In this document: piece after piece, positions 1 to 64,000 of the stretch | How the letters are laid out: each line of letters begins with the position of its first letter | Numbering within the stretch: position 1 is the stretch's first letter | Made by a program: the position numbers and the translations under genes | The notes under the pieces: model-generated | The model's database searches: none | What the model saw: only the letters and a program-made list of their open reading frames with translations | Told to the model about the DNA's origin: nothing | Origin: an uncultured Planctomycetia bacterium | GTDB lineage: Bacteria; Omnitrophota; Gorgyraeia; JABMRG01 | Length of the DNA stretch: 64,000 nt | NCBI GenBank assembly: GCA_964634945.1 | Contig: CAZWMG010000004.1 | Location: forward strand, 52,528-116,527 | Reading direction: 5' to 3'

Positions 1-1310
1 TAACGCGCACTCTGTTACGCTTTGCTTGATCCTGCAAGAACTCCATCCAGCTCGCTGTGTTAAAATCGTTGCGATGCTTCTTATAATACTTAAAGTCATT
101 TGGCACGAGTTTAAGATTTAGAAAATTATTCAGCACCTGTAAGCTTTTCGAAATTTCGTATAGCTTGCGCTGTTTGTCGTTTTTTATTAATACATTTTCT
201 ATCGCAGTTGACAGTCCGTCCGCTTCTTCGAACAATTTAACGGTATCTATGTCCTCATGCGCGCGCACATACGCCACGTATTTTTCTAGGTTCGGATAAT
301 CGCTAATCGGCTCTTGCGCGTTGTTTGCCTCGCTTACCAGGTATTCATGATACTCCGATGGAGTAAGCTTGTTAAGCCGAAATTCAAGCGACTTTGTGAC
401 CAAATTCGTCAGTTGTTGTTTTGTGAGTTTTTTAGACAGCTGCTCAATAAGCGCGCTTCTCTCTTTTTCCACAACAGGGAATTTAATATCCTTTTCCATG
501 CCCGTAACTTCAATAAAGCGTGTAAAATCAGGGTAAGTACTGAGGCCCTGCCTGGTCTTGCCTGCAAGCATGTTTATATATTTGTAATAATCCGCCAAAC
601 TTATCTGCTCGTCTTCATATTCTTGCCGCGCCTTGTCGAGCTCTAGTAACTGCGGGGAATAAATCTTCTTTTGCAACGCTCTCACGACCGTGCTTATACC
701 GCCAATCTCCTTGTTCGCTTTTTCGCGAAATTGCTCTATAGCAAAAAAGGTGTCGAGATTGGCCTTGTATAGCTCTTCCTCTTCAAGCCCTTCAAGCACT
801 AGGTCGTAATCGGAGATTATATCGAGATATTCCTCTCCTGATATCTTGCCGGATTTAAGGTATTCCTCCGCTACGTCAAGCCTGCGCTCCTTATCCGCGT
901 ATGAACGCAGATACGAAAGGCTAACATCGCCCCAGCCGCCCTCTACCATAACTAGTCGTAAGTCATTATTTTGAACAAGCGCGTCTATAATGCGGCTTGA
1001 GTTCTTCTGCGCCTCATAGTTAGTGTGAATATCCTGAATATGTATTACTATCTTCGCGTCATCAGATTGTGCCTTATAACCTTCTACTATATGACCGGCG
1101 CCTTCTGGGATATCGATAGATAAAGGCAGGCTATCCTTGGCACTGCCCACATCGGAATCCGCTGGTAGCGCGGCCGGCAATACGGGCTGAACCGCTAGTC
1201 GATGTTTCTGCTTTTCGTAAAACCTCGCTATTCTTGGTGCGACTATCACAAGTATCGCCAGCGCGCACAATATTGCTGATGATAATACCACTATTCGTTT
1301 TTTAAGCACA
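1..1310 (-). CDS. 5'-partial gene running off the window edge. It encodes a signal-anchored protein whose N-terminal domain (IHIQDxH...EG...) is a paralog of the N-terminal domain of the giant ORF at 32288..38890. Probable GTG start at 1308-1310.
   Basis: Hand translation of the minus strand is open from about 1310 to position 1, with no stop. The N-terminus MLKKRIVVLSSAILCALAILVIV is hydrophobic. The stretch KIVIHIQDIHTNYEAQKNSSRIIDAL..VEGGWG aligns with KLIIHIQDRHVDPVTQNNIASIIEAL..LEGAFN of the giant ORF, and further blocks are colinear. The ORF track omits it because it has no stop inside the window. Confidence 0.55.
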
Positions 1311-1492
1311 ATGTCTCCTTGTTTTAGTGTCGTTATATCACTTATAAAATACTTTTACCAACTTAATATGAAGTATAGCACACCATTTTCCGGATGTCAA
1401 GCCCTAGATGCGGACATTTGCAACTACACTTACTCTACAACGTCATGGTTAAGCGCCGGATCTGGCCTATCAAAAAAATGAGGCCGCGGTGC

Positions 1493-3265
1493 TTATACGC
1501 GAAACAGGTTCTTCAGCCCCTCCTTATGCAAGATCTTGAGAGCTTGACGCACATGCTTCTTGTTGCGGGGATCCTTGTATTGTAAGAGCGCCCTTTGCAT
1601 CGCCCTTTCTCCCTGGGTTTTGGCCACATATATTTTTTTTCCTGTGTACGGATCCTTCTCTGTATAGTACATGGAACCTGATGTCGTCATGGGCAAAGGA
1701 ATGTAATCCTGTACCTGTTCCGGGTGAATGTGGTTTTTCGCGAGGTAGACTGCCAATTCAAGGGCATCACACAAGCGTGCGCCGGGGTGCGCTGTTATAA
1801 AATAATTTACTAGGTACTGCCTTTTGCCGGCTCTTTTACTAGCAGCCTCAAACCTGCTGATAAGCCTTGGATATTTATCAAACGCGGGTTTATTCATCAG
1901 CTTTAGCACAGGCGCGCTACAATGCTCGGGAGCAACTTTTAGTTGCCCGCTTACGTGAGATGCGCACAATTCATCCAGATATGCGTCTGAATAGTGGTCT
2001 ATTAATAGGTCATACCGCACCCCGCTACCAACAAATACATGTTGTACTCTGGGAACCTTCTTAAGCTCCTTCCAAAGCCGGATCGAATGTTCATAGCCCA
2101 GCTTCAGGTTCTTGCATTTTTCCGGCACAAGACACTGCTTATCGCGGCACGCGCCTGTTTTTTCCCACAAAGCGCAGGTTGCCATATACAGGTTTGCCGT
2201 TGGGCCACCAATATCTGTGACTGTCCCATGAAATGTTTTTTCTTTTGCGATCACTGATATCTCCTTTGCAATAGAGCGCGTGCTGCGACTTTGCACAATC
2301 CTACCCTGATGCAGGCCTAAGGAGCAAAAGCTGCATCCACCTGCGCACCCGCGGTGAGATGTGATCGAATGCTGCACAGTCGCGAACCCCGGAACCCCGC
2401 CATCTTTATCATACACGGTGTGCCAAGCGCGCATATATGGCAGGGCGTATATTCCATCTATCTCACTTGCTGTAAGCGGGGAAGCGGGGGGTTTCTGAAC
2501 AAGAAATCTATCGCCACATTGCTGGACAACTGCCTTACCTGAAAGCGGGTCTGATTCAGAGCATATAATCTTAAACGCTGCGTTAAACGCGTTCTTATCT
2601 TTTGCCATGCTCTCGAAAGAAGGGGACAAGACATAATCCTTAACCCCATCGAGCGTTTTTGCCACAACCACTGTACCGTTAATGTTGCTCAGATCAGGGG
2701 CGCCGATTGATTGTTTGAAGCGAGAAGCTATCTCTATAACTTGTTTCTCCCCCATGCCATAAACCAGAATATCAGCCTTTGCGTCCACTAAGAGCGAGCG
2801 CCTTACCTTGTTTGACCAGTAATCATAATGCGCGAGCCTGCGCATGCTTGCCTCTATGCCGCCTAAAACAATCGGCACGCCCTTAAATGCCTGTTTCAAT
2901 TTATTCGTATATATAATGCTTGCTCTTTCAGGCCTAAGAAACGCTTGCCCTCCTGGGGAATAATCATCTACATTGCGGATTTTCTTATTCGCGGTGTAGC
3001 GCGCGAGCATGGAATCAATATTACCTGCTGTAACCCCGAAAAAAAGCCTTGGCCTGCCCAGTATCTTAAAATCATCGAGGGTATGCCAATCCGGTTGAGC
3101 GATAATGCCCACTTTGAAGCCTGCGCCTTCTAATACCCTGCCTATAAGCGCGGCACCGTACGATGGGTGATCGACATACGCGTCTCCTGTGACCAACACT
3201 ATGTCCAGGCTGGACCAGCCACGTCTTGTCATATCCTTTTTTGATATCGGGAGAAAATCATTCAT
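1493..3265 (-). CDS. ygiQ: YgiQ-family radical SAM protein (UPF0313)
   Basis: 590 aa. The N-terminus WSSLDIVLVTGDAYVDHPSYGAALIGRVLEGAGFKVGIIAQPDW matches the conserved YgiQ N-terminal domain. A CxxxCxxC-type cluster (GCAGGCSFCS) is present. Confidence 0.8.
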   Translation of the reverse strand: MNDFLPISKKDMTRRGWSSLDIVLVTGDAYVDHPSYGAALIGRVLEGAGFKVGIIAQPDWHTLDDFKILGRPRLFFGVTAGNIDSMLARYTANKKIRNVDDYSPGGQAFLRPERASIIYTNKLKQAFKGVPIVLGGIEASMRRLAHYDYWSNKVRRSLLVDAKADILVYGMGEKQVIEIASRFKQSIGAPDLSNINGTVVVAKTLDGVKDYVLSPSFESMAKDKNAFNAAFKIICSESDPLSGKAVVQQCGDRFLVQKPPASPLTASEIDGIYALPYMRAWHTVYDKDGGVPGFATVQHSITSHRGCAGGCSFCSLGLHQGRIVQSRSTRSIAKEISVIAKEKTFHGTVTDIGGPTANLYMATCALWEKTGACRDKQCLVPEKCKNLKLGYEHSIRLWKELKKVPRVQHVFVGSGVRYDLLIDHYSDAYLDELCASHVSGQLKVAPEHCSAPVLKLMNKPAFDKYPRLISRFEAASKRAGKRQYLVNYFITAHPGARLCDALELAVYLAKNHIHPEQVQDYIPLPMTTSGSMYYTEKDPYTGKKIYVAKTQGERAMQRALLQYKDPRNKKHVRQALKILHKEGLKNLFRV

Positions 3266-3396
3266 ATTCTATGCGAAAGTTTGTTGGTTGCGCTTTCCAA
3301 GTCCATTATAACATTTAACTTGGGGGAGAGCCATAACTCTTTAACTAAAGAACATAAAAGACATACCAAAAAAATCTGTTTTAGGACATAAAAAAA

Positions 3397-3422
3397 CGCG
3401 GATTCTGGTATAGAATCCGCGC
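3397..3422 (-). terminator. Intrinsic terminator hairpin (GCGGATTCT-ggtat-AGAATCCGC). On the minus strand it is followed by a T-run.
   Basis: Perfect 9-bp stem flanked by A/T runs; could function on either strand. Confidence 0.4.
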
Positions 3423-3638
3423 AACAAAAAAGTGGGCCCCCTTCGCCTCACATATTAGAATATACTCGCAAGGCTACGGTGCCCATTACAGTAAAACAGG
3501 CGAAGTTTAAGAACCTATGATGCGGATTGCAGAACGGGGACTGACGGCGGTCCCAGCGGGCAGGCTTCGCTTTTTCCGAAGTTACATCGCGCCCAAGCTA
3601 CACCAGCCTATCCCGCAAGCTCAGGCTCATGGTAAGCA

Positions 3639-3659
3639 AAACCCGCCAAAAGGCGGGTT
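3639..3659 (-). terminator. Terminator hairpin (AACCCGCC-aaaa-GGCGGGTT) immediately 3' of tRNA-Glu on the minus strand
   Basis: 8-bp GC-rich stem. On the minus strand it is followed by TTTTGCTT. Confidence 0.45.
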
Positions 3660-3670
3660 GCATCGAACCA

Positions 3671-3746
3671 TGGTGACCCCAGCGGGACTCGAACCCGCGT
3701 AAACGGCTCGAAAAGCCGTTGTCCTAGACCGCTAGACGATGGGGCC
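3671..3746 (-). tRNA. tRNA-Glu (anticodon TTC)
   Basis: The reverse complement folds as a cloverleaf. Acceptor GGCCCCA/TGGGGTC, D-arm GTCTAGCGGTCTAGGAC, anticodon stem CGGC/GCCG with loop TTTTCGA, T-arm GCGGGTTCGAGTCCCGC, and an encoded CCA. Confidence 0.8.
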
Positions 3747-3757
3747 ACTTAATATAC

Positions 3758-6187
3758 TTATTCGCCGGCAGCTACTAAGGCGATTGCTGAAACACTGTCT
3801 TTCGGGGTCTTTAGTGTGATCATCTTAACCCCCTGCGTAGAGCGGCCGCTTGCGCGAATACCTTTCACCGATGTTCGTACAATCGTACCGCTTTCCGTAA
3901 TAATCATGAGCTCGTCTCTGTCTGTCACCATCTTTAAGCCGATTGCGCAACCTATTTTTGGCGAAGTTTTGAGATTAATTATACCTTTTCCCCCGCGTGA
4001 TTGCAATCTATATTCGCCGACCGGCGTACGTTTTCCAAAGCCCTTTTCTGATGCTGTTAGTAGTGTCGCGTCATCCTGCGCCACTACCATACCGATCACG
4101 CTGTCTTTTTTACCCAGCGATATGCCCTTGACCCCTCGTGCGGCACGACCCATGCTGCGAATGTCTTGTGCCTTAAAGCGTATTGCCTTTCCGTCGCGTG
4201 TCGCAAGAATAACATCTTGATGATCATCTGTAAGCACAACCTCAATAAGGCTGTCATCCGCATCGATGGTAATGCCTATAATCCCGCCTTTACGCGGGTT
4301 TGCGTACGCAGCTAGTTCTGTCTTTTTGATAATTCCTTTTGCGGTAGCCATCACCAGAGCGCCACCTTTATCAAATTCCTTGACTCGCATAAACGCGCTT
4401 ATCCTCTCTCCCGGCATAAGCTGTAATAAATTTACCAGCGCCTTGCCTTTGGAAGTGCGAGCTGCCTGAGGTATTTCATGCACCTTAAGCCAAAAGACCT
4501 TGCCCTTGTCACTAAAAAACAATATATGCTCATGCGTTGTCGCAATGAACAAGTGCTCGATAAAATCTTCGTCTTTAAGTTCCGCGCCCATCACGCCTCG
4601 CCCGCCTCGGTTTTGTTTGCGGTAAGAACTAACAGGCAACCGCTTAATATATCCTCCGTGGCTTACTGTAATCACAACGTCTTCTTCCGCTATCATATCT
4701 TCAATCTGCAGGTCTTCTACCTCTCCTACGATATCTGTCCTGCGCTCGTCTCCATATTTTTTCTGCAGCTCCACTAACTCGTCTTTTATAATCTTAAGGA
4801 CTTTTTTGGCGCTGGCAAGTATTGATTCATAAAGCTCTATTTTTTTCAGCAACTCAAGATACTCCTCCTCTAACTTAGTTCTCTCAAGCGCCGTAAGGCG
4901 CTGTAGCTGCATCTCTAATATGGATTGGGCCTGTATCTCGCTTAAGCCAAAGTTTTTCACAAGCGCCTTCTTGGCGGATTGCGTATCTTTTGACTGCTTG
5001 ATTGTCTTAATAATCTTGTCTATGTGCGTAAGCGCTATCTTTAAACCCTCTAATATGTGCGCTCTATCTTGCGCCTTTTTTAATAAGTATTGTGTTCGCC
5101 TTGTTATGATCTCTTTTCTGTGGTCGATATATATATCCAGAAGCTGCCTAAGGGTCAGCACGCGCGGCTGGTTGTTAACAAGCGCAAGCATGATAATGCC
5201 AAAGGTCGATGAAAGCTGTGTATGTTTATAGAGCTGGTTAAGTACTACCTGAGCAGGCCTATCACGTTTTAGCTCAACCACAACGCGAATACCCTCTTTG
5301 TCTGATTCGTCTCTAATATCTGAAATGCCCTCGATCTTTTTATCGGTGACGAGCTTCGCTATAGATTCGATAAGATTGGACTTGTTAGCCTGATAAGGCA
5401 GCTCTGTGATGATGATTGATGATTTGCCGTTCTTCTGTTCTTCGATCTGCGCGCGTGCGTGTAGCTTGATACGCCCGCGGCCTGTTGTATATGCGCTATG
5501 GATACCGCTCTTGCCGCAAATAGTCGCGCCTGTCGGAAAATCGGGCCCCTTCACGATCTTTAAAAGGTCCTTTACCGGTATATTTGGCTCATCGATGATT
5601 CTTATGATAGCGCCTGCTATCTCATTAAGGTTATGAGGAGGCATATTGGTTGCCATCCCTACCGCTATGCCACTACACCCATTTACTAATAACGTAGGCA
5701 GCGCAGAGGGCAATAAGACCGGTTCTTTTAAAGAACCATCAAAGTTAGGGGCAAAATCTATCGTGTCTTTATCGATGTCTGTTAATAACTCGTCAGAAAT
5801 TGAGGCCATGCGCGCCTCTGTATATCTCATGGCAGCCGCGGGATCTCCGTCAACAGAGCCCCAGTTGCCTTGTCCATCAACTAGCGGGTAACGCAAAGCA
5901 AAATCCTGCACCATGCGCACTAAGGCGTCATAAATAGAAGAGTCCCCATGCGGATGGTAACGGCCTAAGCAGTCCCCTACTATACGCGCGCTTTTCTTGT
6001 ATGGCTTGCTGTGCTGTAACGCTAAGCCGTGCATAGTGTAGAGGATTCTACGCTGCACCGGCTTGAGGCCGTCGCGCGCGTCTGGAAGCGCTCGCCCAAC
6101 AATAACACTCATCGCATAATTGATATATGACTCTTTAATCTCCGCTTCCACATATCTCTTTGTAATTCTCTCGCCGTGCGTATACAT
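3758..6187 (-). CDS. gyrA: DNA gyrase subunit A
   Basis: 809 aa. Active-site region [16 protein letters not shown], and C-terminal beta-pinwheel repeats. Confidence 0.95.
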
Positions 6188-6269
6188 ACTATTCCCTTTT
6201 TTAGTGTCTCGTTGTGCGTCGCGCGTATCGCGTATTGCGTAAAAACTGTAACGCGATACGCAATACGAA

Positions 6270-8870
<2,601 letters not shown>

Positions 8871-8882
8871 TTATGCTATTTG

Positions 8883-9191
8883 CTAGCATTCTCCTGCTCT
8901 GAATTTGATTTTTATCGGGTTTTTGTTTTTCAAGTATCTATTAAGCCTTTTTTCTATTTTACTTCTGTTTATGTTTAATTGGTAAATCCATGTTGGACTA
9001 TCTACGTCTATTATTAGCGTTGTTTTGGTTATTTTTTTTGGTTTTGTGTGCCTTGCCGCGTTTTGCCCGGCCGCGTCTACCCACGCGGACCAGACCTCCT
9101 CTTCGCTTAAGAGGCCCTTTTTTTGTTCTTCCGCTGTCTTTATCGCCGCCTTAAGTACCTCTTTTAATGGTGTTGGGCCTGTATGTTTCAT
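8883..9191 (-). CDS. dciA: DUF721 / DciA-like small protein (putative replicative helicase loader/operator)
   Basis: 102 aa, basic. It sits between dnaN and gyrB, the conserved DciA position. Assignment rests on size and context. Confidence 0.5.
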   Translation of the reverse strand: MKHTGPTPLKEVLKAAIKTAEEQKKGLLSEEEVWSAWVDAAGQNAARHTKPKKITKTTLIIDVDSPTWIYQLNINRSKIEKRLNRYLKNKNPIKIKFRAGEC

Positions 9192-9194
9192 TAT

Positions 9195-10286
9195 TTATAT
9201 TATTTGCATGGGCAGCACTATATATATGTATGTATCGTCTATACGTATAACGCCTGGTTTCTCCGGGCCTGTTAACTCTATCTCTACAATGTCTTGCTTT
9301 ATGCTTTTTAGCGCTTCTTGCAGGTATGTGGGATTAAACCCCACTAACAAGTCGTTGCCTGTATACTTAACCTCTATCTCTTCTTTTGTCTCTCCTATCT
9401 CTGGCGTTGCCTTCGAAACGACTAATTTGTTTTTTGTTAACTGTAGTTTTATCGCCTGTGATTCTGGTGTTGTAAGCAGGCTGGCCCTCTTTATAGCAGG
9501 TATAAGTTTATTGCGTTCTACTACAAGTTTTTTATCTGCCTCATTAGGTATCGCTTGCTTATAATCCGGGAATTCCCCCTCTACGAGCCTTGACACTATA
9601 TACAAGTTGTTTAAAGAAAATGTGACTTGGTTTTTTGAAAATTGTATTTTTATTTGTTCTGTATCATTTAAATTTTTTAAAAGTTCTTGTGTTGTTTTTG
9701 TGGGTATTATATATTTTTTTTCTTCTTGTGCGCTTGTCGCTTGTTTGTGTTTTACTATTGATAATCTTCTTCCGTCTGTTGCTATTAGTTTTATATTATT
9801 TTTTGATATAGCGCAGCAAATGCCGTTTAATACATATCTTGTTTCATCTCTGCTCATCGCGAACGTTGTTGCTAATAACATTTGTTTTAAGTCTGTTTGT
9901 TTTATTACAATTTCCTCTATTGTGGTTGGTGTTGGTAGTTGTGGGAATTCATCTTTTGGTGTAGTTAAGATTTTACATGTGGTTGTCTCTGTTTTTATAA
10001 TAATGGTGTTGTTTTTTTTAGCTGTTATCTCTATCTCTGTATTTGGTAGTTCTTTTATAATGTCTGCGAAGCGCTTTGCCGGTACGGTGACTGCTCCTTT
10101 TTCGTGAATCTTTGCCTCTGTTGTCGCTGTTATTCCTATATCTAGATCTGTTGCTGTGATTCTCACGTTGTTATTTACTTCTAGCAGTACGTTTAATAAT
10201 ATGGGTAATGTATTTTTTTGCGTTATCGCGCCAATAACAGCTTGTATTCCTAATAACAGATCATCTTTTTTTATACTTATCCTCAT
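9195..10286 (-). CDS. dnaN: DNA polymerase III beta sliding clamp
   Basis: 363 aa. Begins MRISIKKDDLL..; three-domain length; located next to dnaA. Confidence 0.9.
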   Translation of the reverse strand: MRISIKKDDLLLGIQAVIGAITQKNTLPILLNVLLEVNNNVRITATDLDIGITATTEAKIHEKGAVTVPAKRFADIIKELPNTEIEITAKKNNTIIIKTETTTCKILTTPKDEFPQLPTPTTIEEIVIKQTDLKQMLLATTFAMSRDETRYVLNGICCAISKNNIKLIATDGRRLSIVKHKQATSAQEEKKYIIPTKTTQELLKNLNDTEQIKIQFSKNQVTFSLNNLYIVSRLVEGEFPDYKQAIPNEADKKLVVERNKLIPAIKRASLLTTPESQAIKLQLTKNKLVVSKATPEIGETKEEIEVKYTGNDLLVGFNPTYLQEALKSIKQDIVEIELTGPEKPGVIRIDDTYIYIVLPMQII

Positions 10287-10367
10287 ATCAACAACCCTTA
10301 TTATTATAAATATATACTTTCTTAAAATAGTAATAGTAATTACTATTGTGTATAAGTCAATAACTCT

Positions 10368-11741
10368 TTAACTAACGTCACGTATTTTAGTTACGATATT
10401 CTCTACCACACTCTTAATATGTGGATTCTTTTTAATATCTTCTTCTATCTTATCACACGCATGGATTATAGTGGAATGATCCCTGCCGCCAAATAATCCG
10501 CCAATCTCAACAAGAGGAAGTTTTGTCATTTCCCTAGATAAAAACATTGCGACTTGCCTGGGGTATGCCACTTTCTTGGTCCGCTTTTTAATCCGCATGT
10601 CATTACTGCCAATACCAAAATATTCCGCGACAACAAATTGTATCCTCTCAACATTTATATTAACCTTGTTTTCAACAACAATTTCCTTTAATACGTCGCG
10701 AGCAACAGCGATATCTATCTTATGGCTGACAAGGGACGAATACGCAATTACCCTAATTAACGCCCCCTCTAATTCACGAATGTTGGCGGTAACATTATCC
10801 GCTATATAAGTAATTACATCCATAGGGACAACAACAGTCTCTTTTTCAAGTTTTTTCTTTAATATGGCGATGCGCGTTTCCATGTCAGGTGGCTGCATAT
10901 CCGTAACAAGGCCCCACTCAAAACGAGATACAAGCCTCTTCTCCATCGCCGGCATCTCTTTTGGGGATCTGTCACTAGAAAAAACAATCTGCTTATGCGC
11001 GTCATAAAGCGTGTTAAAGGTGTGAAAAAACTCTTCCTGAGTAGCCTCTTTACCGGATATAAAATGTATATCATCTATTAAAAGAACATCCTGGTGCCGG
11101 TATTTATCTTTAAATTTTTGCGCAGTCCGGTTCTGAATAGAGTTAATAAGTTGATTAGTAAATTTTTCACTCGATATATAAGTTACTTTCAAGCGGGGTT
11201 GTTTTGCAAGGAGATGTAGGCCAATGGCCTGCATTAAATGGGTCTTACCAAGCCCTACGCCGCCATAAATAAACAGAGGGTTGTACGCCTTGGCAGGGCT
11301 ATCAGCGACGGCAAGGGCAGCGGCATGCGAGAAGCGGTTGCACCCGCCTATTACAAAATTATCAAACGTGTAGCGCTGGTTAAGAGTGGTGTCTTGCCCC
11401 CGGGCAAGTCTATCAAAAGAACGAGAAAATAGTTTAAAGCCCCCCTTCTTGTCGTTTATTTGCTCCGCGTCTTGGCCCTCCTGCGGAGCGTGCGCGCACA
11501 CAACAAAATTAATTTTTATTCCTTCGCTGCCAATCTCCCGGACTGCAGCATTAACCTGATCCATATAATGGTCAAGGAGCCACTCCTTAAAAAAATTATT
11601 CGGCACCTCAACAATAATTGTATCGCCTTCTACCTTAGTTTGCTTAGTAGGCACAAACCACGTCTCATAGCTTTGCGGGCTGATCTGTTTATGTAAACAA
11701 GCTAGAATCGACGTCCAGGTGTTATCTGTTGCGTGTACCAT
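10368..11741 (-). CDS. dnaA: Chromosomal replication initiator DnaA. Start probably at the internal Met (MVHATDNTW); the track's longest frame runs to 11804.
   Basis: AAA+ Walker A GGVGLGKTHLMQAIG. Box VII. C-terminal HTH KVAYPRQVAMFLSREMT. Confidence 0.9.
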   Translation of the reverse strand: MVHATDNTWTSILACLHKQISPQSYETWFVPTKQTKVEGDTIIVEVPNNFFKEWLLDHYMDQVNAAVREIGSEGIKINFVVCAHAPQEGQDAEQINDKKGGFKLFSRSFDRLARGQDTTLNQRYTFDNFVIGGCNRFSHAAALAVADSPAKAYNPLFIYGGVGLGKTHLMQAIGLHLLAKQPRLKVTYISSEKFTNQLINSIQNRTAQKFKDKYRHQDVLLIDDIHFISGKEATQEEFFHTFNTLYDAHKQIVFSSDRSPKEMPAMEKRLVSRFEWGLVTDMQPPDMETRIAILKKKLEKETVVVPMDVITYIADNVTANIRELEGALIRVIAYSSLVSHKIDIAVARDVLKEIVVENKVNINVERIQFVVAEYFGIGSNDMRIKKRTKKVAYPRQVAMFLSREMTKLPLVEIGGLFGGRDHSTIIHACDKIEEDIKKNPHIKSVVENIVTKIRDVS

Positions 11742-12007
11742 ATAGAAAGACCTTGAAGTTTGCGTAAATTGTGTACAACTTGATATCATAATCAAGCGGC
11801 ACAAAAACGCACATATAATAAACAGCTACAATAAACATGTTGCCGCAGCCTTGCCGACGACAAAATAGTGAAAACAACAACACGGCTATTACTTTTTGCG
11901 TACAACACAGACAAGGTAGAACATAGCGCGCAAGACAACAGAACGCTTGCGCTAAACGAAATGATTATAACAGAAACAAGGGCATTTGCAAGAAAAAAGT
12001 TTTTAAC

Positions 12008-12035
12008 TTGACTTAGCGTGTGTTTATGATATACT
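12008..12035 (+). promoter_or_regulatory. Sigma70-like promoter for rpmH-rnpA-yidD-yidC (TTGACT, 16 nt, TGaTATACT extended -10)
   Basis: Read directly. The spacing and the extended -10 TG are good. Confidence 0.4.
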
Positions 12036-12043
12036 TTCTTACT

Positions 12044-12181
12044 ATGAAAAAACATATTAAACAGAAATCAAACTTGAAGCGAAAGCGCACGCACGGATTC
12101 AGGCAGCGCATGAGCACCACGGGTGGCCAGGCAGTGCTTAAGCGGCGAAGACAAAAAGGTCGGAAAGTTTTGTCTGCATGA
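12044..12181 (+). CDS. rpmH: 50S ribosomal protein L34
   Basis: 45 aa: [45 protein letters not shown]. Below the ORF-track size cutoff. Stop overlaps the rnpA start (ATGA). Confidence 0.85.
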
Positions 12182-12558
12182 TACTTACCCCGCCTGCCCC
12201 GCGGCAGGCACCACCGCACCAGAAATTCAAACGACTTATCCGCACCAGTGATTTTATGCGCGCATATCGTCAAGGGCGCCGCGTTAGGGGTCATGTTGCG
12301 CGAATATATTATTTACCGAACCAACGAGCCTTCAGTCGTTTAGGTGTAGTAGTGAGTAAGCGGGTCAGTAAAAAGGCAACAGATCGCAATTGGCACAAGC
12401 GCGTTATCCGAGAGTGGTTCATGCAACACGCTAATATTGCTACTGTAGGCCACCTCGACATTGTAATTATGGTCATTAAGGCAATGCCCACGACGCAACC
12501 TGGTTCTGCCGAGCTCAGGAGAGCGCTTGCACTACTTAGTCAACAAATATTAACATAA
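12178..12558 (+). CDS. rnpA: RNase P protein component
   Basis: Basic 126-aa protein directly after rpmH with an ATGA overlap. Confidence 0.8.
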
Positions 12559-12565
12559 ATCCACT

Positions 12566-12775
12566 ATGACATCTCTTATTAAACAGATAATACGCCTATA
12601 TCAGCACGCCTTTTTTTACAATAGACAATTCATGCAATGCAAATACCACCCAAGCTGTTCCGATTATATGATGCTTGCGCTAGACCGGTATGGTCTCTGG
12701 GGAGGCACTCTTAGGGGGCTTTGGCGCATTGTGCGCTGCAACCCTTTTGCAAAGGGCGGTATGGATATGCCGTAA
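12566..12775 (+). CDS. yidD: Membrane protein insertion efficiency factor YidD
   Basis: 69 aa. CKYHPSCSDY...RCNPF..GG.D motif. Confidence 0.85.
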   Translation: MTSLIKQIIRLYQHAFFYNRQFMQCKYHPSCSDYMMLALDRYGLWGGTLRGLWRIVRCNPFAKGGMDMP

Positions 12776-12878
12776 CGCATACTACAAGGCCAAGTGCACA
12801 AGGTTACGGCAATAGCAGTATAACCGTATCATCTTGAACCGTATCATCGCACAACACACTGAAAACAAAGGATTTATA

Positions 12879-14492
12879 ATGAATAACGAGAAAAGATTAT
12901 TTTTAGCTATCGGCCTATCAGTGCTTATAATAGTAAGTTATCAAGCATATATGAGAAAGTATGCTAAACCGTATCATCCGCAAAGCATGAGTGATACGGT
13001 TGTAGAAACCGAAAAAGCGGCGCCGGTAATTCGCAAAACAACAAAAGTGCAAGAGGATTCTGTTAGCGTGCGCGCTGTTCCGGATATTACAACAACCGTA
13101 AGCAACGATGTTTTTACAGCAATTTTTACAGATAATGGGGCAGCGATAAAAGAGCTATATCTAATGCAATATTTAAATAGCGCAGGCGAGCCCACATTAC
13201 TATGCAGGCCAATAGAGCAGACACCGTACTTATTAGCAACAACAGAGAAGGCAGAGGCTATGCGCAAATGGCGCGTGGTTAGCAATAATAGCAATCATAT
13301 TGTGTATAAAAGCACACTAGATGGAATAGAAATAATTAAAACATTTAATTTCTATAACACTAAGCATATTATAGGGTTAGAAGTCGCAATACGCAACACA
13401 ACGCAGACACATAAACAGGTAAATTACGCACTTGGTAGTGGAGCGGTTGAGGCAAGTAGTGGCTACCTAGACAGTAGGTATATTGGGGCTGATGTGGATA
13501 TAGCGGGTAAGGTTCTGAGAAAGCGGCCATCAGGAAAAACCATAACAGACGGCATTTACGTAACCGGTTCCCCCGCATGGGTTTCAGTGCACGATAGGTA
13601 TTTTTCATTAGTCTTAAAGCCAGAGCAGCAAGAAGAAGGGGCGATCATAAAAAGCAGTACAAAGAAGAATATATGGTCAAGCATAATATCAGGGCCAGTG
13701 GCTTTAGGCCCAAGCCAAGTTGTTACGAGAAGCTACGTTCAGTATGCAGGCCCAAGTGATATTGCATCGATCTCAGAGTTAGGCGCATCAGCAGGCAATG
13801 TAATAAGTTACGGGTTTTTCCATCCCGTAGCAAAGGTGCTTTTCAGGGCCCTGCGCATGTTTTATCGAATAACAGGTAATTACGGTTTATCCATTATTCT
13901 TTTATCGCTTACTATCAGCTTAATAATGATGCCGCTTACGAGAAAGAGCCTGCATTCCATGAAGGCTATGCAGGCGATTCAGCCGGAAACAGAACAAATA
14001 CGCAAGGCCTATAGCGACAATCCGCAAAAAATGAACAAAGAGATCATGGATCTCTATAAAAAGCATAAGATAAATCCTGTAGGAGGCTGTTTGCCAATGT
14101 TGTTGCAACTGCCGATTTTTATGTCTCTATATCAGGTCTTGTTGCGTAGCGTGGCATTGCGTGGGGCACATTTTTTATGGATTAAAGATCTCGCAGGGCC
14201 GGATGCGGCATTTACATTGCCGCAAAAATTCCCAATAATTGGCAACCATATTAATATATTACCAATTTTAATGGCTATTGCTATGTGGGGACAGCAAAAG
14301 ATGTCACAGGGTGGAGGTAAGGAGGTATCAGACCAGCAAAAGATGATGGCAACAATCATGCCTATAATGTTTGGCTTTATCTTTTATAACATGCCTTCCG
14401 GTCTTGTATTATATTGGTTCACAAACACACTGTTTATGCTGCTCATACAGGAAGTCGTCTTAAAGGTGCGCAAACCGGCGATCAGCCAGTAG
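12879..14492 (+). CDS. yidC: Membrane protein insertase YidC (start at MNNEKRLFLAIGL; the track ORF begins at 12834)
   Basis: Large periplasmic domain, then the conserved C-terminal 5-TM core (PMLLQLPIF..LYQ). Confidence 0.9.
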   Translation: MNNEKRLFLAIGLSVLIIVSYQAYMRKYAKPYHPQSMSDTVVETEKAAPVIRKTTKVQEDSVSVRAVPDITTTVSNDVFTAIFTDNGAAIKELYLMQYLNSAGEPTLLCRPIEQTPYLLATTEKAEAMRKWRVVSNNSNHIVYKSTLDGIEIIKTFNFYNTKHIIGLEVAIRNTTQTHKQVNYALGSGAVEASSGYLDSRYIGADVDIAGKVLRKRPSGKTITDGIYVTGSPAWVSVHDRYFSLVLKPEQQEEGAIIKSSTKKNIWSSIISGPVALGPSQVVTRSYVQYAGPSDIASISELGASAGNVISYGFFHPVAKVLFRALRMFYRITGNYGLSIILLSLTISLIMMPLTRKSLHSMKAMQAIQPETEQIRKAYSDNPQKMNKEIMDLYKKHKINPVGGCLPMLLQLPIFMSLYQVLLRSVALRGAHFLWIKDLAGPDAAFTLPQKFPIIGNHINILPILMAIAMWGQQKMSQGGGKEVSDQQKMMATIMPIMFGFIFYNMPSGLVLYWFTNTLFMLLIQEVVLKVRKPAISQ

Positions 14493-14505
14493 CTAGTTTT
14501 TTTTC

Positions 14506-14534
14506 TTGACAGCAGTCAGGTTGTCAGGTAAGAT
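14506..14534 (+). promoter_or_regulatory. Sigma70-like promoter for parAB (TTGACA, 17 nt, TAAGAT)
   Basis: Read directly from sequence. Confidence 0.4.
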
Positions 14535-14596
14535 ATAAAGCAGCACAACACAAGCGCAATGATTCTATGTTCCACGTGAAACAAAAAGGGGATGGA

Positions 14597-15535
14597 TTGG
14601 GCAAAACCATATCAGTATGCAACCAAAAAGGTGGAGTTGGCAAAACTACCACATCGATTAACTTATCAGCTTATTTGGCTGCTGCGGGGCAACGTGTGCT
14701 TATTATTGATATCGACCCTCAAGCTAATGCAACAAGCGGCATCGGCGTAGACAAACAAGCTATTAAAAAGAGCATATATAATGTGTTAATAGATAACACG
14801 CCACTAAACGAGGTGGTTATAAAGACGCCGGTACAAAACATGTTTCTTGCGCCAGCGGATTTGCATCTGACAGGCGCACAAATAGAGCTAGTGAGCGCGT
14901 TTAATAGGGAGCAGCAATTAAAGAATAGCATCTTACCAATAAAACAGGATTATGATTTTGTTGTCATAGACTGTCCGCCAAGCTTAGGCTTACTTACGAT
15001 TAATGCGTTAACCGCATCAGAAACCACGCTTATTCCTCTACAGTGTGAATATTATGCCATGGAAGGCCTAAGCCAGTTATTGCACACAATAAAACTCGTG
15101 CAGAATAATCTCAATCCAGTTCTTGATATAGAAGGGGTTGTCTTGACTATGGCAGATTACCGTACAAAGCTGACAAATGAAGTCATAGGGGAGGCAAGGG
15201 CGTTTTTTAAAGAGAAGGTATATGATACGGTTATACCGCGCTCTATCAGGCTGAGCGAAGCTCCGGGCCATGGTAAGCCGGTGATGCTCTACGATCAACA
15301 CTCGAATGGCGCAGAAGCTTACAAGGCGCTTGCAGGCGAGATTATTAACCGTAACACATTACCACCATTAGGGTTAGACGATAAACAGGCTGATGCCCAC
15401 ACCACGATCCCGCAAGAACAGGCTAACCAGGACACGCAGAAAGACGTAGATATGCACGCAGCGGTTCCGGTTGAAAACGACACTATAGCGACCAAAATCA
15501 TAGAAGAGGACGGAGGCGATAATGGAGAAACATAA
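14597..15535 (+). CDS. parA: ParA/Soj chromosome-partitioning ATPase with an acidic C-terminal extension of about 60 aa. Likely TTG start after the AAAAAGGGGA RBS; alternative ATG at 14567.
   Basis: Deviant Walker A NQKGGVGKTT. Overlaps parB. Confidence 0.85.
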   Translation: MGKTISVCNQKGGVGKTTTSINLSAYLAAAGQRVLIIDIDPQANATSGIGVDKQAIKKSIYNVLIDNTPLNEVVIKTPVQNMFLAPADLHLTGAQIELVSAFNREQQLKNSILPIKQDYDFVVIDCPPSLGLLTINALTASETTLIPLQCEYYAMEGLSQLLHTIKLVQNNLNPVLDIEGVVLTMADYRTKLTNEVIGEARAFFKEKVYDTVIPRSIRLSEAPGHGKPVMLYDQHSNGAEAYKALAGEIINRNTLPPLGLDDKQADAHTTIPQEQANQDTQKDVDMHAAVPVENDTIATKIIEEDGGDNGET

Positions 15536-16391
15536 GGCATTGGGCAAGGGATTGCAAGCGCTTATACCAGAGGTGCAGGAGAGTGACACGAGCGAGTTGG
15601 CGGTTAGTGCGCGAACAGGCTTGACGACAGTGGCGATTTCAGAGATCAAACCTAACCGTTATCAGCCACGCACCGCTTTCAAGACAGAAAAATTAGATGA
15701 GCTCGTAGCGTCAATTAAAGAAAAGGGGATTGTGCAACCGGTGCTTGTCAGGAAAGCAGACATAGGATATGAGCTTATAGCCGGGGAGAGGCGTTTCAGG
15801 GCAGCCAAAAAATTGAATTTGCAAAAGATCCCTGTTATTATCAAAGACGTCGATGATGTTAACGCGATGGAGATAGCGCTTGTAGAAAATATCCAGCGGG
15901 AAGACTTAAACCCGATAGAGGAAGCCAAGGCGTACAAGCGCCTGAGTAACGAATTTGGTTTTACACAAGAAAAAATTGCCCAATCCGTAGGCCGCGACAG
16001 AACCTCAGTGACAAATATTTTGCGGCTGTTAAGCCTGCCGGGACAGGTACAGCAGTTGATCCTTGATGATGCCATATCAATGGGGCACGCGAGGGCCTTG
16101 CTCAGTATATCCGGCGAGCGTAAACAGTTAGCTATATGCGACAAGATAGTCCGTAAACGTCTTTCAGTAAGAGAGGTAGAGCAGTTGGTGAGGCCGCAGG
16201 CACCGAAGAGGGGGCAATCCGCGTATCGCAATCCGGACCTCCATATAAAGGCGGTTGAAGATGAGCTTCAGCAAGCTTTTGGCACAAAAATAAAGATCCA
16301 GCATGGTAAAAAACGCGGTAAAATCGTTATCGACTACTACTCTTTAACCGATTTGAACCGTATTGTAAAAATCTTAAAACATAAATCTTAA
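15522..16391 (+). CDS. parB: ParB/Spo0J partition protein
   Basis: GERRFRAAK motif and HTH. Confidence 0.9.
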   Translation: MEKHKALGKGLQALIPEVQESDTSELAVSARTGLTTVAISEIKPNRYQPRTAFKTEKLDELVASIKEKGIVQPVLVRKADIGYELIAGERRFRAAKKLNLQKIPVIIKDVDDVNAMEIALVENIQREDLNPIEEAKAYKRLSNEFGFTQEKIAQSVGRDRTSVTNILRLLSLPGQVQQLILDDAISMGHARALLSISGERKQLAICDKIVRKRLSVREVEQLVRPQAPKRGQSAYRNPDLHIKAVEDELQQAFGTKIKIQHGKKRGKIVIDYYSLTDLNRIVKILKHKS

Positions 16392-16399
16392 CATATATA

Positions 16400-16428
16400 T
16401 TGACTTTTTCGTAGCACAACATATAATA
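16400..16428 (+). promoter_or_regulatory. Promoter (TTGACT, 17 nt, TATAAT) upstream of the ndk leader
   Basis: Read directly. It is followed by a GATACTAGGTGC element. Confidence 0.4.
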
Positions 16429-16458
16429 AATAGATACTAGGTGCAAAGGAAAAAAAGC

Positions 16459-16514
16459 ATAAAGTATAAAGTATAAAGTATAAAGGATAAAGGATAAAGG
16501 ATAAAGGATAAAGG
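16459..16514 (+). repeat. Tandem heptanucleotide array: (ATAAAGT)x3 then (ATAAAGG)x5
   Basis: Seen directly in the 5' leader of ndk. Confidence 0.9.
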
Positions 16515-16607
16515 TATATGTCTTGATATGGAATAAACAATAGTCCGCAACTTACAACTTAATCGTTACAACTAAACACGAATATAACTTATTACAAAAG
16601 GCAAATA

Positions 16608-17108
16608 ATGGAAGAAGCGACATTAGTACTAATTAAACCAGATGGCCTGAAAAAATCATTAACAGGCAATATCTTAACGCGCCTTTCAGAGACAAAACTA
16701 GATATTGCAGCAGCTAGGATAGTGCATGTCAGCACAGGCCTTGCTAGAGAGCACTACGAAGCGTTGTCAGGCAAGCCGTTTTTTGATGACTTAATACAAT
16801 ATATAAGAGGCGAGTTCCACGAGAAGCGGAAAGTTATGGCAATGGTTTATTATGGAGAAGGCGCCATAGCGAAGGTGCGCCAGCTAGCAGGCGCGACTAA
16901 CCCGGAAGAAGCGGACGCGGTAAGCATCCGCGGGCAATATGGCCGCATTACGACAAAAGGTGTGTACGAAAACGTTATACACGCTTCAGCGGACAAGGAA
17001 GACGCGGAGCGGGAAATCAAGCTTTGGTTTGAGCCTGAGGAAGTCATAGTAGATCTCTATCCTACCAAAATGCACGAGAAGAAAATACTCGGTAAGGCCT
17101 GGGCGTAA
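16608..17108 (+). CDS. ndk: Nucleoside diphosphate kinase
   Basis: LIKPDG.., active-site NVIHASAD. 166 aa. Confidence 0.8.
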   Translation: MEEATLVLIKPDGLKKSLTGNILTRLSETKLDIAAARIVHVSTGLAREHYEALSGKPFFDDLIQYIRGEFHEKRKVMAMVYYGEGAIAKVRQLAGATNPEEADAVSIRGQYGRITTKGVYENVIHASADKEDAEREIKLWFEPEEVIVDLYPTKMHEKKILGKAWA

Positions 17109-17187
17109 ATAAGTTACAAGGCATAAGGATTTCCGCTGCAGGCGGGCCAGCCTTGGCTGGAAATACAAAATAGACGTTAATCCACGA

Positions 17188-17232
17188 CTTACAATTTACC
17201 ACTTACCACTTACCACTTACAACTTACAACCA
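17188..17232 (+). repeat. Tandem heptanucleotide array (ACTTACA / ACTTACC), about 6 copies
   Basis: Seen directly. The same family appears in reverse-complement orientation at 32046..32090. Confidence 0.85.
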
Positions 17233-17272
17233 ATCACGGATAAGACTCGTGATAAAAGCAAAGGCACAGCAT

Positions 17273-18154
17273 ATGTTGCGCAGTATGACAGGTTTCGGCA
17301 AAGGTGTGGCAGAAGGCAGGCAAGGCACAGTAAAAGTAGAGATCAAGAGCCTGAACTGTAAATTTTTTGAGGTGGTGAGCAAATTACCGCCTAACCTTAC
17401 TATGTTGGAAGATAAGATACGCGAGTTACTACAGAGACGCATATCGCGCGGCAGATTAACGCTCTTTTTAAGTTACACCTCGAGGGTGACAAAGGGTGAC
17501 GAAGTCCATATCGACAAAAAAATAGCAAAGCAGTACCATAATAGGATTAAGGCACTGCAAAAGTTTCTAGGCATTAAGGGAGATATCGAGCTTGAGCAGA
17601 TCATAGCCTTGCCCGGAGTCATAGCGTATCATCCGCAGGCAGACGACGCTAAGAAGCTTTGGCCGCTTATTTCTAAAGCGCTTGTCTTGTCTATAGAAGA
17701 CATTACACGCTCCAAGGCAAGAGAAGGAGCGATGCTGGGCAAGAACCTGCGCCAGATAGTCAAGACGGTTGAGGCCGGGCTTAAAAAGATACAAAAAAGA
17801 GCGCCTATAGTGGCGTTTGATTACAAGAAACGGCTCAGGCAAAATGTAAAGGCATTGACCGGCACCAGAAAGATACATAGCCCGGAAAGAATAGAAGAAG
17901 AAGCGGCTATCTTTGCGCGCAATTGTGATGTTACCGAAGAGATGCATAGGCTCTGTGCCCATATATCAGGGTTTAGAAAAATTCTTTCAAATAATGGGGA
18001 AACAGGCAGGCGGCTTGATTTTGTCGCGCAGGAGATGTACCGCGAGGCGAATACAATAGGCGCGAAGGCGAACGATTTTTTTATAGCAAAAGAGATCATT
18101 AAGATCAAGAGTCAAATAGAAAAAATAAGAGAGCAGGCTCAAAATGTCGAATAA
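17273..18154 (+). CDS. yicC: YicC-family (UPF0701) stress-induced protein. Start probably at [11 protein letters not shown]; the track ORF begins at 17249.
   Basis: N-terminal MxRSMTGFG motif. Conserved position upstream of DUF370-gmk-rpoZ. Confidence 0.8.
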
Positions 18155-18395
18155 GAAAAAGCAGTCAACATTGATCAGCTTAGGCTTTAATAATGTTGTA
18201 GTAAAGGATAAGATAGTTGCGGTTGTCGCCCCGGAGGCAGCGCCCATAAAGCGATTAAAAGAAGAGGCGCGGCAAAGCAAGAAGCTGATCGACGCTACAA
18301 GCGGCCGCAGGACCCGCGCGGTGATTATTACGGAAAGTGATCATATCATACTCGCGAGCGTACAACCGGAAACAATAGCACAGAGGTTTAGTTGA
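18144..18395 (+). CDS. DUF370 (RemA-like) small protein
   Basis: 83 aa in the conserved yicC-DUF370-gmk-rpoZ context. Confidence 0.7.
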
Positions 18396-19006
18396 TGGAG
18401 AAAAAGCACTTGCCTCGTTTTATTGACAGATATCTGAAGAAACAGGGTGCGCTCTTTGTTGTTTCTGGGCCTTCAGGATGCGGCAAGACTACACTCTGCG
18501 ACAGATTGCTGAAAAGCCGGCTAGGGCTTGTACGTTCTGTTTCAGCTACAACGAGAGAATTGCGGGGAAAGGAAAAGAACAACAAGGATTATATTTACAT
18601 CGGTAGGCAGGAGTTTAATAGACAGCTTGCAAAGGGCATGTTTCTCGAGCATGCGGAAGTCTTTGGACACTACTACGCTACGCCAAAGAAGTTTGTTGAG
18701 AAGAGCCTACGAAGCAACCAAGACGTGCTCATGAACATTGATGTGCAGGGCGCGGCACAGATAAAACGTAAGTTTAAACAGGCGGTGCTTATTTTTATTC
18801 TACCACCTACAATGGAGGCGCTTGAGGCAAGGTTGCGCAACCGCTCGTCAGATACGCGCTCCCAGATATGTAAACGGCTTGCGATAGCGCATAAGGAGCT
18901 AACGGCTATTAAGATATATGATTATGCGGTGATTAATGATAGGATAGATAAGGCGGTGCGCCAACTTGCGTCGATTATCACCTCTACACGGCAGCGAATA
19001 AAATAG
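18392..19006 (+). CDS. gmk: Guanylate kinase
   Basis: P-loop [10 protein letters not shown]. Confidence 0.9.
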
Positions 19007-19016
19007 GAGAAGAATC

Positions 19017-19220
19017 TTGGATACCTTAAAGATACCACTCGAGAGTTTGTACGACAAGATACAAAGCATGTATAAGCTTGTTGCTTTGGCCTCTATGCGC
19101 GCGCTAGAATTGAACGCGGGCGCAGCGCAGTTGACAGAGAATGAGAGAAGCAATGTTCTACAGACAGCCTTGCATGAAATCCTGGAAGAGAAGATAACGT
19201 ACGCGCAGATCAATAAGTAG
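19017..19220 (+). CDS. rpoZ: RNA polymerase omega subunit
   Basis: 67 aa. KLVALASMRALEL helix. Follows gmk. Confidence 0.8.
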   Translation: MDTLKIPLESLYDKIQSMYKLVALASMRALELNAGAAQLTENERSNVLQTALHEILEEKITYAQINK

Positions 19221-19234
19221 TGATAGGATAAGCC

Positions 19235-19774
19235 ATGAAGAGACCAACTCTTTTGTTAGGCGTCAGCGCGGGTATCGCCGCATACAGGGCGTGCGATATA
19301 ATAAATTGCCTGAGACAGAACAATATAGAAGTTGTAGTATGTTTAAGCAAAGATGCCCATCATTTTGTCTCCCCGCTTGCGCTGCAGACATTGTCAGGCA
19401 ACCAAGTCTTCCAGGAGATGTTTAATGTTCAGGATGACTGGAACCCTGTCCATATCGCGCTTTCAGACAGAACAGATATAACATTAGTAATGCCCGCTAC
19501 ATCGAACATTATCTCAAAAGTAGCAACCGGCATATGCGACGATTTGCTTACCTGCACCATAGCCGCCTTCCAGGGGCCAGTGGTCTTCGCGCCTGCGATG
19601 AACGAGGCGATGTACGCGAATAAGATTTTGCAGGCCAACATCAAAAAGCTAAAGACCCTTGACTACCATTTTGTGGGCCCGATTAAAGGGCACCTTGCCT
19701 GTGGCAGGCAGGGCATGGGCCACATAGCAGACACAAAAGATATAGCACAGTTTATAAAGACCCTCCTCAAATGA
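19235..19774 (+). CDS. coaC: Phosphopantothenoylcysteine decarboxylase (flavoprotein; standalone CoaC)
   Basis: 179 aa flavoprotein fold. Stop overlaps the coaB start. Confidence 0.8.
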   Translation: MKRPTLLLGVSAGIAAYRACDIINCLRQNNIEVVVCLSKDAHHFVSPLALQTLSGNQVFQEMFNVQDDWNPVHIALSDRTDITLVMPATSNIISKVATGICDDLLTCTIAAFQGPVVFAPAMNEAMYANKILQANIKKLKTLDYHFVGPIKGHLACGRQGMGHIADTKDIAQFIKTLLK

Positions 19775-20448
19775 AGCCCATGAATATTATTGTTTCCGCA
19801 GGCCCGACACAAGAACCTATCGATCCCGTGCGTTTTCTTACGAATCACTCAACCGGCACAATGGGTTACGCTGTCGCTGAAGCGGCACGTGACGCAGGCC
19901 ACAATGTTGTGCTTGTGACCGGCCCCACTCAACTGGAGCCACCGCGAGGAGTGGACGTGATAGGGGTGACTACAGCAGTAGAGATGCACAGGGCCGTGTT
20001 GTCGCGTTTTGGGAAAGCAGATTGTGTGGTTATGGCGGCAGCGGTCTCCGATTTTAAGCCAGTACACTATAGCGCTAAAAAAATAAAACGCGCAGGTGCG
20101 GCGCGCACACTGAAACTTGCGAGAAATCCCGACATACTCTCGTTGCTTGGGCAGCAAAAGGGCGATAAGGTGTTGGTTGGTTTTTGCATGGAAACATCAG
20201 CGCTTATAGCCAATGCACGCAATAAGCTGAAAGCCAAAAACATAGACCTTGTAGTCGCGAATAAGATAGATGCGGGGAAAAGTGCTTTTGGGTCCGGCCC
20301 AACCTCGGTCTTTATTATTGGCCCGATGCGGCAGAAGGTAGCGCTTAAGGGTATGAGCAAGCGCAAGATCTCGCGGATTCTTCTTGAAAAGATAGAGCGT
20401 CTATGGTATAAAAGGTGTCCACATAAGGCGTACAAGAGTGCTTATTAA
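19771..20448 (+). CDS. coaB: Phosphopantothenate-cysteine ligase (standalone CoaB)
   Basis: 225 aa, DFP-domain motifs (AAVSDF). Split coaBC arrangement. Confidence 0.8.
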   Translation: MKPMNIIVSAGPTQEPIDPVRFLTNHSTGTMGYAVAEAARDAGHNVVLVTGPTQLEPPRGVDVIGVTTAVEMHRAVLSRFGKADCVVMAAAVSDFKPVHYSAKKIKRAGAARTLKLARNPDILSLLGQQKGDKVLVGFCMETSALIANARNKLKAKNIDLVVANKIDAGKSAFGSGPTSVFIIGPMRQKVALKGMSKRKISRILLEKIERLWYKRCPHKAYKSAY

Positions 20449-20461
20449 GTTTAGCGTATGA

Positions 20462-20536
20462 GGCGTGGTAGCCAAGTGGTAAGGCAACGGTTTGCAAAAC
20501 CGTTATTCATCGGTTCGAATCCGATCCACGCCTCCA
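20462..20536 (+). tRNA. tRNA-Cys (GCA)
   Basis: Cloverleaf: acceptor GGCGTGG/CCACGCC, anticodon loop TTGCAAA, T-arm ATCGGTTCGAATCCGAT, CCA encoded. Confidence 0.75.
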
Positions 20537-20593
20537 TTATGCGGAGAGGCAAAGGCAAGGGTAGAGGAAAAGGTATATAGCATACATTTATGT

Positions 20594-20670
20594 GGGCGGT
20601 TGGCGCAGTTGGTTAGCGCGTTTGCTTGACATGCAAAAGGCCGGAGGTTCAAATCCTCTACCGCCCACCA
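20594..20670 (+). tRNA. tRNA-Val (GAC)
   Basis: Acceptor GGGCGGT/ACCGCCC, D-arm GCGCAGTTGGTTAGCGC, anticodon loop TTGACAT, CCA encoded. Confidence 0.7.
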
Positions 20671-20791
20671 TGCACCACTCACTTTGCTTATATGGTGCAT
20701 GCCCTGAACCCGAACTGCGAAGCAGTGAGTGGTTTAGGGCAAGTCACGATTCCCGGGTGCTGTTACGAAGGAATTACAAAAGGTCACAAAA

Positions 20792-21208
20792 ATGAAGAAG
20801 CTGCTTAGTGCGATATGCTTGATATTGCTTATAACAAACAATGTAATGGCAGCAGGATCGCCCGCGACAGAAGTTGACGTGTTAGCAAAGTCGAGTTCAA
20901 GTTGGGACGGAGAAACGTTGCCGGAATATCCAGAAGGCGCGCCGGAGGTAACTATCTTGCGCATCACTATCCCCCCAGGCACACAGCTGCCAATACATGA
21001 ACACCCGGTAATAAACGCGGGCGTATTGTTATCAGGCGAACTGACTGTAAAGACAGCAGATGGCCACACGCTGCACTTAAACGCGGGGGATCCGATTGTA
21101 GAAGTTGTGGATACGTGGCATTACGGTACAAACGAAGGTAGCCAGCCAGCAGAGATAATAGTTTTCTATGCTGGTATAAAGGATATGCCAATAACAATAA
21201 AACAGTAA
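20792..21208 (+). CDS. Secreted cupin-domain protein
   Basis: Signal peptide MKKLLSAICLILLITNNVMA. Cupin motif PIHEHP..G. Confidence 0.65.
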   Translation: MKKLLSAICLILLITNNVMAAGSPATEVDVLAKSSSSWDGETLPEYPEGAPEVTILRITIPPGTQLPIHEHPVINAGVLLSGELTVKTADGHTLHLNAGDPIVEVVDTWHYGTNEGSQPAEIIVFYAGIKDMPITIKQ

Positions 21209-21423
21209 TATGAGAAGGGTAGGCACCTTGCGACAACCAGGCGCCCGCCCTTTTTCTGCTTTGGGCCGACAGCCCACAGTTGGCAGCTGACAAATGGTAG
21301 ATAAAAGGTAATGTGATAGGCAGGAGCATTAGGGTATTATATAACAAAATATAGTTTTATTATACTTAGTTTAACTCAAGGCAACTATATTGCCTTATTA
21401 TAAGTATAAAGTATGAGTAATGA

Positions 21424-21452
21424 TTGACAAAGCATACCTTTTTTGGTATATT
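21424..21452 (+). promoter_or_regulatory. Promoter (TTGACA, 17 nt, TGgTATATT) for tRNA-Leu/thrS
   Basis: Read directly. Confidence 0.4.
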
Positions 21453-21519
21453 ACGCACAGAACTATGCGCCATGCTCCATTTATCAGTAGGGGTTTGTTT
21501 GCGCGTAGCAGTTTTAAGT

Positions 21520-21608
21520 GCCGGGATGGCGGAATTGGCAGACGCCTTGGACTTAAAATCCAATGGGCAGTAATGCCCGTGCCGGTTCAAGTCCGGCTCC
21601 CGGCACCA
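21520..21608 (+). tRNA. tRNA-Leu (TAA), type II with a long variable arm
   Basis: Acceptor GCCGGGA/TCCCGGC, anticodon loop CTTAAAA, variable stem GGGCA/TGCCC, T-arm GCCGGTTCAAGTCCGGC, CCA. Confidence 0.8.
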
Positions 21609-21678
21609 TGCACCACTCGAAAAAACCATAAGGTTGTTTCTCGGATGCATGGCAGGCCACAATTCACAGGAGATAATT

Positions 21679-23385
21679 TTGGATTTAGAGACATTAAGAC
21701 ATAGTACAGCGCATGTAATGGCGCAGGCGGTGAAGAGTCTGTGGCCTGATGTAAAAATAGCTATCGGCCCAGCTATATCAGATGGTTTTTATTATGATTT
21801 TGACAAAACAGAGCCTTTTTTGCCGGAAGACCTTGTTAAGATAGAGAAGAAGATGGCTGATATCATCGGCAAGAATCAAAAATTTGAGCGAAAGGCTATC
21901 GCCAAAGGCGAAGCGCTTAAATTGTTTAAAAAAGAGCCGTACAAGCTTGAACTTATAAAAGAGTTGCCCGATGAAGAATTGATAATTTACACAAACGGTG
22001 ATTTTGTTGACCTTTGTAAAGGACCACATTTACCCGCGACAGGAGAGATAAAGGCCTTTAAACTACTAAGTATTGCCGGTGCTTATTGGCGTGGCAACGA
22101 AAACAACCCTATGCTACAGCGCATCTATGGTACAGCGTTTGCTTCCAGAAAAGACCTAGCTAAATATCTACAGATGCTGGAAGAAGCGAAGAAGAGGGAT
22201 CACAGAAAACTTGGACGTGAGCTGGAGCTTTACATAACTGACGATACAGCAGGCGCGGGATTGATAATATATCAACCAAAAGGAGCGCTGTTGCGGACCG
22301 TTATCGAAGATTGGGAAAAAGCGGAACATCTGAACAGGGGCTACGATCTTATTATAAGTCCGCATATATTGAAATCAGATATTTGGGTACGTTCAGGGCA
22401 CTATGAATTTTATAAAGAGAACATGTATATCTTTGATGTCGAGGGCGCGGAGTATGCGGTAAAGCCTATGAACTGCCCGGCGCACATGCTTGTTTATAAA
22501 ACAAAAACAAGAAGCTACAGGGACCTGCCAATAAGATTTTTTGAATTAGGCAGTGTTTACAGACACGAAAAAAGCGGCGTATTACATGGGTTGCTTAGAG
22601 TGCGCGGCTTTACTCAGGATGACGCGCATATATTTTGTTTGCCTGAGCAATTAAAGCATGAGATAGAATCGGTCATAGATTTTGTCATAGACGCGATGGT
22701 TGTCTTCGGGTTTGAGGACTATATGGTAGAAATAAGCACAAGGCCGGAAAAGTCGATAGGAACGGACAAGGATTGGGAACATGCTACTTTGGCACTTGAA
22801 GAATCCTTGAAATCCAAGAACATAAAATATGAGATTAACGAAGGTGACGGCGCTTTTTACGGACCCAAGATAGATATCAAGCTTAAGGACGCGCTCGGCC
22901 GCTTTTGGCAGTGCGCTACCATACAATGTGATTTTGCTTTGCCAGAACGCTTTGAGTTGGAATACGCGGCACAAGATGGCAGCACAAAGCGCCCCGTAAT
23001 GATTCACAGGGTCTTACTAGGCAGCATGGAGCGTTTTATAGGCGCTCTAATTGAACATTACGCGGGGGCATTACCTTTATGGCTTGCGCCGGAGCAGATA
23101 CGCATAGCCCAGATCACAGATAATCAATTTAAATATGCTGAGGCTATATTCGACGCTCTTAAGAATGCCGGTTTTAGAGTTAAACTGGATGCGCGCAATG
23201 AGACCATAGGATACAAAATACGAGAGGCGCGTACGCAAAAGATACCTTATATGATTATTCTTGGGCAGAAGGAAGAGGCGTCAGGCAAGGTCGCTGTAAG
23301 AAGCAGAGAAAAGGGCGATGAAGGAGAGGCGCTGTTGAGCGATTTTGTCGAGAGGCTATCGCATCAGGTACGGAATAAGGTATAG
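21679..23385 (+). CDS. thrS: Threonyl-tRNA synthetase lacking the N-terminal TGS domain. Probable TTG start 5 nt after an AGGAGA RBS; the track's ATG is at 21634.
   Basis: Begins at the N2/editing-domain motif RHSTAHVMAQAV, which aligns with E. coli ThrRS at about residue 70. Class II catalytic core present. Confidence 0.88.
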   Translation: MDLETLRHSTAHVMAQAVKSLWPDVKIAIGPAISDGFYYDFDKTEPFLPEDLVKIEKKMADIIGKNQKFERKAIAKGEALKLFKKEPYKLELIKELPDEELIIYTNGDFVDLCKGPHLPATGEIKAFKLLSIAGAYWRGNENNPMLQRIYGTAFASRKDLAKYLQMLEEAKKRDHRKLGRELELYITDDTAGAGLIIYQPKGALLRTVIEDWEKAEHLNRGYDLIISPHILKSDIWVRSGHYEFYKENMYIFDVEGAEYAVKPMNCPAHMLVYKTKTRSYRDLPIRFFELGSVYRHEKSGVLHGLLRVRGFTQDDAHIFCLPEQLKHEIESVIDFVIDAMVVFGFEDYMVEISTRPEKSIGTDKDWEHATLALEESLKSKNIKYEINEGDGAFYGPKIDIKLKDALGRFWQCATIQCDFALPERFELEYAAQDGSTKRPVMIHRVLLGSMERFIGALIEHYAGALPLWLAPEQIRIAQITDNQFKYAEAIFDALKNAGFRVKLDARNETIGYKIREARTQKIPYMIILGQKEEASGKVAVRSREKGDEGEALLSDFVERLSHQVRNKV

Positions 23386-23493
23386 CACGGTAGGCGCTTA
23401 TTAGCGGTGAGCCACTATAGGCTCACTATAGCATGTGACAGCAGCCGCTTAAACTAAAACGAAGAAGTGGCTTGTGTACGAAAGGAGGAGGTT

Positions 23494-24003
23494 ATTATAG
23501 AAAAGCGTTTAAGAGTTAATGAGCAGATCAGAATAAGTGAGATCCGGGTTGTGGGCCCTGCGGGAGAGCAGCTTGATGTGATGAGCCCCCAGGACGCATT
23601 GATAAAAGCTCGAGAAGCAGGACTGGATCTTGTAGAGGTAGCGCCAACATCCAGGCCGCCGGTCTGTAGAATCATGGATTACAGTAAATATAAGTACGAC
23701 CAGGACAAGAAAAAGAAAGAGGCAAGAAAGCGCCAGCATACCGTGAAGCTAAAAGAGATACGGTATAAGACCAGGATAGAAGAGCACGACTACCAGACAA
23801 AGCTCGCCCATATAAAGGACTTCATGACAAAGGGGAGCAAGGTCAAGATTAGCTTACGTTTTCGCGGCAGAGAGCTAGCGCATCAAGAGATAGGAGGCGC
23901 TTTATTGGATAGAATAATAAATGATATATCCAGCATAGGGGAGCCAGAAAAGCGTCCGTCTCGAGAAGGCCGCTTTTTGAACATGGTCTTAGTGCCAAAA
24001 TAA
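23494..24003 (+). CDS. infC: Translation initiation factor IF-3, probably starting at a non-canonical ATT/ATA codon
   Basis: RBS AAGGAGG at 23482-23488, then in-frame ATT (23494) and ATA (23497). The protein continues IIEKRLRVNEQIRISEIRVVGPAGEQLDV, which is IF3-like. Confidence 0.85.
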   Translation: MIEKRLRVNEQIRISEIRVVGPAGEQLDVMSPQDALIKAREAGLDLVEVAPTSRPPVCRIMDYSKYKYDQDKKKKEARKRQHTVKLKEIRYKTRIEEHDYQTKLAHIKDFMTKGSKVKISLRFRGRELAHQEIGGALLDRIINDISSIGEPEKRPSREGRFLNMVLVPK

Positions 24004-24137
24004 GATAAGCCCTCGCTTGTTTAAAGAGATATCGCAGGCATAAGGCCGGGCTTTTATATAGATTCCTCATTACGAATACAGCAAGTACCGCTGTTAGAGG
24101 GCAGTATAGTATTGTATATTTACGAAAGGTAAAGATT

Positions 24138-24329
24138 ATGCCAAAACTCAAGACAAGAAAAGCAGTAAAAAAACGTGTGACAATTACCAAGACAGGGAAG
24201 GCAAAGGCGAAAAAATCATTTTCCGGGCATCTAATGACATCTAAAAACAGAAAACGAAAGCGCAACTTGAAGCAGAAAGCTGTGCTTACAAAGACCGAGT
24301 CTGCTAAGTTGAGGATAATGATTACTTAG
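24138..24329 (+). CDS. rpmI: 50S ribosomal protein L35
   Basis: MPKLKTRKAVKKRV.., 63 aa. Confidence 0.9.
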   Translation: MPKLKTRKAVKKRVTITKTGKAKAKKSFSGHLMTSKNRKRKRNLKQKAVLTKTESAKLRIMIT

Positions 24330-24348
24330 CAGGAGATATAAGTTGTGG

Positions 24349-24457
24349 GTAATTGCTACCCCCGCTGTTTCGCTTTGCGAAACAAAGCGACAGGGGTTAA
24401 TTCATCCCTCTTCTTGCTTGCGCAAGAAAGCAGAGGGGCTCATTAAGGAGACAAATC
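24349..24457 (+). promoter_or_regulatory. Structured leader: hairpin-1 (ends GGGG), TTAATTC, hairpin-2 (CCCTCTTCTTGC..GCAAGAAAGCAGAGGG), then SD AAGGAG. Duplicated upstream of the COG1900 gene (40145..40230).
   Basis: About 60 nt are nearly identical at the two loci. A third variant lies upstream of trkH. Confidence 0.5.
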
Positions 24458-24802
24458 ATGGCAAGAGTAAAACACAGTGTAGCGTCACTAAAAAAACGAA
24501 AGAGGGTCTTGAAAGCCGCCAAGGGTTATGTGGGCGGGCGCAGTAAGCTTTTTAGGACCGCTAAAGAGACGGTTATGCGGGCAGAGGCATATTCTTACAG
24601 GGACAGAAAAGTTAAGAAACGCACTTTTCGTTCTTTGTGGATTGCTAGAATAAGTGCCGCTTGTAAGGTAAATGGCCAGACATATGCGCGCTTTATCAAC
24701 GGCCTAAAGAAGGCTAAGATAGCCCTTGACAGAAAGATGTTAGCAGAGATAGCGGTTTCGCACAAGACTGCCTTTAAGCGCCTCGCGGAGCTTACAAAAT
24801 AG
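24458..24802 (+). CDS. rplT: 50S ribosomal protein L20
   Basis: MARVKHSVASLKKRKRVLK.., 114 aa. Confidence 0.9.
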   Translation: MARVKHSVASLKKRKRVLKAAKGYVGGRSKLFRTAKETVMRAEAYSYRDRKVKKRTFRSLWIARISAACKVNGQTYARFINGLKKAKIALDRKMLAEIAVSHKTAFKRLAELTK

Positions 24803-24954
24803 TTTGCTAGTAATAGCAGAGGAAGTGGATAGTGGGTACCCCGATACCACAAACTTTGTTTGGGTACGGGGTTAATTCGCGCTTGTGAGTTATGTCGTTA
24901 CTTCGACACTCCATAACTCACGCGCTCATGAAAAAAACAAGCACATAATTCCCT

Positions 24955-26319
24955 ATGAGAAAAATCAGGCTACAGCCTTCACAGGTAATAGTTTTAAGCT
25001 TTTTTTTCGTAATCTTAGCAGGCGCTGCATTGCTTAGCTTGCCGCTGTCTACGGCGGGTAACCAGAGCCCCGGAATCATAAATAGCCTTTTTACGGCAAC
25101 AAGCGCTACCTGTGTTACAGGGCTTACGGTCAAAGACACAGGCAGTTTTTTTTCGCCATTTGGCAGGCTAGTAATACTCTGCCTGGTCCAGGCTGGCGGA
25201 CTTGGAATAATGACTTTTTCAACGATGTTCGCTATCTTGTTAGGCAGAAAACTTTCAATATCGCAAAACATGACTATAAAGAGTGCGCTTGGGCATACAG
25301 AGATAGAGGGCTTAAGGCGGCTCATTTTTTATATTATAGCCTTTACATTCAGCGTTGAGGCGATCGGCGCTATAGTGCTTTATTTTAGATGGGTGGCAAC
25401 AACAGGCTGGTCAAAACTGCTTGTAGCCGAGCGCGCGATATTTCACGCGGTCTCAGCTTTTTGTAATGCGGGTTTTTCACTATTCTCATCGAGCTTATCA
25501 GATTTTGCTTCAGATTGGGTTACAATGACCGTAATCGCCGCGTTGATAGTGATAGGAGGCATGGGGTTTATTGTTTTTCTCGATATCCCAAAGCTAAAAT
25601 TCTGGAGAAAAGACAGGCGCCTGATACTTTCTCGTGTAAGCCTGCAGACCAAGATAGTCGTTTTAGTGACACTGCTCTTGATCATAATAGGCGCTCTGGG
25701 CATATACCTCTTGGAAAACAATTCCGCGCTTTATGGAATGGGGCTTAAGGAAAAGGTAACGTCCTGCGCATTTACTTCTATTACACCAAGAACAGCGGGC
25801 TTTAATATCCTTAATACGGCGACACTAAGGCCAGCCACGCTTTTTCTGCTGATTATATTGATGTTTATAGGCGCGTCTCCCGGTTCAACAGGCGGCGGCA
25901 TCAAGACAGTTACCCTTGGTATTGTTCTTGCCGCGTTATATTCGATGTTTCGAAGCAAGGAAAGGATCAGCCTGTTCGGGCGGACAATACCAAAAGATAC
26001 ATATCGCCGCGCGGCGGTCATAATATTTCTCGCTCTTTGTGTTGTCATATGTTCTACGTTTTTGCTCTCAGCAACAGAGACGGTTGCGGCGCAGAGCAGC
26101 CATTATTTTTTAGGCGTACTGTTTGAATCGACTTCCGCTTTTGGCACAGTAGGCCTGTCAACCGGCATTACCCCCAACCTGACGCCTCTTGGGAAAATAA
26201 TAATTATGCTTACTATGTTTGTGGGCCGTGTAGGCCCGCTTACTCTCGCGCTCGCGTTAGCGATGCGCAGGGAAAAACTATCGTTTAGCTATCCTGAAGA
26301 GGCGCTTATGGTGGGGTAA
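24955..26319 (+). CDS. trkH: TrkH/KtrB-family K+ uptake transporter
   Basis: 454 aa polytopic protein with repeated selectivity-filter-like GxG segments (TGLTV, AGFN, GFNI..). Confidence 0.8.
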   Translation: MRKIRLQPSQVIVLSFFFVILAGAALLSLPLSTAGNQSPGIINSLFTATSATCVTGLTVKDTGSFFSPFGRLVILCLVQAGGLGIMTFSTMFAILLGRKLSISQNMTIKSALGHTEIEGLRRLIFYIIAFTFSVEAIGAIVLYFRWVATTGWSKLLVAERAIFHAVSAFCNAGFSLFSSSLSDFASDWVTMTVIAALIVIGGMGFIVFLDIPKLKFWRKDRRLILSRVSLQTKIVVLVTLLLIIIGALGIYLLENNSALYGMGLKEKVTSCAFTSITPRTAGFNILNTATLRPATLFLLIILMFIGASPGSTGGGIKTVTLGIVLAALYSMFRSKERISLFGRTIPKDTYRRAAVIIFLALCVVICSTFLLSATETVAAQSSHYFLGVLFESTSAFGTVGLSTGITPNLTPLGKIIIMLTMFVGRVGPLTLALALAMRREKLSFSYPEEALMVG

Positions 26320-26543
26320 TTTGGGTATTGGTACAAGGATAAAGGCTAAACACTAAATCCTAATATCGAAATCCTAAACAATATCAAATGACCAAAATGC
26401 AAAATTCAAAACAATACGATTTAGCAGAAGGAACATTTGTTGAGAAGCTAAAGCAATGTTTTGAACACTCGATATTGGAATTTTGAATTTGTTTAGAATT
26501 CAGGATTTAGTGCTTAGGATTTAATATTTAAAAGGGAGATAAA

Positions 26544-27209
26544 ATGAGACAATTTGCCGTAGTTGGGTTAGGAAGATTTGGCTCTAGTGTCGCGGAAACC
26601 CTAAGCAGCAAGGGATGTCAGGTGCTGGCCATTGATACGGATGAGGAGAAGGTTCAGGATCTTTCAGAGGTTGTGGCGCAAGCAGTTTGCGTTGACGCTA
26701 CCGACGGGAAAGCGTTAAAGGCTGTTGGTATAGAACCTGTAGACGTGGCAATAGTAAGTGTCGGAGGCAATATTGAGTCTTCGGTCCTGATTACTCTGGT
26801 GCTCAAGGAGATAGGGATCAAGGAGGTGATCGCGAAAGCGGTCACAAAAGACCACGGAAAGGTGCTGGAAAAAGTAGGAGCGGATAGGGTGGTATTTCCG
26901 GAACGGGACATGGGTATCAGAATAGCTAACGCGCTTACGTCGCCAAAAGTAAGCGAACATATCGATCTTTCCTCAGAGTGCAGCATAATAGAAATAAAGG
27001 CTCCGGAAGAGTTTATGGGCAAGAGCCTAAAACATTTGAATTTGCGTGTCGAGTTTGGCCTGAATATCGTGGCGATTAAAAGCAAAGACGCAAAAGGTGA
27101 GGAAGTGATTAATCCTACGCCGGAGGCAGATTACAAGATTAGGCCGCAGGATAAGCTTATGATAGTAGGGCCAAATCAGAACATTGAAAAACTTAAGAAG
27201 AAAGCATAA
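26544..27209 (+). CDS. trkA: TrkA/KtrA K+ transport regulatory subunit (RCK_N + RCK_C)
   Basis: Rossmann motif VVGLGRFG. 221 aa. Confidence 0.85.
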   Translation: MRQFAVVGLGRFGSSVAETLSSKGCQVLAIDTDEEKVQDLSEVVAQAVCVDATDGKALKAVGIEPVDVAIVSVGGNIESSVLITLVLKEIGIKEVIAKAVTKDHGKVLEKVGADRVVFPERDMGIRIANALTSPKVSEHIDLSSECSIIEIKAPEEFMGKSLKHLNLRVEFGLNIVAIKSKDAKGEEVINPTPEADYKIRPQDKLMIVGPNQNIEKLKKKA

Positions 27210-27215
27210 CCTTCT

Positions 27216-28256
27216 ATGCAGGATCGGTTAAATAATACAGAAACAAAAGCCGCCGGGGAGATAGACAGCGCTCAGACCAAGGATGAGTTAGAACAGGTCA
27301 GGGTGAGATATCTTGGACGCAAGGGTATCGTCGCGCAATTGTTCAAGGAATTGGGCGCAGTCGCGTCAGAGGAGAGGGCCCCCCTCGGGCAGGCCCTTAA
27401 CAGGCTTAAAACTGTGTTGACGCAGGATATTAAACAGCGCGAAGATGAGCTATCGCTTAATGCTGATGTAGCAGATAGCGCGGGCGTTGACATTACTATG
27501 CCGGGCGTTGACCCGGACATAGGCAGGCTCCACCCGGTTACAAAGACATTGAGAGATATATGCAACATCTTTTCTCATATGGGCTTCGCTGTTGTAGAGG
27601 GCCCGGAGATAGAGACAGAGTTTAATAATTTTGAGGCATTAAATATACCCCTAGAGCACCCCTCAAGAGATACTTTTGATACTTTTTATATAGACACAAA
27701 GGATTTTGATACAGATACAGAAAAAAGAAGGCTTCTAAGGAGCCATACTTCACCGGTACAGATAAGGTATATGCAAAATACAAAGCCACCCTTTTCGATA
27801 GTAGCGCCGGGCAAGGTCTTCCGCCCTGATGCTACGGACGCAAGCCATTCTTTTATGTTTTTTCAGGTGGAGGGGTTGGTTGTCGGTAAAGAGATAAATT
27901 TCGCGCACCTGAAATGGACGCTTTATGAATTTGCCAGGCAATGCTTCGGCCCATCCTCAAAGGTCCGGTTTCGCCCGCATTTTTTCCCATTTACAGAACC
28001 TAGCGCAGAGGTCGATATATCATGCATGATATGTAATGGCGAAGGTTGCAGGGTCTGTTCGAATAGCGGGTGGCTTGAGATACTCGGTGCCGGGATGGTG
28101 GACCCGAATGTATTCGACGCGGTGAATATAGACCCGGATCAATATAGCGGCTTCGCTTTTGGCATGGGAGTTGAGAGGACAGCCATGCTTAAGCACGGCA
28201 TTGACGATATACGTTTATTATACGAAAATGATATAAGATTTTTACGACAGTTCTAA
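27216..28256 (+). CDS. pheS: Phenylalanyl-tRNA synthetase alpha subunit
   Basis: Class II motifs FRPHFFPFTEPS, GMGVERTAML. Confidence 0.9.
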   Translation: MQDRLNNTETKAAGEIDSAQTKDELEQVRVRYLGRKGIVAQLFKELGAVASEERAPLGQALNRLKTVLTQDIKQREDELSLNADVADSAGVDITMPGVDPDIGRLHPVTKTLRDICNIFSHMGFAVVEGPEIETEFNNFEALNIPLEHPSRDTFDTFYIDTKDFDTDTEKRRLLRSHTSPVQIRYMQNTKPPFSIVAPGKVFRPDATDASHSFMFFQVEGLVVGKEINFAHLKWTLYEFARQCFGPSSKVRFRPHFFPFTEPSAEVDISCMICNGEGCRVCSNSGWLEILGAGMVDPNVFDAVNIDPDQYSGFAFGMGVERTAMLKHGIDDIRLLYENDIRFLRQF

Positions 28257-28350
28257 TTCTTGTATCGCGTATTGCGTAAAGATACCGCAATACCTGCCTG
28301 CCGGCAGGCAGACGCATAACGCACGACGCAATACTGAACAAAGAAAAATT

Positions 28351-30390
28351 ATGAAAATATCATACGAGTGGCTCAGAGAATATGTAAATACAAAATTGCG
28401 TGCGCAGAACCTTGCCTCTAAACTTACGATGGCGGGACACGAGGTCTCCACTGTTACAAAGCAGGGAAACGATTTTATCTTTGATATGGAGATTACAGCC
28501 AATAGAGCCGATTGTCTTTCACATTTAGGGATAGCGCGGGAGGTGGTCGCGATAACAGGCAAAGAGCCCAAGGTGCCACGCGTAAAGATTAAGAAGGCCT
28601 CGCCATCCGATACATTGTTTAAGGTAGCCATAGAGAATAAAACAGCCTGTCAACGATATACCTGCCGCGTTATTAACAACGTCAAGGTGTCGCCATCTCC
28701 TAAATGGCTTGCCAAGCGGCTAGAATCTGTGGGCCTACGTTCCGTTAATAATATAGTAGATATAACGAATTTTGTACTTTTCGAAACAGGACAGCCCCTG
28801 CACGCGTTCGACGCGGACAAGCTTAAAAGGCAGGAGATCGTAGTTCGTAACGCTAAGATCGGCGAAGTGATTACGACAATAGACGGAGTAGAAAGAAAGT
28901 TAGCCCCAAGCATGCTCGTTATTACAGATGGATTATCACCTGTGGCGATAGCGGGCGTTATGGGCGGCAAGGATACAGAGGTAACAGAACAGACAGAGAA
29001 TATATTGCTGGAGAGCGCGTATTTTGACCCTGTAAGTGTACGGCGCGCGGCTTTTAGCCTGGGGATAAGTACCGATTCAAGCTATCGGTTTGAAAGAGGA
29101 GTGGACTTTGGCGGGATACTGCTCGCATCTGATAGAGCAGCCTCGTTGATATCAGATATAGCAAAAGGACAACCGGGCGGGATAAAAGATGTGGGGATAA
29201 AAAGATGGCCGGTTAGTAAGATTACTTTAAGGCCAACATATTTGAACAAGATATTGGGTACGATACTAAAGCCGGCGGATATAGGTGATATATTATCGCG
29301 CTTAGGCTATGGCGTAAAGATATCAACCGATCTAATCGTGACAGCGCCGACATATCGCAGTGACACTACCAGAGAAGCGGATCTGATAGAAGAGGTAGCG
29401 AGGATATATGGGTATGACAATATAGCTCCTTGCCCACTCAAGGCAGTGGCCACGCATGAGAATTCGCAATCAAAGGATTTTGCCAACAAGCGCGACATAA
29501 CAAAACAGATGCTTGTCGCTTCGGGCTTTAACGAGATAATCACTTATAGCTTAATTAATAGTGACACTGTCAAGGGTACAGCGCTTTTAGAAGAGGGCTT
29601 TGCAAGAATAAAGAACCCTTTGAGCAAGGAACAGGATATCATGCGCCCTTCTCTGCTGCCTGGCATGTTAAAAACAGTAGCTCATAATCTTAGTAGGCAA
29701 GTCTACGACATCAAGCTTTTTGAGCTTTCCAATATCTATTTTCAACAAGAGGCAGATTATAGCGAAGAGCCATCACTTGTGATGGCTCAATATGGCAAGC
29801 CTCAGACAAAGACAGCGCGAGGAGATTATGCCGCAACAGGGCTCTTCCAGATAAAAGGCGTTATATCCGAGCTTACCAAAAGGCTGGGCATAAAAGAACT
29901 CGTTTTTGAAAATACCTCACATCCCGCCTTCAAAAAAGCAGAAGTAGCGGCTATGCTATCGGGCAATACAATGATAGGCACGATAGGCAGCGTCGATGAA
30001 AAGACCTTGCGCGCCTTTAATATTAAAGGGGAACTCTTTATCGCGGAGATCAACTTTAATGTGTTGGTAGAATGCGCACGCGTAGAGAGCTATTACAAGC
30101 CGCTTCCGCGTTTTCCTTATTCCTACAGAGACGTATCGTTTTCCATAGAGCCAACCATATCTTATGGAGAGCTAGCGGACTTTTTCAAAAAAACAGGCGG
30201 TACGCAACTTAAGAAAATAGAACTCTTAAGTGAATATCGAGGCAAGGACATAAACAAGAAGCACAGGGCCCTAGCGATAAGAATGATATTCTCTTCCAAG
30301 GAAAAAACCCTTACAGAAGAGGAGATAGACATAGCGGACACCGCTATCAGGCAGGGGTTAGAGGAAAAATTCAACGCATCTCTACGATAA
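28351..30390 (+). CDS. pheT: Phenylalanyl-tRNA synthetase beta subunit (short form, 679 aa)
   Basis: Begins MKISYEWLREYV. Has B3/B4, B5 and a C-terminal FDX-ACB-like region. Confidence 0.9.
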   Translation: MKISYEWLREYVNTKLRAQNLASKLTMAGHEVSTVTKQGNDFIFDMEITANRADCLSHLGIAREVVAITGKEPKVPRVKIKKASPSDTLFKVAIENKTACQRYTCRVINNVKVSPSPKWLAKRLESVGLRSVNNIVDITNFVLFETGQPLHAFDADKLKRQEIVVRNAKIGEVITTIDGVERKLAPSMLVITDGLSPVAIAGVMGGKDTEVTEQTENILLESAYFDPVSVRRAAFSLGISTDSSYRFERGVDFGGILLASDRAASLISDIAKGQPGGIKDVGIKRWPVSKITLRPTYLNKILGTILKPADIGDILSRLGYGVKISTDLIVTAPTYRSDTTREADLIEEVARIYGYDNIAPCPLKAVATHENSQSKDFANKRDITKQMLVASGFNEIITYSLINSDTVKGTALLEEGFARIKNPLSKEQDIMRPSLLPGMLKTVAHNLSRQVYDIKLFELSNIYFQQEADYSEEPSLVMAQYGKPQTKTARGDYAATGLFQIKGVISELTKRLGIKELVFENTSHPAFKKAEVAAMLSGNTMIGTIGSVDEKTLRAFNIKGELFIAEINFNVLVECARVESYYKPLPRFPYSYRDVSFSIEPTISYGELADFFKKTGGTQLKKIELLSEYRGKDINKKHRALAIRMIFSSKEKTLTEEEIDIADTAIRQGLEEKFNASLR

Positions 30391-30727
30391 TATCTTGATT
30401 TCATACAAAAATATTGATATAGTAAAAGTGTCCCTGCTGTGTGCGTGGCGCTTTGATGCAACTTTGAGCCAACACCTTTATACCGGGAGCCCGACGTAAC
30501 AAGAGATAATGGCATGCTCTTGATAGCAAAGAGAAGCCTGAATGCTTGGACAGGGCACCCACCTAAATATAAGGGTTCAAAGTCCATCAGTTGCCCGGCA
30601 CGTGCGGGGATTGTTTTTCGTATTGCGTCGTGCGCCTGCCTGCCGGTAGGCAGGTATATCGTATCGCGTGACAATATTAACATAAAATATAAACGCAATA
30701 CGAGTCACTAGTAAACAAAATCATGCC

Positions 30728-32038
30728 ATGGATCTATTCCAACAACAAAAAAATTTCCTAAAAGATCTGCCACTTGCTGCACGCGTGCGCCCGCAGACAT
30801 TAGATACCTTTATGGGGCAGAGGCATATAATAGGCCCGGGAAAGCTTCTTAATCGTGCCATAGACGCGGATAAAGTGCACTCTCTTATTTTATACGGGCC
30901 AAGTGGGACAGGTAAAAATTGCCTTGCCTACATCATAAGCAACCTTACAAAGGCCCATTTTGACGAGATTAACGCCGTATCTTCCAATGTAGCCCAGATG
31001 CGTAAGCTGATAGAAGCGGCTAAAATAAGGCGCGCCGCAACCGGGCACAGGACGATACTCTTTATCGATGAGATCCACCGCTTTAATAAGGCGCAACAGG
31101 ACGTTCTTATGCCGTATGTGGAGAATGGAGACGTTACATTAATAGGAGCTACTACTCACAACCCTTTCTTTTTTATAGCACCGGCACTGATATCGCGTTC
31201 ACTTGTCTTTGAGTTGCAGCGATTAAGTGAGGACGAGCTAATAGATATATTGAAAAACGCCCTAGCAAATAAAGATAAGGGTTTTGGGCGCAATAAGATC
31301 AAGATAGATGATAAGGCATTAACGTTTCTCGCGAAAATATCAGATGGTGACGCGCGCCGCGCGCTAAACGCGTTAGAGATAGGCGTATTGACTACGCAGC
31401 CACAAAAAAATGGTTACATACATTACACATTAAAGGTGGCGCAGGAATCTATTCAGAAAAAAGCCGTAGTATATGACAAAGATGGAGATGGGCATTACGA
31501 TACTATATCAGCGTTTATAAAATCAATGCGCGGTTCAGACCCTAATGCGGCGCTATATTGGCTCGCTAAGATGCTCTATGCCGGAGAAGACCCGCGTTTT
31601 ATCGCTCGCCGTATTGTAATTTGCGCGGCAGAGGATGTAGGCAACGCTGATCCACAGGCGCTGGTATTAGCAAGCGCGGCATTAAATATCTCAGAATTTG
31701 TAGGAATGCCTGAGGCGCGCATACCACTTGCGCAGGCAGTAACATATATAGCTACAGCACCTAAATCTAACGCGGCGTATATGGGCATTGAAAAGGCCAT
31801 GGACGATGTAACCAATGGCAGGACCCTTGAGGTGCCGACACATCTTAAGGATGCAAGTTACAAGGGCGCTAAGCAATTAGGCCGTGGCAAGGACTACAAA
31901 TACGCCCATGCTTATAAAGGCCATTATGTAGAACAGGAATATATCCCCGCAAAGAAACAGTATTATGAGCCTACAGACATAGGTTATGAGCAAAATATCA
32001 GAGAATATCTTAGCAAGATAAAAAGAGACCTTAGTTAA
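30728..32038 (+). CDS. rarA: Replication-associated recombination protein A (MgsA/RarA AAA+ ATPase)
   Basis: Walker A GPSGTGKN, Walker B FIDEIHRF, sensor and C-terminal MgsA domains. Confidence 0.85.
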   Translation: MDLFQQQKNFLKDLPLAARVRPQTLDTFMGQRHIIGPGKLLNRAIDADKVHSLILYGPSGTGKNCLAYIISNLTKAHFDEINAVSSNVAQMRKLIEAAKIRRAATGHRTILFIDEIHRFNKAQQDVLMPYVENGDVTLIGATTHNPFFFIAPALISRSLVFELQRLSEDELIDILKNALANKDKGFGRNKIKIDDKALTFLAKISDGDARRALNALEIGVLTTQPQKNGYIHYTLKVAQESIQKKAVVYDKDGDGHYDTISAFIKSMRGSDPNAALYWLAKMLYAGEDPRFIARRIVICAAEDVGNADPQALVLASAALNISEFVGMPEARIPLAQAVTYIATAPKSNAAYMGIEKAMDDVTNGRTLEVPTHLKDASYKGAKQLGRGKDYKYAHAYKGHYVEQEYIPAKKQYYEPTDIGYEQNIREYLSKIKRDLS

Positions 32039-32098
32039 TATAAAAACTATATAGCTGTAAGTTGTAAGTTTTAAGTCGTAAGTCCTAAGCATTAACTT

Positions 32099-32146
32099 CA
32101 AGACCGGTTCTCAAGCACAGGTGGTTGTGCTTGAGAACCGGTCTTG
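32099..32146. repeat. 48-nt perfect palindrome (REP-like): CAAGACCGGTTCTCAAGCACA-ggtggt-TGTGCTTGAGAACCGGTCTTG
   Basis: 20-21 bp stem. A near-identical copy (46/48) in inverted orientation lies at 61691..61738. Confidence 0.9.
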
Positions 32147-32186
32147 TCAAGTAGTTAATAATTTTATATGTTTTAATCTGTTTTTC

Positions 32187-32215
32187 TTGACTTAACCCCA
32201 TATATAGTGTATATA
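32187..32215 (+). promoter_or_regulatory. Promoter (TTGACT, 17 nt, TATATA) for the giant ORF
   Basis: Read directly. Confidence 0.4.
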
Positions 32216-32287
32216 TAAGGTATGAAACGAGGCTTTATTTGCCTTATTAATACATACTTTTAAAAACATAATAGTAACGAGATAAAG

Positions 32288-35200
32288 ATGACAAAAAAAA
32301 CTATAACACTTATACTTATAATAAGTTATATCATAACATCTAGCGGTCCTTGCTACGGTTTCGGCGCTAAGACGCTATTCACGCGCAAATCTCATGCACA
32401 AAGGCATGTAAATGCTTCTGCCAAGGCTGCGGAGAAGGATATTCTGGAGGCTTCTTCATCTCTTAGTATACCAAAAAGCCTCGGCCGCGTAGTTGAATCC
32501 TATAAAGGCAAAAATAAGAAGTTAATAATCCATATTCAGGACCGCCACGTAGACCCGGTTACGCAGAACAATATCGCGTCAATAATAGAGGCCTTGAATC
32601 TGCAGCACAATATTTATCTTATGTGCCTTGAAGGCGCTTTTAATGAACTTGATACATCGTTTTACAATAGTTTTGAGGATGCAGTGCTAAAAAAGAAGGT
32701 TGCGGAGGTTTTTGTGCAACAAGGCCTTTTTACAGGCCCGGAATTCTACAAGATAACCAATGCGGAAAATTACATAAGGGCCGTTGGCGCGGAGGATCGT
32801 GCGTTATATTTAAAACATCTTGCCAATTATAAGGAGAACCAGATCAATAAAGATGAAATTACAAGGCTCCTCAGGCATATGGGCAAAGCTACAGACGCGC
32901 TTAAGAAGCATGTTTTCTCTAAGGAGTTGATAGCATTAGACAAGGTTTCTCGCGATTACGTTAACAAGCAGATCGACCTGCCTGAATATCTTCTCCAGCT
33001 GAACGCGTATGCAGCCAAGTCCGACATATTGCCAGAGGAGTATTCTAATCTAAACAAATTTATCCATCTTACGGAAAGAGAACGCAGCATAGATTTTAAA
33101 GCAGCGGAGCAAGAGAGAGAATCGCTGATAAGATATTTTTCAGAGCGCCTGCCAAAAGAAGGCGTCCAGGCGCTCGTCCAATTAAGCCTTGATTTCCGTT
33201 CAAACAAGGTCTCAGATATTGTTTTTCACGACTACCTTGAGAGCTTAGCAGTTGAGCATGGGTTAAATAGCGCTATTTATAAAAACCTTGTTGCGTATAC
33301 AGAATATTTGAGGCTTTCTAGGGAGATAAACCATCTAAAGGTCTTTGATGAAGCACAAGATCTAGAGGAAAGAACGCAGATAGCGCTTTGCAATAACCAA
33401 GACCAGCAGAGCCTTGTTCAATATTCAAAATCAGTGAGCATGTTAAAAGATCTATATGCACTCAAGCTTACGCATCGTCATCTAGATTATATGGACGAGC
33501 ACCCGGGCTCGTTTGATATAGCAAACATACAAAAGTTTTTAAACAAAACATCTGCCAAATACGGCTTAGATACATTGTTAACCGATAGCTTAATAAGCCC
33601 GGATAGGCAGGCGCTTAATAATTCAAAAGAATTTTACCGCCTCGCGCTAATGCGTGACATTGCCCTTACAGACAACACATTAAAGCGCATGAAGCAGTAT
33701 CGTAAGGACAAGGCGATTCTTGTTACAGGAGGCTTTCATACTCAGGGCATAACAAATATTTTAAGGAAAAAAGACATATCATATGTTGTCATATGTCCTA
33801 CCATAGGCCTTAATGATTGCGATAAGATCTACGAAAAGCGGATAAATGGCACTCTTCCTAGTATGTATGCGTTGCAAACAGCATTGGCTAATATGTTATC
33901 TGTGCAGCTTAAGTCTGGCGAGGCTGATGTGCAGGAGCTCTTTTCTAAGGCCTACCAGAGCGTTTCTCAGCCTGCTGTAGAAGCCCAGGATATATTGATA
34001 GCCAAAGCCTCGTCATCAGGATTAGGTGGTTATGTAGTCAAAAACTTAATAGTTGCTGCAACAGTAGCGCTATTGGGAACAGGGATTTATATCCAGCAGT
34101 CTTCAGTAAGTTCTCAGAAAGACGCAATGGATACATTTGTGATAGCAAAGGCATTGCCATCGGATCAGTGGCAGATTATTTTAGATACATTAAGAGAGAT
34201 TTACGCCCTTATAAAAGACATAGAAGCGCCGAAGCCGCGCCAGATGGAGATGAAATTCAAGGTTGGCAAGGCGGCACGCATTTTACGTGATTACATAACG
34301 AATAATTTAGATAGTATACATAAGTATGCTAAGGAGGAGGGGATAGAACCGAATTATCTTGCGGCAATAATCATAGCAGAGCAGATGGATATAGACGAAT
34401 TTAGTTTAAAAGGTGAGGGCACAGATAAGATTCTGCCGCGTCTTCATATACGTGATACATCGCGGGGCCCGGGGCAGATAACAGAGCGGGCGCTTAAAAA
34501 GCATTGTAAAGAGACGCGGTGGCCCGCGTATGATAATCGATCTACGGAAGAGCTCTCCGATTCCGAGATAAATGCTATCCTAATGGGTGAAGGGGGCAAC
34601 CTGACAGACCACATAAGGGCGATAGCGATAATCTTAAGGGGAAAACGTGATTCTATTAAAGATTCTGCCGCGCTCTCTCTTGTTCAAGGCAAGCTGCAGT
34701 TAGGCGCGCTTTATACATCAACATACAGGGGCCTCGTAAAGGAGGATAAGGAGGATTTCTGTACATTCAGACAACTAAGAGAGAGCGAAAAAATACGGAC
34801 ACAGGTTTATGCGCATGCTGTAATTATCTATGAAGACTTTGTAAGCAAATGGCTGCGCTACCATAAATATGCATATGTGCCAGATGACATGTTATCTATG
34901 ACACTGCCTACCGATAACGCGGTTGATAGCGGCGCTGACGGCATTCAAGATATACAGGCAAAGGCCTCATCATCAGGCAGGAAGATAATGCATGTATGGG
35001 AGAATGGACACCCTGTCCTACCAGGGGGTTCACAAGCTACGCTTATGGCAGGATTAGGCGTATGTTTTGCAGTAGCTGCTAAACATACAAAAACAGAAGA
35101 AAGGTATATGGCGCACCTGTATCCGCTTCGACAAACAGGGGGCGCAGCAGGGAACTGGAAAGACGCGTATATCAATACGATGCTTAGCCGGCTCGATAGT

Positions 35201-38200
35201 TTCAATGTTCAACCACCAGGCCACAGGATAGATAAAGCCCGTAAGGGGAATGGATGGAATGCCGTTGTTATCCCGTCAGGTAAAGAGCTTGACGGTTATC
35301 CAAAAGAGGATAGAATCACGTTAGAGGACATAACAGAGAGGCTGGAGGCGGCTGGTGTAGATTTTATCGCAGACATTAACAGGGCCCACAAGTTAGTTAG
35401 ATTCCAAAAAGACGGCTCCATAAATATTATTCTGCCGGAAACGCCGGAAGCCTCTTATGACATTACTGCGCTGACGAAGGCTTCATCATCAGGCCGCGAT
35501 ATAGACAGAGGCTCTTTTTATAATCTTATACCTTCTGAAACCAGGCCAAGCGCAAAGATATATGATTACACCGATACAGAGGACAGGTATGAGATAATAG
35601 AATCGCTTAAGAGCAGTAATTGGTATTACCAGGCAGACGGTGATGGCCAGAAAGCCGCGATAATCAACAGGGCCTTTAACACGCTATCCGACTCTGCTAT
35701 TAACCAGCTAAAGAGTATTATAACAGAGCGCATGCAGGAAAACGGCAATGCTATAACAGAAGACACTATAGAGAGTATTATGGTATATGGAAGTTGGATA
35801 TATAATTTCGATGACAAGAAGATTTCTAATGATATCGATTTCGCGGTTATAGCAAAAGGAGATATACCCGTTCAGTCTATAAGAGGCGTAAGGATTCCGA
35901 AAACACTTTTTAAGGACACAGCCGATATAATACCGGTAGAACAAGCCGACATAAGGATTATAGGCACAGAACAACTCTTGTTAGCACCCGATGAAAAGGA
36001 GTACGAGACTACCCACTTTGAGGTATCTATGCAGGGCCACGGCATATTGCTCTGGGGCAGGAACTTCTTTCAGAGGCAGCCTATGGCGCACAATCTTATG
36101 GTGATGGCCAGAACGTTTTTATCTATTATGGAATTTTATCTGGATGTAAAATTACACAGCACGCATTATCCAGAAGAGTATTTAGATACTCTGAATAAAA
36201 GGCTGGATGAGGTGTATAATATTTTTAAGGTGCTGTTTAAAAATCTTGACCAGCCGGAACAGCCTTTAGCTGTAGGTATTATTCCCGTAGATAAGGCAGT
36301 AAAAGATATGAAGGCAGTAATGCGTAATGTAAGAAAATACTTAGACGGCTATTCTTATGAAGCGTTCCAGGATATCCTTAATACCGGTGTAGCGTCTGGA
36401 TTGAATGCACTTTATGTCCAGACCGAGACCAAGTTCATGAAAGAGTCGTTAGAAGCTCTTGGAAAAAAGACACAGGCCAGGACTTCATCATCAGGGGCAA
36501 TAATTACGCGCCCATTAGATAAGATACCGCCGGAAGAGATAAAGAATATTCTTGTTGTAGGTGATTACAAAAAGATAATACCAATGCCTAAATTAGGCGA
36601 GACAATAATAGATTTATGGCCGCTTGTTACTTCTCTTTGTAAGAAATACCCGGAATCAAAGATATTCGTATCAGCCCCTTATACGGAATTTTATTTAGCA
36701 GGCGACTTTAAGGGGCAGGTGGTCCCCATACCAAGCACAATAAAAGATATCCGTGACTGGGGCTACGCTAAATCAACATGGATTACAGATGATATTAACG
36801 GAGAGAAGGTATTGCGGTATAATGCGAAAGATATGTGCGCGTTAACACAGGCCGGCTATAAGGCGCGAAAGGAATTTATTCAGGACGAGATAATATTTGA
36901 GAGAAAACAGGAAGACCGGACAGGCGGTGAGGCGGGAACGGGAATCGATATGGTTTTTGATGTATCTGTGGCGCAGGGCCTGCGCAATGAGTTTTTAGGT
37001 AAGCAGCGCGGCAGACAGCCGTATTATTTTTCCATAGCCTCTTTTCTTAAGTATGCAAGCGCAACGAACGTATCCGTCGGACGCTATGATCAGGAATGTC
37101 CTGCGCAATACCGTGACAAGAAGGGTGATATTCACGACGTAAATTATGGTAATACGCTGGATGGCTTTCTTAACGTTCCTATGCTTAAACAGGCAGATAT
37201 ATGGAAGGCATCAATCGCTATTACCGCCGGCCTGGGCCTTGATGTAACGCAAGATAGTCTCAGATATATAACTTTAACCGAAAGTGAACGCCAAAACGCG
37301 ATAAGTTTTTTATCAGAAGTAAGCGGTATTTTTGATGGAAAGAACGAGACTGCTATTTTTGATACGACGAAGAAGATTATTCTTGTTAATGTATACGCAC
37401 AGACACAAAGTGTTTTAATGGGTTATACAATCGACCAGCAGATAGACACTTGGGTAGATTGCATAAGCACAACTCTCAAATCAATGAGAAACACCTATAT
37501 TGTTTTTACGAGAGGCGGGGAGATGGATGATAACTATACGTTTGTTGACCAGGTTGCAAGGGAGCTGATAAAAAGAAGCAAGGGCTCTGTCGCTCCACAT
37601 CAGAACGCTGTAATCCTGCCAAAAGAATCATTATATTCAAGGATTAACGAGGTTGTTGGCTTATCAGATGCGGTAATAACCCTGGATACGGGTATGAGCC
37701 ATTATGCTAACGGGGTATTTAATAAGCCTACACTCCTTATTACATCATCCAATATTCTGCACTGGGCTGCACCAAGAGAGAATGTATACCCGATAATACG
37801 CACCACGATACCGCAAAAAAATACTCACTATACAGAATTAGACAGTATTAAGCACGCAACCATGCTTTTGAACGCATTGTTAGGTGTAAAATCAGTCCGT
37901 GAAATACTTAAAAGCAGAAAACAGGCCAAGGCATTATCGTGGCTCGATTCCAATGATAGAATGCAGCAGCTCAGGACGCTTATGCAGCGCAAGTACGACC
38001 CTGCCGCAGAGATAGTTATGGATGATGTTGTGGATCAAATATTTCCAAAAGTTGTAGCGGATTTTATCGAGAAGAAAGCCGGGCGAAACGCAGAATATCT
38101 TTGGCCGCTTAGTGTTTCACCTAAAGCCTCTTCCGCTGGTACGAAGATATTGGATGAGGAATTATATTATGACGTAAGCGAGGCTATAGAGAAGAGCATA

Positions 38201-38890
38201 GAGCCTCTTTATGAGAAGGCCAGCAGTCTTGGGCTTGGGCGGCTGACATTTATTACAACGGTGCGCGAACTTACAGAGATAGATAAGAAACATTTAAGAA
38301 ACCTCGCCAGGCAAAATTCAGGGCTGCCGGATGATGCCCCGAAAAAGATAACCATAATAGCCTTGCACGATCAGCTGATAGGCGCGCTGAAAGGGTGCGG
38401 TTTTACTGATACAGGCGCCAGGCCTTCTGTGTTAGGTGTTAATTCCTTCAGTTTCTTGCCGGACTTTTTGGGCAGGGGCTGGGATAACATAGATGACGAT
38501 GAAAAGATGGCTATGGTAGCTGCGCATGCACGCACTCAGAATAAGGCCGTCATAACGATAACGGATGATATAGCTGCACAGGGTATCGCCTCTGTGATAC
38601 CCGCATACCTAAACGACAGGATGAAAGGAAGAGTCGTTATAGCGTCTATGAAAGGGGCAGAGCAAAAGACGCGGATCGGATACGATACAATAGAAGAAAA
38701 CGGCATACTCTTTAGTGCGATACTCGCCAATGCCGTTAAGGAGATAGGCACACAACTTATAGGGAGCAAGGATCAGGAATTATTTATACTGAATATATTG
38801 CCGCCTATTAATAGCAAGGCATTCGAAGAATTTATTCATAGCCTCATGGATATCAAAACCGCGGTTGAAGCAACTGCTTCAGCAGCCTAA
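32288..38890 (+). CDS. Giant 2200-aa mosaic protein. Signal peptide, then an N-terminal IHIQDRH/GGFHTQG domain (TraB/TIKI-like?), then a TM helix near residue 585. A minimal nucleotidyltransferase domain (GSx12DIDF) follows, then a GT9 heptosyltransferase-like domain. Six K/T-A-S-S-S/A/L-G linker motifs separate the domains.
   Basis: Single uninterrupted frame. Motifs read from the translation: VYGSWIYNFDDKKISNDIDFAVI; ILVVGDYKKIIP..LITLDTGMSHYANGV; KASSSG at about residues 570, 890, 1060, 1400 (TSSSG), 1960 (KASSAG) and 1990 (KASSLG). Confidence 0.85.
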   Translation: MTKKTITLILIISYIITSSGPCYGFGAKTLFTRKSHAQRHVNASAKAAEKDILEASSSLSIPKSLGRVVESYKGKNKKLIIHIQDRHVDPVTQNNIASIIEALNLQHNIYLMCLEGAFNELDTSFYNSFEDAVLKKKVAEVFVQQGLFTGPEFYKITNAENYIRAVGAEDRALYLKHLANYKENQINKDEITRLLRHMGKATDALKKHVFSKELIALDKVSRDYVNKQIDLPEYLLQLNAYAAKSDILPEEYSNLNKFIHLTERERSIDFKAAEQERESLIRYFSERLPKEGVQALVQLSLDFRSNKVSDIVFHDYLESLAVEHGLNSAIYKNLVAYTEYLRLSREINHLKVFDEAQDLEERTQIALCNNQDQQSLVQYSKSVSMLKDLYALKLTHRHLDYMDEHPGSFDIANIQKFLNKTSAKYGLDTLLTDSLISPDRQALNNSKEFYRLALMRDIALTDNTLKRMKQYRKDKAILVTGGFHTQGITNILRKKDISYVVICPTIGLNDCDKIYEKRINGTLPSMYALQTALANMLSVQLKSGEADVQELFSKAYQSVSQPAVEAQDILIAKASSSGLGGYVVKNLIVAATVALLGTGIYIQQSSVSSQKDAMDTFVIAKALPSDQWQIILDTLREIYALIKDIEAPKPRQMEMKFKVGKAARILRDYITNNLDSIHKYAKEEGIEPNYLAAIIIAEQMDIDEFSLKGEGTDKILPRLHIRDTSRGPGQITERALKKHCKETRWPAYDNRSTEELSDSEINAILMGEGGNLTDHIRAIAIILRGKRDSIKDSAALSLVQGKLQLGALYTSTYRGLVKEDKEDFCTFRQLRESEKIRTQVYAHAVIIYEDFVSKWLRYHKYAYVPDDMLSMTLPTDNAVDSGADGIQDIQAKASSSGRKIMHVWENGHPVLPGGSQATLMAGLGVCFAVAAKHTKTEERYMAHLYPLRQTGGAAGNWKDAYINTMLSRLDSFNVQPPGHRIDKARKGNGWNAVVIPSGKELDGYPKEDRITLEDITERLEAAGVDFIADINRAHKLVRFQKDGSINIILPETPEASYDITALTKASSSGRDIDRGSFYNLIPSETRPSAKIYDYTDTEDRYEIIESLKSSNWYYQADGDGQKAAIINRAFNTLSDSAINQLKSIITERMQENGNAITEDTIESIMVYGSWIYNFDDKKISNDIDFAVIAKGDIPVQSIRGVRIPKTLFKDTADIIPVEQADIRIIGTEQLLLAPDEKEYETTHFEVSMQGHGILLWGRNFFQRQPMAHNLMVMARTFLSIMEFYLDVKLHSTHYPEEYLDTLNKRLDEVYNIFKVLFKNLDQPEQPLAVGIIPVDKAVKDMKAVMRNVRKYLDGYSYEAFQDILNTGVASGLNALYVQTETKFMKESLEALGKKTQARTSSSGAIITRPLDKIPPEEIKNILVVGDYKKIIPMPKLGETIIDLWPLVTSLCKKYPESKIFVSAPYTEFYLAGDFKGQVVPIPSTIKDIRDWGYAKSTWITDDINGEKVLRYNAKDMCALTQAGYKARKEFIQDEIIFERKQEDRTGGEAGTGIDMVFDVSVAQGLRNEFLGKQRGRQPYYFSIASFLKYASATNVSVGRYDQECPAQYRDKKGDIHDVNYGNTLDGFLNVPMLKQADIWKASIAITAGLGLDVTQDSLRYITLTESERQNAISFLSEVSGIFDGKNETAIFDTTKKIILVNVYAQTQSVLMGYTIDQQIDTWVDCISTTLKSMRNTYIVFTRGGEMDDNYTFVDQVARELIKRSKGSVAPHQNAVILPKESLYSRINEVVGLSDAVITLDTGMSHYANGVFNKPTLLITSSNILHWAAPRENVYPIIRTTIPQKNTHYTELDSIKHATMLLNALLGVKSVREILKSRKQAKALSWLDSNDRMQQLRTLMQRKYDPAAEIVMDDVVDQIFPKVVADFIEKKAGRNAEYLWPLSVSPKASSAGTKILDEELYYDVSEAIEKSIEPLYEKASSLGLGRLTFITTVRELTEIDKKHLRNLARQNSGLPDDAPKKITIIALHDQLIGALKGCGFTDTGARPSVLGVNSFSFLPDFLGRGWDNIDDDEKMAMVAAHARTQNKAVITITDDIAAQGIASVIPAYLNDRMKGRVVIASMKGAEQKTRIGYDTIEENGILFSAILANAVKEIGTQLIGSKDQELFILNILPPINSKAFEEFIHSLMDIKTAVEATASAA

Positions 38891-39206
38891 TGCTGGGACG
38901 GTCCTAAAGGGGACACCCCTGAGCGCGCTATCACACTGTTTTTTATGTTTTTACCAAACATTCTCAATAAGGAACATAAATTTTTTATTGTATTTTTTTA
39001 TTTAAAGCGCGCCCCTTCTACTTGTTTTCTATTTCCTACTAAAATAGTAATATATTGCCCCTGTTTTTTACTATCAAAGTTGACAAAATGAGTATAATAT
39101 GCTACAGTTGGCACTATGCTTACAACATAGGAAAGCATTAAATGCCTATGTGCATATTTTTAACATTAGATTCTTAACAAAAACCGATAACCGGGCACCG
39201 AAAAAA

Positions 39207-40127
39207 ATGAGCTGTATATATAACGATATAACAGAGACCATAGGTAATACCCCTCTTGTAAGGATATCGAATATAAGTACCTTTGGAGCAAGAGTCCTGG
39301 TAAAACTCGAATCATTCAATCCTCTATCAAGCATAAAAGACAGAATAGGCATTGCTATGATACGAGATGCCGAAAAAAGAGGCCTGCTAAAAAAAGGTGC
39401 AACTATAATCGAGCCTACAAGCGGTAATACGGGTATCGCCTTAGCCTTTGCCGCTGCGGTCAAGGGGTATAGATTGATATTGACAATGCCGGATACTATG
39501 AGCATAGAGCGTCAAAAGCTCCTCAAGTTGATAGGCGCGGAGATAGTGCTTACTCCTGGTGAAAAAGGCATGAAAGGCGCGATTAAAAGAGCAGAAGAGG
39601 TCTTAGAGCAAACCCCTGGGGCATTTATGCCGCAACAATTTAAAAACCCGGCTAATCCACAGATTCATCGTGAGACCACAGCAAAAGAGATATTACAGGA
39701 TACGGAAAGACACGTAGATTTTTTTGTATCCGGCGTTGGTACGGGTGGCACATTGACAGGCATCGGTTCGGTTCTTAAAGAGAATATACCAACAGTAAAG
39801 ATTGTAGCGGTTGAACCAGAGGGTTCAGCTGTTCTTTCAGGTTCAAAGCCCGGGCCGCACAAGATACAGGGCATCGGTGCCGGCTTTATCCCAGAGATAT
39901 TACAAAAAGAGTTGATAGACGAGATTATAGTTGTAAGTAACGCTGATGCTAAGGATATGGCACAAGCCCTCGCCAAGAAAGAAGGGATATTAGCAGGCAT
40001 ATCAAGCGGCGCAGCGCTCTCAGCGGCTTTGAGTATCGCCAAAAGGCGTGATAGCAAGGGAAAGAACATAGTTGTGATCCTGCCTGATACAGGCGAGCGC
40101 TATCTTAGTACAGATCTTTTTGATTAG
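39207..40127 (+). CDS. cysK: Cysteine synthase A (O-acetylserine sulfhydrylase). Start at MSCIYNDITETIGNTPLV; the track ORF begins at 39099.
   Basis: PLP-lysine motif NPLSSIKDR, GTGGT loop, 306 aa. Confidence 0.85.
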   Translation: MSCIYNDITETIGNTPLVRISNISTFGARVLVKLESFNPLSSIKDRIGIAMIRDAEKRGLLKKGATIIEPTSGNTGIALAFAAAVKGYRLILTMPDTMSIERQKLLKLIGAEIVLTPGEKGMKGAIKRAEEVLEQTPGAFMPQQFKNPANPQIHRETTAKEILQDTERHVDFFVSGVGTGGTLTGIGSVLKENIPTVKIVAVEPEGSAVLSGSKPGPHKIQGIGAGFIPEILQKELIDEIIVVSNADAKDMAQALAKKEGILAGISSGAALSAALSIAKRRDSKGKNIVVILPDTGERYLSTDLFD

Positions 40128-40144
40128 ATTTTATTGATAATATA

Positions 40145-40230
40145 TAAAAATCCCTCGCTATTGCTTGGGATTAATTCGCCCCTCTTCTTGCTTTTGCAAG
40201 AAAGCAGAGGGGCTCATTAAGGAGACGATA
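40145..40230 (+). promoter_or_regulatory. Second copy of the hairpin-TTAATTC-hairpin-SD leader, upstream of the COG1900 gene
   Basis: TTAATTCGCCCCTCTTCTTGCTTTTGCAAGAAAGCAGAGGGGCTCATTAAGGAGAC is nearly identical to 24399..24452. Confidence 0.5.
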
Positions 40231-41442
40231 ATGGCAAAGACATATGCCGAGATAAACAAAAAGATAAAACAGGGTAAGGCGGTTGTGGTAACAGCGGAAG
40301 AGGTCATAGGTATAGCGAAAAAAGAGGGTACAAAAAAGGCATCAGAAAGAATAGACGTTGTCACCACAGGGACATTTGGCCCCATGTGTTCTAGCAGTGC
40401 TTATTTTAATACAGGGCATACCAAGCCGAAGATAAAGCTTGGCGGTGGGAGAGCTACATTGAACAATGTTCCTGCTTATGCGGGACTTGCCGCGGCAGAT
40501 CTCTACATAGGTGCTTCAGTTTCAACCGAGGATGATCCTAAAAATAAAGTGTTCCCCGGAAAATTTGAATATGGCGGAGCCCATGTAATAGAGGATCTGG
40601 TAGCGGGCAAGGATATCAAGCTTTCTGCGACAGCCTATGGAACAGACTGTTACCCACGTAAAAAGCTTGATACTTATATCAATATAAAGGATCTTAACGA
40701 AGCGATCCTGTTTAACCCGCGCAATAGTTATCAGAATTATAACGTTGCTGTAAATCTTCATAAGGATAGGGCCATATATACATACATGGGTATACTAAAA
40801 CCCCAACTTGGAAATGCGAATTATTGTTCAGCCGGCCAGCTTTCGCCGCTCTTAAACGACCCATATTACAAGACAATAGGCATCGGCACGAGGATATTCT
40901 TAGCTGGCGGCGAAGGGTATATAGCATGGCATGGCACACAGCATAACCCGGGAGTAAAGCGCGCATCCAATGGCGTTCCAAAGGCACCGGCAGGTACAGT
41001 AGCAATAATAGGTGACCTAAAAGGCATGAAGTCAGAATGGCTGCGCGGAACTTCATTTGAAGGTTATGGAGTTACATTGGTTGTTGGACTTGGCATACCT
41101 ATACCGATACTCAACGAGGAGATGCTCAAATATACTGCGATAAAGGATGAAGATATATACACGCAGATCGTTGATTATTCCAGCGACTACCCAAATGGTG
41201 TATCGCGTTCGCTTGGTGAAGTAAATTACAAAGAGCTCAAGACAGGCAGTATAAAAGTAAAGGGCAAAGATGTGCCTACCGCCTCTTTGTCGAGCTATTC
41301 AAAAGCCAGGTCCATCGCGGAGGAATTAAAAGACTCAATTATAAAAGGCAAGTTCTTCTTAGGTGAGCCGGTCCAGCTGCTTCCTTCTTCGGATGCCGGT
41401 ATTAATTTTAAGCCCTTAAAAGAACGTCCTGTGCAAGATTAA
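40231..41442 (+). CDS. COG1900/DUF39 homocysteine biosynthesis protein (methanogen MA1821-type sulfur-incorporating enzyme)
   Basis: Begins MAKTYAEINKKIKQGKAVVVTAEEV..TTGTFGPMCSSSAYFN. About 400 aa. Adjacent to cysK. Confidence 0.65.
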   Translation: MAKTYAEINKKIKQGKAVVVTAEEVIGIAKKEGTKKASERIDVVTTGTFGPMCSSSAYFNTGHTKPKIKLGGGRATLNNVPAYAGLAAADLYIGASVSTEDDPKNKVFPGKFEYGGAHVIEDLVAGKDIKLSATAYGTDCYPRKKLDTYINIKDLNEAILFNPRNSYQNYNVAVNLHKDRAIYTYMGILKPQLGNANYCSAGQLSPLLNDPYYKTIGIGTRIFLAGGEGYIAWHGTQHNPGVKRASNGVPKAPAGTVAIIGDLKGMKSEWLRGTSFEGYGVTLVVGLGIPIPILNEEMLKYTAIKDEDIYTQIVDYSSDYPNGVSRSLGEVNYKELKTGSIKVKGKDVPTASLSSYSKARSIAEELKDSIIKGKFFLGEPVQLLPSSDAGINFKPLKERPVQD

Positions 41443-41491
41443 GTATTTGCGGTAAGTTAGCGGTTTTTTCTCAGATATGGGAGGAGACGTT

Positions 41492-41914
41492 ATGCGACAA
41501 GGTTTTTTGTATGCATTGCTGGTTATGATATGTTGGGGCAGTGCCCCAATATTTGCCAAGCTAGGCCTTTCTAAACTACCCCCGCTTACCGCTCTGGTCT
41601 TTAGAAATACATTTATAGCGATAATGTTTTTATCGGCCATGCTTATAAATGGCAGCATAAAGACACTTGCCGCTAGTGATATTAAGAGTGTTGTATTGAT
41701 ATTGATAGAGGCATCATTGGCAGGGCTGGTAGGGCAGTATTTTTATTACAAAGCGGTAAAGGTGTGGGAGGCTTCACGCGTTGTGCCTATTGTAGGCGCC
41801 TTTCCCTTGGTTACTTTTTTTATAGCTGTTATTATCTTGTCAGAAAAAATAACCCTGCTAAAAGTGCTGGGCGCATTATTCATAGTAGCAGGGGTTGGGT
41901 TATTGGGTATATAA
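41492..41914 (+). CDS. Small EamA-like (DMT superfamily, single-domain, 4-TM) membrane protein
   Basis: Hydropathy pattern and an EamA-like WGS.PIF motif. RBS GGGAGGA. Confidence 0.55.
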   Translation: MRQGFLYALLVMICWGSAPIFAKLGLSKLPPLTALVFRNTFIAIMFLSAMLINGSIKTLAASDIKSVVLILIEASLAGLVGQYFYYKAVKVWEASRVVPIVGAFPLVTFFIAVIILSEKITLLKVLGALFIVAGVGLLGI

Positions 41915-41925
41915 AGGAGGTTATG

Positions 41926-42141
41926 ATGAACAAGATGGCGCTTGTACTTGTATTGGCAGTTGTTTGTACAGCCGGTTTGGTTGCATTGGACAGGTTAGAA
42001 GGTTTACACGCAGCGGAGGCAGGAAAGGCTGATTTAAGCGCTAAGATCGATGACGCGCTTGACAACCAGCAGACAATATTGCAGAAACTTGATGAGATGG
42101 CAGAACAGATACAGATTGTCAAGATAAGAGCGACGAGGTAA
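41926..42141 (+). CDS. Small membrane-anchored hypothetical protein (71 aa)
   Basis: RBS AAGGAGG 5 nt upstream. N-terminal TM MNKMALVLVLAVVCTAGLVAL. Confidence 0.4.
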   Translation: MNKMALVLVLAVVCTAGLVALDRLEGLHAAEAGKADLSAKIDDALDNQQTILQKLDEMAEQIQIVKIRATR

Positions 42142-42235
42142 GCGCAAAAATAGTGAGATGCTTGATACTAGATGCAGGATGAAAACATTAAAGGCGCTTA
42201 ACTTTGTAACATAACTAGTGAAGATAGGATGAGAT

Positions 42236-42688
42236 TTGAAGGTAAGTAAAAAATTTAGGTATGGCTTAAGGGCTATGGTCGAGTTAGCCATATGTTATAA
42301 GTCCGGCCCCTTATCCGCAAAGTCTATTGCTAAGGCAGAGGCCATTCCATTGCAGTATCTTGAGCAGATATTTCACTTGCTTAAAAAGGCGGGCCTTGTA
42401 AAGACCATAAGAGGAGCAAAAGGCGGTTATCTTCTGGCGCGCGAACCAGCAAGGATAAAAATAAGCCATATTATGGATATATTGGATACAAACTCTTATT
42501 TAGCAGATTGTCTGGCACAAAAGAAAAACATCGGCTGTGATAGGATTGACGCCTGTGCCGCCACGAAATTTTGGCAAAAACTCCATAAGAGCATAAAAGC
42601 AGTGGCAGATTCTACAACTCTCAAGGATTTAGCGATAAAAAGGTTAAAAGACGCCAGCATAGGCCATAATTACATGTTTCAAATATAA
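42236..42688 (+). CDS. Rrf2-family transcriptional regulator (IscR/NsrR-like; Cys ligands near 100-110)
   Basis: N-terminal wHTH MKVSKKFRYGLRAMVELA. C..C....C cluster (CLAQKKNIGCDRIDAC). Confidence 0.8.
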   Translation: MKVSKKFRYGLRAMVELAICYKSGPLSAKSIAKAEAIPLQYLEQIFHLLKKAGLVKTIRGAKGGYLLAREPARIKISHIMDILDTNSYLADCLAQKKNIGCDRIDACAATKFWQKLHKSIKAVADSTTLKDLAIKRLKDASIGHNYMFQI

Positions 42689-42763
42689 AATGCGGGATTA
42701 TAGCTTGATTTGGCTATAATCCATTGAGAAATAGCTCATTTTGCTTGACCATATGGAGATGGT

Positions 42764-43342
42764 ATGGTAAAATCAAATACTGAAAAACAAGAAAAGAGAG
42801 ACCAAATAAGAAAGGATATCTTAACACTGTTGCGTTCGCAGCAAGATACAGAGCGTGCAATTAAGAGTGAGCAGATAAAAAGGAGGTTATTCCAGGAGAA
42901 GAGTTTCCATCAGGCTGAAACTATCATGTTTTATGCGGCAAAATCGTATGAAGTAGATACTTTGCCCATGATAGAAGATGCGCTTGGATTAGGTAAAAGA
43001 GTGGTTATACCAGTGACAAAAACCCATGAAAAACGTTTGATCCCTTCAGAAATACGAGACCCGAAAAAGGAGCTTGCAAGAGGCCCTTTCGGGATATATG
43101 AACCTAAGAAAGAATACATGAAGACCGTTGACCCTAAAGAGATAGATGTAGTTATTGTTCCGGGCGTTGCCTTTGACAAAACAGGCAACCGTATCGGTCA
43201 TGGTCAAGGTTATTTCGACAGATTCTTAAAGAACCTGCCTTCAACAACACCTACTATTGGGCTGGCATTCAAGCTCCAGCTTGTGAAAAAAATCATCGCT
43301 TTTTCATGGGATATACCTGTCACTAAATTAATCACAGCGTAA
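42764..43342 (+). CDS. 5-formyltetrahydrofolate cyclo-ligase
   Basis: 192 aa. Motifs [13 protein letters not shown] and [19 protein letters not shown]. Confidence 0.75.
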
Positions 43343-43538
43343 TAAAAATAAGCAGATATATTGTGTCCGCTTTATTCGCGGGCCAGGGTATTGGTTTGTT
43401 TGCGTAAGCAGACAGAGCACTCAGTGCTTTAATAGTCGCATCTCGCCTTATACGAAAAAAGTTGTAATGGAAAACGGGCGGGAGCTTCAGCAGTTTTATA
43501 CAGACTGCTTTAAACATAGAAAGGAAGAAGGTGTAGCT

Positions 43539-45113
43539 ATGTCAAACAACATGAATCCAATAGTGCTTTCCTTAAGCATTATCGCGATAGCGACGCTGTT
43601 TTTTATGATAGGTTATTTTATCAGTAGCCTGATCAAATCAAAAACACACAAGTTCGCGGGTGAGAAGGCGAAACAGATAGTAGAGCAGGCGCAAAAAGAG
43701 GCTCAAAACTTACGTAAAGAAGTTGAACTTGAGTCAAAGGACCTTAAATTAAAAATACGTTCTGAATTTGAGCAGGAGACAAAGGATACACGACGTGAGA
43801 CAAAAGAAGCGGAGAGAAGGCTTACACAGCGCGAAGAGAATCTCGAGAGAAAAGTCGATCTCTTAGATGGAAAAGAAAAGAAGATAACGCAAAAAGAGAA
43901 TGAGATTATACAGAAGGAACAGAATATCACCAAAAAAGAAGCAGAGCTAAATAGGGCCCTTGAGGAAGAAAGGCAGAAACTGCAGCGTGTTGCCGGGATG
44001 TCATCGGACGAAGCAAAGAAGCTGCTTCTCGTCAGGATGGAGGAGGAGGCAAAGCAGGAAGCCGCTGTTATGCTGAAGAAGCTTGAGGAGCAGACTAAGG
44101 CAGCAGCTACCAAAAAGGCAAGGGATGTAATAAGTCTCGCGATACAGCGTTACGCCGCGGACCACACAGTAGAATCGACAGTAAGTGTTGTAAGCCTTCC
44201 TAGCGATGACATGAAAGGAAGAATCATAGGCAGAGAAGGAAGAAATATACGCGCGTTAGAGGTAGCTACCGGGGTCGATGTTATTGTCGATGACACGCCG
44301 GAAGCTGTTACGCTTTCAGGTTTTGATATAGTAAGGCGTGAGATCGCCAAGCGGACATTAGAACGACTAATAGAAGATGGTAGGATACATCCGGCAAGGA
44401 TAGAAGAGGTTGTTGAGAAGATTAAGAAAGAGATGGAGATAGGCATACGCGAAGAAGGGGAAAAAGCGGCCTTTGACGTTAATATACATGGCCTGCATCC
44501 GGAGATCATAAAACTTCTTGGACGCTTAAAATATAGAACAAGTTATGGACAAAACGCGCTCCAGCATTCCAAGGAGGTCGCGTATATAATGGGCGTTATG
44601 GCGGGTGAGCTTGGCATAGATTTTAATTTCGCCAAACGTATAGGGCTTTTACATGATATTGGTAAGGCGGTAAGCCATGAAGTTGAAGGCGGCCATGCCA
44701 AGATAGGCGCTGATTTGGCGCGCAAATACGGCGAGACAGAAGCGGTAATACATGCCCTGGAGGCGCACCACGAAGACATAGAGGCAAATTCTGTTTTTGC
44801 TGTATTAGTCCAGGCGGCAGACGCGATTAGCGCTACACGCCCGGGCGCAAGGCGAGAGACGCTTGAGACTTATGTTAAGAGACTGGAAAAACTCGAAGGC
44901 ATAGCGGATTCTTTTAAAGGTGTGGAAAAGTCATTTGCTATACAAGCAGGCAGAGAAGTGCGTGTTATTGTCCAGCCTGACAAGATTAACGATCTTCAGT
45001 CAATAAGCATGGCAAGAGATATCAGTAAGAAGGTTGAGGACAATCTACAGTACCCAGGCCAGATAAAGGTAACAGTAATACGCGAGACCCGCGCGACAGA
45101 ATACGCAAAATAA
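43539..45113 (+). CDS. rny: Ribonuclease Y
   Basis: N-terminal TM, long coiled coil, KH domain ([15 protein letters not shown]), HD domain (LLHDIGKA). Confidence 0.9.
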
Positions 45114-45264
45114 ATAAGCGTATAACTTACGCTACGAAGCGATGTAATCTTAAGTTTACATTTTCTGCATTGCAGATTTTGTAAACTTAAGAGTTAAGTT
45201 GACAAATTATACAATACTCAAAATGTAAAGTTAAGGATAGCACAGATATAACAAAGGATGTAAT

Positions 45265-46035
45265 TTGAAGGTTTTATTGATAGGTGATATAACAGGTTCC
45301 CCGGGTAGAAATATCTTAGGGGAGAAATTACACGCACTACAAAAAAAAGAGTCCATAGATTTTACTATCGCGAATGCCGAGAACGCGGCAGGGGGAAGCG
45401 GGATAACCCCCGCTATCGCAAATGAGCTCTTTTCATACAACATTGATGTGCTGACATCAGGAGATCATGTCTGGCGGAAGAAGGAGATAGTAGAGTTTAT
45501 AGCGCGCGAGAACAGGGTTCTGCGGCCTGCCAATTATCCTGATGGCGCACCGGGCCAGGGTTTTTGTATCTACGAATCACACAGTGGTGAGAAGATAGGA
45601 GTAATCAATCTTTTAGGACGTGTCTTTATGCAGCCGGTTGATTGCCCGTTTCGCAAGGTAGCTGAATGTATCGAGCGGATATCCTCTATCACAAAGACAA
45701 TCTTTGTGGATATGCATGCTGAGGCAACCAGTGAAAAAGTGGCGCTTGGATGGTATTTGGATGGCAAGGTAAGCTGTATTTACGGTACACATACTCATGT
45801 GCAGACAGCGGATGAGAAGATATTGCCGCACAATACAGCATATATTACTGATATAGGTATGACAGGGCCGTTTGATTCTGTAATCGGAAGAAACAAAGAA
45901 CAGATCCTTGAGCGCTTTATTACACAGATGCCGACCAGATTTGAAATGGCAGATAAGGATGCTCGTATTAATGGCGCTATAGTGGATGTAGACACAGATA
46001 CAGGGCGCGCGACATCCATAAAGCGAGTTGGTTAA
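45265..46035 (+). CDS. ymdB: YmdB-family metallophosphoesterase (TIGR00282; 2',3'-cNMP phosphodiesterase), TTG start
   Basis: VLLIGDITGSPGR..; conserved rny-ymdB pairing. Confidence 0.8.
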   Translation: MKVLLIGDITGSPGRNILGEKLHALQKKESIDFTIANAENAAGGSGITPAIANELFSYNIDVLTSGDHVWRKKEIVEFIARENRVLRPANYPDGAPGQGFCIYESHSGEKIGVINLLGRVFMQPVDCPFRKVAECIERISSITKTIFVDMHAEATSEKVALGWYLDGKVSCIYGTHTHVQTADEKILPHNTAYITDIGMTGPFDSVIGRNKEQILERFITQMPTRFEMADKDARINGAIVDVDTDTGRATSIKRVG

Positions 46036-46189
46036 TAATATAGTTTAATATAAGCAATTTGACAAGGCACAAGGTGTAAGGCGCAAGGCGATTACTGCTA
46101 TCCCAAGCAGCCATCGCGTTATTCTTAGTCTTTGACTATAGATGATAATCTTGCGCCCTGTGCCTAATACCTATTTTCATCATAAAGCT

Positions 46190-47395
46190 ATGAGTGACAA
46201 TATTACCCAAGACAAGAAGATTTATTCTGTAAGCGAACTGACCCGTGACATCAGCCTACTGCTAGAGGGTGAATTTTCCAGGGTATGGGTTGAAGGCGAG
46301 GTATCAAATTTTATTCTTCACACCTCAGGGCATTGCTATTTTAGCCTGAAGGACGCGGAAAGCGTAATCGCTTGCGTGATATTTAAAAGTTCTGCCAATA
46401 AACTCAAATTTGATATAGAAAATGGCATGAGCCTTGTCTGTTCAGGCAGGATAGGCGTATATAATAAAAGGGGCCAGTACCAATTATATATTGATAAGGC
46501 AGAACCAAAAGGCGTAGGCTCTTTGCAGCTTGCCTTTACCCAGCTTAAAGAAAAACTTTTCAAAGAGGGGCTATTCGATCAGGCACATAAAAAACCGCTC
46601 CCGTATTTACCCGAAACAATCGGGATAGTTACATCGCCGACAGGAGCCGCCATCCGCGATATGCTAGATATCATAAATCGGCGTTTTCTAAATATGCATA
46701 TCATACTTTTTCCATCAAAGGTACAAGGTGAGACAGCGGGCTCAGAGATAGTTGCGGGGATAGAGGCGTTTAATCGCTTGAAAAACGTAGATCTCATTAT
46801 CATAGGACGCGGAGGCGGAAGCATAGAAGACCTATGGGCCTTTAATGAAGAATTGGTAGCAAGAGCTATATATAATTCTGAGATTCCTCTGGTTTCAGCG
46901 GTTGGACACGAGATAGATTATACTATCTCGGATTTTGTAGCAGATTTGCGCGCGCCGACGCCTTCCGCGGCAGCGGAACTTGCGGTGCCTGAAAAAAGCG
47001 ATATCCTTCAGCAGATAGAGCTGTTACAGGGAAGGCTCAAGCAGGCCCTTAAAAGCAGGGTCGACGCTCTACAAAAACATCTAGACGCTATCATGCAAAG
47101 ATACGCCTTCCGCCAGCCACAGTTTTTAATAGAGCAATATCAGCAGAGACTTGATGAACAGAGCAGATCGCTTTCGCAGAGTTTATCGCATTTTATCTCC
47201 ATAAAGAAAGAGAAGATATCGAGTGTTAATGGGAGATTGAAGGCTCTTAATCCAACAGCGATATTGTCAAGAGGCTATAGTATTACCATGACGCACCCTA
47301 GCGGTGATATTATAAAAGACGCCTCCAAGGCCAGGCAAGGTTCCTATGTGAGGACGAAGCTGGCAAAAGGAGAGATTATTAGTACGGTAGAATGA
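46190..47395 (+). CDS. xseA: Exodeoxyribonuclease VII large subunit
   Basis: OB fold, then catalytic region (IGIVTSPTGAAIRD, GRGGGS.EDL). Confidence 0.85.
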   Translation: MSDNITQDKKIYSVSELTRDISLLLEGEFSRVWVEGEVSNFILHTSGHCYFSLKDAESVIACVIFKSSANKLKFDIENGMSLVCSGRIGVYNKRGQYQLYIDKAEPKGVGSLQLAFTQLKEKLFKEGLFDQAHKKPLPYLPETIGIVTSPTGAAIRDMLDIINRRFLNMHIILFPSKVQGETAGSEIVAGIEAFNRLKNVDLIIIGRGGGSIEDLWAFNEELVARAIYNSEIPLVSAVGHEIDYTISDFVADLRAPTPSAAAELAVPEKSDILQQIELLQGRLKQALKSRVDALQKHLDAIMQRYAFRQPQFLIEQYQQRLDEQSRSLSQSLSHFISIKKEKISSVNGRLKALNPTAILSRGYSITMTHPSGDIIKDASKARQGSYVRTKLAKGEIISTVE

Positions 47396-47447
47396 TTTTG
47401 TGTTGCGCCCGCCTGCGGCGGGAGAAAATAAAACCAGAGGTGATAAG

Positions 47448-47753
47448 ATGGCAGAACAAAAATTTGAAGACGCGCTCAATAAACTGGAAAAAATAGTGAG
47501 CGATTTAGAGGACGGGGAGCTTAAGCTGGATGACGCTATTAAAAAATACGAGGAAGGCGTCAAGCTCTCAAGAGTCTGTAATAAAAAATTAAACGAAATT
47601 ACAAAAAAGATAAAAGTGCTTGTAGAGGATGATTCAGGCGATCTGGCGGAAGAAGAGTTCGACGCGCCTACTCTTGCCGCGGATGAGGGTGCGGACAAGG
47701 ATAAGCCGGCACGCAGAAAGAGCCTGCCCAAGGGAGAGAAGTATTTGTTCTAA
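47448..47753 (+). CDS. xseB: Exodeoxyribonuclease VII small subunit (with an acidic C-terminal tail)
   Basis: FEDALNKLEKIVSDLEDGELKLDDAIKKYEEG. Confidence 0.8.
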   Translation: MAEQKFEDALNKLEKIVSDLEDGELKLDDAIKKYEEGVKLSRVCNKKLNEITKKIKVLVEDDSGDLAEEEFDAPTLAADEGADKDKPARRKSLPKGEKYLF

Positions 47754-47808
47754 AAAGGCGCATGTGATAAGGCACAAGGAAAAAGGATAAAGGTTAAAGG
47801 TTAAAAAA

Positions 47809-48636
47809 GTGACAAAAATGAAAAAAGACACATTAAACTATCTTAAAAAAAGAAGAGCGATTATAGATAAGGCATTATCGAGCCTCGTTGTAGCGCCGAA
47901 GGGCAAATCAAAAACAGTATATACAGCTATGAACCACGCCTTAAAAGGCGGTAAAAGAATACGTCCGATACTCTGTTTAGCTTGTGCGGAAGCAGTTGGC
48001 GGCAGGGTAATCGACGCGCTTAAAGTTGCGTGCGCCATAGAATTGACCCATAGTTATTCACTTGTCCATGATGATCTTCCTTGTATGGACAACGACGATT
48101 ACCGCAGAGGGCGTTTAACATGCCATAAAAAATTCGGTACAGCAAACGCGGTATTGGCAGGAGACGCGCTTCTTACATACGCCTTTAATATTTTATGCTT
48201 TGCAACTAAGAGCGCATCTGTTAATATGCAGCTAGTAGAAGTTGTATCACAAGCAGCCGGTATACGCGGCATGATAGGCGGCCAGGTTGCGGATATCGCT
48301 ACCAACAAAAAAAGCCAGGCCATGCAGGAATATATAAATATCCAAAAAACAGGGGCGCTTATCGCGGCATCCTGCAAAATGGGCGCCATTTCAGCGAAGG
48401 CAAGCAAAAAGGATACAGGATTATTATTAAAATTTGGCGAGCATATAGGCATGGCCTTTCAGGTGGTTGATGATATTGTTGATAACGAAGGGCTCTCTTT
48501 AATAATGGGTCAGAGAGACGCATTTGAATACGCGAAAGGCCTGACCATAAGAGCCAAAGCTACAATAGCGGGCCTTGGCAAAAAAGCGGGGCCTCTTCAT
48601 GTAATAGCAGATTTTCTGCTTCATAGAACGCACTGA
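47809..48636 (+). CDS. ispA: (2E,6E)-farnesyl/geranyl diphosphate synthase
   Basis: FARM motif LVHDDLPCMDNDDYRRG and second DDxxD (VVDDIVD). Confidence 0.85.
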   Translation: MTKMKKDTLNYLKKRRAIIDKALSSLVVAPKGKSKTVYTAMNHALKGGKRIRPILCLACAEAVGGRVIDALKVACAIELTHSYSLVHDDLPCMDNDDYRRGRLTCHKKFGTANAVLAGDALLTYAFNILCFATKSASVNMQLVEVVSQAAGIRGMIGGQVADIATNKKSQAMQEYINIQKTGALIAASCKMGAISAKASKKDTGLLLKFGEHIGMAFQVVDDIVDNEGLSLIMGQRDAFEYAKGLTIRAKATIAGLGKKAGPLHVIADFLLHRTH

Positions 48637-48655
48637 TAATAACAGGACAAGGTAA

Positions 48656-50521
48656 ATGAGTTTATTGAAAAAGATAGATTGCCCAGATGATTTAAAGGCC
48701 TTAAGCGTAGAAGAGCTTTCGAAATTATCAGAAGAGATACGCGGTTTTATGATAGACTCCGTAGCCAATACAGGCGGGCATCTCGCGCCAAGCTTAGGCG
48801 CTGTAGATTTTACAGTAGCGCTTTATTATTGTTTACACACGCCTCAGGATAAGATCGTCTGGGATGTTGGCCACCAGTCATATGCTCATAAGATACTAAC
48901 AGGAAGAAAAGAAAGATTTCACACCTTGCGTCAAAAGAACGGCATCAGCGGGTTCCCAAACGCTAAAGAGAGCGATTATGATATATTTACAGTCGGGCAT
49001 GGTTCTACTTCTATTTCAACAGCGCTTGGCCTCTGCGCGGCACGTGATTTAAAAGAGACAAGCGAAAAGATAGTAGCAGTTATAGGAGACGGATCATTAG
49101 GCGGGGGCATGGCATTTGAAGGGCTTAACCACGCGGGACAGCTCCATAAAGATTTATTGATTATCTTAAATGATAATGAATTCTCAATCTCCCCTAGCGT
49201 AGGGGCATGGAGCCGTTACTTAAACCGTGTTATTACAAATCCGGTTTATAACAGGGTAAGAGCGGATGTAGATAGGTTGATACGGCGCGTACCAAAACTA
49301 GGCTTTCGCTTAGCAGGTGCGGCCCGGAAATTGGAAGAGGGCCTAAAAAATCTGCTTGTACCGGGTATGATGTTTGAGGAGATGGGCATAAGATATTTTG
49401 GCCCTGTAGATGGCCATAATATACCCGCCCTTATAGAAGTTATGAACAATGTTCTTCCGCTGGATGAGCCGCGGCTCATACATGTCATAACAAAGAAAGG
49501 CAAAGGTTTTAAGTTTGCTGAAGATGCGCCCTCTAAGTTTCATGGAACAGCGCCGTTTGATCTGGAGAAAGGCGAGACTGCGGTTTCATCAGGAACCAGT
49601 TTTACGCAAGCCTTCAGTGATAAGATCGTAGAGCTTGCAGGCAAGAATAACAGGATAGTTGCTATAACAGCGGCAATGCCTGATGGGACAGGCCTCGATG
49701 GATTTGAGAAGACATTCCCTGATCGGTTTTTTAATGTTGGCATGGCAGAAGAGCATGCTGTAGGTTTTAGCGCCGGGCTTGCCAAGAAAGGGCTTATACC
49801 GATAGTAGCGATATATTCAAGTTTTTTGCAGCGCGCCTATGACCAGATTATACACGATGTAGCGTTACAGAATTTACATGTTGTCTTCTGTATTGACAGG
49901 GCAGGCATAGTAGGCGAGGACGGGCCGACCCACCACGGAGTCTTTGATATTTCATACCTGCGGCACATACCGAACCTTGTGTGTATGGCACCGAAGGATA
50001 TAGAAGAGCTTGCCGCGATGCTTGATTTTGCCGTAGGACATATAGGCCCCATTGCTATACGGTATCCGCGCGGTAACGCGATAGGAAAGCCTGACATGGA
50101 TATACCTATCCAAAGAATAGAGCTTGGTGTTTCAGAAATGCTGCGAGCTGGCAATGACATAGCAATATTTGCCATAGGCGACATGGTATTGCCTGCTCTT
50201 GAGGCAGCGCATCTTCTAGCGCAGGATAACATCCATGCGGAGGTTATTAATACGAGGTTTATCAAGCCGATAGATAGTGATATAATATTAAGGACAGCGC
50301 AAAGAATCAAAAAATTTCTTGTTGTAGAAGATAATGCCTTGGAAGGCGGCATGGGCTCTTGTTTATTAGAAGTCTTGGCTGACAATAATCAGGATGTAGA
50401 GGTAAAGAGATTGGGTGTACCGGATAGATTCATAACCTATGCCAAGAGAGATGAGTTGCTGGAAGAGCTCGGTTTGTCATCTCAAGCTATCGCCGGAAAG
50501 GTGCGCGAATGGCTAAAATAA
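48656..50521 (+). CDS. dxs: 1-deoxy-D-xylulose-5-phosphate synthase
   Basis: TPP motif GDG(S)LGGG, transketolase-like domains, 621 aa. Confidence 0.9.
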   Translation: MSLLKKIDCPDDLKALSVEELSKLSEEIRGFMIDSVANTGGHLAPSLGAVDFTVALYYCLHTPQDKIVWDVGHQSYAHKILTGRKERFHTLRQKNGISGFPNAKESDYDIFTVGHGSTSISTALGLCAARDLKETSEKIVAVIGDGSLGGGMAFEGLNHAGQLHKDLLIILNDNEFSISPSVGAWSRYLNRVITNPVYNRVRADVDRLIRRVPKLGFRLAGAARKLEEGLKNLLVPGMMFEEMGIRYFGPVDGHNIPALIEVMNNVLPLDEPRLIHVITKKGKGFKFAEDAPSKFHGTAPFDLEKGETAVSSGTSFTQAFSDKIVELAGKNNRIVAITAAMPDGTGLDGFEKTFPDRFFNVGMAEEHAVGFSAGLAKKGLIPIVAIYSSFLQRAYDQIIHDVALQNLHVVFCIDRAGIVGEDGPTHHGVFDISYLRHIPNLVCMAPKDIEELAAMLDFAVGHIGPIAIRYPRGNAIGKPDMDIPIQRIELGVSEMLRAGNDIAIFAIGDMVLPALEAAHLLAQDNIHAEVINTRFIKPIDSDIILRTAQRIKKFLVVEDNALEGGMGSCLLEVLADNNQDVEVKRLGVPDRFITYAKRDELLEELGLSSQAIAGKVREWLK

Positions 50522-50715
50522 CCATAGATCAGGAAAGATGTAAAGGGTGTGGATTATGTATAATCTATTGCCCACATAATCTTATAGTAAGCGCGGCAAA
50601 GATTAATAAGCGCGGTGTAAAACCAGCGCAATTTAAAAAAGGGCACAAGTGCGCAGGGTGCACGCTATGCGCTGTTATCTGTCCTGATAACGCCATTGAG
50701 GTATATAAAAGTTAA
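50509..50715 (+). CDS. 2x[4Fe-4S] ferredoxin (delta subunit of 2-oxoacid:ferredoxin oxidoreductase)
   Basis: Two CxxCxxCxxxCP clusters. Overlaps the dxs stop. Confidence 0.75.
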   Translation: MAKITIDQERCKGCGLCIIYCPHNLIVSAAKINKRGVKPAQFKKGHKCAGCTLCAVICPDNAIEVYKS

Positions 50716-50808
50716 TTATAATGGATACTAGATGCTGGATGCAAGATGCTAGATACAAGGGTACAAGGCATAGGGCACAAGGAAAAAGGCAAAAGCAAAA
50801 AGGTTAAC

Positions 50809-51897
50809 ATGAAAAGAAAACCAAAAATAGAGAAGCGAAAACCGAAAAAGCATCTTATGACAGGAAATGAAGCTATTGGTGAGGGGGCGGTTCGCGCGGG
50901 ATGCGATCTCTACGCGGGATACCCTATTACGCCGCAGAATGAGCTTACCGCTTTTATGTCAAGGAGGATGCATGAGAAGAAAAGGATATTCATCCAGTCA
51001 GAAAGTGAGATATCTGCGATAAGCATGGTCTTTGGGGCTTCATTGACAGGCAAGCGGGCGATGACTTCTTCGTCGAGCCCTGGGATTAGTTTAAAGCAGG
51101 AAGGCATATCGTATCTCGCGGGTTGTCGTCTTCCGGGTGTAATAGTAAATGTTACGCGCGGCGGTCCCGGGTTAGGTAATATATCACCTAGTCAGGCAGA
51201 CTATTTTCAGGCAACAAAAGGTGGTGGCCATGGGGACTATCATGTTATAGTGTTGGCGCCTTCAACAGCCCAAGAGGCGATGAGCCTTACTATGTTAGCG
51301 TTCGATCTCGCGGATACTTATAGGTGCCCGGCTATGATACTTACAGATGGCATGTTAGGGCAGATGATGGAACCTGTCGAGATATCTAAGTTTAAATTTA
51401 AAAATTCAAATTCTGTTAGTAAAAAATGGGCATTGACAGGCGCTAAAGGGAGAAAGCCGCAATTTATTAAGTCGCTTTATCTCAAACCAGGCGGCTTAGA
51501 AAGACACAATACTAACCTGCAAGCCACTTATAATGAGATAAAAAAAAGAGAGGTAAGATGCGAGTCTCTGTATTGCAATAACGCGGAACTTATTGTGGTT
51601 GCTTATGGTAGTGTCAGTCGTATTGTACGCGCGGCGGTCAAACGCTTAAAAAGTAAGGGAAAACATGTAGGCATGCTAAGGCCCATATCTCTGTGGCCGT
51701 TTCCGGAGAAGGCATTAAAAAAGTATACAAATAAAACAAAGAGGTTTTTAGTAATAGAGATGAGCGCGGGCCAGATGATAGAAGATGTCAAGCTTGCGGT
51801 AGAGGGGAACGCAAAGGTAGATTTCTACGGCAGGACAGGAGGCGGCATCCCTACGCAGAAAGAGGTTGAGGCCAGGATCTCTAGGTGTCTAAGATGA
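50809..51897 (+). CDS. 2-oxoacid:ferredoxin oxidoreductase alpha subunit (start uncertain; the track ORF begins at 50746)
   Basis: TGNEAIGEGAVRAGCDLYAGYPITPQNE N-terminal signature. Confidence 0.75.
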   Translation: MKRKPKIEKRKPKKHLMTGNEAIGEGAVRAGCDLYAGYPITPQNELTAFMSRRMHEKKRIFIQSESEISAISMVFGASLTGKRAMTSSSSPGISLKQEGISYLAGCRLPGVIVNVTRGGPGLGNISPSQADYFQATKGGGHGDYHVIVLAPSTAQEAMSLTMLAFDLADTYRCPAMILTDGMLGQMMEPVEISKFKFKNSNSVSKKWALTGAKGRKPQFIKSLYLKPGGLERHNTNLQATYNEIKKREVRCESLYCNNAELIVVAYGSVSRIVRAAVKRLKSKGKHVGMLRPISLWPFPEKALKKYTNKTKRFLVIEMSAGQMIEDVKLAVEGNAKVDFYGRTGGGIPTQKEVEARISRCLR

Positions 51898-52631
51898 AAA
51901 AAATATTTCAAAGATCTAAGTCCACGTTGGACGTAGCGACGCATTATTGCGCAGGTTGTGGGCATGGTATTATCCACAGGCTTATCGCGGAGATTATAGA
52001 TGAACTCAAGGTCCGCGAGAAAATTATAGCGATTGCGCCTGTTGGGTGCGCTGTCTTAGCTTATGATTATTGGAATTTTGATACAACAGAGGCGGCGCAT
52101 GGTAGATGCCCCGCGGTTGCCACAGCGATAAAGAGATTACGTCCTGAAAATATAGTATTTACATATCAGGGAGATGGAGATTTAGCGTCAATAGGTATCG
52201 CGGAGACTATACATGCCGCTAATAGAGGGGAAAACATTACTATTGTATTTGTGAATAATGGCGTATATGGGATGACAGGCGGGCAGATGGCCCCGACAAC
52301 TCTTATAGGGCAAAAGACAGCCACTTCTTTGTTAGGCAGGGATTCCATTTCAGATGGAAACCCCATGAAGATGCTTGAAATGCTCGCTGTTTTGGATAGT
52401 GTAAAATATTTGGAAAGGGTTTCGGTGCATTCTCCCCGGCATGTTTTAAAGACCAAACAGGCAATAAGAAAGGCGTTTAAAAATCAGATTAATAATAAAG
52501 GTTTTTCCATGGTTGAGGTTCTTTCCATGTGCCCAACATATACAAGCCGCTCGATAGAGGCGTCTATTCAATGGATTAAAGAGAGGGTGTTGAAAGACTA
52601 CCCGCTAGGCATTATCAAGGATGAAGGTTAA
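51885..52631 (+). CDS. 2-oxoacid:ferredoxin oxidoreductase beta subunit (TPP-binding)
   Basis: HYCAGCGHG, GDGD..IG TPP motif. Confidence 0.8.
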   Translation: MSKMKKIFQRSKSTLDVATHYCAGCGHGIIHRLIAEIIDELKVREKIIAIAPVGCAVLAYDYWNFDTTEAAHGRCPAVATAIKRLRPENIVFTYQGDGDLASIGIAETIHAANRGENITIVFVNNGVYGMTGGQMAPTTLIGQKTATSLLGRDSISDGNPMKMLEMLAVLDSVKYLERVSVHSPRHVLKTKQAIRKAFKNQINNKGFSMVEVLSMCPTYTSRSIEASIQWIKERVLKDYPLGIIKDEG

Positions 52632-53190
52632 GAGCATGAAAGACGAGAGAATAATATGCGCCGGCTTTGGCGGCCAAGGCATAATGATACTGGGTAAGTT
52701 GATTGCCTACAGCGTAATGGAAAGAAACTACAATGTTACATGGATGCCGTCATATGGCGCGGAGGTAAGGGGTGGTACCGCTCATTGCATGGTTATTGTC
52801 TCGGATAAAGAGATCGCCTCGCCAATAACTTCTTATTGCGATACGGCCATTATATTGAATAACCCATCCATGGATAAGTTCCGCTCAATAATTAGCCCGC
52901 GTTCGATCCAAACAGGTAGGCGGGGCCTTATTATACTTAATAGTTCGCTTGTTACTAAAGAGGTCAAGAGAAAAGATGTCGATATTCTCAGGATTCCTAT
53001 GACGGAGATCGCGCTTGAGCTCGGGAATGTACGAGCGGCGAATATGGTCGCGCTTGGCGCGTATATGAAGTTAAGAGGATTATTTGTTAAGAAAGATGTT
53101 ATTAGAGGCATAAGGATAGCCTTTTCAGGTAACAAAGATATTATAGATATCAATATAAGGGCATTGGATAGAGGTGAGGCCCTGGCATGA
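52621..53190 (+). CDS. 2-oxoacid:ferredoxin oxidoreductase gamma subunit
   Basis: IICAGFGGQGI motif. Translationally coupled to beta. Confidence 0.75.
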   Translation: MKVKSMKDERIICAGFGGQGIMILGKLIAYSVMERNYNVTWMPSYGAEVRGGTAHCMVIVSDKEIASPITSYCDTAIILNNPSMDKFRSIISPRSIQTGRRGLIILNSSLVTKEVKRKDVDILRIPMTEIALELGNVRAANMVALGAYMKLRGLFVKKDVIRGIRIAFSGNKDIIDINIRALDRGEALA

Positions 53191-54536
53191 ATAATAAAAC
53201 GCAGATAGAAAAAGGCAAACAAGTCAATCTCAATAATGGTGTAAGAGTCCGCTTTGCCCCCTCACCCACAGGTTCCCTGCATATAGGCAGCGCTAGAACA
53301 GCGCTGTTTAATTGGCTGTATGCCAGGAATCAAGGTGGCGAGTTCATATTACGTATAGAGGATACGGATAAAGAGCGTTCCGACGAACAACATATAGATG
53401 AGATACTATCGAGCCTGAAATGGCTGGGCTTAAATTGGGATGGCGAGGTATTGTATCAAAGCAAAAGATTTGATATCTATAAGCAATATGCTGAAGAGCT
53501 TGTAGCCCAGGAAAAGGCTTATTATGAAGAGTCAGATAAAGGCAGGGCCATCAAATTAAAGGTTATAAAGGATGAGCCCATTATCTTTTATGACGCGGTC
53601 CATGACAAGATAGAGGTCAACTCAAATACTGTCGATGACTTTGTAATCATAAAATCAGATGGTTCCCCAACATATAATTTTGCATGCGTAGTAGATGACG
53701 CGGATATGAATATAACGCATATAATAAGAGGCGATGACCACATTACAAATACCTCGAAACAGCTGATCATATATCAGGCCTTAGGCAAAAAGCCGCCGAA
53801 ATTCGCGCACATACCATTGATTCTTGGCGAGGATAAGTCGCGCATGTCAAAGCGACACGGCGCTACATCGATACAAGAGTACAAAACAAGAGGGTATTTT
53901 TCCAAGGCGCTTGTGAACTTTTTATCGCTTATGGGCTGGTCGCCAAAAGATGACAGAGAAAAGATGAGCCTTGACCAGATAGTAAAGCTGTTTTCTTTAA
54001 AGGCGATCGTTAAGACGGGCGCCGTGTTTAATATACAGAAACTTAACTGGCTAAATGGAGAATATATAAGAGAAGCGCCTATCAGTGAACTTACGGATTT
54101 TGTGGCAGCGCACCTGACAGAGAAAGGCATAATCAAAGAAGATTGTGATAGACAATGGCTCGAGGCTGTTGTAAAATCTTTCCAAACACGCTTCTGTAAT
54201 ATAGATGATTTTATCGAACGGTCAGGGTTTTTGTTCAGTGAGGATATTGATATAGACCAGTCGATTGTTAGCGAGCACCTAAGCAATGAAAAGACGCGTA
54301 ATTTGCTCTTAAAATTAAAACAGAGCCTTGAAACGCTAGATCCGTTTACAGTAGAGTCGATAGAGCAGGCAGTACGTTCTTTAGCAGCTGTGGAAGAAGT
54401 TAAGGCAGCGGATATAATACATCCGGCACGTGCGGCATTGACAGGCAGAACAGCCGCACCGGGAATATTTGACGTAATACACCTTATTGGAAAAGAGCGA
54501 GCAATTAAACGCTTAGATAAGGCTATAAAGCATTAA
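53187..54536 (+). CDS. gltX: Glutamyl-tRNA synthetase
   Basis: HIGSART (HIGH), KMSKR (KMSKS). Confidence 0.9.
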   Translation: MNNKTQIEKGKQVNLNNGVRVRFAPSPTGSLHIGSARTALFNWLYARNQGGEFILRIEDTDKERSDEQHIDEILSSLKWLGLNWDGEVLYQSKRFDIYKQYAEELVAQEKAYYEESDKGRAIKLKVIKDEPIIFYDAVHDKIEVNSNTVDDFVIIKSDGSPTYNFACVVDDADMNITHIIRGDDHITNTSKQLIIYQALGKKPPKFAHIPLILGEDKSRMSKRHGATSIQEYKTRGYFSKALVNFLSLMGWSPKDDREKMSLDQIVKLFSLKAIVKTGAVFNIQKLNWLNGEYIREAPISELTDFVAAHLTEKGIIKEDCDRQWLEAVVKSFQTRFCNIDDFIERSGFLFSEDIDIDQSIVSEHLSNEKTRNLLLKLKQSLETLDPFTVESIEQAVRSLAAVEEVKAADIIHPARAALTGRTAAPGIFDVIHLIGKERAIKRLDKAIKH

Positions 54537-54549
54537 CACAGTTAATCGC

Positions 54550-54717
54550 TGCCCCGTGGTATAATTTTTTAACCATGCATCGTGATTGCAGAGCAATCTC
54601 TGATGCATGGGGCAACACGGCTGATTCTGCAGTGAACCAGAGCCCCGAAGGGGCACGGTACACTGCAGCAGTAAACCGTGTTTTGTGTAACAAAACTCTG
54701 GTTTGCTGCTGGTTCAG
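54550..54717 (+). pseudogene. Degenerate partial copy of the 5' half of tRNA-Gln. Two hairpin-rich insertions interrupt it. The first 24 nt, including a TGgTATAAT, are duplicated from the intact gene.
   Basis: TTAATCGCTGCCCCGTGGTATAAT matches 54748..54771. GGCAACACGGCTGATTCTG and CTGGTTCAG match internal tRNA segments. There is no T-arm or acceptor 3' half. Confidence 0.6.
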
Positions 54718-54755
54718 TATAATATTTATGAAAGAAAAGTTCTCTGATTAATCGC

Positions 54756-54830
54756 TGCCCCGTAGTATAATTGGCAACACGGCTGATTCTGGTTCAGCTA
54801 TTCTTGGTTCGAGTCCAAGCGGGGCAGCCA
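54756..54830 (+). tRNA. tRNA-Gln (CTG)
   Basis: Acceptor TGCCCCG/CGGGGCA, anticodon stem GCTGA/TCAGC with loop TTCTGGT, T-arm CTTGGTTCGAGTCCAAG, CCA. One A-C mismatch in the D-stem. Confidence 0.7.
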
Positions 54831-54892
54831 TCAGCCTTCGCGCTTTTAACGCGCAGGTTACTTATGCGCTACGGCTGATTGGCTAGCATATT

Positions 54893-55144
54893 ATGTATTA
54901 CACCTATATTCTTAGAAGCAAGAAAGATAATAGTAAATTCTATATTGGATATACAGCTAATTTAGAGAAGCGGTTAAAGGAGCATAACGAAAGTAGAATG
55001 TTGTATACTAAGCGTCATGCTCCTTGGTATGTAGAGACATACGTATCATTCACTAATCAGCAGCTAGCCAAGCAGTTTGAACAATATCTCAAAAGTGGTT
55101 CTGGCAAAACATTTCTCAAGCGAAGGCTGACAAGTCAGCCGTAG
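54893..55144 (+). CDS. Standalone GIY-YIG nuclease-domain protein (YhbQ/UPF0213-like), 83 aa
   Basis: YYTYIL and FYIGYT motifs, plus conserved R and E (KEHN). Confidence 0.75.
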   Translation: MYYTYILRSKKDNSKFYIGYTANLEKRLKEHNESRMLYTKRHAPWYVETYVSFTNQQLAKQFEQYLKSGSGKTFLKRRLTSQP

Positions 55145-55246
55145 CTGCCAAGTTATATTGCCTGAGAAAATGCGAAGGCTGATGGCACATGGATAAGGCC
55201 GGCGAAGCCTGGACACGATATAGCCTGTTGCAAAGGCGAAGCTGTG

Positions 55247-55262
55247 CCAAGCGGGGCAGCCA
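55247..55262 (+). repeat. 16-bp direct repeat (CCAAGCGGGGCAGCCA) identical to the 3' end of tRNA-Gln (54815..54830). Together they bracket the GIY-YIG cassette.
   Basis: Exact match seen in sequence. Confidence 0.9.
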
Positions 55263-55287
55263 CATTGTATGCGCAACACTTATGAAG

Positions 55288-55983
55288 GGATATTCTATCA
55301 TGCCGCATATAAAAGGAAAGACAGTAATACAGGACAGGTTTGTTCATCTCCTTGTAGTGCTTCTGTCGCTTTTTTTGTTATATCCATTTTTCCAGGATAC
55401 AGAAGCCACGATTCCCGTTGTTCCATTGATATTTTTAATATCGATCGTATTGATTTTAAGGGCCCTTCGCCTTCATAGAAAAATATTTAAGTTTTCTATA
55501 GCTATAGCAGCCCTTGTCTATCTGGCAGATCTCTTCTTTGCCTTTGAAAAGATTATTTACCTTAAAGAACTTTTTGCGGTAATTACTGCCCTTATATATA
55601 CGGGTTTTCTTATTATAGCGATCATAGCTCTTACCAGAAAACTCTTCTCTGTGAGAAAAGTTAGTACCGATACTATAGTTGGCGGGATATGCGTATATAT
55701 GCTTATTGGATTTCTATGGACACTTCTCTATTACCTTATATATAGTTTTGATAAGGGCGCTTTTTCTCTGCAGGCGCAAAACGCTAACCCTAATCTCTTT
55801 TATTTTAGCTTTACTACATTAACCACAACCGGTTTTGGCGATATATATCCGTTGGACAAGGTTGCCATGGCGCTAGCAAGCCTGGAGGCTGTAGTCGGGC
55901 AGATATATCTTGCTGTGCTTATTGCGCGATTGGTAGGCCTTCATGTTATCAACCAGATGGAACGAGATATCCAAAAAAAATAG
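55288..55983 (+). CDS. Two-TM potassium-channel-like protein (selectivity filter TTTGFGD). Start uncertain; the track ORF begins at 55189.
   Basis: Pore helix plus TTTGFGD signature, with flanking TM helices. Confidence 0.65.
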   Translation, partial: GYSIMPHIKGKTVIQDRFVHLLVVLLSLFLLYPFFQDTEATIPVVPLIFLISIVLILRALRLHRKIFKFSIAIAALVYLADLFFAFEKIIYLKELFAVITALIYTGFLIIAIIALTRKLFSVRKVSTDTIVGGICVYMLIGFLWTLLYYLIYSFDKGAFSLQAQNANPNLFYFSFTTLTTTGFGDIYPLDKVAMALASLEAVVGQIYLAVLIARLVGLHVINQMERDIQKK

Positions 55984-56044
55984 CAAGCCTTTTTTTAAAT
56001 AATTTACTCAAACCCCCCCACAAGAAAGTTTAACAGATTAAAAT

Positions 56045-57199
56045 ATGCAAAAAGAGTACGAGATAGATATATATAGCCTCGCTTACGGAGGAGATGGCAT
56101 AGGAAGGCTCGATGAGAAGGTCTGCTTTGTAGCGGGCGCCTTGCCCGGCGAGAGGGTCTGTTTTAAAAAACAGGTTGAAAAGAAGAGTTTTATACGGGGT
56201 GTGACCACAAAGGTTCTTACAAGATCAAACGACCGCATAGAACCTGTTTGCCAGTATTATGGTAAATGCGGAGGATGTCAATACCAGCATATTGATTACA
56301 AAAAAGAGGTATTTTATAAGGCCCAGCAGGTTCAAGACATCTTTAAGCGTATCGGCGGCTTTGAAGAATTTGAGTTTCAGGGCATAAAACCCTCTTCTTC
56401 GGAATACGGGTATCGTTCGTCCATTACGCTTCATAAATCGGCCGATGGCTACGGCTATTTTACAAAGCATGATAACATTATTATTCCTATAAAGTCATGC
56501 CCGCTTGCTGTTGATAGCATTAATACAACTTTTGCCACGCTCTCCGATCTTACCAATAAAAGAGACGTTACAATCAAGTGCGATAATTTAGGTAATACAT
56601 GGATAAGCGGCTATCAGGGGCATAGATTTTTTAAGGATAGTTTTTTGAATGCAGAACTCACGTTTTCACCAATGGCGTTTTCGCAATCAAACAAGCACAT
56701 CGCTCCCACTATAGTAGAGCTGCTTCGCGAATGGATGAAAGATGAGGAGAGCGCCACACTTTTTGATCTCTATTGTGGAGTAGGTTTTTTTAGTATGCTT
56801 CTTAGTTATATGTTTAAGACCATTATTGCTATAGATGACAACAGCGTGGCCATAGATTGCGCCAAGGCTACCAAAAAAAATATTTCTGCTGATAAGATAA
56901 AATTTTATTGCGGGGACACGGATATAATCTTTCCTTCCTGTTATGAGAGGTCGCATTCTGCGACAAACACCATCCTTATTGATCCCCCCCGCACAGGCAT
57001 AAGCAAAAAGCTCGTTAATATCTTAATGGATATAAAGGACACAAAGAGCCTGTATTACATATCATGCGATCCAGCCACACTCGCGCGTGACGCGAAGCTT
57101 CTTACGCAGTCAGGCACGTGGACATTAAGCCGTGTTAGCTCATTCGATATGTTTCCCCGAACAAAACACATTGAATCCGTTGCCTTATTTAAAAGGTGA
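56045..57199 (+). CDS. rlmD: RumA/RlmD-family 23S rRNA (uracil-C5)-methyltransferase (TRAM + Fe-S + SAM MTase)
   Basis: TRAM N-terminus. 4-Cys cluster CQYYGKCGGCQYQH. SAM motif DLYCGVG. C-terminal catalytic YISCDP motif. Confidence 0.8.
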   Translation: MQKEYEIDIYSLAYGGDGIGRLDEKVCFVAGALPGERVCFKKQVEKKSFIRGVTTKVLTRSNDRIEPVCQYYGKCGGCQYQHIDYKKEVFYKAQQVQDIFKRIGGFEEFEFQGIKPSSSEYGYRSSITLHKSADGYGYFTKHDNIIIPIKSCPLAVDSINTTFATLSDLTNKRDVTIKCDNLGNTWISGYQGHRFFKDSFLNAELTFSPMAFSQSNKHIAPTIVELLREWMKDEESATLFDLYCGVGFFSMLLSYMFKTIIAIDDNSVAIDCAKATKKNISADKIKFYCGDTDIIFPSCYERSHSATNTILIDPPRTGISKKLVNILMDIKDTKSLYYISCDPATLARDAKLLTQSGTWTLSRVSSFDMFPRTKHIESVALFKR

Positions 57200-57254
57200 T
57201 AAGCAAGATAGTCCTTATGTGCCACAACCGTTATTCCATATCAAAAAATACATT

Positions 57255-58001
57255 AAATAGGGACAGCGCCCATTTAAATTTTTTCTTGCTTATGGGCGAT
57301 TCCTGTAATATTATATATTCATGCCAAGAACCGCAAGAATAGTTTTCGAAGAATATCCGCACCATATCACTCAAAAAGGAAATTACGGGCAGAAGGTATT
57401 TACTAAAAATTCCGAATACAGTATTTACCTCGAATGGCTAAATGAATATGCTATCAAGTATAAATTAAGCATACTTGCATATTGCCTTATGCCCAACCAT
57501 GTTCATTTTGCTGCTATTCCAAATAAGTCCGATTCTCTATCCAAGACTTTTAATACATGTCATATGCGTTATGCGCAGTATTTTAACAAACGCAATAGAA
57601 TTTCAGGCCACTTGTGGAAAGGCAGATTTTATTCCGCTGTTTTAGATGATAATCATTTATATTACGTTGTAAGATACATAGAAAATAACCCGGTGCGAGC
57701 CAAGCTTGTAAAAAGAGCGGGGGATTGGAAGTGGTCGAGTGCGAATACCCATTTAAATGGCGCAAAAAGTATTTTGCATCTGGGCAACATAAGGAAATAT
57801 ATTGATAATATAGACTGGGCAGACTATCTGCAAAAAAGAGAAGATGACGCAATTGTCAAAACCATAAGAGATACGACACTGAGCGGGAAGCCCATGGGAA
57901 GTGATTCGTTTATAGAAAAGCTAGAAAAACTATCAGGAAAAAGTTTAAGGACATTACCGCGCGGCAGGCCTCGGCAAAAATAAATGGGCGCTGTCCCTAT
58001 T
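57255..58001 (+). mobile_element. IS200/IS605-type Y1 (REP-associated tyrosine transposase-like) unit. 21-nt imperfect-palindromic ends in inverted orientation (57255..57275 and 57981..58001) flank the transposase gene.
   Basis: AAATAGGGACAGCGCCCATTT on the left is the exact reverse complement of AAATGGGCGCTGTCCCTATTT on the right. Confidence 0.7.
57321..57983 (+). CDS. Y1 HUH transposase (IS200-like / RAYT family)
   Basis: HUH motif MPNHVHF. Catalytic Tyr region YIENNPVRAKLV. 220 aa. No tnpB partner. Confidence 0.8.
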   Translation: MPRTARIVFEEYPHHITQKGNYGQKVFTKNSEYSIYLEWLNEYAIKYKLSILAYCLMPNHVHFAAIPNKSDSLSKTFNTCHMRYAQYFNKRNRISGHLWKGRFYSAVLDDNHLYYVVRYIENNPVRAKLVKRAGDWKWSSANTHLNGAKSILHLGNIRKYIDNIDWADYLQKREDDAIVKTIRDTTLSGKPMGSDSFIEKLEKLSGKSLRTLPRGRPRQK

Positions 58002-58202
58002 TAACGGCTTTTTTGACTATAGCGGGAATCCCTCTAACATGTTCGATATCAAATGGGCTCGCCTTCGGGTTTACAGCGTATCCTATGTGCAAGATATTTT
58101 CCAGATATAAAAACAGCATTAATTTGGATTATTATTGAAATGTATTGTTTAAGCAGATAGAATATTAGATAGTATAAGTATATTCCCAAAAAAGGAGGAC
58201 GT

Positions 58203-58568
58203 ATGCCGCTAGAGGTAATGGTATTAGAAAAAGAAGAGGGTGTGTTTGTTGTCTCTCCAACAGGTTCTGTTGACTCGGATACTTACTTGGTTTTAGAAAA
58301 AGAAGTGGATATGATTTTAGAAAAAAAACCCAAGGTAGTTATCTTTGACATGCGCGGAGTAAACTATATAAGCAGTTCCGGTTTAGGGGTTGTCTTTAAA
58401 GCAAAAAAGACCCTTAGGCAGAACCAGGGAAAGCTCTATCTTGTAAATCTTACTCCGCCGGTAAAAAAAGTATTTGATGTTGTAAATGCCCTTCCTGAGC
58501 AGGAGGTCTTCGCGAGCGTAGAAGAGCTGGATAACTATCTCGATAAGATACAGAACGAAGAGCGCTGA
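58203..58568 (+). CDS. STAS-domain anti-sigma-factor antagonist (SpoIIAA/RsbV-like)
   Basis: 121 aa. Phospho-serine motif DMRGVNYISSSGLGVV. RBS AAGGAGGA. Confidence 0.8.
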   Translation: MPLEVMVLEKEEGVFVVSPTGSVDSDTYLVLEKEVDMILEKKPKVVIFDMRGVNYISSSGLGVVFKAKKTLRQNQGKLYLVNLTPPVKKVFDVVNALPEQEVFASVEELDNYLDKIQNEER

Positions 58569-58708
58569 TTTTCGGTCTTTGTTTTTCAATTGCAGGTTGT
58601 AGCTAAAACCGGATATAAAACATTATTAGCGTGGAAAGACACCCATTTTGTTTGAAGCCCAAGTAATAGTTATTTATCACTACGACTGTATCAGCCCGGT
58701 ATGAAATT

Positions 58709-59716
58709 ATGCATAAAGTGTCTACGAAAATATTCTTAAATACAGCCATATTAACCTGTCTTTTTCTTGCTATAAATCTTTCATATGCGTCAGAAGATGA
58801 ATTAGAAAAAGCCTCCTTTATCTCTCAATGGGTTCCTCAGGCACAGTTCGCGGGATATTACCTTGCGCATGAAAAGGGGATATATAAAAAATACGGCTTA
58901 GATGTTGATATTATCAATGGCGGGCCGCATATTTCTCCATGTGACTCTCTTAAGGAGAAGAGGGTGGATTTTATCAATATCGGCCTTAATACCGCGATTG
59001 AGGCAAGGGCTAACGGTTTGAACCTTGTCAATATAGGACAACTTGTGCAAAAGTCAGCAATGATGCTGGTGGCTAAGAAATCCAGCGGCATAGAAAAAAT
59101 AGAGGATATAAATAATAAAAAGATAGGCGTATGGACAGGGATCTCGCAAATTCAGGCCTTAAGTTTTATAAAAAAATACAATCTTAACGTGGAGGTCGTG
59201 CCACAGACATATTCTGTAAACCTTTTTCTTCGCGATGGCGTTGATGTGGCATCAGCTACGTGGTACAACGAATACCACACTATTCTTAATTCCGGTTATG
59301 ACGCGGATGAGCTGATAACGTTTTTCTTTAGCGAGTATGATTTGAATTTCCCGGGAGATGGTATCTATACACTGGAGGAGACATTTCAGAGTAGGCCGAA
59401 TTTTTGCGGTGATTTTGTCAGGGCATCTATAGAAGGATGGATCTATGCCTTTACCCATTCGGAGGAAGCCTTAGATATTGTCTTAAGACATACTAAAGAG
59501 GCCAATATCCCCGCGAATAGAATGCATCAGAAGTGGATGCTGGAGAGGATGGAGGATCTGATGCTTATTGATAAGAGCATTGAGATCTCAGGTGTCTTGC
59601 GAAAAGATGATTATTATCGGGTAGCAAAGGAATTAAAAAACGCGGGCATAATAAGCAATATTCCCCCGTTTAATGTTTTTTATAAAGATTGTGATAATTA
59701 TTATGATAAAAAATAG
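58709..59716 (+). CDS. Periplasmic substrate-binding protein (NMT1/THI5- or SsuA/TauA-like ABC-type SBP)
   Basis: Signal peptide and a two-lobe SBP pattern. No permease or ATPase genes adjacent. Confidence 0.6.
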   Translation: MHKVSTKIFLNTAILTCLFLAINLSYASEDELEKASFISQWVPQAQFAGYYLAHEKGIYKKYGLDVDIINGGPHISPCDSLKEKRVDFINIGLNTAIEARANGLNLVNIGQLVQKSAMMLVAKKSSGIEKIEDINNKKIGVWTGISQIQALSFIKKYNLNVEVVPQTYSVNLFLRDGVDVASATWYNEYHTILNSGYDADELITFFFSEYDLNFPGDGIYTLEETFQSRPNFCGDFVRASIEGWIYAFTHSEEALDIVLRHTKEANIPANRMHQKWMLERMEDLMLIDKSIEISGVLRKDDYYRVAKELKNAGIISNIPPFNVFYKDCDNYYDKK

Positions 59717-61628
59717 AGGCATAACCTTTAAGCTCATATTTTTTATATTGACCAGTTGTACGCTTATCTTTACACTTGCGTTTGGGTACAACTATCTCTT
59801 CTCCCGCAGAATGATTATTAAAGGTATTGAGAATAATGCCAGAGATCTGACTCAACTTACGGTAAATAAGATAGAGTCGATTCTGCGTCCGATAGAAAAA
59901 GTACCGCAGAGTTTGGCGTTTTTGCTTGAGCAGTCTCTCTGTGAAAAAGAAGACCTGTTAAGCGTATTGCGTTCTTTAGTAGTGAACAACCCTGAGGTAT
60001 ACGGAGCAGCTATCGCCTTTGAGCCATACGCTTTTGAAAAAGATTCTTTATATTTCGCGCCTTATTTTTACCGAGATAAAGATACGATCAAATCCACTTA
60101 CTTAGGGGGCGACTCTTACCAGTACTTTTACTGGGATTGGTACCAGATCCCAAAAGAGATAGCGCGGCCCGTATGGAGTGAGCCGTATTACGACGAAGGC
60201 GGCGGAAATATTATCATGTCGACCTACTCGGTTCCGTTTTATAGATATGACGGAGACAAAAAAGTCTTTAAGGGCATCGTGACCGCTGATGTCTCCTTAT
60301 CCTGGCTTCAGGATATCGTCTCATCGATAAAGATCGGAGATACGGGTTATGGATTTCTGATATCTAATAATGGCAGGGTCGTTACTCATCCGCATAAGGA
60401 CCTTATTATGCATGAGACTATATTCAGCGTAGCTGAATCTCGAGGTGACGCTCGCCTGCGCAGGATAGGCAAGGATATGATAAATGGAAAGACTGATTTT
60501 ACCCCATTTAAAAGCCTTGTTACAGGCAATAAATGCTGGATCTCTTATAACAGGATACCTGCTACTGCCTGGAGCTTAGGAGTACTTTTTCCGCAAGATG
60601 AATTGATGAATGATATAATAAGGCTCAATTGGGTCGTATTCTTCTTGGGCATATTCGGTTTTTTGTTTCTCTTGATGGTCATTGTATTGATAGCAGGTAC
60701 TATTGCCCATCCGCTCAGGGGGCTATATAAGGCGACTAAAGATATCGGAACAGGCAATTTAGATTTCGAGCTGCCTGCTGTTAAGTCACAAGACGAGGTA
60801 GGCAAACTTACAGAGTCGTTTAGGTATATGAGAGAAGCTCTTAAGCGGTATATAAAAGATCTCAAAGAGACAACAGCGGCTAAAGAGAGGATAGAGAGTG
60901 AATTAAAGATAGCCCACGATATCCAGATGAATATCGTGCCTAAGACATTTCCGCCTTTCCCGGAAAGAAAAGAGATCGATCTCTACGCGCTTTTAGAACC
61001 CGCAAAAGAAGTAGGCGGGGATCTTTATGATTTCTTCTTTATTGGCGAAGACCGCCTCTGTTTTGTCATTGGGGATGTTTCAGGCAAGGGTGTTCCGGCA
61101 GCGCTTTTCATGGCTGTGGTTAAAACCATGATTAAGACCGTTGCCCATGAACTTGATAGCCCTGAAAAGATTTTCGAGACTGTAAACAAGGAGATGTGCC
61201 AGGGCAACGATTCCTGCATGTTCGTGACTGTATTTTGCGGGATACTGAATATAAAAACAGGAAAGCTTCGCTATGCTAATGCCGGGCACAATCCACCATT
61301 AATAATTAAGAATGCAGGCAGCGTAGATTTTTTAAAGATAGCACAAAATCCCGCTATAGGCATTATTGAAGAAATAGTCTTTATGGGGCAGGAGTTAGCG
61401 CTGACCCCCGGTGACGCTATCTATATGTATACGGATGGCGCTACAGAGGCATTTAGCAAAGACAGAGAGATGTTTTCAGAAGAAAGGTTAAAAAATGAAG
61501 TAGCTGCTTGCAAAGAGAGTTCTGCGCAAAGGATAGCCAAAAATACATTGGAGAAAATAAAAGACTTCACAAAAAATGCGCCTCAATCAGATGATATTAC
61601 CATTATGGTACTTAAGTATTTGAAGTAA
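59703..61628 (+). CDS. Membrane sensor phosphatase: TM, periplasmic Cache-like domain, TM, HAMP, PP2C/SpoIIE (RsbU-like)
   Basis: HAMP segment (PLRGLYKATKDIGTGNLDFELP). PP2C motifs GGDLYDFF..GDVSGKGVPAALFMA..DG.TEA. 14-nt overlap with the SBP gene. Confidence 0.8.
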   Translation: MIKNRGITFKLIFFILTSCTLIFTLAFGYNYLFSRRMIIKGIENNARDLTQLTVNKIESILRPIEKVPQSLAFLLEQSLCEKEDLLSVLRSLVVNNPEVYGAAIAFEPYAFEKDSLYFAPYFYRDKDTIKSTYLGGDSYQYFYWDWYQIPKEIARPVWSEPYYDEGGGNIIMSTYSVPFYRYDGDKKVFKGIVTADVSLSWLQDIVSSIKIGDTGYGFLISNNGRVVTHPHKDLIMHETIFSVAESRGDARLRRIGKDMINGKTDFTPFKSLVTGNKCWISYNRIPATAWSLGVLFPQDELMNDIIRLNWVVFFLGIFGFLFLLMVIVLIAGTIAHPLRGLYKATKDIGTGNLDFELPAVKSQDEVGKLTESFRYMREALKRYIKDLKETTAAKERIESELKIAHDIQMNIVPKTFPPFPERKEIDLYALLEPAKEVGGDLYDFFFIGEDRLCFVIGDVSGKGVPAALFMAVVKTMIKTVAHELDSPEKIFETVNKEMCQGNDSCMFVTVFCGILNIKTGKLRYANAGHNPPLIIKNAGSVDFLKIAQNPAIGIIEEIVFMGQELALTPGDAIYMYTDGATEAFSKDREMFSEERLKNEVAACKESSAQRIAKNTLEKIKDFTKNAPQSDDITIMVLKYLK

Positions 61629-61690
61629 CCCCCCCCTAGCGATACCCCTATGGCACTTACCAATTTTTCCCAGGAACAGTTCTTTTTAGC

Positions 61691-61738
61691 CAAGACCGGT
61701 TCTCAAGCACAACCACCTGTGCTCAAGAACCGGTCTTG
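61691..61738. repeat. Second copy of the 48-nt REP-like palindrome, inverted relative to 32099..32146, with 2 substitutions
   Basis: CAAGACCGGTTCTCAAGCACAACCACCTGTGCTCAAGAACCGGTCTTG. Confidence 0.9.
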
Positions 61739-61781
61739 AGCCATAATCAGCTAATAATGTTTAATTTTCCTGGGTTTTTTC

Positions 61782-61810
61782 TTGACAACATAAACAGTTT
61801 CTGATAAAAT
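61782..61810 (+). promoter_or_regulatory. Promoter (TTGACA, 17 nt, TAAAAT) for the terminal gene
   Basis: Read directly. Confidence 0.4.
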
Positions 61811-61896
61811 CTTTTTTATACCTTTTAAAATATCATTAGAATAGCATTGAGGACATCTAAGCCTTTCCGCATATCCTTAGATAGCGGAAAAACAAG

Positions 61897-64000
61897 GGGG
61901 CAGATCATGGGAATACGGGTCAATAAACTTATATCAATCTTAATTGTACTGGCTTTTATATCTACCAGTACCAACCTAAACTATATATCTTCTTATATAA
62001 GCAACGATAAAGACGCTCTTAGGAGCATGTCCGCAAATAAGGCCGTGGCAGGCGATTTAAAGCAGGCGCTTATAGCGGCACCTGCATTGCAAGCGCTTTT
62101 AGGCGTACCTTCTACTAAAACATCCTCTGCAGGAGATCTGACAGATGTAACAGCCAAGCTAAAGCAGATACTCAAAAATCCTGATTTAAAACCGCCTGTT
62201 AGGATGCTTATAGATTCTTTAAGCGTATGGATTCAAGAGAATTCCGGACAGAAAAACAAAAACCATATATTGCAAAGGGCCGAACTTGACAAAAGGATAG
62301 ATGAGATAGAGGGCTTACTTGAGGAGATCGAGCTGGATATTCAGACTCCGGGAACAGGACATCTTCCTGAACTGGCAATTATATCTGATTATCATGGTGA
62401 GATTAACCTATTTCTTAAGTATGTTGCTGATATAATATCCCAAAAAATAGGCAAAAAGATAGAGCTAGACCATAAGATATTTCCACAGCAGTCGCTTAAA
62501 GAGCAGCTTGCTGCTCAAGGCGTTGATATCGCGCAGATAGATATAACCTTTTTTCTGTTGGGAGATTTTTTAGACAGGGGCGCTTATGGCGTCAAATGTT
62601 TCAGGCTTGCGGAAGAGATGATTAACCTTGGAATAGCAAAATATGTTACCGGTAATCATGATTTATGGGCATTCTTAAATGTTATGGGGTTTCATCTACC
62701 CGCTTATAAGGGGTATAATTTTTATGGGCAGGCAAAATCTGAGCAACTGGTTACTGACCATTGGAGCGATTCAGAGATAGCAGATAACAGGATTGCCTGG
62801 TGGACAGATAATCTTGCCGAGTATAATGCCTCGCAGCAGGAGCTCCAGAAAGACCTATTGCTTACTTATCGCGGCAAAAAGAAAACAGCTAATGTTATAA
62901 GAGAAGACCTTAAGGCAGTGTATTTGACAATTGAGCACATGCTTACAGAGCAGGAAAAGAAATTATGGCAGGATCTTGTAGGCTATTATTTCGGAACCAC
63001 AGATGTGTATACGGGTTTTCGCGCGGTAGGCATGATGTCAGCGCAGTGGTGGAAAAACAAGGTACAGGCCCTAGATAGAATCATTGAGACAAGCTTGGAG
63101 TATCAATCTCCGGAATCAGTTGCAACAGAGATATGGTATCAGGTAAAGGAATATACGGATCAGGCTGCTCTTGTTGTACAGACACGGTTGGACGACGCTA
63201 TTGCGCAAGGAGAGTGGTGGTATCAGGTATTTAATGATATCAATCATCAGAATTATGTATCTGTTGAATGGTGGGGCAAGGATTGGTCATCACATAAAGG
63301 ATGGGGTACAAGTGTTATAGATGAGTTAAACCTTTTAGAAAATAACGGAGTTTGGAACCAGGCAAACTACGTTGAGAATCAGCACCTTAAAGACCTGGCA
63401 ATGTTTTACAGAAAGAATTTTACGCTATATCAGAAAGACTCTTACGGTAACGTATACACACATGGCTGGCTGCCTATTAATATGGAGACAGGACGCATAT
63501 CTTTTCAATACAAAGGTGTTACATATGAAGATAGAGATGTATGGAACGGCCTGGAAGCCATACAGAACGATGTACGGGATTTGAGCAAGCCTCTTTCAGA
63601 GCTCCACGAAGCGCTTAGCCTGGTCAACTCCTGGTATGCGGATAAGACTACAAAGATAAAACCGGATCATATTAAGGCTTATCTCCAAGAGGTAGGACTA
63701 GAAAAAATATATAGTAAGCTTGGCATCAGATGTTGGTTTACGTGCCATAATCCGCTTAATAAGCTAGCTTCTAAAGGCATAAGTTTTAAGACCCAACAGG
63801 ATTTGTTGCTGCATTTTTCAGTTGATAAAGGTATGAGCTATAAAAAATTCAAAGACTTAGGAGCATATACAAGAGTAAGCTCAGAAGGCATTTTCCTAAG
63901 AGGATTTGCAAGTTCGAGTTTTCAGAGGATAATCGATAGCCCGCCTACTGTGACATTGCAGAAGGATGAAGAGTTTGGTTATGTTGCAAGAAAGAGATTT
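61897..64000 (+). CDS. 3'-partial calcineurin-like metallophosphoesterase with an N-terminal signal/TM. Possibly class III fructose-1,6-bisphosphatase-like. It runs off the window end.
   Basis: Open frame to position 64000. Motifs IISDYHGE, LLGDFLDRG, VTGNHDLW. Confidence 0.55.

Follow-up and report, generated by a model that had tools for sequence, protein, structure and literature searches.

A recurrent linker hexapeptide at the cassette junctions of a modular Omnitrophota protein, a candidate processing site

A single long reading frame

The window analysed here, a stretch of 64,000 nucleotides, contains a complete open reading frame on the forward strand (32288..38890) that runs uninterrupted from ATG to stop and encodes 2200 residues plus the stop codon; all features of this gene given below lie on the same strand. 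The gene is cellular and chromosomal, adjoining pheST and rarA with oriC about 20 kb away. A preliminary description of this DNA had reported one uninterrupted 6.6-kb frame and had raised assembly fusion as a point to check. The frame is real, and a fusion is ruled out because the identical 2200-aa product is recorded on four public contigs (NCBI and Logan assemblies, the longest contig 125 kb) and a 2008-aa fragment of it is present in another assembly. Composition is even along the frame, and genes of other species in the same syntenic slot hold the head and C-terminal modules described below in one frame. Against these observations, the reading of the frame as an assembly or frameshift artefact joining separate genes, for which we found no supporting point, is refuted for practical purposes. 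The motifs quoted in the preliminary description (IHIQDRH, LEG, GGFHTQG, GSW...DID and LDTGMSHYANGV) are all found in the protein.

A second gene of the same family lies on the reverse strand (2..1354), where hmmsearch with the head profile detected it with an E-value of 2.5e-110; only its head module is seen, and the gene continues beyond the left edge of the window.

Conserved terminal modules

The protein begins with a signal-peptide-like segment (aa 1-27, 32288..32368) made of a K-K n-region, a hydrophobic core (ITLILIISYIIT) and a c-region of small residues. Judged by pattern, 199 of 211 family members start in this way, in agreement with the earlier assignment, and the family proteins are probably exported. 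An A-x-A site is present in 95 of the family N-termini, as AWA in 44 of them.

The head module follows (aa ~29-565, 32372..33982) and measures about 520 aa across the family. Searched against Pfam and PDB sequence profiles it gave no match. Its core, of the Tiki/TraB/EreA/ChaN hydrolase fold, is formed by aa ~60-170 and ~470-535 and is interrupted by a helical insertion of ~300 aa. Q84, D85, H87, E115, G116, R456, D457, N463 and G481-G482-F483-H484 are invariant, and over 219 heads the conservation of D85-x-H87, E115, R456 and H484 reaches 95% or more, so that, judged from the sequence, the catalytic constellation appears intact. In the same 219 heads, column 89 beside the catalytic His is Asp in the proteins bearing the linker motif described below and Asn in the others. 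The spacing of 28 between His and Glu is the same as in RRSP (H3902/E3930) and Bcr135 (H85/E113) (PMC6254334). The region had been read as a TraB/GumN/TIKI-like metalloprotease; the fold is upheld, whereas the metalloprotease label is unsupported, the related RRSP being metal-independent (PMC6254334).

At the opposite end, a conserved C-terminal module (aa 1952-2200, 38141..38887) consists of a helix packed on a compact alpha/beta domain and ends in ...E-A-T-A-S-A-A-COOH. Its helix is what had previously been taken for a short peptide between motifs.

Four cargo cassettes

Between these modules lie four cassettes, S2 to S5. Cassette S2 (aa 579-891, 34022..34960) combines a hydrophobic helix (aa 582-602, 34031-34093) with a lysozyme/SLT-like domain in which E-Q, G-x-G-Q and Y-T-S are invariant; one copy matches the Tse3 muramidase and SLT with an E-value of 1e-4. 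Homologous copies occur in the relatives P0002-P0006 and P0010, and the helix moves together with the cassette. The single TM helix is hence not the fixed part of the architecture that it was thought to be: it is the first element of S2 and is missing where the head is followed by a different cassette. Should the N-terminus be a signal peptide that is cleaved off and aa 582-602 act as a stop-transfer segment, the head of this particular protein would lie opposite S3-S5 across the membrane, a point that counts against the processing reading favoured below.

Cassette S3 (aa 898-1063, 34979..35476) is a small domain in which a Cys (LG-x-C-FAVA) and a His (S/A-H-L-x-P) are conserved together; of the seven aligned copies, one has lost both. 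A Pfam search gave no match. It occupies a different position in P0004 and directly follows the head in P0007-P0009. Cassette S4 (aa 1070-1397, 35495..36478) holds a Pol-beta-type nucleotidyltransferase-like domain, with G99, S100, D113 and D115 (cassette numbering) invariant as the G-S...D-x-D signature; five of six copies match PF18765 (best E 1e-4, below the gathering score). The nucleotidyltransferase signature noticed earlier is thereby upheld, and nothing points to the CD-NTase-like option offered with it. Cassette S5 (aa 1404-1945, 36497..38122) is a GT9-like glycosyltransferase domain that continues into a helical extension at its C-terminus. All three copies match PF01075 below threshold (best E 2e-4), the match to TIGR02193 has an E-value of 0.005, and hhalign against E. 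coli WaaC gives a probability of 68% (E 5e-5) over the LPKxSL...DTGxSH signature, consistent with the GT9 hallmarks recognised at first. The five-part layout originally proposed thus survives for the signal peptide, nucleotidyltransferase and GT9 parts, while S2, S3 and the conserved C-terminal module had been overlooked.

A hexapeptide at the junctions

The segments are separated by a recurring hexapeptide, with five copies of K-A-S-S-[SAL]-G and one of R-T-S-S-S-G in the query, where composition would predict ~0.004 occurrences. Motif 1 (K-A-S-S-S-G, aa 573-578, 34004..34021) stands immediately after the head, a junction where 25 of 40 motif-bearing relatives also carry it. Motif 2 (K-A-S-S-S-G, aa 892-897, 34961..34978) is followed by motif 3 (K-A-S-S-S-G, aa 1064-1069, 35477..35494), the left boundary of S4, and by motif 4 (R-T-S-S-S-G, aa 1398-1403, 36479..36496), where the S4 insertion ends on the right in the comparison with P0002 and P0003. 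Motif 5 (K-A-S-S-A-G, aa 1946-1951, 38123..38140) is the canonical site before the C-terminal module, and in 19 of 27 relatives a motif lies 39-57 aa ahead of the core of that module. Motif 6 (K-A-S-S-L-G, aa 1977-1982, 38216-38233) may not be equivalent to the other five, because it sits in the predicted helix of the C-terminal module and carries an atypical Leu. In the structure model, residues 558-572 before motif 1 and motif 5 itself have pLDDT values below 50, so the linkers at these two sites are predicted with low confidence.

As first noticed, the motif falls at domain boundaries, and this recurs in homologs: all six query sites lie at or near boundaries set independently by homology break-points. 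A logo built from 95 instances in relatives reads K/R-[AST]-S-S-[AS]-G, with flanks that are neither conserved nor rich in Ser and Gly. None of 129 instances falls inside the head or C-terminal module, which together make up ~30% of residues. The median spacing is 321 aa, Pfam domains in relatives are confined to single inter-motif segments, and a shuffle control places the motif far above the null in relatives, where it reaches up to 10 copies. Over 78 loci, head-family reading frames (159 k aa) contain 24 motifs and other frames (277 k aa) only one. The Ser, Lys and Gly codons of the motif vary within and between genomes, so selection acts on it as a peptide. At four of the query sites the same 11-nt string, TCATCATCAGG, recurs, and TCA accounts for 11 of the 12 Ser codons there, compared with a background of 25%.

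Cassette turnover and lineage distribution

The query belongs to an undescribed family of ~10,000 sequence clusters, apparently all from Omnitrophota, whose proteins of 0.5-7.7 kaa share one layout: signal peptide, Tiki-like head, variable cargo cassettes and conserved C-terminal module. The domain combination that had seemed unique is incidental in so large a family, since cassette content varies even within one syntenic slot. In the slot between pheST-rarA and cysK we find genes with one, two or four cassettes, reading head-S2-C, head-S3-X-C and head-S2-S3-S4-S5-C. Cassettes are gained, lost and reordered precisely at the hexapeptide, with which the homology break-points coincide. P0002 and P0003 lack S4, and compared with them the query has it inserted precisely between motifs 3 and 4; in P0004 the order is changed, with query residues 889-1069 at 1427-1594 and 1064-1431 at 872-1245.

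The motif is confined to the sub-lineage of the query (Ca. Orphnella and relatives), where it occupies head, cassette and tail junctions. It is present in 10 of 10 proteins with at least 50% head identity to the query, in 20 of 25 at 44-50% and in none of 83 at 30-35%. Only a few other members have an alternative island motif above the shuffle null (R-x-S-A-S-G in P0060, R-T-S-P in P0103 and T-D-A-S-G-A-A-P in P0091).

The same mark is found in a headless family (P0220, P0244-P0246), after a common leader and also between FBPase, aldolase, TIM-containing and tail cassettes, which are likewise shuffled at the motif. The window holds the start of P0220 (61907..64000, forward strand; full length 1049 aa), where K-T-S-S-A-G (62117-62134, forward strand) stands between the leader and a metallophosphoesterase-like enzyme; its second motif and C-terminal module lie past the window end.

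Possible functions of the hexapeptide

We tentatively favour the view that the protein is a polyprotein cut by proteolysis at specific sites, the head being the prime candidate for the protease, an account that is quite possible but short of probable. The query gene would encode a Sec-signal-bearing modular precursor of a very large, apparently Omnitrophota-specific family, its cargo being the four cassettes S2 (lysozyme/SLT-like, anchored by its helix), S3 (small, with Cys and His), S4 (Pol-beta-type nucleotidyltransferase) and S5 (GT9-like glycosyltransferase). The hexapeptide K-[AST]-S-S-[AS]-G, set in an otherwise unconserved linker, would be the recognition site of a site-specific endopeptidase that releases the head, the separate enzymes and the tail from the chain. 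For this protease the head comes first to mind because it is the sole universally conserved catalytic domain and shares its fold with TIKI and RRSP, both endopeptidases with defined sites; it would have to act both in cis and in trans, as headless proteins of the same lineage carry the same mark. For the same reason, a separate enzyme could recognise the motif. Moreover, linker cutting may not be the general job of the head, since the head occurs in ~10,000 clusters and the hexapeptide in one sub-lineage, and the Tiki fold does not by itself imply a peptidase, as the superfamily includes esterases (Ere) and non-enzymes (ChaN, PMT C1).

A somewhat unlikely alternative is that the hexapeptide serves the linkers as a site for modification or docking and not for cleavage. 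The invariant serines could belong to a sequon for O-glycosylation or phosphorylation, or a partner could bind the hexapeptide as a short linear motif; the protein would then work uncut, as a set of tethered enzymes on the cell envelope. The Ser-rich motif, the low-confidence linkers at the two modelled sites and the pattern-based export signal fit this idea, as does lineage specificity, expected of a sequon co-evolving with its enzyme. General bacterial O-glycosylation systems, too, target Ser in flexible regions rich in Ala, Ser and Pro; however, the strict invariance of K, S-S and G and the single copy per junction are tighter than is typical of such regions. In the headless family, moreover, the motif parts an N-terminal leader from an enzyme, a position typical for pro-peptide removal, and no kinase or oligosaccharyltransferase is consistently linked. 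Intact function would agree with a 2026 preprint (10.64898/2026.06.07.730766), which sees giant Omnitrophota proteins as membrane-anchored multi-enzyme assemblies.

It is improbable that the motif is mainly an evolutionary junction mark, one that permits or results from the exchange of cassettes by recombination and does little biochemically once the protein is mature. Cassettes do turn over exactly at the motif, and the shared 11-nt string with its TCA bias could favour intragenic recombination. But a degenerate 18-nt site is a poor recombination substrate, the motif is kept at junctions that are stable between species, and synonymous positions vary freely across genomes whereas the peptide does not, which argues for purifying selection on its amino acids. 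Convergence of ordinary flexible Ser/Gly linkers by composition, in a plain multidomain envelope enzyme as in the original mosaic reading, is disfavoured and very improbable. Such linkers are common and the lysozyme-like and GT9-like domains are plausibly envelope-related, but the excess over composition and over the shuffle null, the near-absence from unrelated proteins and the flanks without Ser/Gly enrichment all speak against it, and an invariant Lys and a fixed length are foreign to generic linkers.

Comparison with known systems

The head matches the Tiki/TraB/EreA/ChaN superfamily (TIKI1/2, RRSP, TraB/PrgY, GumN, erythromycin esterases), of which TIKI and RRSP are site-specific endopeptidases, in the D/E-x-H, E, R, H constellation and its spacing. 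It differs in having Asp in place of the first Glu, in the ~300-aa helical insertion that splits its core and in standing always at the N-terminus of a multi-kiloresidue modular protein. Viral polyproteins also join several enzymes in one chain, parted at short conserved sites by a chain-encoded protease, and there the site changes together with the protease from lineage to lineage; the surroundings of the query gene (pheST, rarA, ~20 kb from oriC) showed no viral context.

MARTX toxins resemble the query family in their conserved N- and C-terminal regions around variable, strain-specific shuffled effector cassettes; an internal protease cuts the inter-cassette linkers, and one of their effectors, RRSP, shares the Tiki fold of the query head. 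Processing in MARTX falls to a cysteine protease that InsP6 activates and that cuts after Leu; in Pfam scans of the query protein, neither a cysteine-protease nor an RTX-repeat family was reported. MARTX toxins have glycine-rich repeats at their ends, use type I secretion and carry toxin cargo, whereas the query has a Sec-type export signal and a cargo of metabolic and envelope enzymes. The gingipain polyproteins RgpA/Kgp and LapA, which is cut by LapG at a T-A-A-G site, are processed bacterial surface polyproteins and adhesins. As in the query family, the chain opens with a signal peptide and, still N-terminal, a protease or retention module; several domains follow, and a conserved C-terminal domain, here for sorting, closes it. 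Their modules are cut apart at short motifs built of small or basic residues, as is proposed for the query. Unlike the query, they use other folds and secretion systems (T9SS CTD beta-sandwich; T1SS), carry adhesin domains instead of enzymes and lack a repeated fixed hexapeptide.

From the same phylum come the giant multi-enzyme proteins of Omnitrophota (West-Roberts et al. 2023, bioRxiv 10.1101/2023.11.21.568195; 2026 preprint 10.64898/2026.06.07.730766). The giants, like the query family, string many unrelated enzyme domains (PGM, glycolytic enzymes, kinases, methyltransferases, glycosyltransferases) along one polypeptide with a signal peptide and/or TM helices, and post-translational cleavage has been hypothesised. 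They are longer, at least 10,000 aa (at least 30,000 in 10.1101/2023.11.21.568195) against 0.5-7.7 kaa, and C39 or S8 peptidase domains, unlike the Tiki-like head here, are proposed as their processing enzymes. Within the passages and terms covered, the two sources make no mention of a Tiki-like head, a conserved C-terminal module or a linker motif, and in one of them the cleavage points are explicitly called unknown. For giant bacterial proteins of this kind, the hexapeptide offers the first concrete candidate for a cutting site.

A head-defined protein family in Omnitrophota

The query protein of 2200 residues is encoded by a single ATG-to-stop ORF at positions 32288..38890 (+) of the window. 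The long ORF and the recurrent motif of the preliminary description hold as described, both the frame and all six motif copies having been recovered. Since the identical 2200-aa protein occurs on four public contigs, the longest of 125 kb, the ORF is not a fusion artefact; a 2008-aa fragment is present in a further assembly.

The homolog search returned 219 proteins of 1,200-3,800 aa, each covering just 20-26% of the query, and those with a named source all belong to Omnitrophota or a related candidate phylum. Their precomputed Pfam annotations reveal a diverse cargo that includes phosphoglucomutase, PEP-utilising enzymes, enolase, PFK, PGI and UbiB kinases, as well as M48/M50 peptidases, metallophosphoesterases, TPR, radical SAM and CsrA. 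Mapping of the alignments shows that aa ~1-550 is the sole region of the query common to all 120 homologs listed. With the cargo alone (aa 579-2200), the search, limited by its word index, returned 4 proteins. Using a profile of 24 diverse heads (the module at aa ~29-565, behind the signal peptide), an exhaustive search retrieved the representatives of 10,080 clusters built at 50% identity, with 6,985 reaching E ≤1e-30. In every match listed, the head lies at the extreme N-terminus of a protein whose length ranges from 537 to 7,683 aa. Heads are encoded at no fewer than 577 loci of species-representative genomes, often several per genome. No Pfam or NCBIfam model matches it, aa 1-572 being without a hit in either, and whole-protein searches of Pfam, NCBIfam and PDB sequences gave faint matches only.

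A second head-family gene is found at 2-1354 (-) of the window, starting at ~1354 and exiting at the left edge (head profile E 2.5e-110), so that at least two paralogs are encoded within 64 kb. Head-family genes also occur on many MAG contigs whose titles read 'uncultured Planctomycetia' (TPA binchicken; loci L001, L002, L004 and others). Some of these contigs share the pheS-pheT-rarA-head gene order of the window, with proteins 70-93% identical, and the titles of head-bearing contigs are therefore probably taxonomic mislabels of Omnitrophota.

A pattern-based analysis identified a charged n-region and a hydrophobic core at the N-terminus of 199 of 211 family members, with an A-x-A site just past the core in 95 of these N-termini (AWA in 44). 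This pattern is typical of a Sec signal peptide, as which the N-terminus of the head family is predicted to act. The single TM helix proposed earlier does correspond to a hydrophobic helix at aa 582-602, but it is not a family-wide part of the protein. Most relatives have no second strongly hydrophobic segment after the head; the helix is kept in the related proteins P0002-P0005, which share the next cassette, and is missing in P0008 and P0009, where a different cassette follows the head. It thus belongs to cassette S2, with which it travels, rather than to the family architecture.

The head adopts a Tiki/TraB/EreA/ChaN-type fold

The AF2 model of the head, computed from a 24-sequence alignment, has a mean pLDDT of 82.5. 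It displays a central parallel beta-sheet core with flanking helices, interrupted by a helical insertion of ~300 aa (aa ~170-470), and superimposes on solved members of the Tiki/TraB/EreA/ChaN superfamily. The scores are 10.4 for HopBA1, 10.2 and 10.1 for the EreA-like structures 2qgm and 2rad, 10.0 for ChaN, 9.5 for a TraB-family protein, 9.4 for EreC and 7.8 for RRSP. The earlier TraB/GumN/TIKI-like reading was thus right at the level of the fold only: the head has no curated-family profile match to TraB, GumN, Erythro_esteras or Cofac_haem_bdg in Pfam and NCBIfam, and a profile of 24 heads found no match among PDB sequences.

The invariant columns of the head comprise Q84, D85, H87, E115, G116, D122, R456, D457, N463 and G481-G482-F483-H484. 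Conservation of these columns, among them D85-x-H87, E115, R456 and H484, reaches 95% or more across 219 heads. The 2His/2Glu catalytic set of the superfamily, with its conserved Arg, consists in RRSP of E3900-x-H3902, E3930 and H4030 together with R4001, and Bcr135 has the pair H85/E113 (PMC6254334). The His-to-Glu spacing of 28 in the head is that of both RRSP and Bcr135, whereas the first acidic residue is Asp in the head and Glu in RRSP, the equivalence being one of order and spacing alone. Judging from these residues, the head domain looks catalytically competent, while the metalloprotease label of the preliminary description stays a putative one.

Two residues after the putative catalytic His, column 89 (window 32552-32554) is occupied by Asp in 88% of the proteins with the motif and by Asn in 89% of those lacking it. 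The column may determine specificity by pairing with the motif Lys, or may reflect mere phylogeny, which confounds the Asp/Asn split and makes it a hint only.

Cargo cassettes of the query

Four cargo cassettes, S2 to S5, lie between the hexapeptide motifs. S2 (aa 579-891) consists of the helix and a domain in which E-Q, G-x-G-Q and Y-T-S are invariant. A homologous copy matches the Tse3 muramidase and SLT families (E 1e-4), which makes S2 lysozyme-like. S3 (aa 898-1063) is a small domain in which a Cys and a His are conserved together. Both are lost jointly in one copy (P0003 aa ~893-1045, where LGxC becomes AGET and S/A-H-L becomes A-N-L), so the pair behaves like a functional dyad, with the P0003 copy predicted to be inactive. 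No family match was obtained for S3 in Pfam with 7 copies. A CheD-like deamidase was considered and dropped because 0/7 copies gave any Pfam match, leaving S3 unassigned.

S4 (aa 1070-1397) resembles Pol-beta-type nucleotidyltransferases. All 6 copies have G99, S100, D113 and D115 (cassette numbering) unchanged, giving the signature G-[SG], 9-13 residues, D-x-D, and a third carboxylate, the Asp of A-D-I-R-I-I, can be read from the sequences of 5/6. S4 scores 17.6 bits against PF18765, below the cut-off of 26.9, and 5/6 copies match sub-threshold with a best E of 1e-4. The S4 profile found nothing significant in the PDB (best E ~1, a uridylyltransferase), and, as to the CD-NTase suggested in the preliminary description, no cGAS/DncV-like family is listed for the query in the Pfam and NCBIfam scans, nor do the neighbouring genes, which are housekeeping ones, give a defence-system context.

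S5 (aa 1404-1945) is a GT9-like glycosyltransferase cassette carrying the C-terminal nucleotide-sugar-binding signature LPKxSL...D-[ST]-G-x-x-H...P. Its hhalign comparison with E. coli WaaC gives a 68% probability (E 4.9e-5) over 60 columns spanning LPKxSL...DTGxSH, as opposed to 4% only for WaaF, and TIGR02193 matches the same stretch (E 0.005). Against PF01075 it scores 11.4 bits, below the cut-off of 22; 3/3 copies match sub-threshold, with a best E of 2e-4. The N-terminal half of S5 is covered by no GT9 match, and its profile-to-PDB search had no significant match. Both the nucleotidyltransferase and the GT9 domain of the preliminary description can hence be kept at the superfamily level, the former through its invariant G-S...D-x-D and PF18765, the latter through its C-terminal signature and WaaC, but they fall below the curated thresholds, and the GT9 assignment leaves the N-terminal half unmatched.

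A conserved C-terminal module

In 11 close relatives, the final ~215 aa are homologous to the final 218 aa of the query. An iterated search with this C-module (aa 1952-2200) converges on 32 proteins, with all matches ending exactly at the C-terminus. Other seeds yield more subfamilies, so that the module is recognisable in 125 of 218 proteins in sum, many of the others being truncated. The AF2 model of aa 1940-2200 (pLDDT 87.6) shows a compact alpha/beta domain onto which the short inter-motif peptide packs as a helix; K-A-S-S of motif 5 is the sole stretch with pLDDT below 50. No close structural relative was found, and the profile-to-PDB search had no significant match. With almost no invariant polar residue, the modeled domain looks like a structural or recognition module and not an enzyme. 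Complete family members nearly all end in ...A-S-A-A, ...K-A-A, ...S-L, ...A-L or ...S-V behind a conserved terminal helix. In the query clade, the tail A-[ST]-A-S-A-A (window 38867-38887 in the query) is loosely similar to the internal motif.

A hexapeptide marks the module boundaries

The query contains K-A-S-S-[SAL]-G at aa 573, 892, 1064, 1946 and 1977 and R-T-S-S-S-G at aa 1398, where ~0.004 occurrences are expected from composition. In its closer relatives, K/R-[AST]-S-S-[AS]-G is present one to ten times. The logo of 95 instances shows six nearly fixed positions between unconserved flanks. None of 129 instances falls inside a head or C-module; the motif directly follows the head in 25/40 proteins and stands 39-57 aa before the C-module core in 19/27, with a median spacing of 321 aa between motifs. 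Pfam domains of the relatives fall within single inter-motif segments.

Homology break-points coincide with the motif, and it is there that cassette order and number change. S3 and S4 are swapped in P0004 relative to the query, which in turn, compared with P0002 and P0003, has S4 inserted between motifs 3 and 4. At the conserved locus pheS-pheT-rarA-[gene]-cysK-HcyBio, whose neighbours are 70-93% identical, the gene in the slot encodes head-S2-C, head-S3-X-C or head-S2-S3-S4-S5-C. The head family combines fast cassette turnover with a stable chromosomal locus. A conserved neighbouring protease gene was not found, the neighbours at the syntenic loci being housekeeping genes only.

The motif codons vary within and between genomes, which indicates that selection acts on the peptide; their TCN-codon bias is what an ancestral serine under strong constraint would be expected to show. 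In the query, TCA accounts for 11/12 Ser codons at the four sites with S-S-S (34004-34021, 34961-34978, 35477-35494 and 36479-36496), compared to ~25% gene-wide. TCATCATCAGG is common to three of these sites. This TCA run, not seen in other genomes, may reflect a recent intragenic duplication or gene conversion.

Over 1.1 Mb of related loci, 24 motifs lie in head-family ORFs and 1 elsewhere. Motif presence tracks the similarity of the head to that of the query: it occurs in 10/10 proteins at head identities of at least 50%, in 20/25 at 44-50%, in 8/15 at 35-40%, in 0/83 at 30-35% and in 1/80 below 30%. De novo searches of distant members for lineage-specific punctuation gave only a few candidates that, besides the hexapeptide, exceed the shuffle null and look like islands, namely R-x-S-A-S-G (P0060), R-T-S-P (P0103) and T-D-A-S-G-A-A-P (P0091), with P0047 as a possible further case, most other recurrences being domain repeats or helical-composition noise within that null. 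As true islands are few in distant members, we do not claim punctuation family-wide.

Headless proteins and genomic context

The same motif is found in a family without a head. One member, P0220, starts within the window (61907-64000, +; 1049 aa full length) and comprises a ~70-aa leader, K-T-S-S-A-G at aa 71 (nt 62117-62134), a metallophosphoesterase-like enzyme, R-S-S-S-A-G at aa 779 and a C-terminal module. Three proteins of Ca. Orphnella occulta have no more than the ~70-aa leader in common with P0220; there, the leader is followed by the motif, then by cargo containing a class II FBPase, a class II aldolase or TIM, and by a second motif. P0245 637-832 and P0246 74-269, segments of two headless proteins, are 88% identical and both begin exactly at a motif. 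Because headless proteins carry the motif, its recognition cannot need the head in cis. The central-metabolism enzymes of this family combine signal-like leaders with punctuation.

Most Omnitrophota homologs of the 61907+ ORF (P0221-P0242) likewise have signal-peptide-like N-termini but are devoid of the hexapeptide, on which basis export or anchoring of this metallophosphoesterase-like enzyme type seems widespread in the phylum. Elsewhere in the window, dnaN (9195-10286, -), dnaA (10368-11804, -) and yidC (12834-14492, +) surround an intergenic gap of ~1 kb at which gene orientation and GC skew flip sign. Lying ~20 kb upstream of the query gene, the dnaA-yidC gap probably represents the chromosomal origin of replication.

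Possible roles of the hexapeptide

On the most economical interpretation, a site-specific enzyme reads the hexapeptide, given its strict, short island form, its occurrence once per junction, its co-variation with lineage and the low-confidence linkers where modeled. Of such activities we favor site-specific proteolysis, to which we give somewhat less than an even chance. In its favor, the motif parts a leader from an enzyme and independently folding enzymes from each other, the only universal catalytic domain of the family sits in a superfamily with site-specific endopeptidases, and cleavage of the Omnitrophota giant proteins has been proposed before, with no sites known. Against it count the far wider distribution of the head than of the motif, and the presence of the Tiki superfamily fold in esterases and non-enzymes as well. 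A modification or docking site is a serious if distinctly less probable candidate; were the sites uncut, the hexapeptide would still be a new lineage-specific short linear motif needing a reader.

That the hexapeptide marks a recombination junction, as its coincidence with homology break-points could be read, we consider improbable: synonymous positions vary within and between genomes, and the TCA run is local to the query. On this variation, a DNA-level repeat or recombination site was rejected as the main explanation. A generic linker, to be set against six nearly fixed positions, is very improbable, and an artefactual long ORF has a negligible chance, assembly fusion being ruled out by the four-contig identity and by the syntenic-slot genes of other loci.

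Proteolysis at the hexapeptide is also the core of a broader scenario, speculative and rather unlikely as a whole, in which many enzymes of the Orphnella lineage would be made as Sec-targeted polyproteins, including central gluconeogenic/glycolytic ones (class II FBPase, class II aldolase and TIM). The Tiki-fold head would act as a dedicated endopeptidase cutting at the fixed hexapeptide K-x-S-S-x-G, and the C-module would serve as a sorting or delivery signal. The released cargo would be active beyond the cytoplasm of the producer, whether in an expanded periplasm, at the cell surface or within a host or prey cell, and this would agree with the host dependence that has been proposed for these nanobacteria.

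Whatever the reader, the hexapeptide provides a sequence-defined candidate cleavage site with positions predicted in dozens of proteins, and the head a candidate protease with named putative catalytic residues. Cleavage at these sites would make the proteins an unusual bacterial example of a polyprotein strategy that is cellular and does not serve a toxin, and the signal-bearing FBPase, aldolase and TIM precursors would then prompt one to ask where central carbon metabolism occurs. Independently, a large unannotated family of ~10,000 clusters at 50% identity, with no Pfam model and a head-cargo-tail grammar, is now defined. The definition of this family, the Tiki fold of its head and the turnover of cassettes at a punctuating hexapeptide appear to be new, as does the extension of this punctuation to leader-bearing gluconeogenic enzymes: in the literature searched, we found no description of the family, and no paper linking it, the Tiki-fold head and the punctuation.

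Comparison with known systems

The head-cargo-tail architecture follows the same logic as MARTX toxins, processed surface polyproteins and viral polyproteins, and, should the broader scenario be true, it would be a bacterial chromosomal counterpart to MARTX toxins or viral polyproteins. MARTX proteins are defined by type I secretion, by an internal cysteine protease domain and by glycine-rich repeats of RTX type at either terminus. None of these was recognised in the query: Pfam searches of the whole protein and its segments gave no RTX-repeat or cysteine-protease family, and its N-terminus is of Sec type, so that the likeness is in logic only.

A characteristic peculiarity of Omnitrophota is their giant multi-enzyme proteins. 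Two preprints (10.1101/2023.11.21.568195; 10.64898/2026.06.07.730766) deal with such proteins from a length of 10,000 aa, or of 30,000 aa in West-Roberts et al., the former of the two. According to this literature, no cleavage points are known in them. At 2200 aa, in a family of 537-7683 aa, the query is below this size, but it shares with the giants its origin in Omnitrophota, the many unrelated enzyme domains per chain and the signal/TM-type targeting.

Follow-up and report, generated by a model that had tools for sequence, protein, structure and literature searches.

Endonuclease genes that travel together with a part of their target gene are known from fungal mitochondria, in which the elements termed mORFs bring with them a replacement gene end (PMC3630166). 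Examples are found in atp6 of Allomyces macrogynus and in atp6, atp9, cox2 and nad3 of Glomus, with a GIY-YIG enzyme in atp9 (PMC3630166). A further precedent is SegB of T4-like phage, which is a free-standing GIY-YIG homing enzyme located in a tRNA gene cluster (PMC2330249). Group I introns occupy the anticodon loops of bacterial tRNA genes, and these structured elements, some of which encode homing endonucleases, can contain a GIY-YIG open reading frame (ORF). Seg proteins consist of about 200 amino acids or more, contain DNA-binding domains, lie between genes without duplication of a gene segment and are phage-borne. Small palindromic insertion elements are a further kind, among them MITEs, REP elements and the double-hairpin elements of chytrid mitochondria. 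Minimal GIY-YIG domains that lack auxiliary domains also occur, in the stand-alone prokaryotic Slx1-like proteins (PMC1564403). The two solved structures of the UPF0213 family are named only as hypothetical proteins, and a literature search on UPF0213, COG2827 and YhbQ found no report of mobility or of association with tRNA genes. Likewise, we found no report that endonuclease elements with a spare gene end occur in bacteria, invade tRNA genes or bring along a 5' gene half.

Here we describe a block of DNA between gltX and tRNA-Gln(CTG) in an Omnitrophota-like genome. We consider it likely that this block, at positions 54542-54747 of the DNA analysed, is the ORF-less relic of a homing-type selfish cassette that targeted tRNA-Gln and carried a replacement gene segment. 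The resemblance to mORFs is that the imported part would complete the gene while the native part stays beside it as a dead duplicate, and that the element is present or absent between close relatives and decays over time. The mORFs differ in that they reside in organelle genes for proteins, supply a new 3' (C-terminal) end and code for endonucleases of full size, whereas the proposed cassette would have a bacterial host, a tRNA gene as its target, the 5' half plus leader as its imported part (in the upstream type), a minimal nuclease domain of ~84 amino acids and conserved hairpin modules. The likeness to the Seg proteins lies in intron-less GIY-YIG genes situated among or beside tRNA genes; the Seg proteins favour their own inheritance through cleavage of the homologous locus that lacks the cassette (PMC2330249). 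With the group I introns of tRNA genes the block shares its anticodon-loop position, its structured nature and the possibility of a GIY-YIG ORF, but it contains no ribozyme core and is not spliced, the tRNA being kept by a half-gene duplication at the level of the DNA.

Results

Organization of the tRNA-Gln locus

The window, the whole stretch of DNA that was analysed, comprises 64,000 nt of contig CAZWMG010000004.1 (GCA_964634945.1; positions 52,528-116,527, forward strand), and all positions are given relative to it. Between gltX and the intact tRNA-Gln(CTG) gene sits a displaced copy of the tRNA leader and nt 1-42, interrupted by two inserts (Table 1). Five nucleotides separate the gltX stop codon from the displaced leader, which is continuous with gltX in precisely the way seen in L001, L077 and L085, relatives that lack the cassette. 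The duplicated part of the target gene is covered by direct repeats of 25, 19 and 9 nt, namely TTAATCGCTGCCCCGTRGTATAATT (24/25 identical; 54542-54566 and 54748-54772), GGCAACACGGCTGATTCTG (19/19; 54611-54629 and 54773-54791) and CTGGTTCAG (54709-54717 and 54789-54797). An earlier sequence-only reading of this DNA had reported the first of these as a 24-nt repeat at 54543 and 54748; the repeat is present and starts one base earlier. The later tRNA segments that it placed at 54611 and 54709 were both recovered by the repeat finder, and its two inserts are real, with a hairpin in the first, although their sizes are 44 and 79 nt rather than 45 and about 80 nt. It had also stated that the upstream copy has neither a T-arm nor a 3' acceptor strand; both are indeed missing, and ARAGORN calls solely the downstream tRNA-Gln(CTG).

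Table 1. Features of the gltX/tRNA-Gln locus, in window coordinates
Feature	Position	Strand	Remarks
gltX (glutamyl-tRNA synthetase)	53187..54536	+	ORF; homologues have PF00749 and PF19269
Displaced native leader TTAATCGC and tRNA-Gln nt 1-17 (G9 allele), left direct repeat	54542..54566	+	
Insert 1, TTTTAA plus 38-nt hairpin (module H, 'C' orientation), 44 nt	54567..54610	+	
Displaced tRNA-Gln nt 18-36 (D-loop to anticodon)	54611..54629	+	19/19 against the functional copy
Insert 2 ('S'), double hairpin of two inverted module H copies, 79 nt	54630..54708	+	
Displaced tRNA-Gln nt 34-42	54709..54717	+	Repeat of 54789-54797
Spacer, 30 nt, probable relic of both ends of a lost GIY-YIG ORF	54718..54747	+	
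Second leader copy	54748..54755	+	
Intact tRNA-Gln(CTG), A9 allele	54756..54830	+	ARAGORN; 52.9 bits to RF00005
Second, intact GIY-YIG cassette, directly after the tRNA CCA	54831..55246	+	
83-aa GIY-YIG ORF	54893-55144	+	PF01541, E 8.5e-16
Displaced copy of the last 16 nt of tRNA-Gln CCAAGCGGGGCAGCCA, right direct repeat	55247..55262	+	16/16 against 54815-54830

Insert 1 lies in the D-loop, between tRNA positions 17 and 18, and holds a hairpin with the arms CCATGCATC/GATGCATGG (repeat finder); insert 2 follows anticodon nt 36. As displaced nt 18-36 and insert 2 are followed by displaced nt 34-42, the anticodon CTG stands on both sides of insert 2, and this duplication, together with the retention of both flanks of the anticodon site, suggests that the double hairpin may insert alone. 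The block at 54542-54747 contains no GIY-YIG ORF, just a possible relic of ~30 nt, and is therefore classed as a decayed remnant and not as an active member of its kind. A small peptide starting MHRD (54575-54751 in the window, 2191-2313 in the relative L086) was considered as a product of the block and rejected, its conservation ending after four residues.

The block is an insertion in the window lineage

The exact GltX protein of the window has no record, and a near-identical cluster representative took its place. At least ten relatives, with GltX 77-92% identical (L001/L073, L077-L080, L082, L083, L085 and L089), have an empty site, in which the gltX stop is followed by a leader of ~13 nt and an almost identical tRNA-Gln. 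Since gltX is followed directly by the tRNA in most relatives, the 206 nt at 54542-54747 represent an insertion in the window lineage. The comparison with related genomes that the sequence-only reading had suggested thus finds the block absent from most close relatives and present in assemblies of the same species. Three of these (Logan assemblies L100, L101 and L102) span the block with 0 differences in 54500-54900, and a fourth, L084, confirms its left junction; overall the assemblies are 99.3-99.8% identical, and the block is invariant among strains that differ by 0.2-0.7% elsewhere. As independent assemblies agree, the block is not an assembly artefact, and neither the artefact nor the variability within the strain that the earlier reading had allowed for is seen.

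The two copies of the tRNA 5' part in the window differ only at position 9, where the displaced copy carries G, as do most relatives, and the functional copy A, as do L001/L073. Filled sites, at differing stages of decay, occur in the window, L103, L086, L072/L076 and L087/L088. In L086 (GltX 80% identical), whose pattern at position 9 is the reverse of that in the window, tRNA nt 1-17 are followed by TTCTAACCATGCATCGTGATT, which matches the junction and the first 21 nt of window insert 1, then by ~150 nt of unrelated sequence and an intact tRNA. No homology to the window block was found beyond the first 38 nt of the L086 block. In L072/L076 (GltX ~90%) the leader with 7 tRNA nucleotides is separated by an insert of 62 nt from a new leader and the tRNA. 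L087/L088 (GltX 78%) begin with a spacer that shows homology to the L072 insert (0/500 shuffles), behind which come a degenerate and older displaced 5' half, a further spacer and the tRNA.

A related locus with an intact GIY-YIG gene

The locus that connects the block to a nuclease is that of L103, whose GltX is 74% identical to that of the window. Here the native leader and tRNA nt 1-12 come first after gltX and are separated by a hairpin unit of 44 nt from nt 13-36, which end in GATTCTG. Next come a double hairpin and the ORF of an 84-aa GIY-YIG (UPF0213) protein, and then a new leader with the intact tRNA-Gln; the locus has direct repeats of 15 and 24 nt. Insert 2 of the window aligns to the L103 double hairpin with a score of 50, compared with 17.1 +/- 3.4 for shuffled sequences, none of which scored as high (0/1000). 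On the 3' side of the L103 tRNA there is a second, 115-nt copy of GATTCTG, the double hairpin and the ORF start, 95% identical to the first, at which point the contig ends. L103 is the one example found of an intact upstream-type cassette.

Parts of the ORF are recognizable in more eroded loci. The insert of L072/L076 is homologous to the final ~60 nt of the ORF of L103 together with the leader; the alignment, which for L072 covers 70 nt, scores 40, compared with 15.7 +/- 3.0 for shuffles (0/1000). The encoded C-terminal peptides are LKETLSS* in L103, LKETLSD in L072 and MKEKFSD* in the window spacer, which starts GTATAATATTTAT and ends ATGAAAGAAAAGTTCTCTGATTAA, the latter encoding that peptide; the L103 ORF starts ATGTATAATGTATAT. 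The similarity of the window spacer is marginal, with p about 0.045 against the L103 ORF end and about 0.02 against the L072 relic. On this comparison 54718-54747 is a probable internally deleted remnant of the ORF; remnants of the 3' end of the L103-type GIY-YIG gene lie 5' of the tRNA in L072 and, with less certainty, of that in the window.

The L103 protein and the 83-aa protein encoded 3' of the tRNA in the window are 44% identical (E 2e-11), and both belong to UPF0213 (E 3.6e-13 for L103; for the window, E 4.8e-20 to PDB 1zg2, 'UPF0213 protein BH0048'), the family of the solved structures 1zg2 (BH0048) and 1ywl (EF2693). Residues of the catalytic type (Y5, Y17, R27, H31 and E63) are invariant in the GIY-YIG alignment. 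The 83-84-aa proteins consist of the GIY-YIG domain alone; as they lack a DNA-binding domain, their sequence leaves site-specific cleavage unexplained.

The inserts share a hairpin module

Eight hairpins, A, B and C of the window and B1, B2, C1, C2 and D of L103, are versions of one module, which occurs in either orientation. The outer stem of the module ends in CC and is closed again by GG; between the two lie, in this order, GUG, an inner stem of variable sequence that carries a triloop, and CUCU. The CC-GUG...CUCU-GG loops are invariant across the eight hairpins, and the outer stems are 98.8% paired, with changes on both sides at 7/12 pairs (0/500 shuffles), while the inner stems are wholly different (CCCC/GGGG, TTTTTC/GAAAAA, GATCAC/GTGATC, TTTTGT/ACAAAA, ATTTTGC/GCAAAAT and ATTGC/GCAAT). 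The solitary units in the D-loop are both 44 nt long and consist of TTYTAA and a 38-nt hairpin, in opposite orientations in the window and L103; they are situated at tRNA positions 17/18 in the window and L086 and at 12/13 in L103. The 3' arm of most modules holds TCTGGTT, the anticodon-loop sequence that spans the insertion point. Covariance model R1 matches insert 1 at 54573-54610 (45.6 bits) and insert 2 at 54630-54665(-) and 54669-54708(+). That the inserts are copies of one hairpin module was overlooked in the sequence-only reading.

Outside the window and L103 blocks the module was not found by a regular expression over 766 kb or by R1 over 268 kb, and BLAST found no other copy of the inserts in the 64-kb window. 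MITE/REP elements are similar in that they are short hairpin units (here 44 and 79 nt) occurring in either orientation, with variable stems and conserved motifs; they differ in that the modules described here have no dispersed copies in 766 kb and are seen only within displaced tRNA-Gln fragments beside GIY-YIG cassettes. A family of dispersed repeats of the MITE/REP kind was accordingly rejected, copies being found solely in the window and L103 tRNA-Gln blocks by BLAST, regular expression and R1, with 64 kb of this genome covered. A 13-nt match at 25060 lies in apparent coding sequence and was taken as chance. Derivation of the inserts from the tRNA itself was not significant, except for a marginal 9-nt antisense match, TGAACCAGA (p about 0.05).

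The stems of the window hairpins are essentially perfect, which, with the invariance between strains, fits recent origin or selection. The hairpins may act in cis for the cassette, and candidate roles are nuclease binding, autoregulation, interruption of the direct repeats so that deletion of the cassette is prevented, existence as independent mini-elements, and formation of structure in an mRNA leader.

It could be argued that the locus arose locally by accident, the tRNA 5' half having been partially duplicated in tandem before small, unrelated palindromic insertions occurred, with no mobile cassette involved. Such a history would account for a block without an ORF, for the leader TTAATCGC being the same in both copies, for inserts with no second copy in the 64-kb window and for the L086 block, which beyond its first 38 nt resembles no other sequence examined. 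It should be emphasized, however, that insert 2 has a homologue in L103 that occupies an identical place in the tRNA and lies 5' of a GIY-YIG gene, and that the module is found in the window and L103 blocks and nowhere else searched. An accident would also leave unexplained the ORF relics at the equivalent place in L072 and L087 and the difference at position 9, where the displaced copy has the allele of most relatives. We therefore regard a purely local origin as unlikely.

Predicted structure and the possibility of a host RNA

The block has a predicted fold of -84.2 kcal/mol (z = -6.4), which was matched by 0/200 shuffles, and the L103 block is similarly structured (z = -7.6). The sequence-only reading had proposed an outer stem enclosing insert 2; this stem exists, but the minimum-energy fold of the region favours two adjacent hairpins, B at 54627-54668 and C at 54666-54711. 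B and C being inverted copies of a single module, either fold can form in place of the other.

These properties could indicate that the block is a host RNA, a tRNA-like leader or structured sRNA transcribed from the TGGTATAAT box that acts on tRNA-Gln or gltX at the level of processing or expression. In keeping with this proposal, the structure is strongly predicted in both blocks, the stems co-vary around invariant loop motifs, the block does not vary in four strains, the displaced acceptor strand is able to pair with GGGGCA at 54608-54613 in the predicted fold, and the 3' arms of the hairpins carry the anticodon-loop motif TCTGGTT. The covariation, however, is equally expected for DNA palindromes, and the module occurs in both orientations on the transcribed strand, which is unusual for a function at the level of RNA. 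Most close relatives, moreover, manage without the block, and neither L086 (z = -1.7) nor L087 (z = +0.4) shows significant structure in the counterpart region. Searches of the window and L103 blocks against Rfam 15, at gathering and at permissive thresholds (E up to 10), with its T-box, tRNA-like, ribozyme and sRNA families, returned only the real tRNA, all other matches falling far below gathering scores; the comparison with group I and tRNA-like models that the earlier reading had in mind thus yields the tRNA alone. Nor does the 'perfect extended -10' that it described point to a promoter. TGGTATAAT is confined, within the block locus, to the upstream copy (54557-54565), the functional copy reading TAGTATAAT; most relatives have this same stretch within their working tRNA, which identifies it as normal D-arm sequence belonging to the G9 allele rather than as a promoter that evolved here. 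We thus consider a host RNA quite improbable, and the suggestion of a tRNA-derived structured sRNA is not supported for a block that is missing from most close relatives and matches no RNA family.

Integration elements at the 3' end of the tRNA

The sequence 3' of the tRNA varies between relatives, and tRNA-Gln is an integration hot spot in the clade, which raises the possibility that the block is a scar (attL/attR remnants) left when an integrase inserted or excised a genomic island or prophage. The attP expected of such an element would read leader, tRNA nt 1-17 and TTYTAACCATGCATCG. Indeed, the tRNA of L086 borders at its 3' end on a gene for a large serine recombinase, and a 74%-identical recombinase abuts tRNA-Asn on the viral contig L099. 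The recombinase junctions, however, are at the 3' end of the tRNA and not in its 5' half; the L086 enzyme belongs to a 3'-end element unrelated to the 5' block, and was rejected as the source of the latter. In addition, the 9 kb downstream in the window (54.8-64 kb) contain no integrase or recombinase, site-specific excision leaves no scar, the contents of the block match a GIY-YIG cassette, and viral contigs scanned for the junction of insert 1 and for the 5' end of the tRNA yielded chance matches only. An integrase scar is, in our view, very unlikely. An intron, self-splicing or enzyme-spliced, and an assembly artefact are refuted. Insert 2 does occupy the anticodon loop, where group I introns of bacterial tRNA genes classically reside, and repeats can mislead assemblers, but ARAGORN run with intron options called no intron-containing tRNA, no ribozyme or intron family was matched in Rfam at E up to 10, 79 nt is much too short for a group I intron, and the insert lacks a 3' exon and is succeeded by a complete tRNA, in line with the earlier statement that this is not a bacterial intron; four independent assemblies, moreover, agree.

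Discussion

The reading that we favour is that of a decayed tRNA-targeting cassette. In this scheme a small selfish cassette would have entered the tRNA-Gln(CTG) gene within its anticodon loop. In its intact form, as represented by L103, the cassette would comprise, in order, the double hairpin, a stand-alone GIY-YIG (UPF0213) gene of ~84 aa, a leader and tRNA nt 1-36 in a fresh copy. Insertion would shift the host leader and 5' half upstream as a dead fragment, and the imported 5' half would fuse to the host 3' half, keeping the essential tRNA complete. The nuclease ORF of the window cassette would later have been deleted, leaving the displaced G9 5' half, the hairpin modules and the ORF-end remnant of ~30 nt. 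The cassette presumably spread by homing, in which the nuclease would cut a cassette-free tRNA-Gln and repair would copy the cassette in, and the hairpin units found in the displaced copy may travel with it. All of these loci are most simply accounted for by a family of small cassettes built on a minimal GIY-YIG nuclease, which would include two types, an upstream type that replaces the leader and 5' half and a downstream type bounded by the tRNA 3' end. Among the explanations offered by the sequence-only reading, a remnant of an element that targeted tRNA-Gln is thus the one that the comparative data support, through the GIY-YIG cassette of L103, while its 'recombination scar' applies only loosely, to a cassette that lost its ORF. 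The intact, decaying and empty states seen among the relatives match the cycle of invasion, decay and loss to be expected for homing endonuclease genes.

Within this model we infer both the specificity of the nuclease and the role of the hairpins. The functional tRNA keeps the presumed target sequence, and the homing model therefore needs a mechanism of immunity. A more general proposal is that UPF0213 nucleases drive an unrecognised class of bacterial selfish cassettes, which home into tRNA genes that are kept alive by an imported spare half, with the hairpin module, its 3' arm repeating the target motif TCTGGTT of the anticodon loop, as a partner in cis that could provide target recognition, self-immunity or autoregulation to a predicted nuclease that has no DNA-binding domain; this we offer as a conjecture that we consider rather unlikely.

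The block itself is probably dead DNA, which would have no present function for the host save perhaps the provision of transcription signals for the tRNA, and its interest lies in the lead that it gives to tRNA-targeting GIY-YIG cassettes with a replacement half-gene and conserved hairpins. On our interpretation, the single, gltX-linked tRNA-Gln of an Omnitrophota-like clade has been invaded repeatedly by tiny cassettes built around a GIY-YIG nuclease of ~84 aa, which would leave the host alive since they bring a substitute for a part of its tRNA gene. The cassette context would be new information on UPF0213, a large family for which it provides a concrete proposed role, the cutting of tRNA-Gln DNA, and it raises the question of how a nuclease devoid of a binding domain finds its site. 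For annotation, the locus is a warning that partial tRNA copies with hairpin inserts can be the footprints of cassettes and not regulatory RNAs.

The putative downstream type is represented in the window by the second, intact GIY-YIG cassette directly 3' of the tRNA, which the sequence-only reading overlooked. Its terminal inverted repeats, each 20 nt long, are at 54827-54846 and 55167-55186, and a fragment of the tRNA, ACGGCTGATT, is included at 54871-54880. A search of viral contigs for the GIY-YIG family returned two loci, neither of them with a tRNA. The same downstream-type unit occurs in another Omnitrophota genome, L110, in which the protein is 79% identical. The L110 unit interrupts a tRNA 3' fragment that stands by itself; its direct repeats, of the 3' end of tRNA-Gln, measure 17 nt and its inverted repeats 15 nt. 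GIY-YIG genes also lie 3' of tRNA-Gln in L104-L106.

Gene order around tRNA-Gln

The order gltX then tRNA-Gln(CTG) is conserved in Omnitrophota-like genomes and beyond, being seen in comparison loci L004, L005, L006, L009 and L103-L107 as well as in all close relatives. In the closest relatives the gap between the two genes is only about 13 nt, which implies that they are co-transcribed. The tRNA is probably charged by the synthetase that its neighbour encodes.

Units and recombinases at tRNA 3' ends

The GIY-YIG unit that lies 3' of the window's tRNA-Gln (Table) contains an intact gene for an 83-amino-acid GIY-YIG (UPF0213) protein, together with an internal tRNA fragment, ACGGCTGATT. It carries terminal inverted repeats of 20 nt, and at its far end the tRNA 3' end is repeated perfectly over 16 nt. 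The same unit is present in L110, a locus from another Omnitrophota genome. In comparison loci L104/L106 the direct duplication contains a degenerate tRNA 3' end, GGGCCACCA, and a hairpin, AAAATTTTCTTCGAAAATTTT, and is followed by another small GIY-YIG gene. The two copies of hairpin B (2912-2928 and 3361-3377), which lies beside the GIY-YIG gene of L103, a relative by GltX, differ in an inverted triloop (TTTTTCAAAGAAAAA versus TTTTTCTTTGAAAAA), the outcome expected of palindrome loop flipping.

The serine recombinase gene of L086, another relative by GltX, ends within or beside the 3' end of tRNA-Gln. A recombinase 74% identical to it adjoins tRNA-Asn(GTT) on the IMG/VR viral contig L099 (5230-6861), where the junction sequence resembles that of L086 (CCAGTCGGAT...). 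Both come from a single family of integrative elements, which makes use of the 3' ends of tRNAs.

Other features of the window

Features of the window and of comparison loci
Feature	Locus	Position	Strand	Details
Tandem repeat	window	16448-16529		7-nt AAGTATA/AAGGATA, about 11 units
Palindromes	window	24393-24452; 40167-40226		60-nt hairpins, 92% alike
6S RNA gene	window	30428-30614	+	RF00013, 87.6 bits
Palindromes	window	32099-32146; 61691-61738		48-nt near-perfect hairpins
GIY-YIG (UPF0213) unit	window	54831-55262		~430 nt; starts right behind tRNA-Gln CCA
Transposase gene	window	57321-57983		IS200-like Y1
Large serine recombinase gene	L086	2397-3275	-	Zn_ribbon_recom domain
Direct duplication	L104/L106	2926-3070		~75 nt; 3' of tRNA-Gln

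The long palindromes dispersed in the window fall into two families, both of which may be terminators or REP-like elements. AAGG-rich stretches like the tandem repeat recur at 47769 and 50772, and an identical 3' trailer, CACCATGCACCACTC, directly follows tRNA-Val and tRNA-Leu (20646-20680 and 21584-21618).

What the first reader, a model, noticed from the sequence alone, without database searches (positions are those of the whole stretch)
54815..55262. A GIY-YIG nuclease gene sits in a 416-bp cassette bounded by 16-bp direct repeats of the tRNA-Gln 3' end
CCAAGCGGGGCAGCCA at 54815..54830 is the T-arm/acceptor 3' end of tRNA-Gln. It recurs exactly at 55247..55262. The two copies flank only the 83-aa GIY-YIG ORF. 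This is the attL/attR signature of site-specific insertion at a tRNA 3' end, yet no integrase is present. Either a larger island was deleted and left the GIY-YIG gene behind, or the GIY-YIG gene is a minimal self-mobile cassette.

A K+ channel gene and, 2 kb further on, a RAYT transposase follow. The region is therefore a hotspot for acquired DNA.
Basis: seen in the sequence. Interest (0 to 1): 0.6.

Follow-up and report, generated by a model that had tools for sequence, protein, structure and literature searches.

The report
tRNA-end-targeting GIY-YIG mobile cassette
A 0.4-kb piece of selfish DNA whose only gene is a tiny nuclease sits exactly at the end of a glutamine tRNA gene, and it belongs to a large family, for which I found no published description, that does the same at many different tRNA genes across bacterial phyla.

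Summary
The last 16 nt of tRNA-Gln(CTG) recur exactly 416 bp downstream, and only an 83-aa GIY-YIG ORF lies between the copies.

It is an insertion. Five relatives keep the same gltX–tRNA-Gln synteny but lack the cassette, and homology to the window stops at the tRNA's last base.

It is one member of a large family, with more than 500 relatives in each of two collections and many phyla represented. The small nuclease gene sits directly after a same-strand tRNA or tmRNA of almost any identity. Of 21 loci built like the window, 20 repeat the local tRNA's own 3' end after the cassette.

All junctions fit one rule. Insertion falls between tRNA nt 74 and 75, nt 61–74 are duplicated (14 bp), and the element starts with CA, which restores CCA. 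The ends are hairpin-forming inverted repeats with a shared TTCGC…GCTWC core, and their stems extend onto target C74 and C61/C62. The protein is of the SLX1/UPF0213 type, keeps its catalytic residues and is under purifying selection (dN/dS 0.07).

No integrase, Rfam family or publication matches. The mechanism is inferred, not shown.

The parts
54756..54830 (+). Target gene: intact tRNA-Gln(CTG), CCA encoded
   Evidence: ARAGORN. Rfam tRNA, 52.9 bits. It is 96-100% identical to the tRNA-Gln that follows gltX in relatives.
54815..54828 (+). Upstream copy of the 14-bp target duplication (tRNA nt 61-74).
   Evidence: D4. The boundary is inferred from the junction table of 23 loci.
54827..54883 (+). 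Left terminal hairpin. The stem GCCATCAGCC (54827-36) pairs with GGCTGA-T-TGGC (54873-83) and so covers G73-C74 and CA. Conserved cores are TTCGC (54837-41) and GCTAC (54868-72).
   Evidence: DNA fold of the + strand -12.5 kcal/mol, z -1.8; of the - strand -14.0, z -2.3. The same X-TTCGC...GCTWC-X' unit follows the tRNA end in the family.
54893..55144 (+). 83-aa GIY-YIG nuclease gene of the SLX1/UPF0213 type
   Evidence: Pfam E 8.5e-16. PDB 1zg2 E 1.5e-10 and SLX1 about 1e-6. Y5, Y17, G19, R27, H31 and E63 are invariant. dN/dS 0.07 against L011.
55120..55145 (+). Inverted copies of both arms of the left hairpin, inside the ORF's last codons (KRRL...stop): GCGAAGGCTGA (55120-30) and TCAGCCGTAGC (55135-45)
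   Evidence: the repeat finder I3 and I11. Hairpin -8.0 kcal/mol, z -2.5. Coordinates checked.
55172..55186 (+). 3' arm of a 15-bp perfect long-range helix with 54827-54841 (GCCATCAGCCTTCGC / GCGAAGGCTGATGGC). The helix encloses the ORF.
   Evidence: (I1). The helix is present in the RNA minimum-energy fold of tRNA plus cassette, z -4.6. The equivalent helix occurs in 76 of 115 family loci against 7 of 115 shuffles.
55184..55248 (+). Right terminal hairpin. GGCACA (55184-89) pairs with TGTGCC (55243-48), and its last CC is C61-C62 of the displaced tRNA fragment. The core GCGAAG (55236-41) is the inverse of the left core.
   Evidence: This hairpin is weakly predicted in the window itself (z about 0) but clear in relatives.
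55247..55262 (+). Displaced copy of the tRNA-Gln 3' end (nt 61-74 plus CA)

Best explanation
The 54829/31-55246 segment is a minimal mobile DNA cassette of a widespread, apparently undescribed family. Its only gene is an ~80-aa GIY-YIG nuclease of the SLX1/UPF0213 type.

Shown:
- The cassette is an insertion that close relatives lack.
- Family members sit exactly at the 3' end of tRNA and tmRNA genes of many identities.
- Members built like the window are followed by a copy of the local tRNA's nt 61-74(76).
- The ends are hairpin-forming inverted repeats with a conserved core.
- The nuclease gene is intact and under purifying selection.

Inferred mechanism:
- The nuclease, which has no DNA-binding domain, recognises structure. 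That structure would be the element's terminal hairpins or cruciforms, whose stems extend 1-2 bp onto the two invariant tRNA cytosines C61(C62) and C74.
- It makes two nicks 14 nt apart in the tRNA gene, at 60|61 and 74|75.
- Host repair or ligation joins the element and fills the gaps. This duplicates nt 61-74.
- The element's terminal CA rebuilds CCA, so the tRNA stays functional and the insertion is harmless.
- Spread between genomes may also use the conserved tRNA on the left and the displaced 14-mer on the right as portable homology arms, as in homing.
For: Insertion:
- Relatives with GluRS 92, 90, 85 and 78% identical keep DXS-POR-gltX-tRNA-Gln but have no cassette and no GIY homolog. 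Homology to the window ends at 54830/31.
- In L091 the last repeat is followed by the flank that directly follows the tRNA in those relatives.

Family:
- At least 576 relatives in species genomes and 546 in metagenomes.
- A same-strand tRNA or tmRNA ends within 250 nt upstream in 63 of 80 and 40 of 62 evaluable loci. This is an undercount.

Repeats:
- 20 of 21 loci with the window's layout carry the local tRNA's 3' end after the cassette.
- 14 of 68 loci score 12 or more downstream, against 0 of 68 in upstream controls.
- Cassettes 74-81% identical sit at Gln and at Ser, each with its own 16-mer.
- Every junction fits insertion at 74|75. In 5-6 loci the displaced copy lacks CCA while the tRNA copy has it.

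Ends:
- The helix that starts at the tRNA end occurs in 76 of 115 loci against 7 of 115 shuffles, with 60 distinct arm sequences.
- The arms include CA or CCA.
- Left end against the reverse complement of the right end scores 10.3, against 5.9 for the same-strand control.

Protein.

Repeat freshness: the repeats are perfect although the window and L011 cassettes are near saturation at synonymous sites (dS about 1.5). The repeats are therefore renewed or maintained.
Against: - No activity or movement was observed; everything is comparative.
- GIY-YIG enzymes hydrolyse DNA and cannot themselves transfer strands, so joining must be left to host functions. A 14-bp duplication is long.
- The commoner family layout (hairpin module first, then the ORF) shows a tRNA-end repeat in only 2 loci, L103 and L118. 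Its relation to the window's layout is unresolved.
- The window holds one copy, and copy number per genome was not measured.
- The right hairpin is weak in the window itself.
- The complete tRNA next to the cassette differs at one D-stem base (GTAG) from the broken ancestral copy upstream and from the closest relatives (GTGG). The tRNA plus cassette may therefore have arrived together by recombination rather than by transposition in this genome.
Confidence: 0.75

Rival explanations
1. Free-standing homing endonuclease gene. The nuclease cuts cassette-free tRNA genes, and the break is repaired from a cassette-bearing copy. The tRNA serves as the left homology arm and the displaced 14-16-mer as the right arm. 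No transposition step is involved, and the hairpins are regulatory or protective.
For: - GIY-YIG is a classical homing-nuclease fold.
- T4 SegB, a GIY-YIG homing enzyme, sits among tRNA genes (PMC2330249, listed).
- Cassette lineages track tRNA type: the Gly cluster is 75-85% identical across Gly(ccc) and Gly(tcc).
- The tRNA next to the window's cassette carries a D-stem variant foreign to the lineage, as co-conversion would give.
- The window's closest relatives lack the cassette, while a distant genome (TRAM gene 64% nt) has a 79%-identical one at the same tRNA.
Against: - The protein has no DNA-binding domain, and TIGR01453 scores 21.7 bits against a cut-off of 56.
- Homing does not explain how a new tRNA type acquires a duplication of its own 3' end (Gln versus Ser).
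- It does not explain the inverted-repeat symmetry of the two ends.
- It does not explain the constant 74|75 and 60|61 boundaries.
Confidence: 0.3
2. Passive cassette moved in trans by a tyrosine or serine recombinase, as integron cassettes or small integrative elements are. The GIY-YIG gene would be cargo or an accessory factor, and the repeat a true att core.
For: - tRNA 3' ends are the classic integrase target.
- In L091 two further islands bounded by the same 16-mer lie at this tRNA.
- A GIY-YIG nuclease is a non-essential accessory of the tyrosine-recombinase transposon Tsy (PMC10293859).
Against: - No recombinase lies in or beside the cassette in the window or in the 170 related loci examined.
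- The repeat sequence changes with the tRNA among closely related cassettes.
- The GIY-YIG gene is the single constant content of the cassette and is under strong purifying selection.
Confidence: 0.08
3. Remnant of a larger integrase-borne island whose other genes were deleted.
For: The direct repeat of a tRNA 3' end is the usual island signature. tRNA-Gln is a hotspot in this clade.
Against: - The same minimal content (two hairpins plus one ~80-aa ORF, about 300 nt from ORF start to repeat) recurs at more than 20 different tRNAs in several phyla.
- The ORF is conserved, not decaying.
- The cassette ends are conserved inverted repeats that abut the repeats exactly.
Confidence: 0.03
4. Not mobile. 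The gene would be a host repair or housekeeping nuclease co-transcribed with tRNAs, the hairpins an RNA leader or processing signal, and the repeat a local duplication.
For: - Small COG2827 genes have been read as UvrC-like repair nucleases, and one in Caulobacter has an SOS box (PMC1839093).
- In S. meliloti such a gene is leaderless, and its long leader represses expression (bioRxiv 10.64898/2026.05.12.723736).
- The tRNA+cassette transcript folds well, z -4.6.
- Most loci with the other layout have no repeat.
Against: - Relatives with otherwise conserved synteny have empty sites.
- Hosts, tRNA identities and flanking genes all vary.
- The repeats track the local tRNA.
- An RNA motif gives no reason for the reverse complement of the left core to be conserved at the right end.
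Confidence: 0.05

Closest known systems
Free-standing GIY-YIG homing endonuclease genes (phage T4 Seg/Mob; SegB lies in the T4 tRNA cluster)
   Same: A lone GIY-YIG nuclease gene behaving as selfish DNA beside tRNA genes, and harmless to the host gene.
   Different: Seg and I-TevI enzymes are 200-250 aa with a C-terminal DNA-binding domain. They leave no target duplication and have no terminal inverted repeats. This protein is a bare 83-aa catalytic domain of the SLX1/UPF0213 branch, and the element has hairpin ends and a 14-bp duplication.
SLX1 / UPF0213 (BH0048 1zg2, EF2693 1ywl, E. coli YhbQ; COG2827) structure-specific URI nucleases
   Same: These are the closest sequence relatives with solved structures. 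They share the bare GIY-YIG/URI domain and the catalytic residues.
   Different: SLX1 works with SLX4 in junction resolution. The bacterial proteins have no assigned role, and I found no paper linking them to tRNA genes or to mobility.
IS200/IS605 and REP/RAYT elements
   Same: Small elements whose ends are hairpins rather than plain repeats. Flanking target bases are read by pairing with bases inside the element; here G pairs with C74 and GG with C61-C62.
   Different: Those elements use an HUH/Y1 transposase with a covalent intermediate, insert without duplication and target a 4-5-nt motif. This element has a hydrolytic GIY-YIG enzyme, a 14-bp duplication and a tRNA-gene target. The RAYT 2 kb away is unrelated.
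tRNA-integrating genomic islands and prophages (tyrosine integrases)
   Same: Insertion at the tRNA 3' end, with the gene kept intact and a displaced 3' fragment left behind.
   Different: No integrase is present. The repeat is not a fixed att core but follows each target tRNA. The element is 0.4 kb with no cargo.
Penelope-like retroelements (GIY-YIG endonuclease plus reverse transcriptase)
   Same: A GIY-YIG nuclease makes the target nicks, and duplications of ten or more bp result (my own knowledge, not tested here).
   Different: Those are eukaryotic, RT-dependent and not tRNA-specific. No RT is present here.
MITEs / integron gene cassettes
   Same: Minimal size and structured ends. ORF-less copies of the hairpin module exist, sometimes in tandem (L020, L027, L038, L103).
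   Different: MITEs depend on a canonical transposase elsewhere in the genome, and integron cassettes on IntI/attI. Neither is seen here.

Membership tests
GIY-YIG nuclease superfamily | GIY...YIG motifs with conserved Arg, His/Tyr and metal-binding Glu; match to Pfam PF01541 | tested here: met
   PF01541 E 8.5e-16, 58.5 bits against a cut-off of 22.6. Y5, Y17, G19, R27, H31 and E63 are invariant in 21 homologs.
SLX1/UPF0213 (COG2827, URI) branch | Bare ~80-100-aa URI domain most similar to BH0048, EF2693 and the SLX1 N-terminus | tested here: met
   Profile against PDB: 1zg2 E 1.5e-10, SLX1 1e-6 to 7e-6, 1ywl 2e-5, I-TevI only 0.43.
GIY-YIG homing endonucleases (I-TevI/Seg type) | Catalytic domain tethered to a C-terminal DNA-binding domain | tested here: not met
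   The protein is 83 aa, all of it catalytic domain. TIGR01453 scores 21.7 bits against a cut-off of 56.05.
GIY-YIG homing endonucleases (I-TevI/Seg type) | Cleaves the cassette-free allele and spreads by break repair | not testable with these tools
   This needs enzyme assays or crosses. Empty alleles do exist.
tRNA-targeting integrative island | Integrase (tyrosine or serine recombinase) gene within the repeat-bounded segment | tested here: not met
   The only gene between the repeats is the GIY-YIG ORF. The same holds in L005/L012 and L004/L091.
tRNA-targeting integrative island | Repeat is an att core carried by the element (same sequence wherever the element goes) | tested here: not met
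   Cassettes 74-81% identical carry CCAAGCGGGGCAGCCA, CCAGGCGGGGCAGCCA or CCCAGCCTCTCCGCCA according to the local tRNA.
Insertion sequence / DNA transposon | Terminal inverted repeats | tested here: met
   Left end against the reverse complement of the right end shares stem-T(T/A)CGC-N4-GCT(T/A)C-stem. Mean score 10.3 against 5.9 for the same-strand control.
Insertion sequence / DNA transposon | Target-site duplication of characteristic length | tested here: met
   nt 61-74 (14 bp) fits about 19 of 23 junctions, and four extend left to nt 54-57. The duplication is absent in most loci of the other layout.
Insertion sequence / DNA transposon | Canonical transposase (DDE, HUH, serine or tyrosine) | tested here: not met
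   Pfam finds only GIY-YIG.
Insertion sequence / DNA transposon | Several copies per genome | not tested
   The window has one copy. C. crescentus is reported to have three COG2827 genes (PMC1839093).
IS200/IS605 - REP/RAYT | Y1/HUH transposase acting on the element's hairpins; no target duplication | tested here: not met
   There is no Y1 gene in the cassette. The RAYT at 57321-57983 has different 41-nt repeats. A duplication is present.
Integron gene cassette | attC site plus an IntI/attI platform | tested here: not met
   No IntI is present. The cassettes stand singly at tRNA ends.
Any Rfam RNA family (ribozyme, intron, leader) | Match to a curated covariance model | tested here: not met
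   Only tRNA and tmRNA hits at E up to 1 in the window region, and at E up to 0.1 in 12 related loci (two below-threshold miRNA-family hits elsewhere in L036).

The most novel reading that the evidence does not exclude
This would be a previously unrecognised class of site-specific transposable element whose 'transposase' is an ~80-aa hydrolytic, structure-specific GIY-YIG nuclease. The DNA element would supply the specificity itself. Its terminal hairpins pair with two invariant tRNA cytosines (C61/62 and C74), so that any tRNA or tmRNA gene is a safe landing site, and the element rebuilds CCA. An even bolder variant, not excluded, is that the tRNA's own 3' strand (nt 61-76) hybridises to its gene and marks both cut sites, which would be tRNA-guided insertion.
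Probability: 0.3. Interest if true: 0.9.

Novelty: new variant of a known kind. Interest (0 to 1): 0.75.

Why it matters
- It gives a concrete biological role (selfish, tRNA-end-specific mobility) to a very common but uncharacterised family of small bacterial 'UvrC-like/GIY-YIG' genes (COG2827/UPF0213).
- It would add a mobile-element type that needs neither an integrase nor a canonical transposase. With a bare nuclease domain and two hairpins, it is among the smallest autonomous elements conceivable.
- The insertion rule (between nt 74 and 75, duplication of nt 61-74, CA supplied by the element) is precise enough to test directly.
- The rule implies that such elements can convert CCA-less tRNA genes into CCA-encoding ones.
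- It explains many orphan tRNA 3' fragments that island-finding software would misread as integrase att sites.
- If the terminal hairpins really read the target by base pairing, the system is a compact, possibly reprogrammable, structure-guided nuclease.

Tried and rejected
- **Rfam:** scans of the window region at E up to 1 and of 12 related loci at E up to 0.1 found only tRNA and tmRNA, apart from two below-threshold miRNA-family hits elsewhere in L036. The hairpin module is not a described RNA family.
- **Phages and plasmids:** tblastn of the protein found no match.
- **Exact-junction search for the window's empty site** in JGI metagenomes gave 0 hits. This is uninformative, because the pattern also occurs at the filled site and the species is simply absent there. 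Empty sites were then found through GluRS homologs.
- **First profile scan of genome contigs** failed because the alignment was too diverse. It was repeated with 10 sequences.
- **Literature:** eight searches, including sequence strings of the hairpin cores, found nothing on tRNA-linked small GIY-YIG cassettes. The GIY-YIG of the Tsy transposon is unrelated.
- **Link to the nearby RAYT/REP system:** rejected, because its inverted repeats are different and the cassette motifs do not recur in the window.
- **Fixed ruler from the T-loop to nt 76, and a mature-tRNA template:** both considered. CCA-less genes at first seemed to contradict a ruler. Re-reading all junctions showed a uniform 74|75 site with CA supplied by the element. 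A DNA-level ruler is therefore adequate and retro-insertion of mature tRNA is unnecessary.
- **Purely RNA-level function of the hairpins:** considered. It is disfavoured by the inverted symmetry of the two ends but not excluded.
- **Relation between the two family layouts** (ORF inside versus after the hairpin pair): I could not resolve it.
Full report
**1. The observation.**
ARAGORN and Rfam place tRNA-Gln(CTG) at 54756-54830 on the + strand. Its last 16 nt, CCAAGCGGGGCAGCCA, are the T-stem 3' strand, the acceptor 3' strand, the discriminator G and CCA. They recur exactly at 55247-55262 and nowhere else in the window, even with two mismatches allowed. The chance expectation is 0.06 matches, and 0 of 100 shuffles gave two.

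The 416 bp between the copies contain one credible ORF, 54893-55144. It encodes 83 aa and matches Pfam GIY-YIG at E 8.5e-16. No recombinase is present. The window has no second GIY-YIG gene, and the cassette sequences are not repeated elsewhere in it.

**2. It is an insertion: empty sites.**
The organism is a Candidatus Omnitrophota bacterium, judging from the names on the closest hits. I retrieved GluRS (gltX) homologs that are 92, 90, 85 and 78% identical, together with their contigs. All keep the upstream synteny DXS – pyruvate:ferredoxin oxidoreductase subunits – gltX – tRNA-Gln(CTG), and the tRNA is 96-100% identical to the window's. None has the cassette or any GIY-YIG homolog in the locus. 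Nucleotide homology to the window stops at 54830/54831, the last base of the tRNA.

A more distant genome (L004/L091) has a cassette with a 79-81% identical protein. It is flanked by its own version of the 16-mer, CCAGGCGGGGCAGCCA. Its last repeat is followed by TTCTTATCTCTCGAA…, which is the sequence that directly follows the tRNA in the cassette-free relatives.

**3. It is one of a large family with the same habit.**
The protein's homologs lie in unrelated gene neighbourhoods, but always directly after a same-strand tRNA or tmRNA. Examples are tRNA-Ser(GCT) in L005, tRNA-Pro in L007 and tmRNA in L009.

The phyla include Omnitrophota, Planctomycetota, Alpha- and Gammaproteobacteria, Patescibacteria (CPR), Verrucomicrobiota, Acidobacteriota and Babeliales.

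- Of the best 80 genomic loci, 63 have a same-strand tRNA or tmRNA ending within 250 nt upstream.
- Of 62 evaluable metagenomic loci, 40 do.
- Most of the 'exceptions' turn out to have a tRNA or tmRNA 3' end, or a 3' fragment, that ARAGORN missed.
- The tRNA identities are Ser, Pro, Gly, Tyr, Leu, Val, Gln, Ala, Asn, Met, Trp, Ile, Glu, Asp, Arg, Cys and Thr, plus tmRNA.

**4. The direct repeat is a family trait and follows the local tRNA.**
In loci built like the window (tRNA – hairpin – ORF – hairpin), 20 of 21 carry a copy of the local tRNA's 3' end within about 100 nt after the ORF. Upstream control regions never do: 14 of 68 loci score 12 or more downstream, against 0 of 68 upstream.

Cassettes 74-81% identical in protein sit at tRNA-Gln (window, L091) and at tRNA-Ser (L005/L012). 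Each is flanked by its own tRNA's 16-mer. The repeat is therefore generated from the target and is not a fixed att core.

**5. A single insertion rule.**
I lined up both copies for 23 loci. In all but one, the base after the discriminator in the displaced copy is C, even where CCA is not encoded. Every junction fits insertion between tRNA nt 74 and 75 with duplication of nt 61-74 (14 bp). Four loci extend the duplication leftwards to nt 54-57.

In CCA-encoding hosts the element begins with CA, so C74 plus CA restores CCA. In L043, L048, L066, L069 and L118 (and L056, which cuts one base earlier) the displaced copy lacks CCA while the tRNA copy has it. There the element supplied it. In CPR hosts the element begins TC or CC and no CCA is made. 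On this reading the window's 16-bp repeat is the 14-bp duplication plus CA, which is elemental upstream and native downstream.

**6. The ends are hairpin-forming inverted repeats.**
Immediately after the tRNA end comes a stem whose sequence varies but whose complementarity is kept. It encloses the conserved TTCGC…GCT(A/T)C.

- A perfect arm of at least 6 bp starting within 3 nt of the tRNA end is found in 76 of 115 loci, against 7 of 115 shuffles. There are 60 distinct arm sequences.
- The arm usually includes the CA or CCA.
- The right end, read on the other strand, has the same plan: stem – T(T/A)CGC – N4 – GCT(T/A)C – stem. The left end against the reverse complement of the right end scores 10.3 on average, against 5.9 for the same-strand control.
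- The right stem closes with GG paired to C61-C62 of the displaced tRNA fragment.

In the window:
- The left hairpin is 54827-54883, with GCCATCAGCC pairing GGCTGA-T-TGGC.
- A perfect 15-bp long-range helix joins 54827-54841 and 55172-55186 and encloses the ORF.
- The last codons of the ORF (KRRL…stop) contain inverted copies of both arms of the left hairpin, at 55120-55145.
- The right hairpin is 55184-55189 / 55243-55248. In the window it is only weakly predicted.
- The whole tRNA+cassette strand folds far better than shuffles, z -4.6.
- No Rfam family matches the module.

Conservation of the reverse complement of one end at the other end is what protein recognition of DNA ends predicts. An RNA motif does not predict it. 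An RNA role, such as repression of read-through translation, is still not excluded. In S. meliloti a family member is leaderless and its long leader represses expression.

**7. The protein.**
It is a bare catalytic domain. The closest solved relatives are the UPF0213 proteins BH0048 (1zg2, E 1.5e-10) and EF2693, and the nuclease domain of SLX1, a structure-specific junction and flap nuclease (about 1e-6). I-TevI is barely detected. The group I intron endonuclease model scores far below its cut-off.

Y5, Y17, G19, R27, H31 and E63 are invariant. Against the L011 cassette dN/dS is 0.07, with dS about 1.5. Against L012 and L013, synonymous sites are saturated while pN is 0.15-0.18. The gene is functional and not a decaying remnant.

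The flanking 14-16-mers are perfect in each genome and match each genome's own tRNA variant (CCAAG versus CCAGG), despite that divergence. The repeats are therefore renewed by repeated mobilisation or homing, or they are maintained. This is inference.

**8. The other layout.**
In most Alphaproteobacteria, Acidobacteriota and others, the two hairpins lie side by side as a ~90-nt ORF-less module directly after the CCA, and the ORF follows it. The modules can be tandem (L020, L027, L038). Only L103 and L118 show a tRNA-end repeat after the ORF. I could not establish how this layout relates to the window's. It is the main loose end.

**9. Mechanism (inferred).**
A hydrolytic nuclease with no DNA-binding domain, related to junction-resolving SLX1, is most simply imagined to recognise the element's hairpins or cruciforms. 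Their stems reach 1-2 bp onto the invariant C74 and C61/C62. It would nick at 74|75 and 60|61. Joining and gap filling by host enzymes would then give the 14-bp duplication.

tmRNA shares exactly this T-arm/acceptor part with tRNAs, which explains its inclusion. Homing by break repair is a serious alternative or complement, with the tRNA and the displaced 14-mer as homology arms. Three observations favour it:
- Cassette lineages track tRNA type.
- The window's closest relatives lack the cassette, while a distant genome has it at the same tRNA.
- The complete tRNA next to the cassette has GTAG in the D stem. The broken ancestral copy upstream and the closest relatives have GTGG. The tRNA plus cassette may have been imported together.

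**10. Comparison with what is known.**
Eight literature searches found no description of tRNA-linked small GIY-YIG cassettes. Such genes have been treated as UvrC-like repair nucleases.

The element combines features of free-standing GIY-YIG homing genes, hairpin-ended IS200/IS605-type elements and tRNA-targeting islands, but it fails a defining test of each:
- no DNA-binding domain;
- no HUH transposase, and a duplication is present;
- no integrase, and no fixed att core.

I file it as a new variant of a known kind, a selfish nuclease-gene cassette. There is a real chance that the transposition chemistry is new.

**11.
The DNA downstream of tRNA-Gln differs in every relative: MoeA genes, LexA, ClpB, toxin-antitoxin and Fic genes, and a K+ channel in the window. 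L091 has three repeat-bounded segments there. 'Hotspot' is therefore fair. The RAYT gene is a separate element with its own 41-nt inverted repeats.

Noticed in passing
window 54542-54747: Close relatives have the intact tRNA-Gln right after gltX. At that position the window has a broken copy: nt -8 to 17, a 44-nt hairpin insert (54567-54610), nt 18-36, an 81-nt insert (54630-54710) and nt 37-43. After 30 nt more comes the complete tRNA. The broken copy carries the lineage's GTGG D-stem variant, which creates a TGGTATAAT extended -10-like box. The complete copy carries GTAG. L175 also has a degenerate 5' half-copy upstream of its tRNA-Gln.
   Followed up: partly
window 20671-20760 and 21609-21670: The trailers of tRNA-Val and tRNA-Leu both begin TGCACCACTC right after CCA and form hairpins that include the CCA (CCATGCA…TGCATGG). 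The Leu trailer ends in TGGCAGGCC, like the family's ORF-less modules, and the Val trailer contains GCGAAGC. They may be ORF-less relatives or another tRNA-end element.
   Followed up: no
window 57241-58016: The RAYT/IS200-like Y1 transposase gene (57321-57983) is bracketed by 41-nt inverted repeats (57241-57281 / 57976-58016, 88% complementary). They are unrelated to the GIY-YIG cassette ends.
   Followed up: yes
L091 1904-6206: Three copies of the tRNA-Gln 3' 16-mer (at 1904, 5812 and 6191) delimit successive segments. The first two are preceded by TAAT and bound islands with toxin-antitoxin, HEPN/nucleotidyltransferase and HATPase_c_4 genes. No integrase is visible on the contig. The GIY-YIG cassette is the innermost (oldest) segment.
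   Followed up: partly
L033 about 2240-2497: In a WOR-3 MAG, two ORF-less hairpin modules sit inside what looks like a CRISPR array (repeat GCCTACCTATAAGGGATTGAAAC). They are inserted after …GGGATTG. This is a non-tRNA landing site.
   Followed up: no
L043, L048, L056, L066, L069, L118 (junctions): The displaced tRNA fragment lacks CCA while the functional tRNA copy has it. The element's terminal CA or CCA has turned a CCA-less tRNA gene into a CCA-encoding one.
   Followed up: partly
L032, L038, L039, L044, L046, L077, L084 (ORF 3' ends): C-terminal extensions of the nuclease (…VALAKD…) are translations of the inverted copy of the left hairpin. Coding sequence and end structure overlap, as with KRRL in the window at 55118-55129.
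   Followed up: partly
L020, L027, L038, L103: There are tandem arrays of the ORF-less module, or of the left hairpin alone (four 30-nt copies in L038), directly after the tRNA. In L103 a second module follows the displaced tRNA fragment, as successive insertions at the same site would give.
   Followed up: partly
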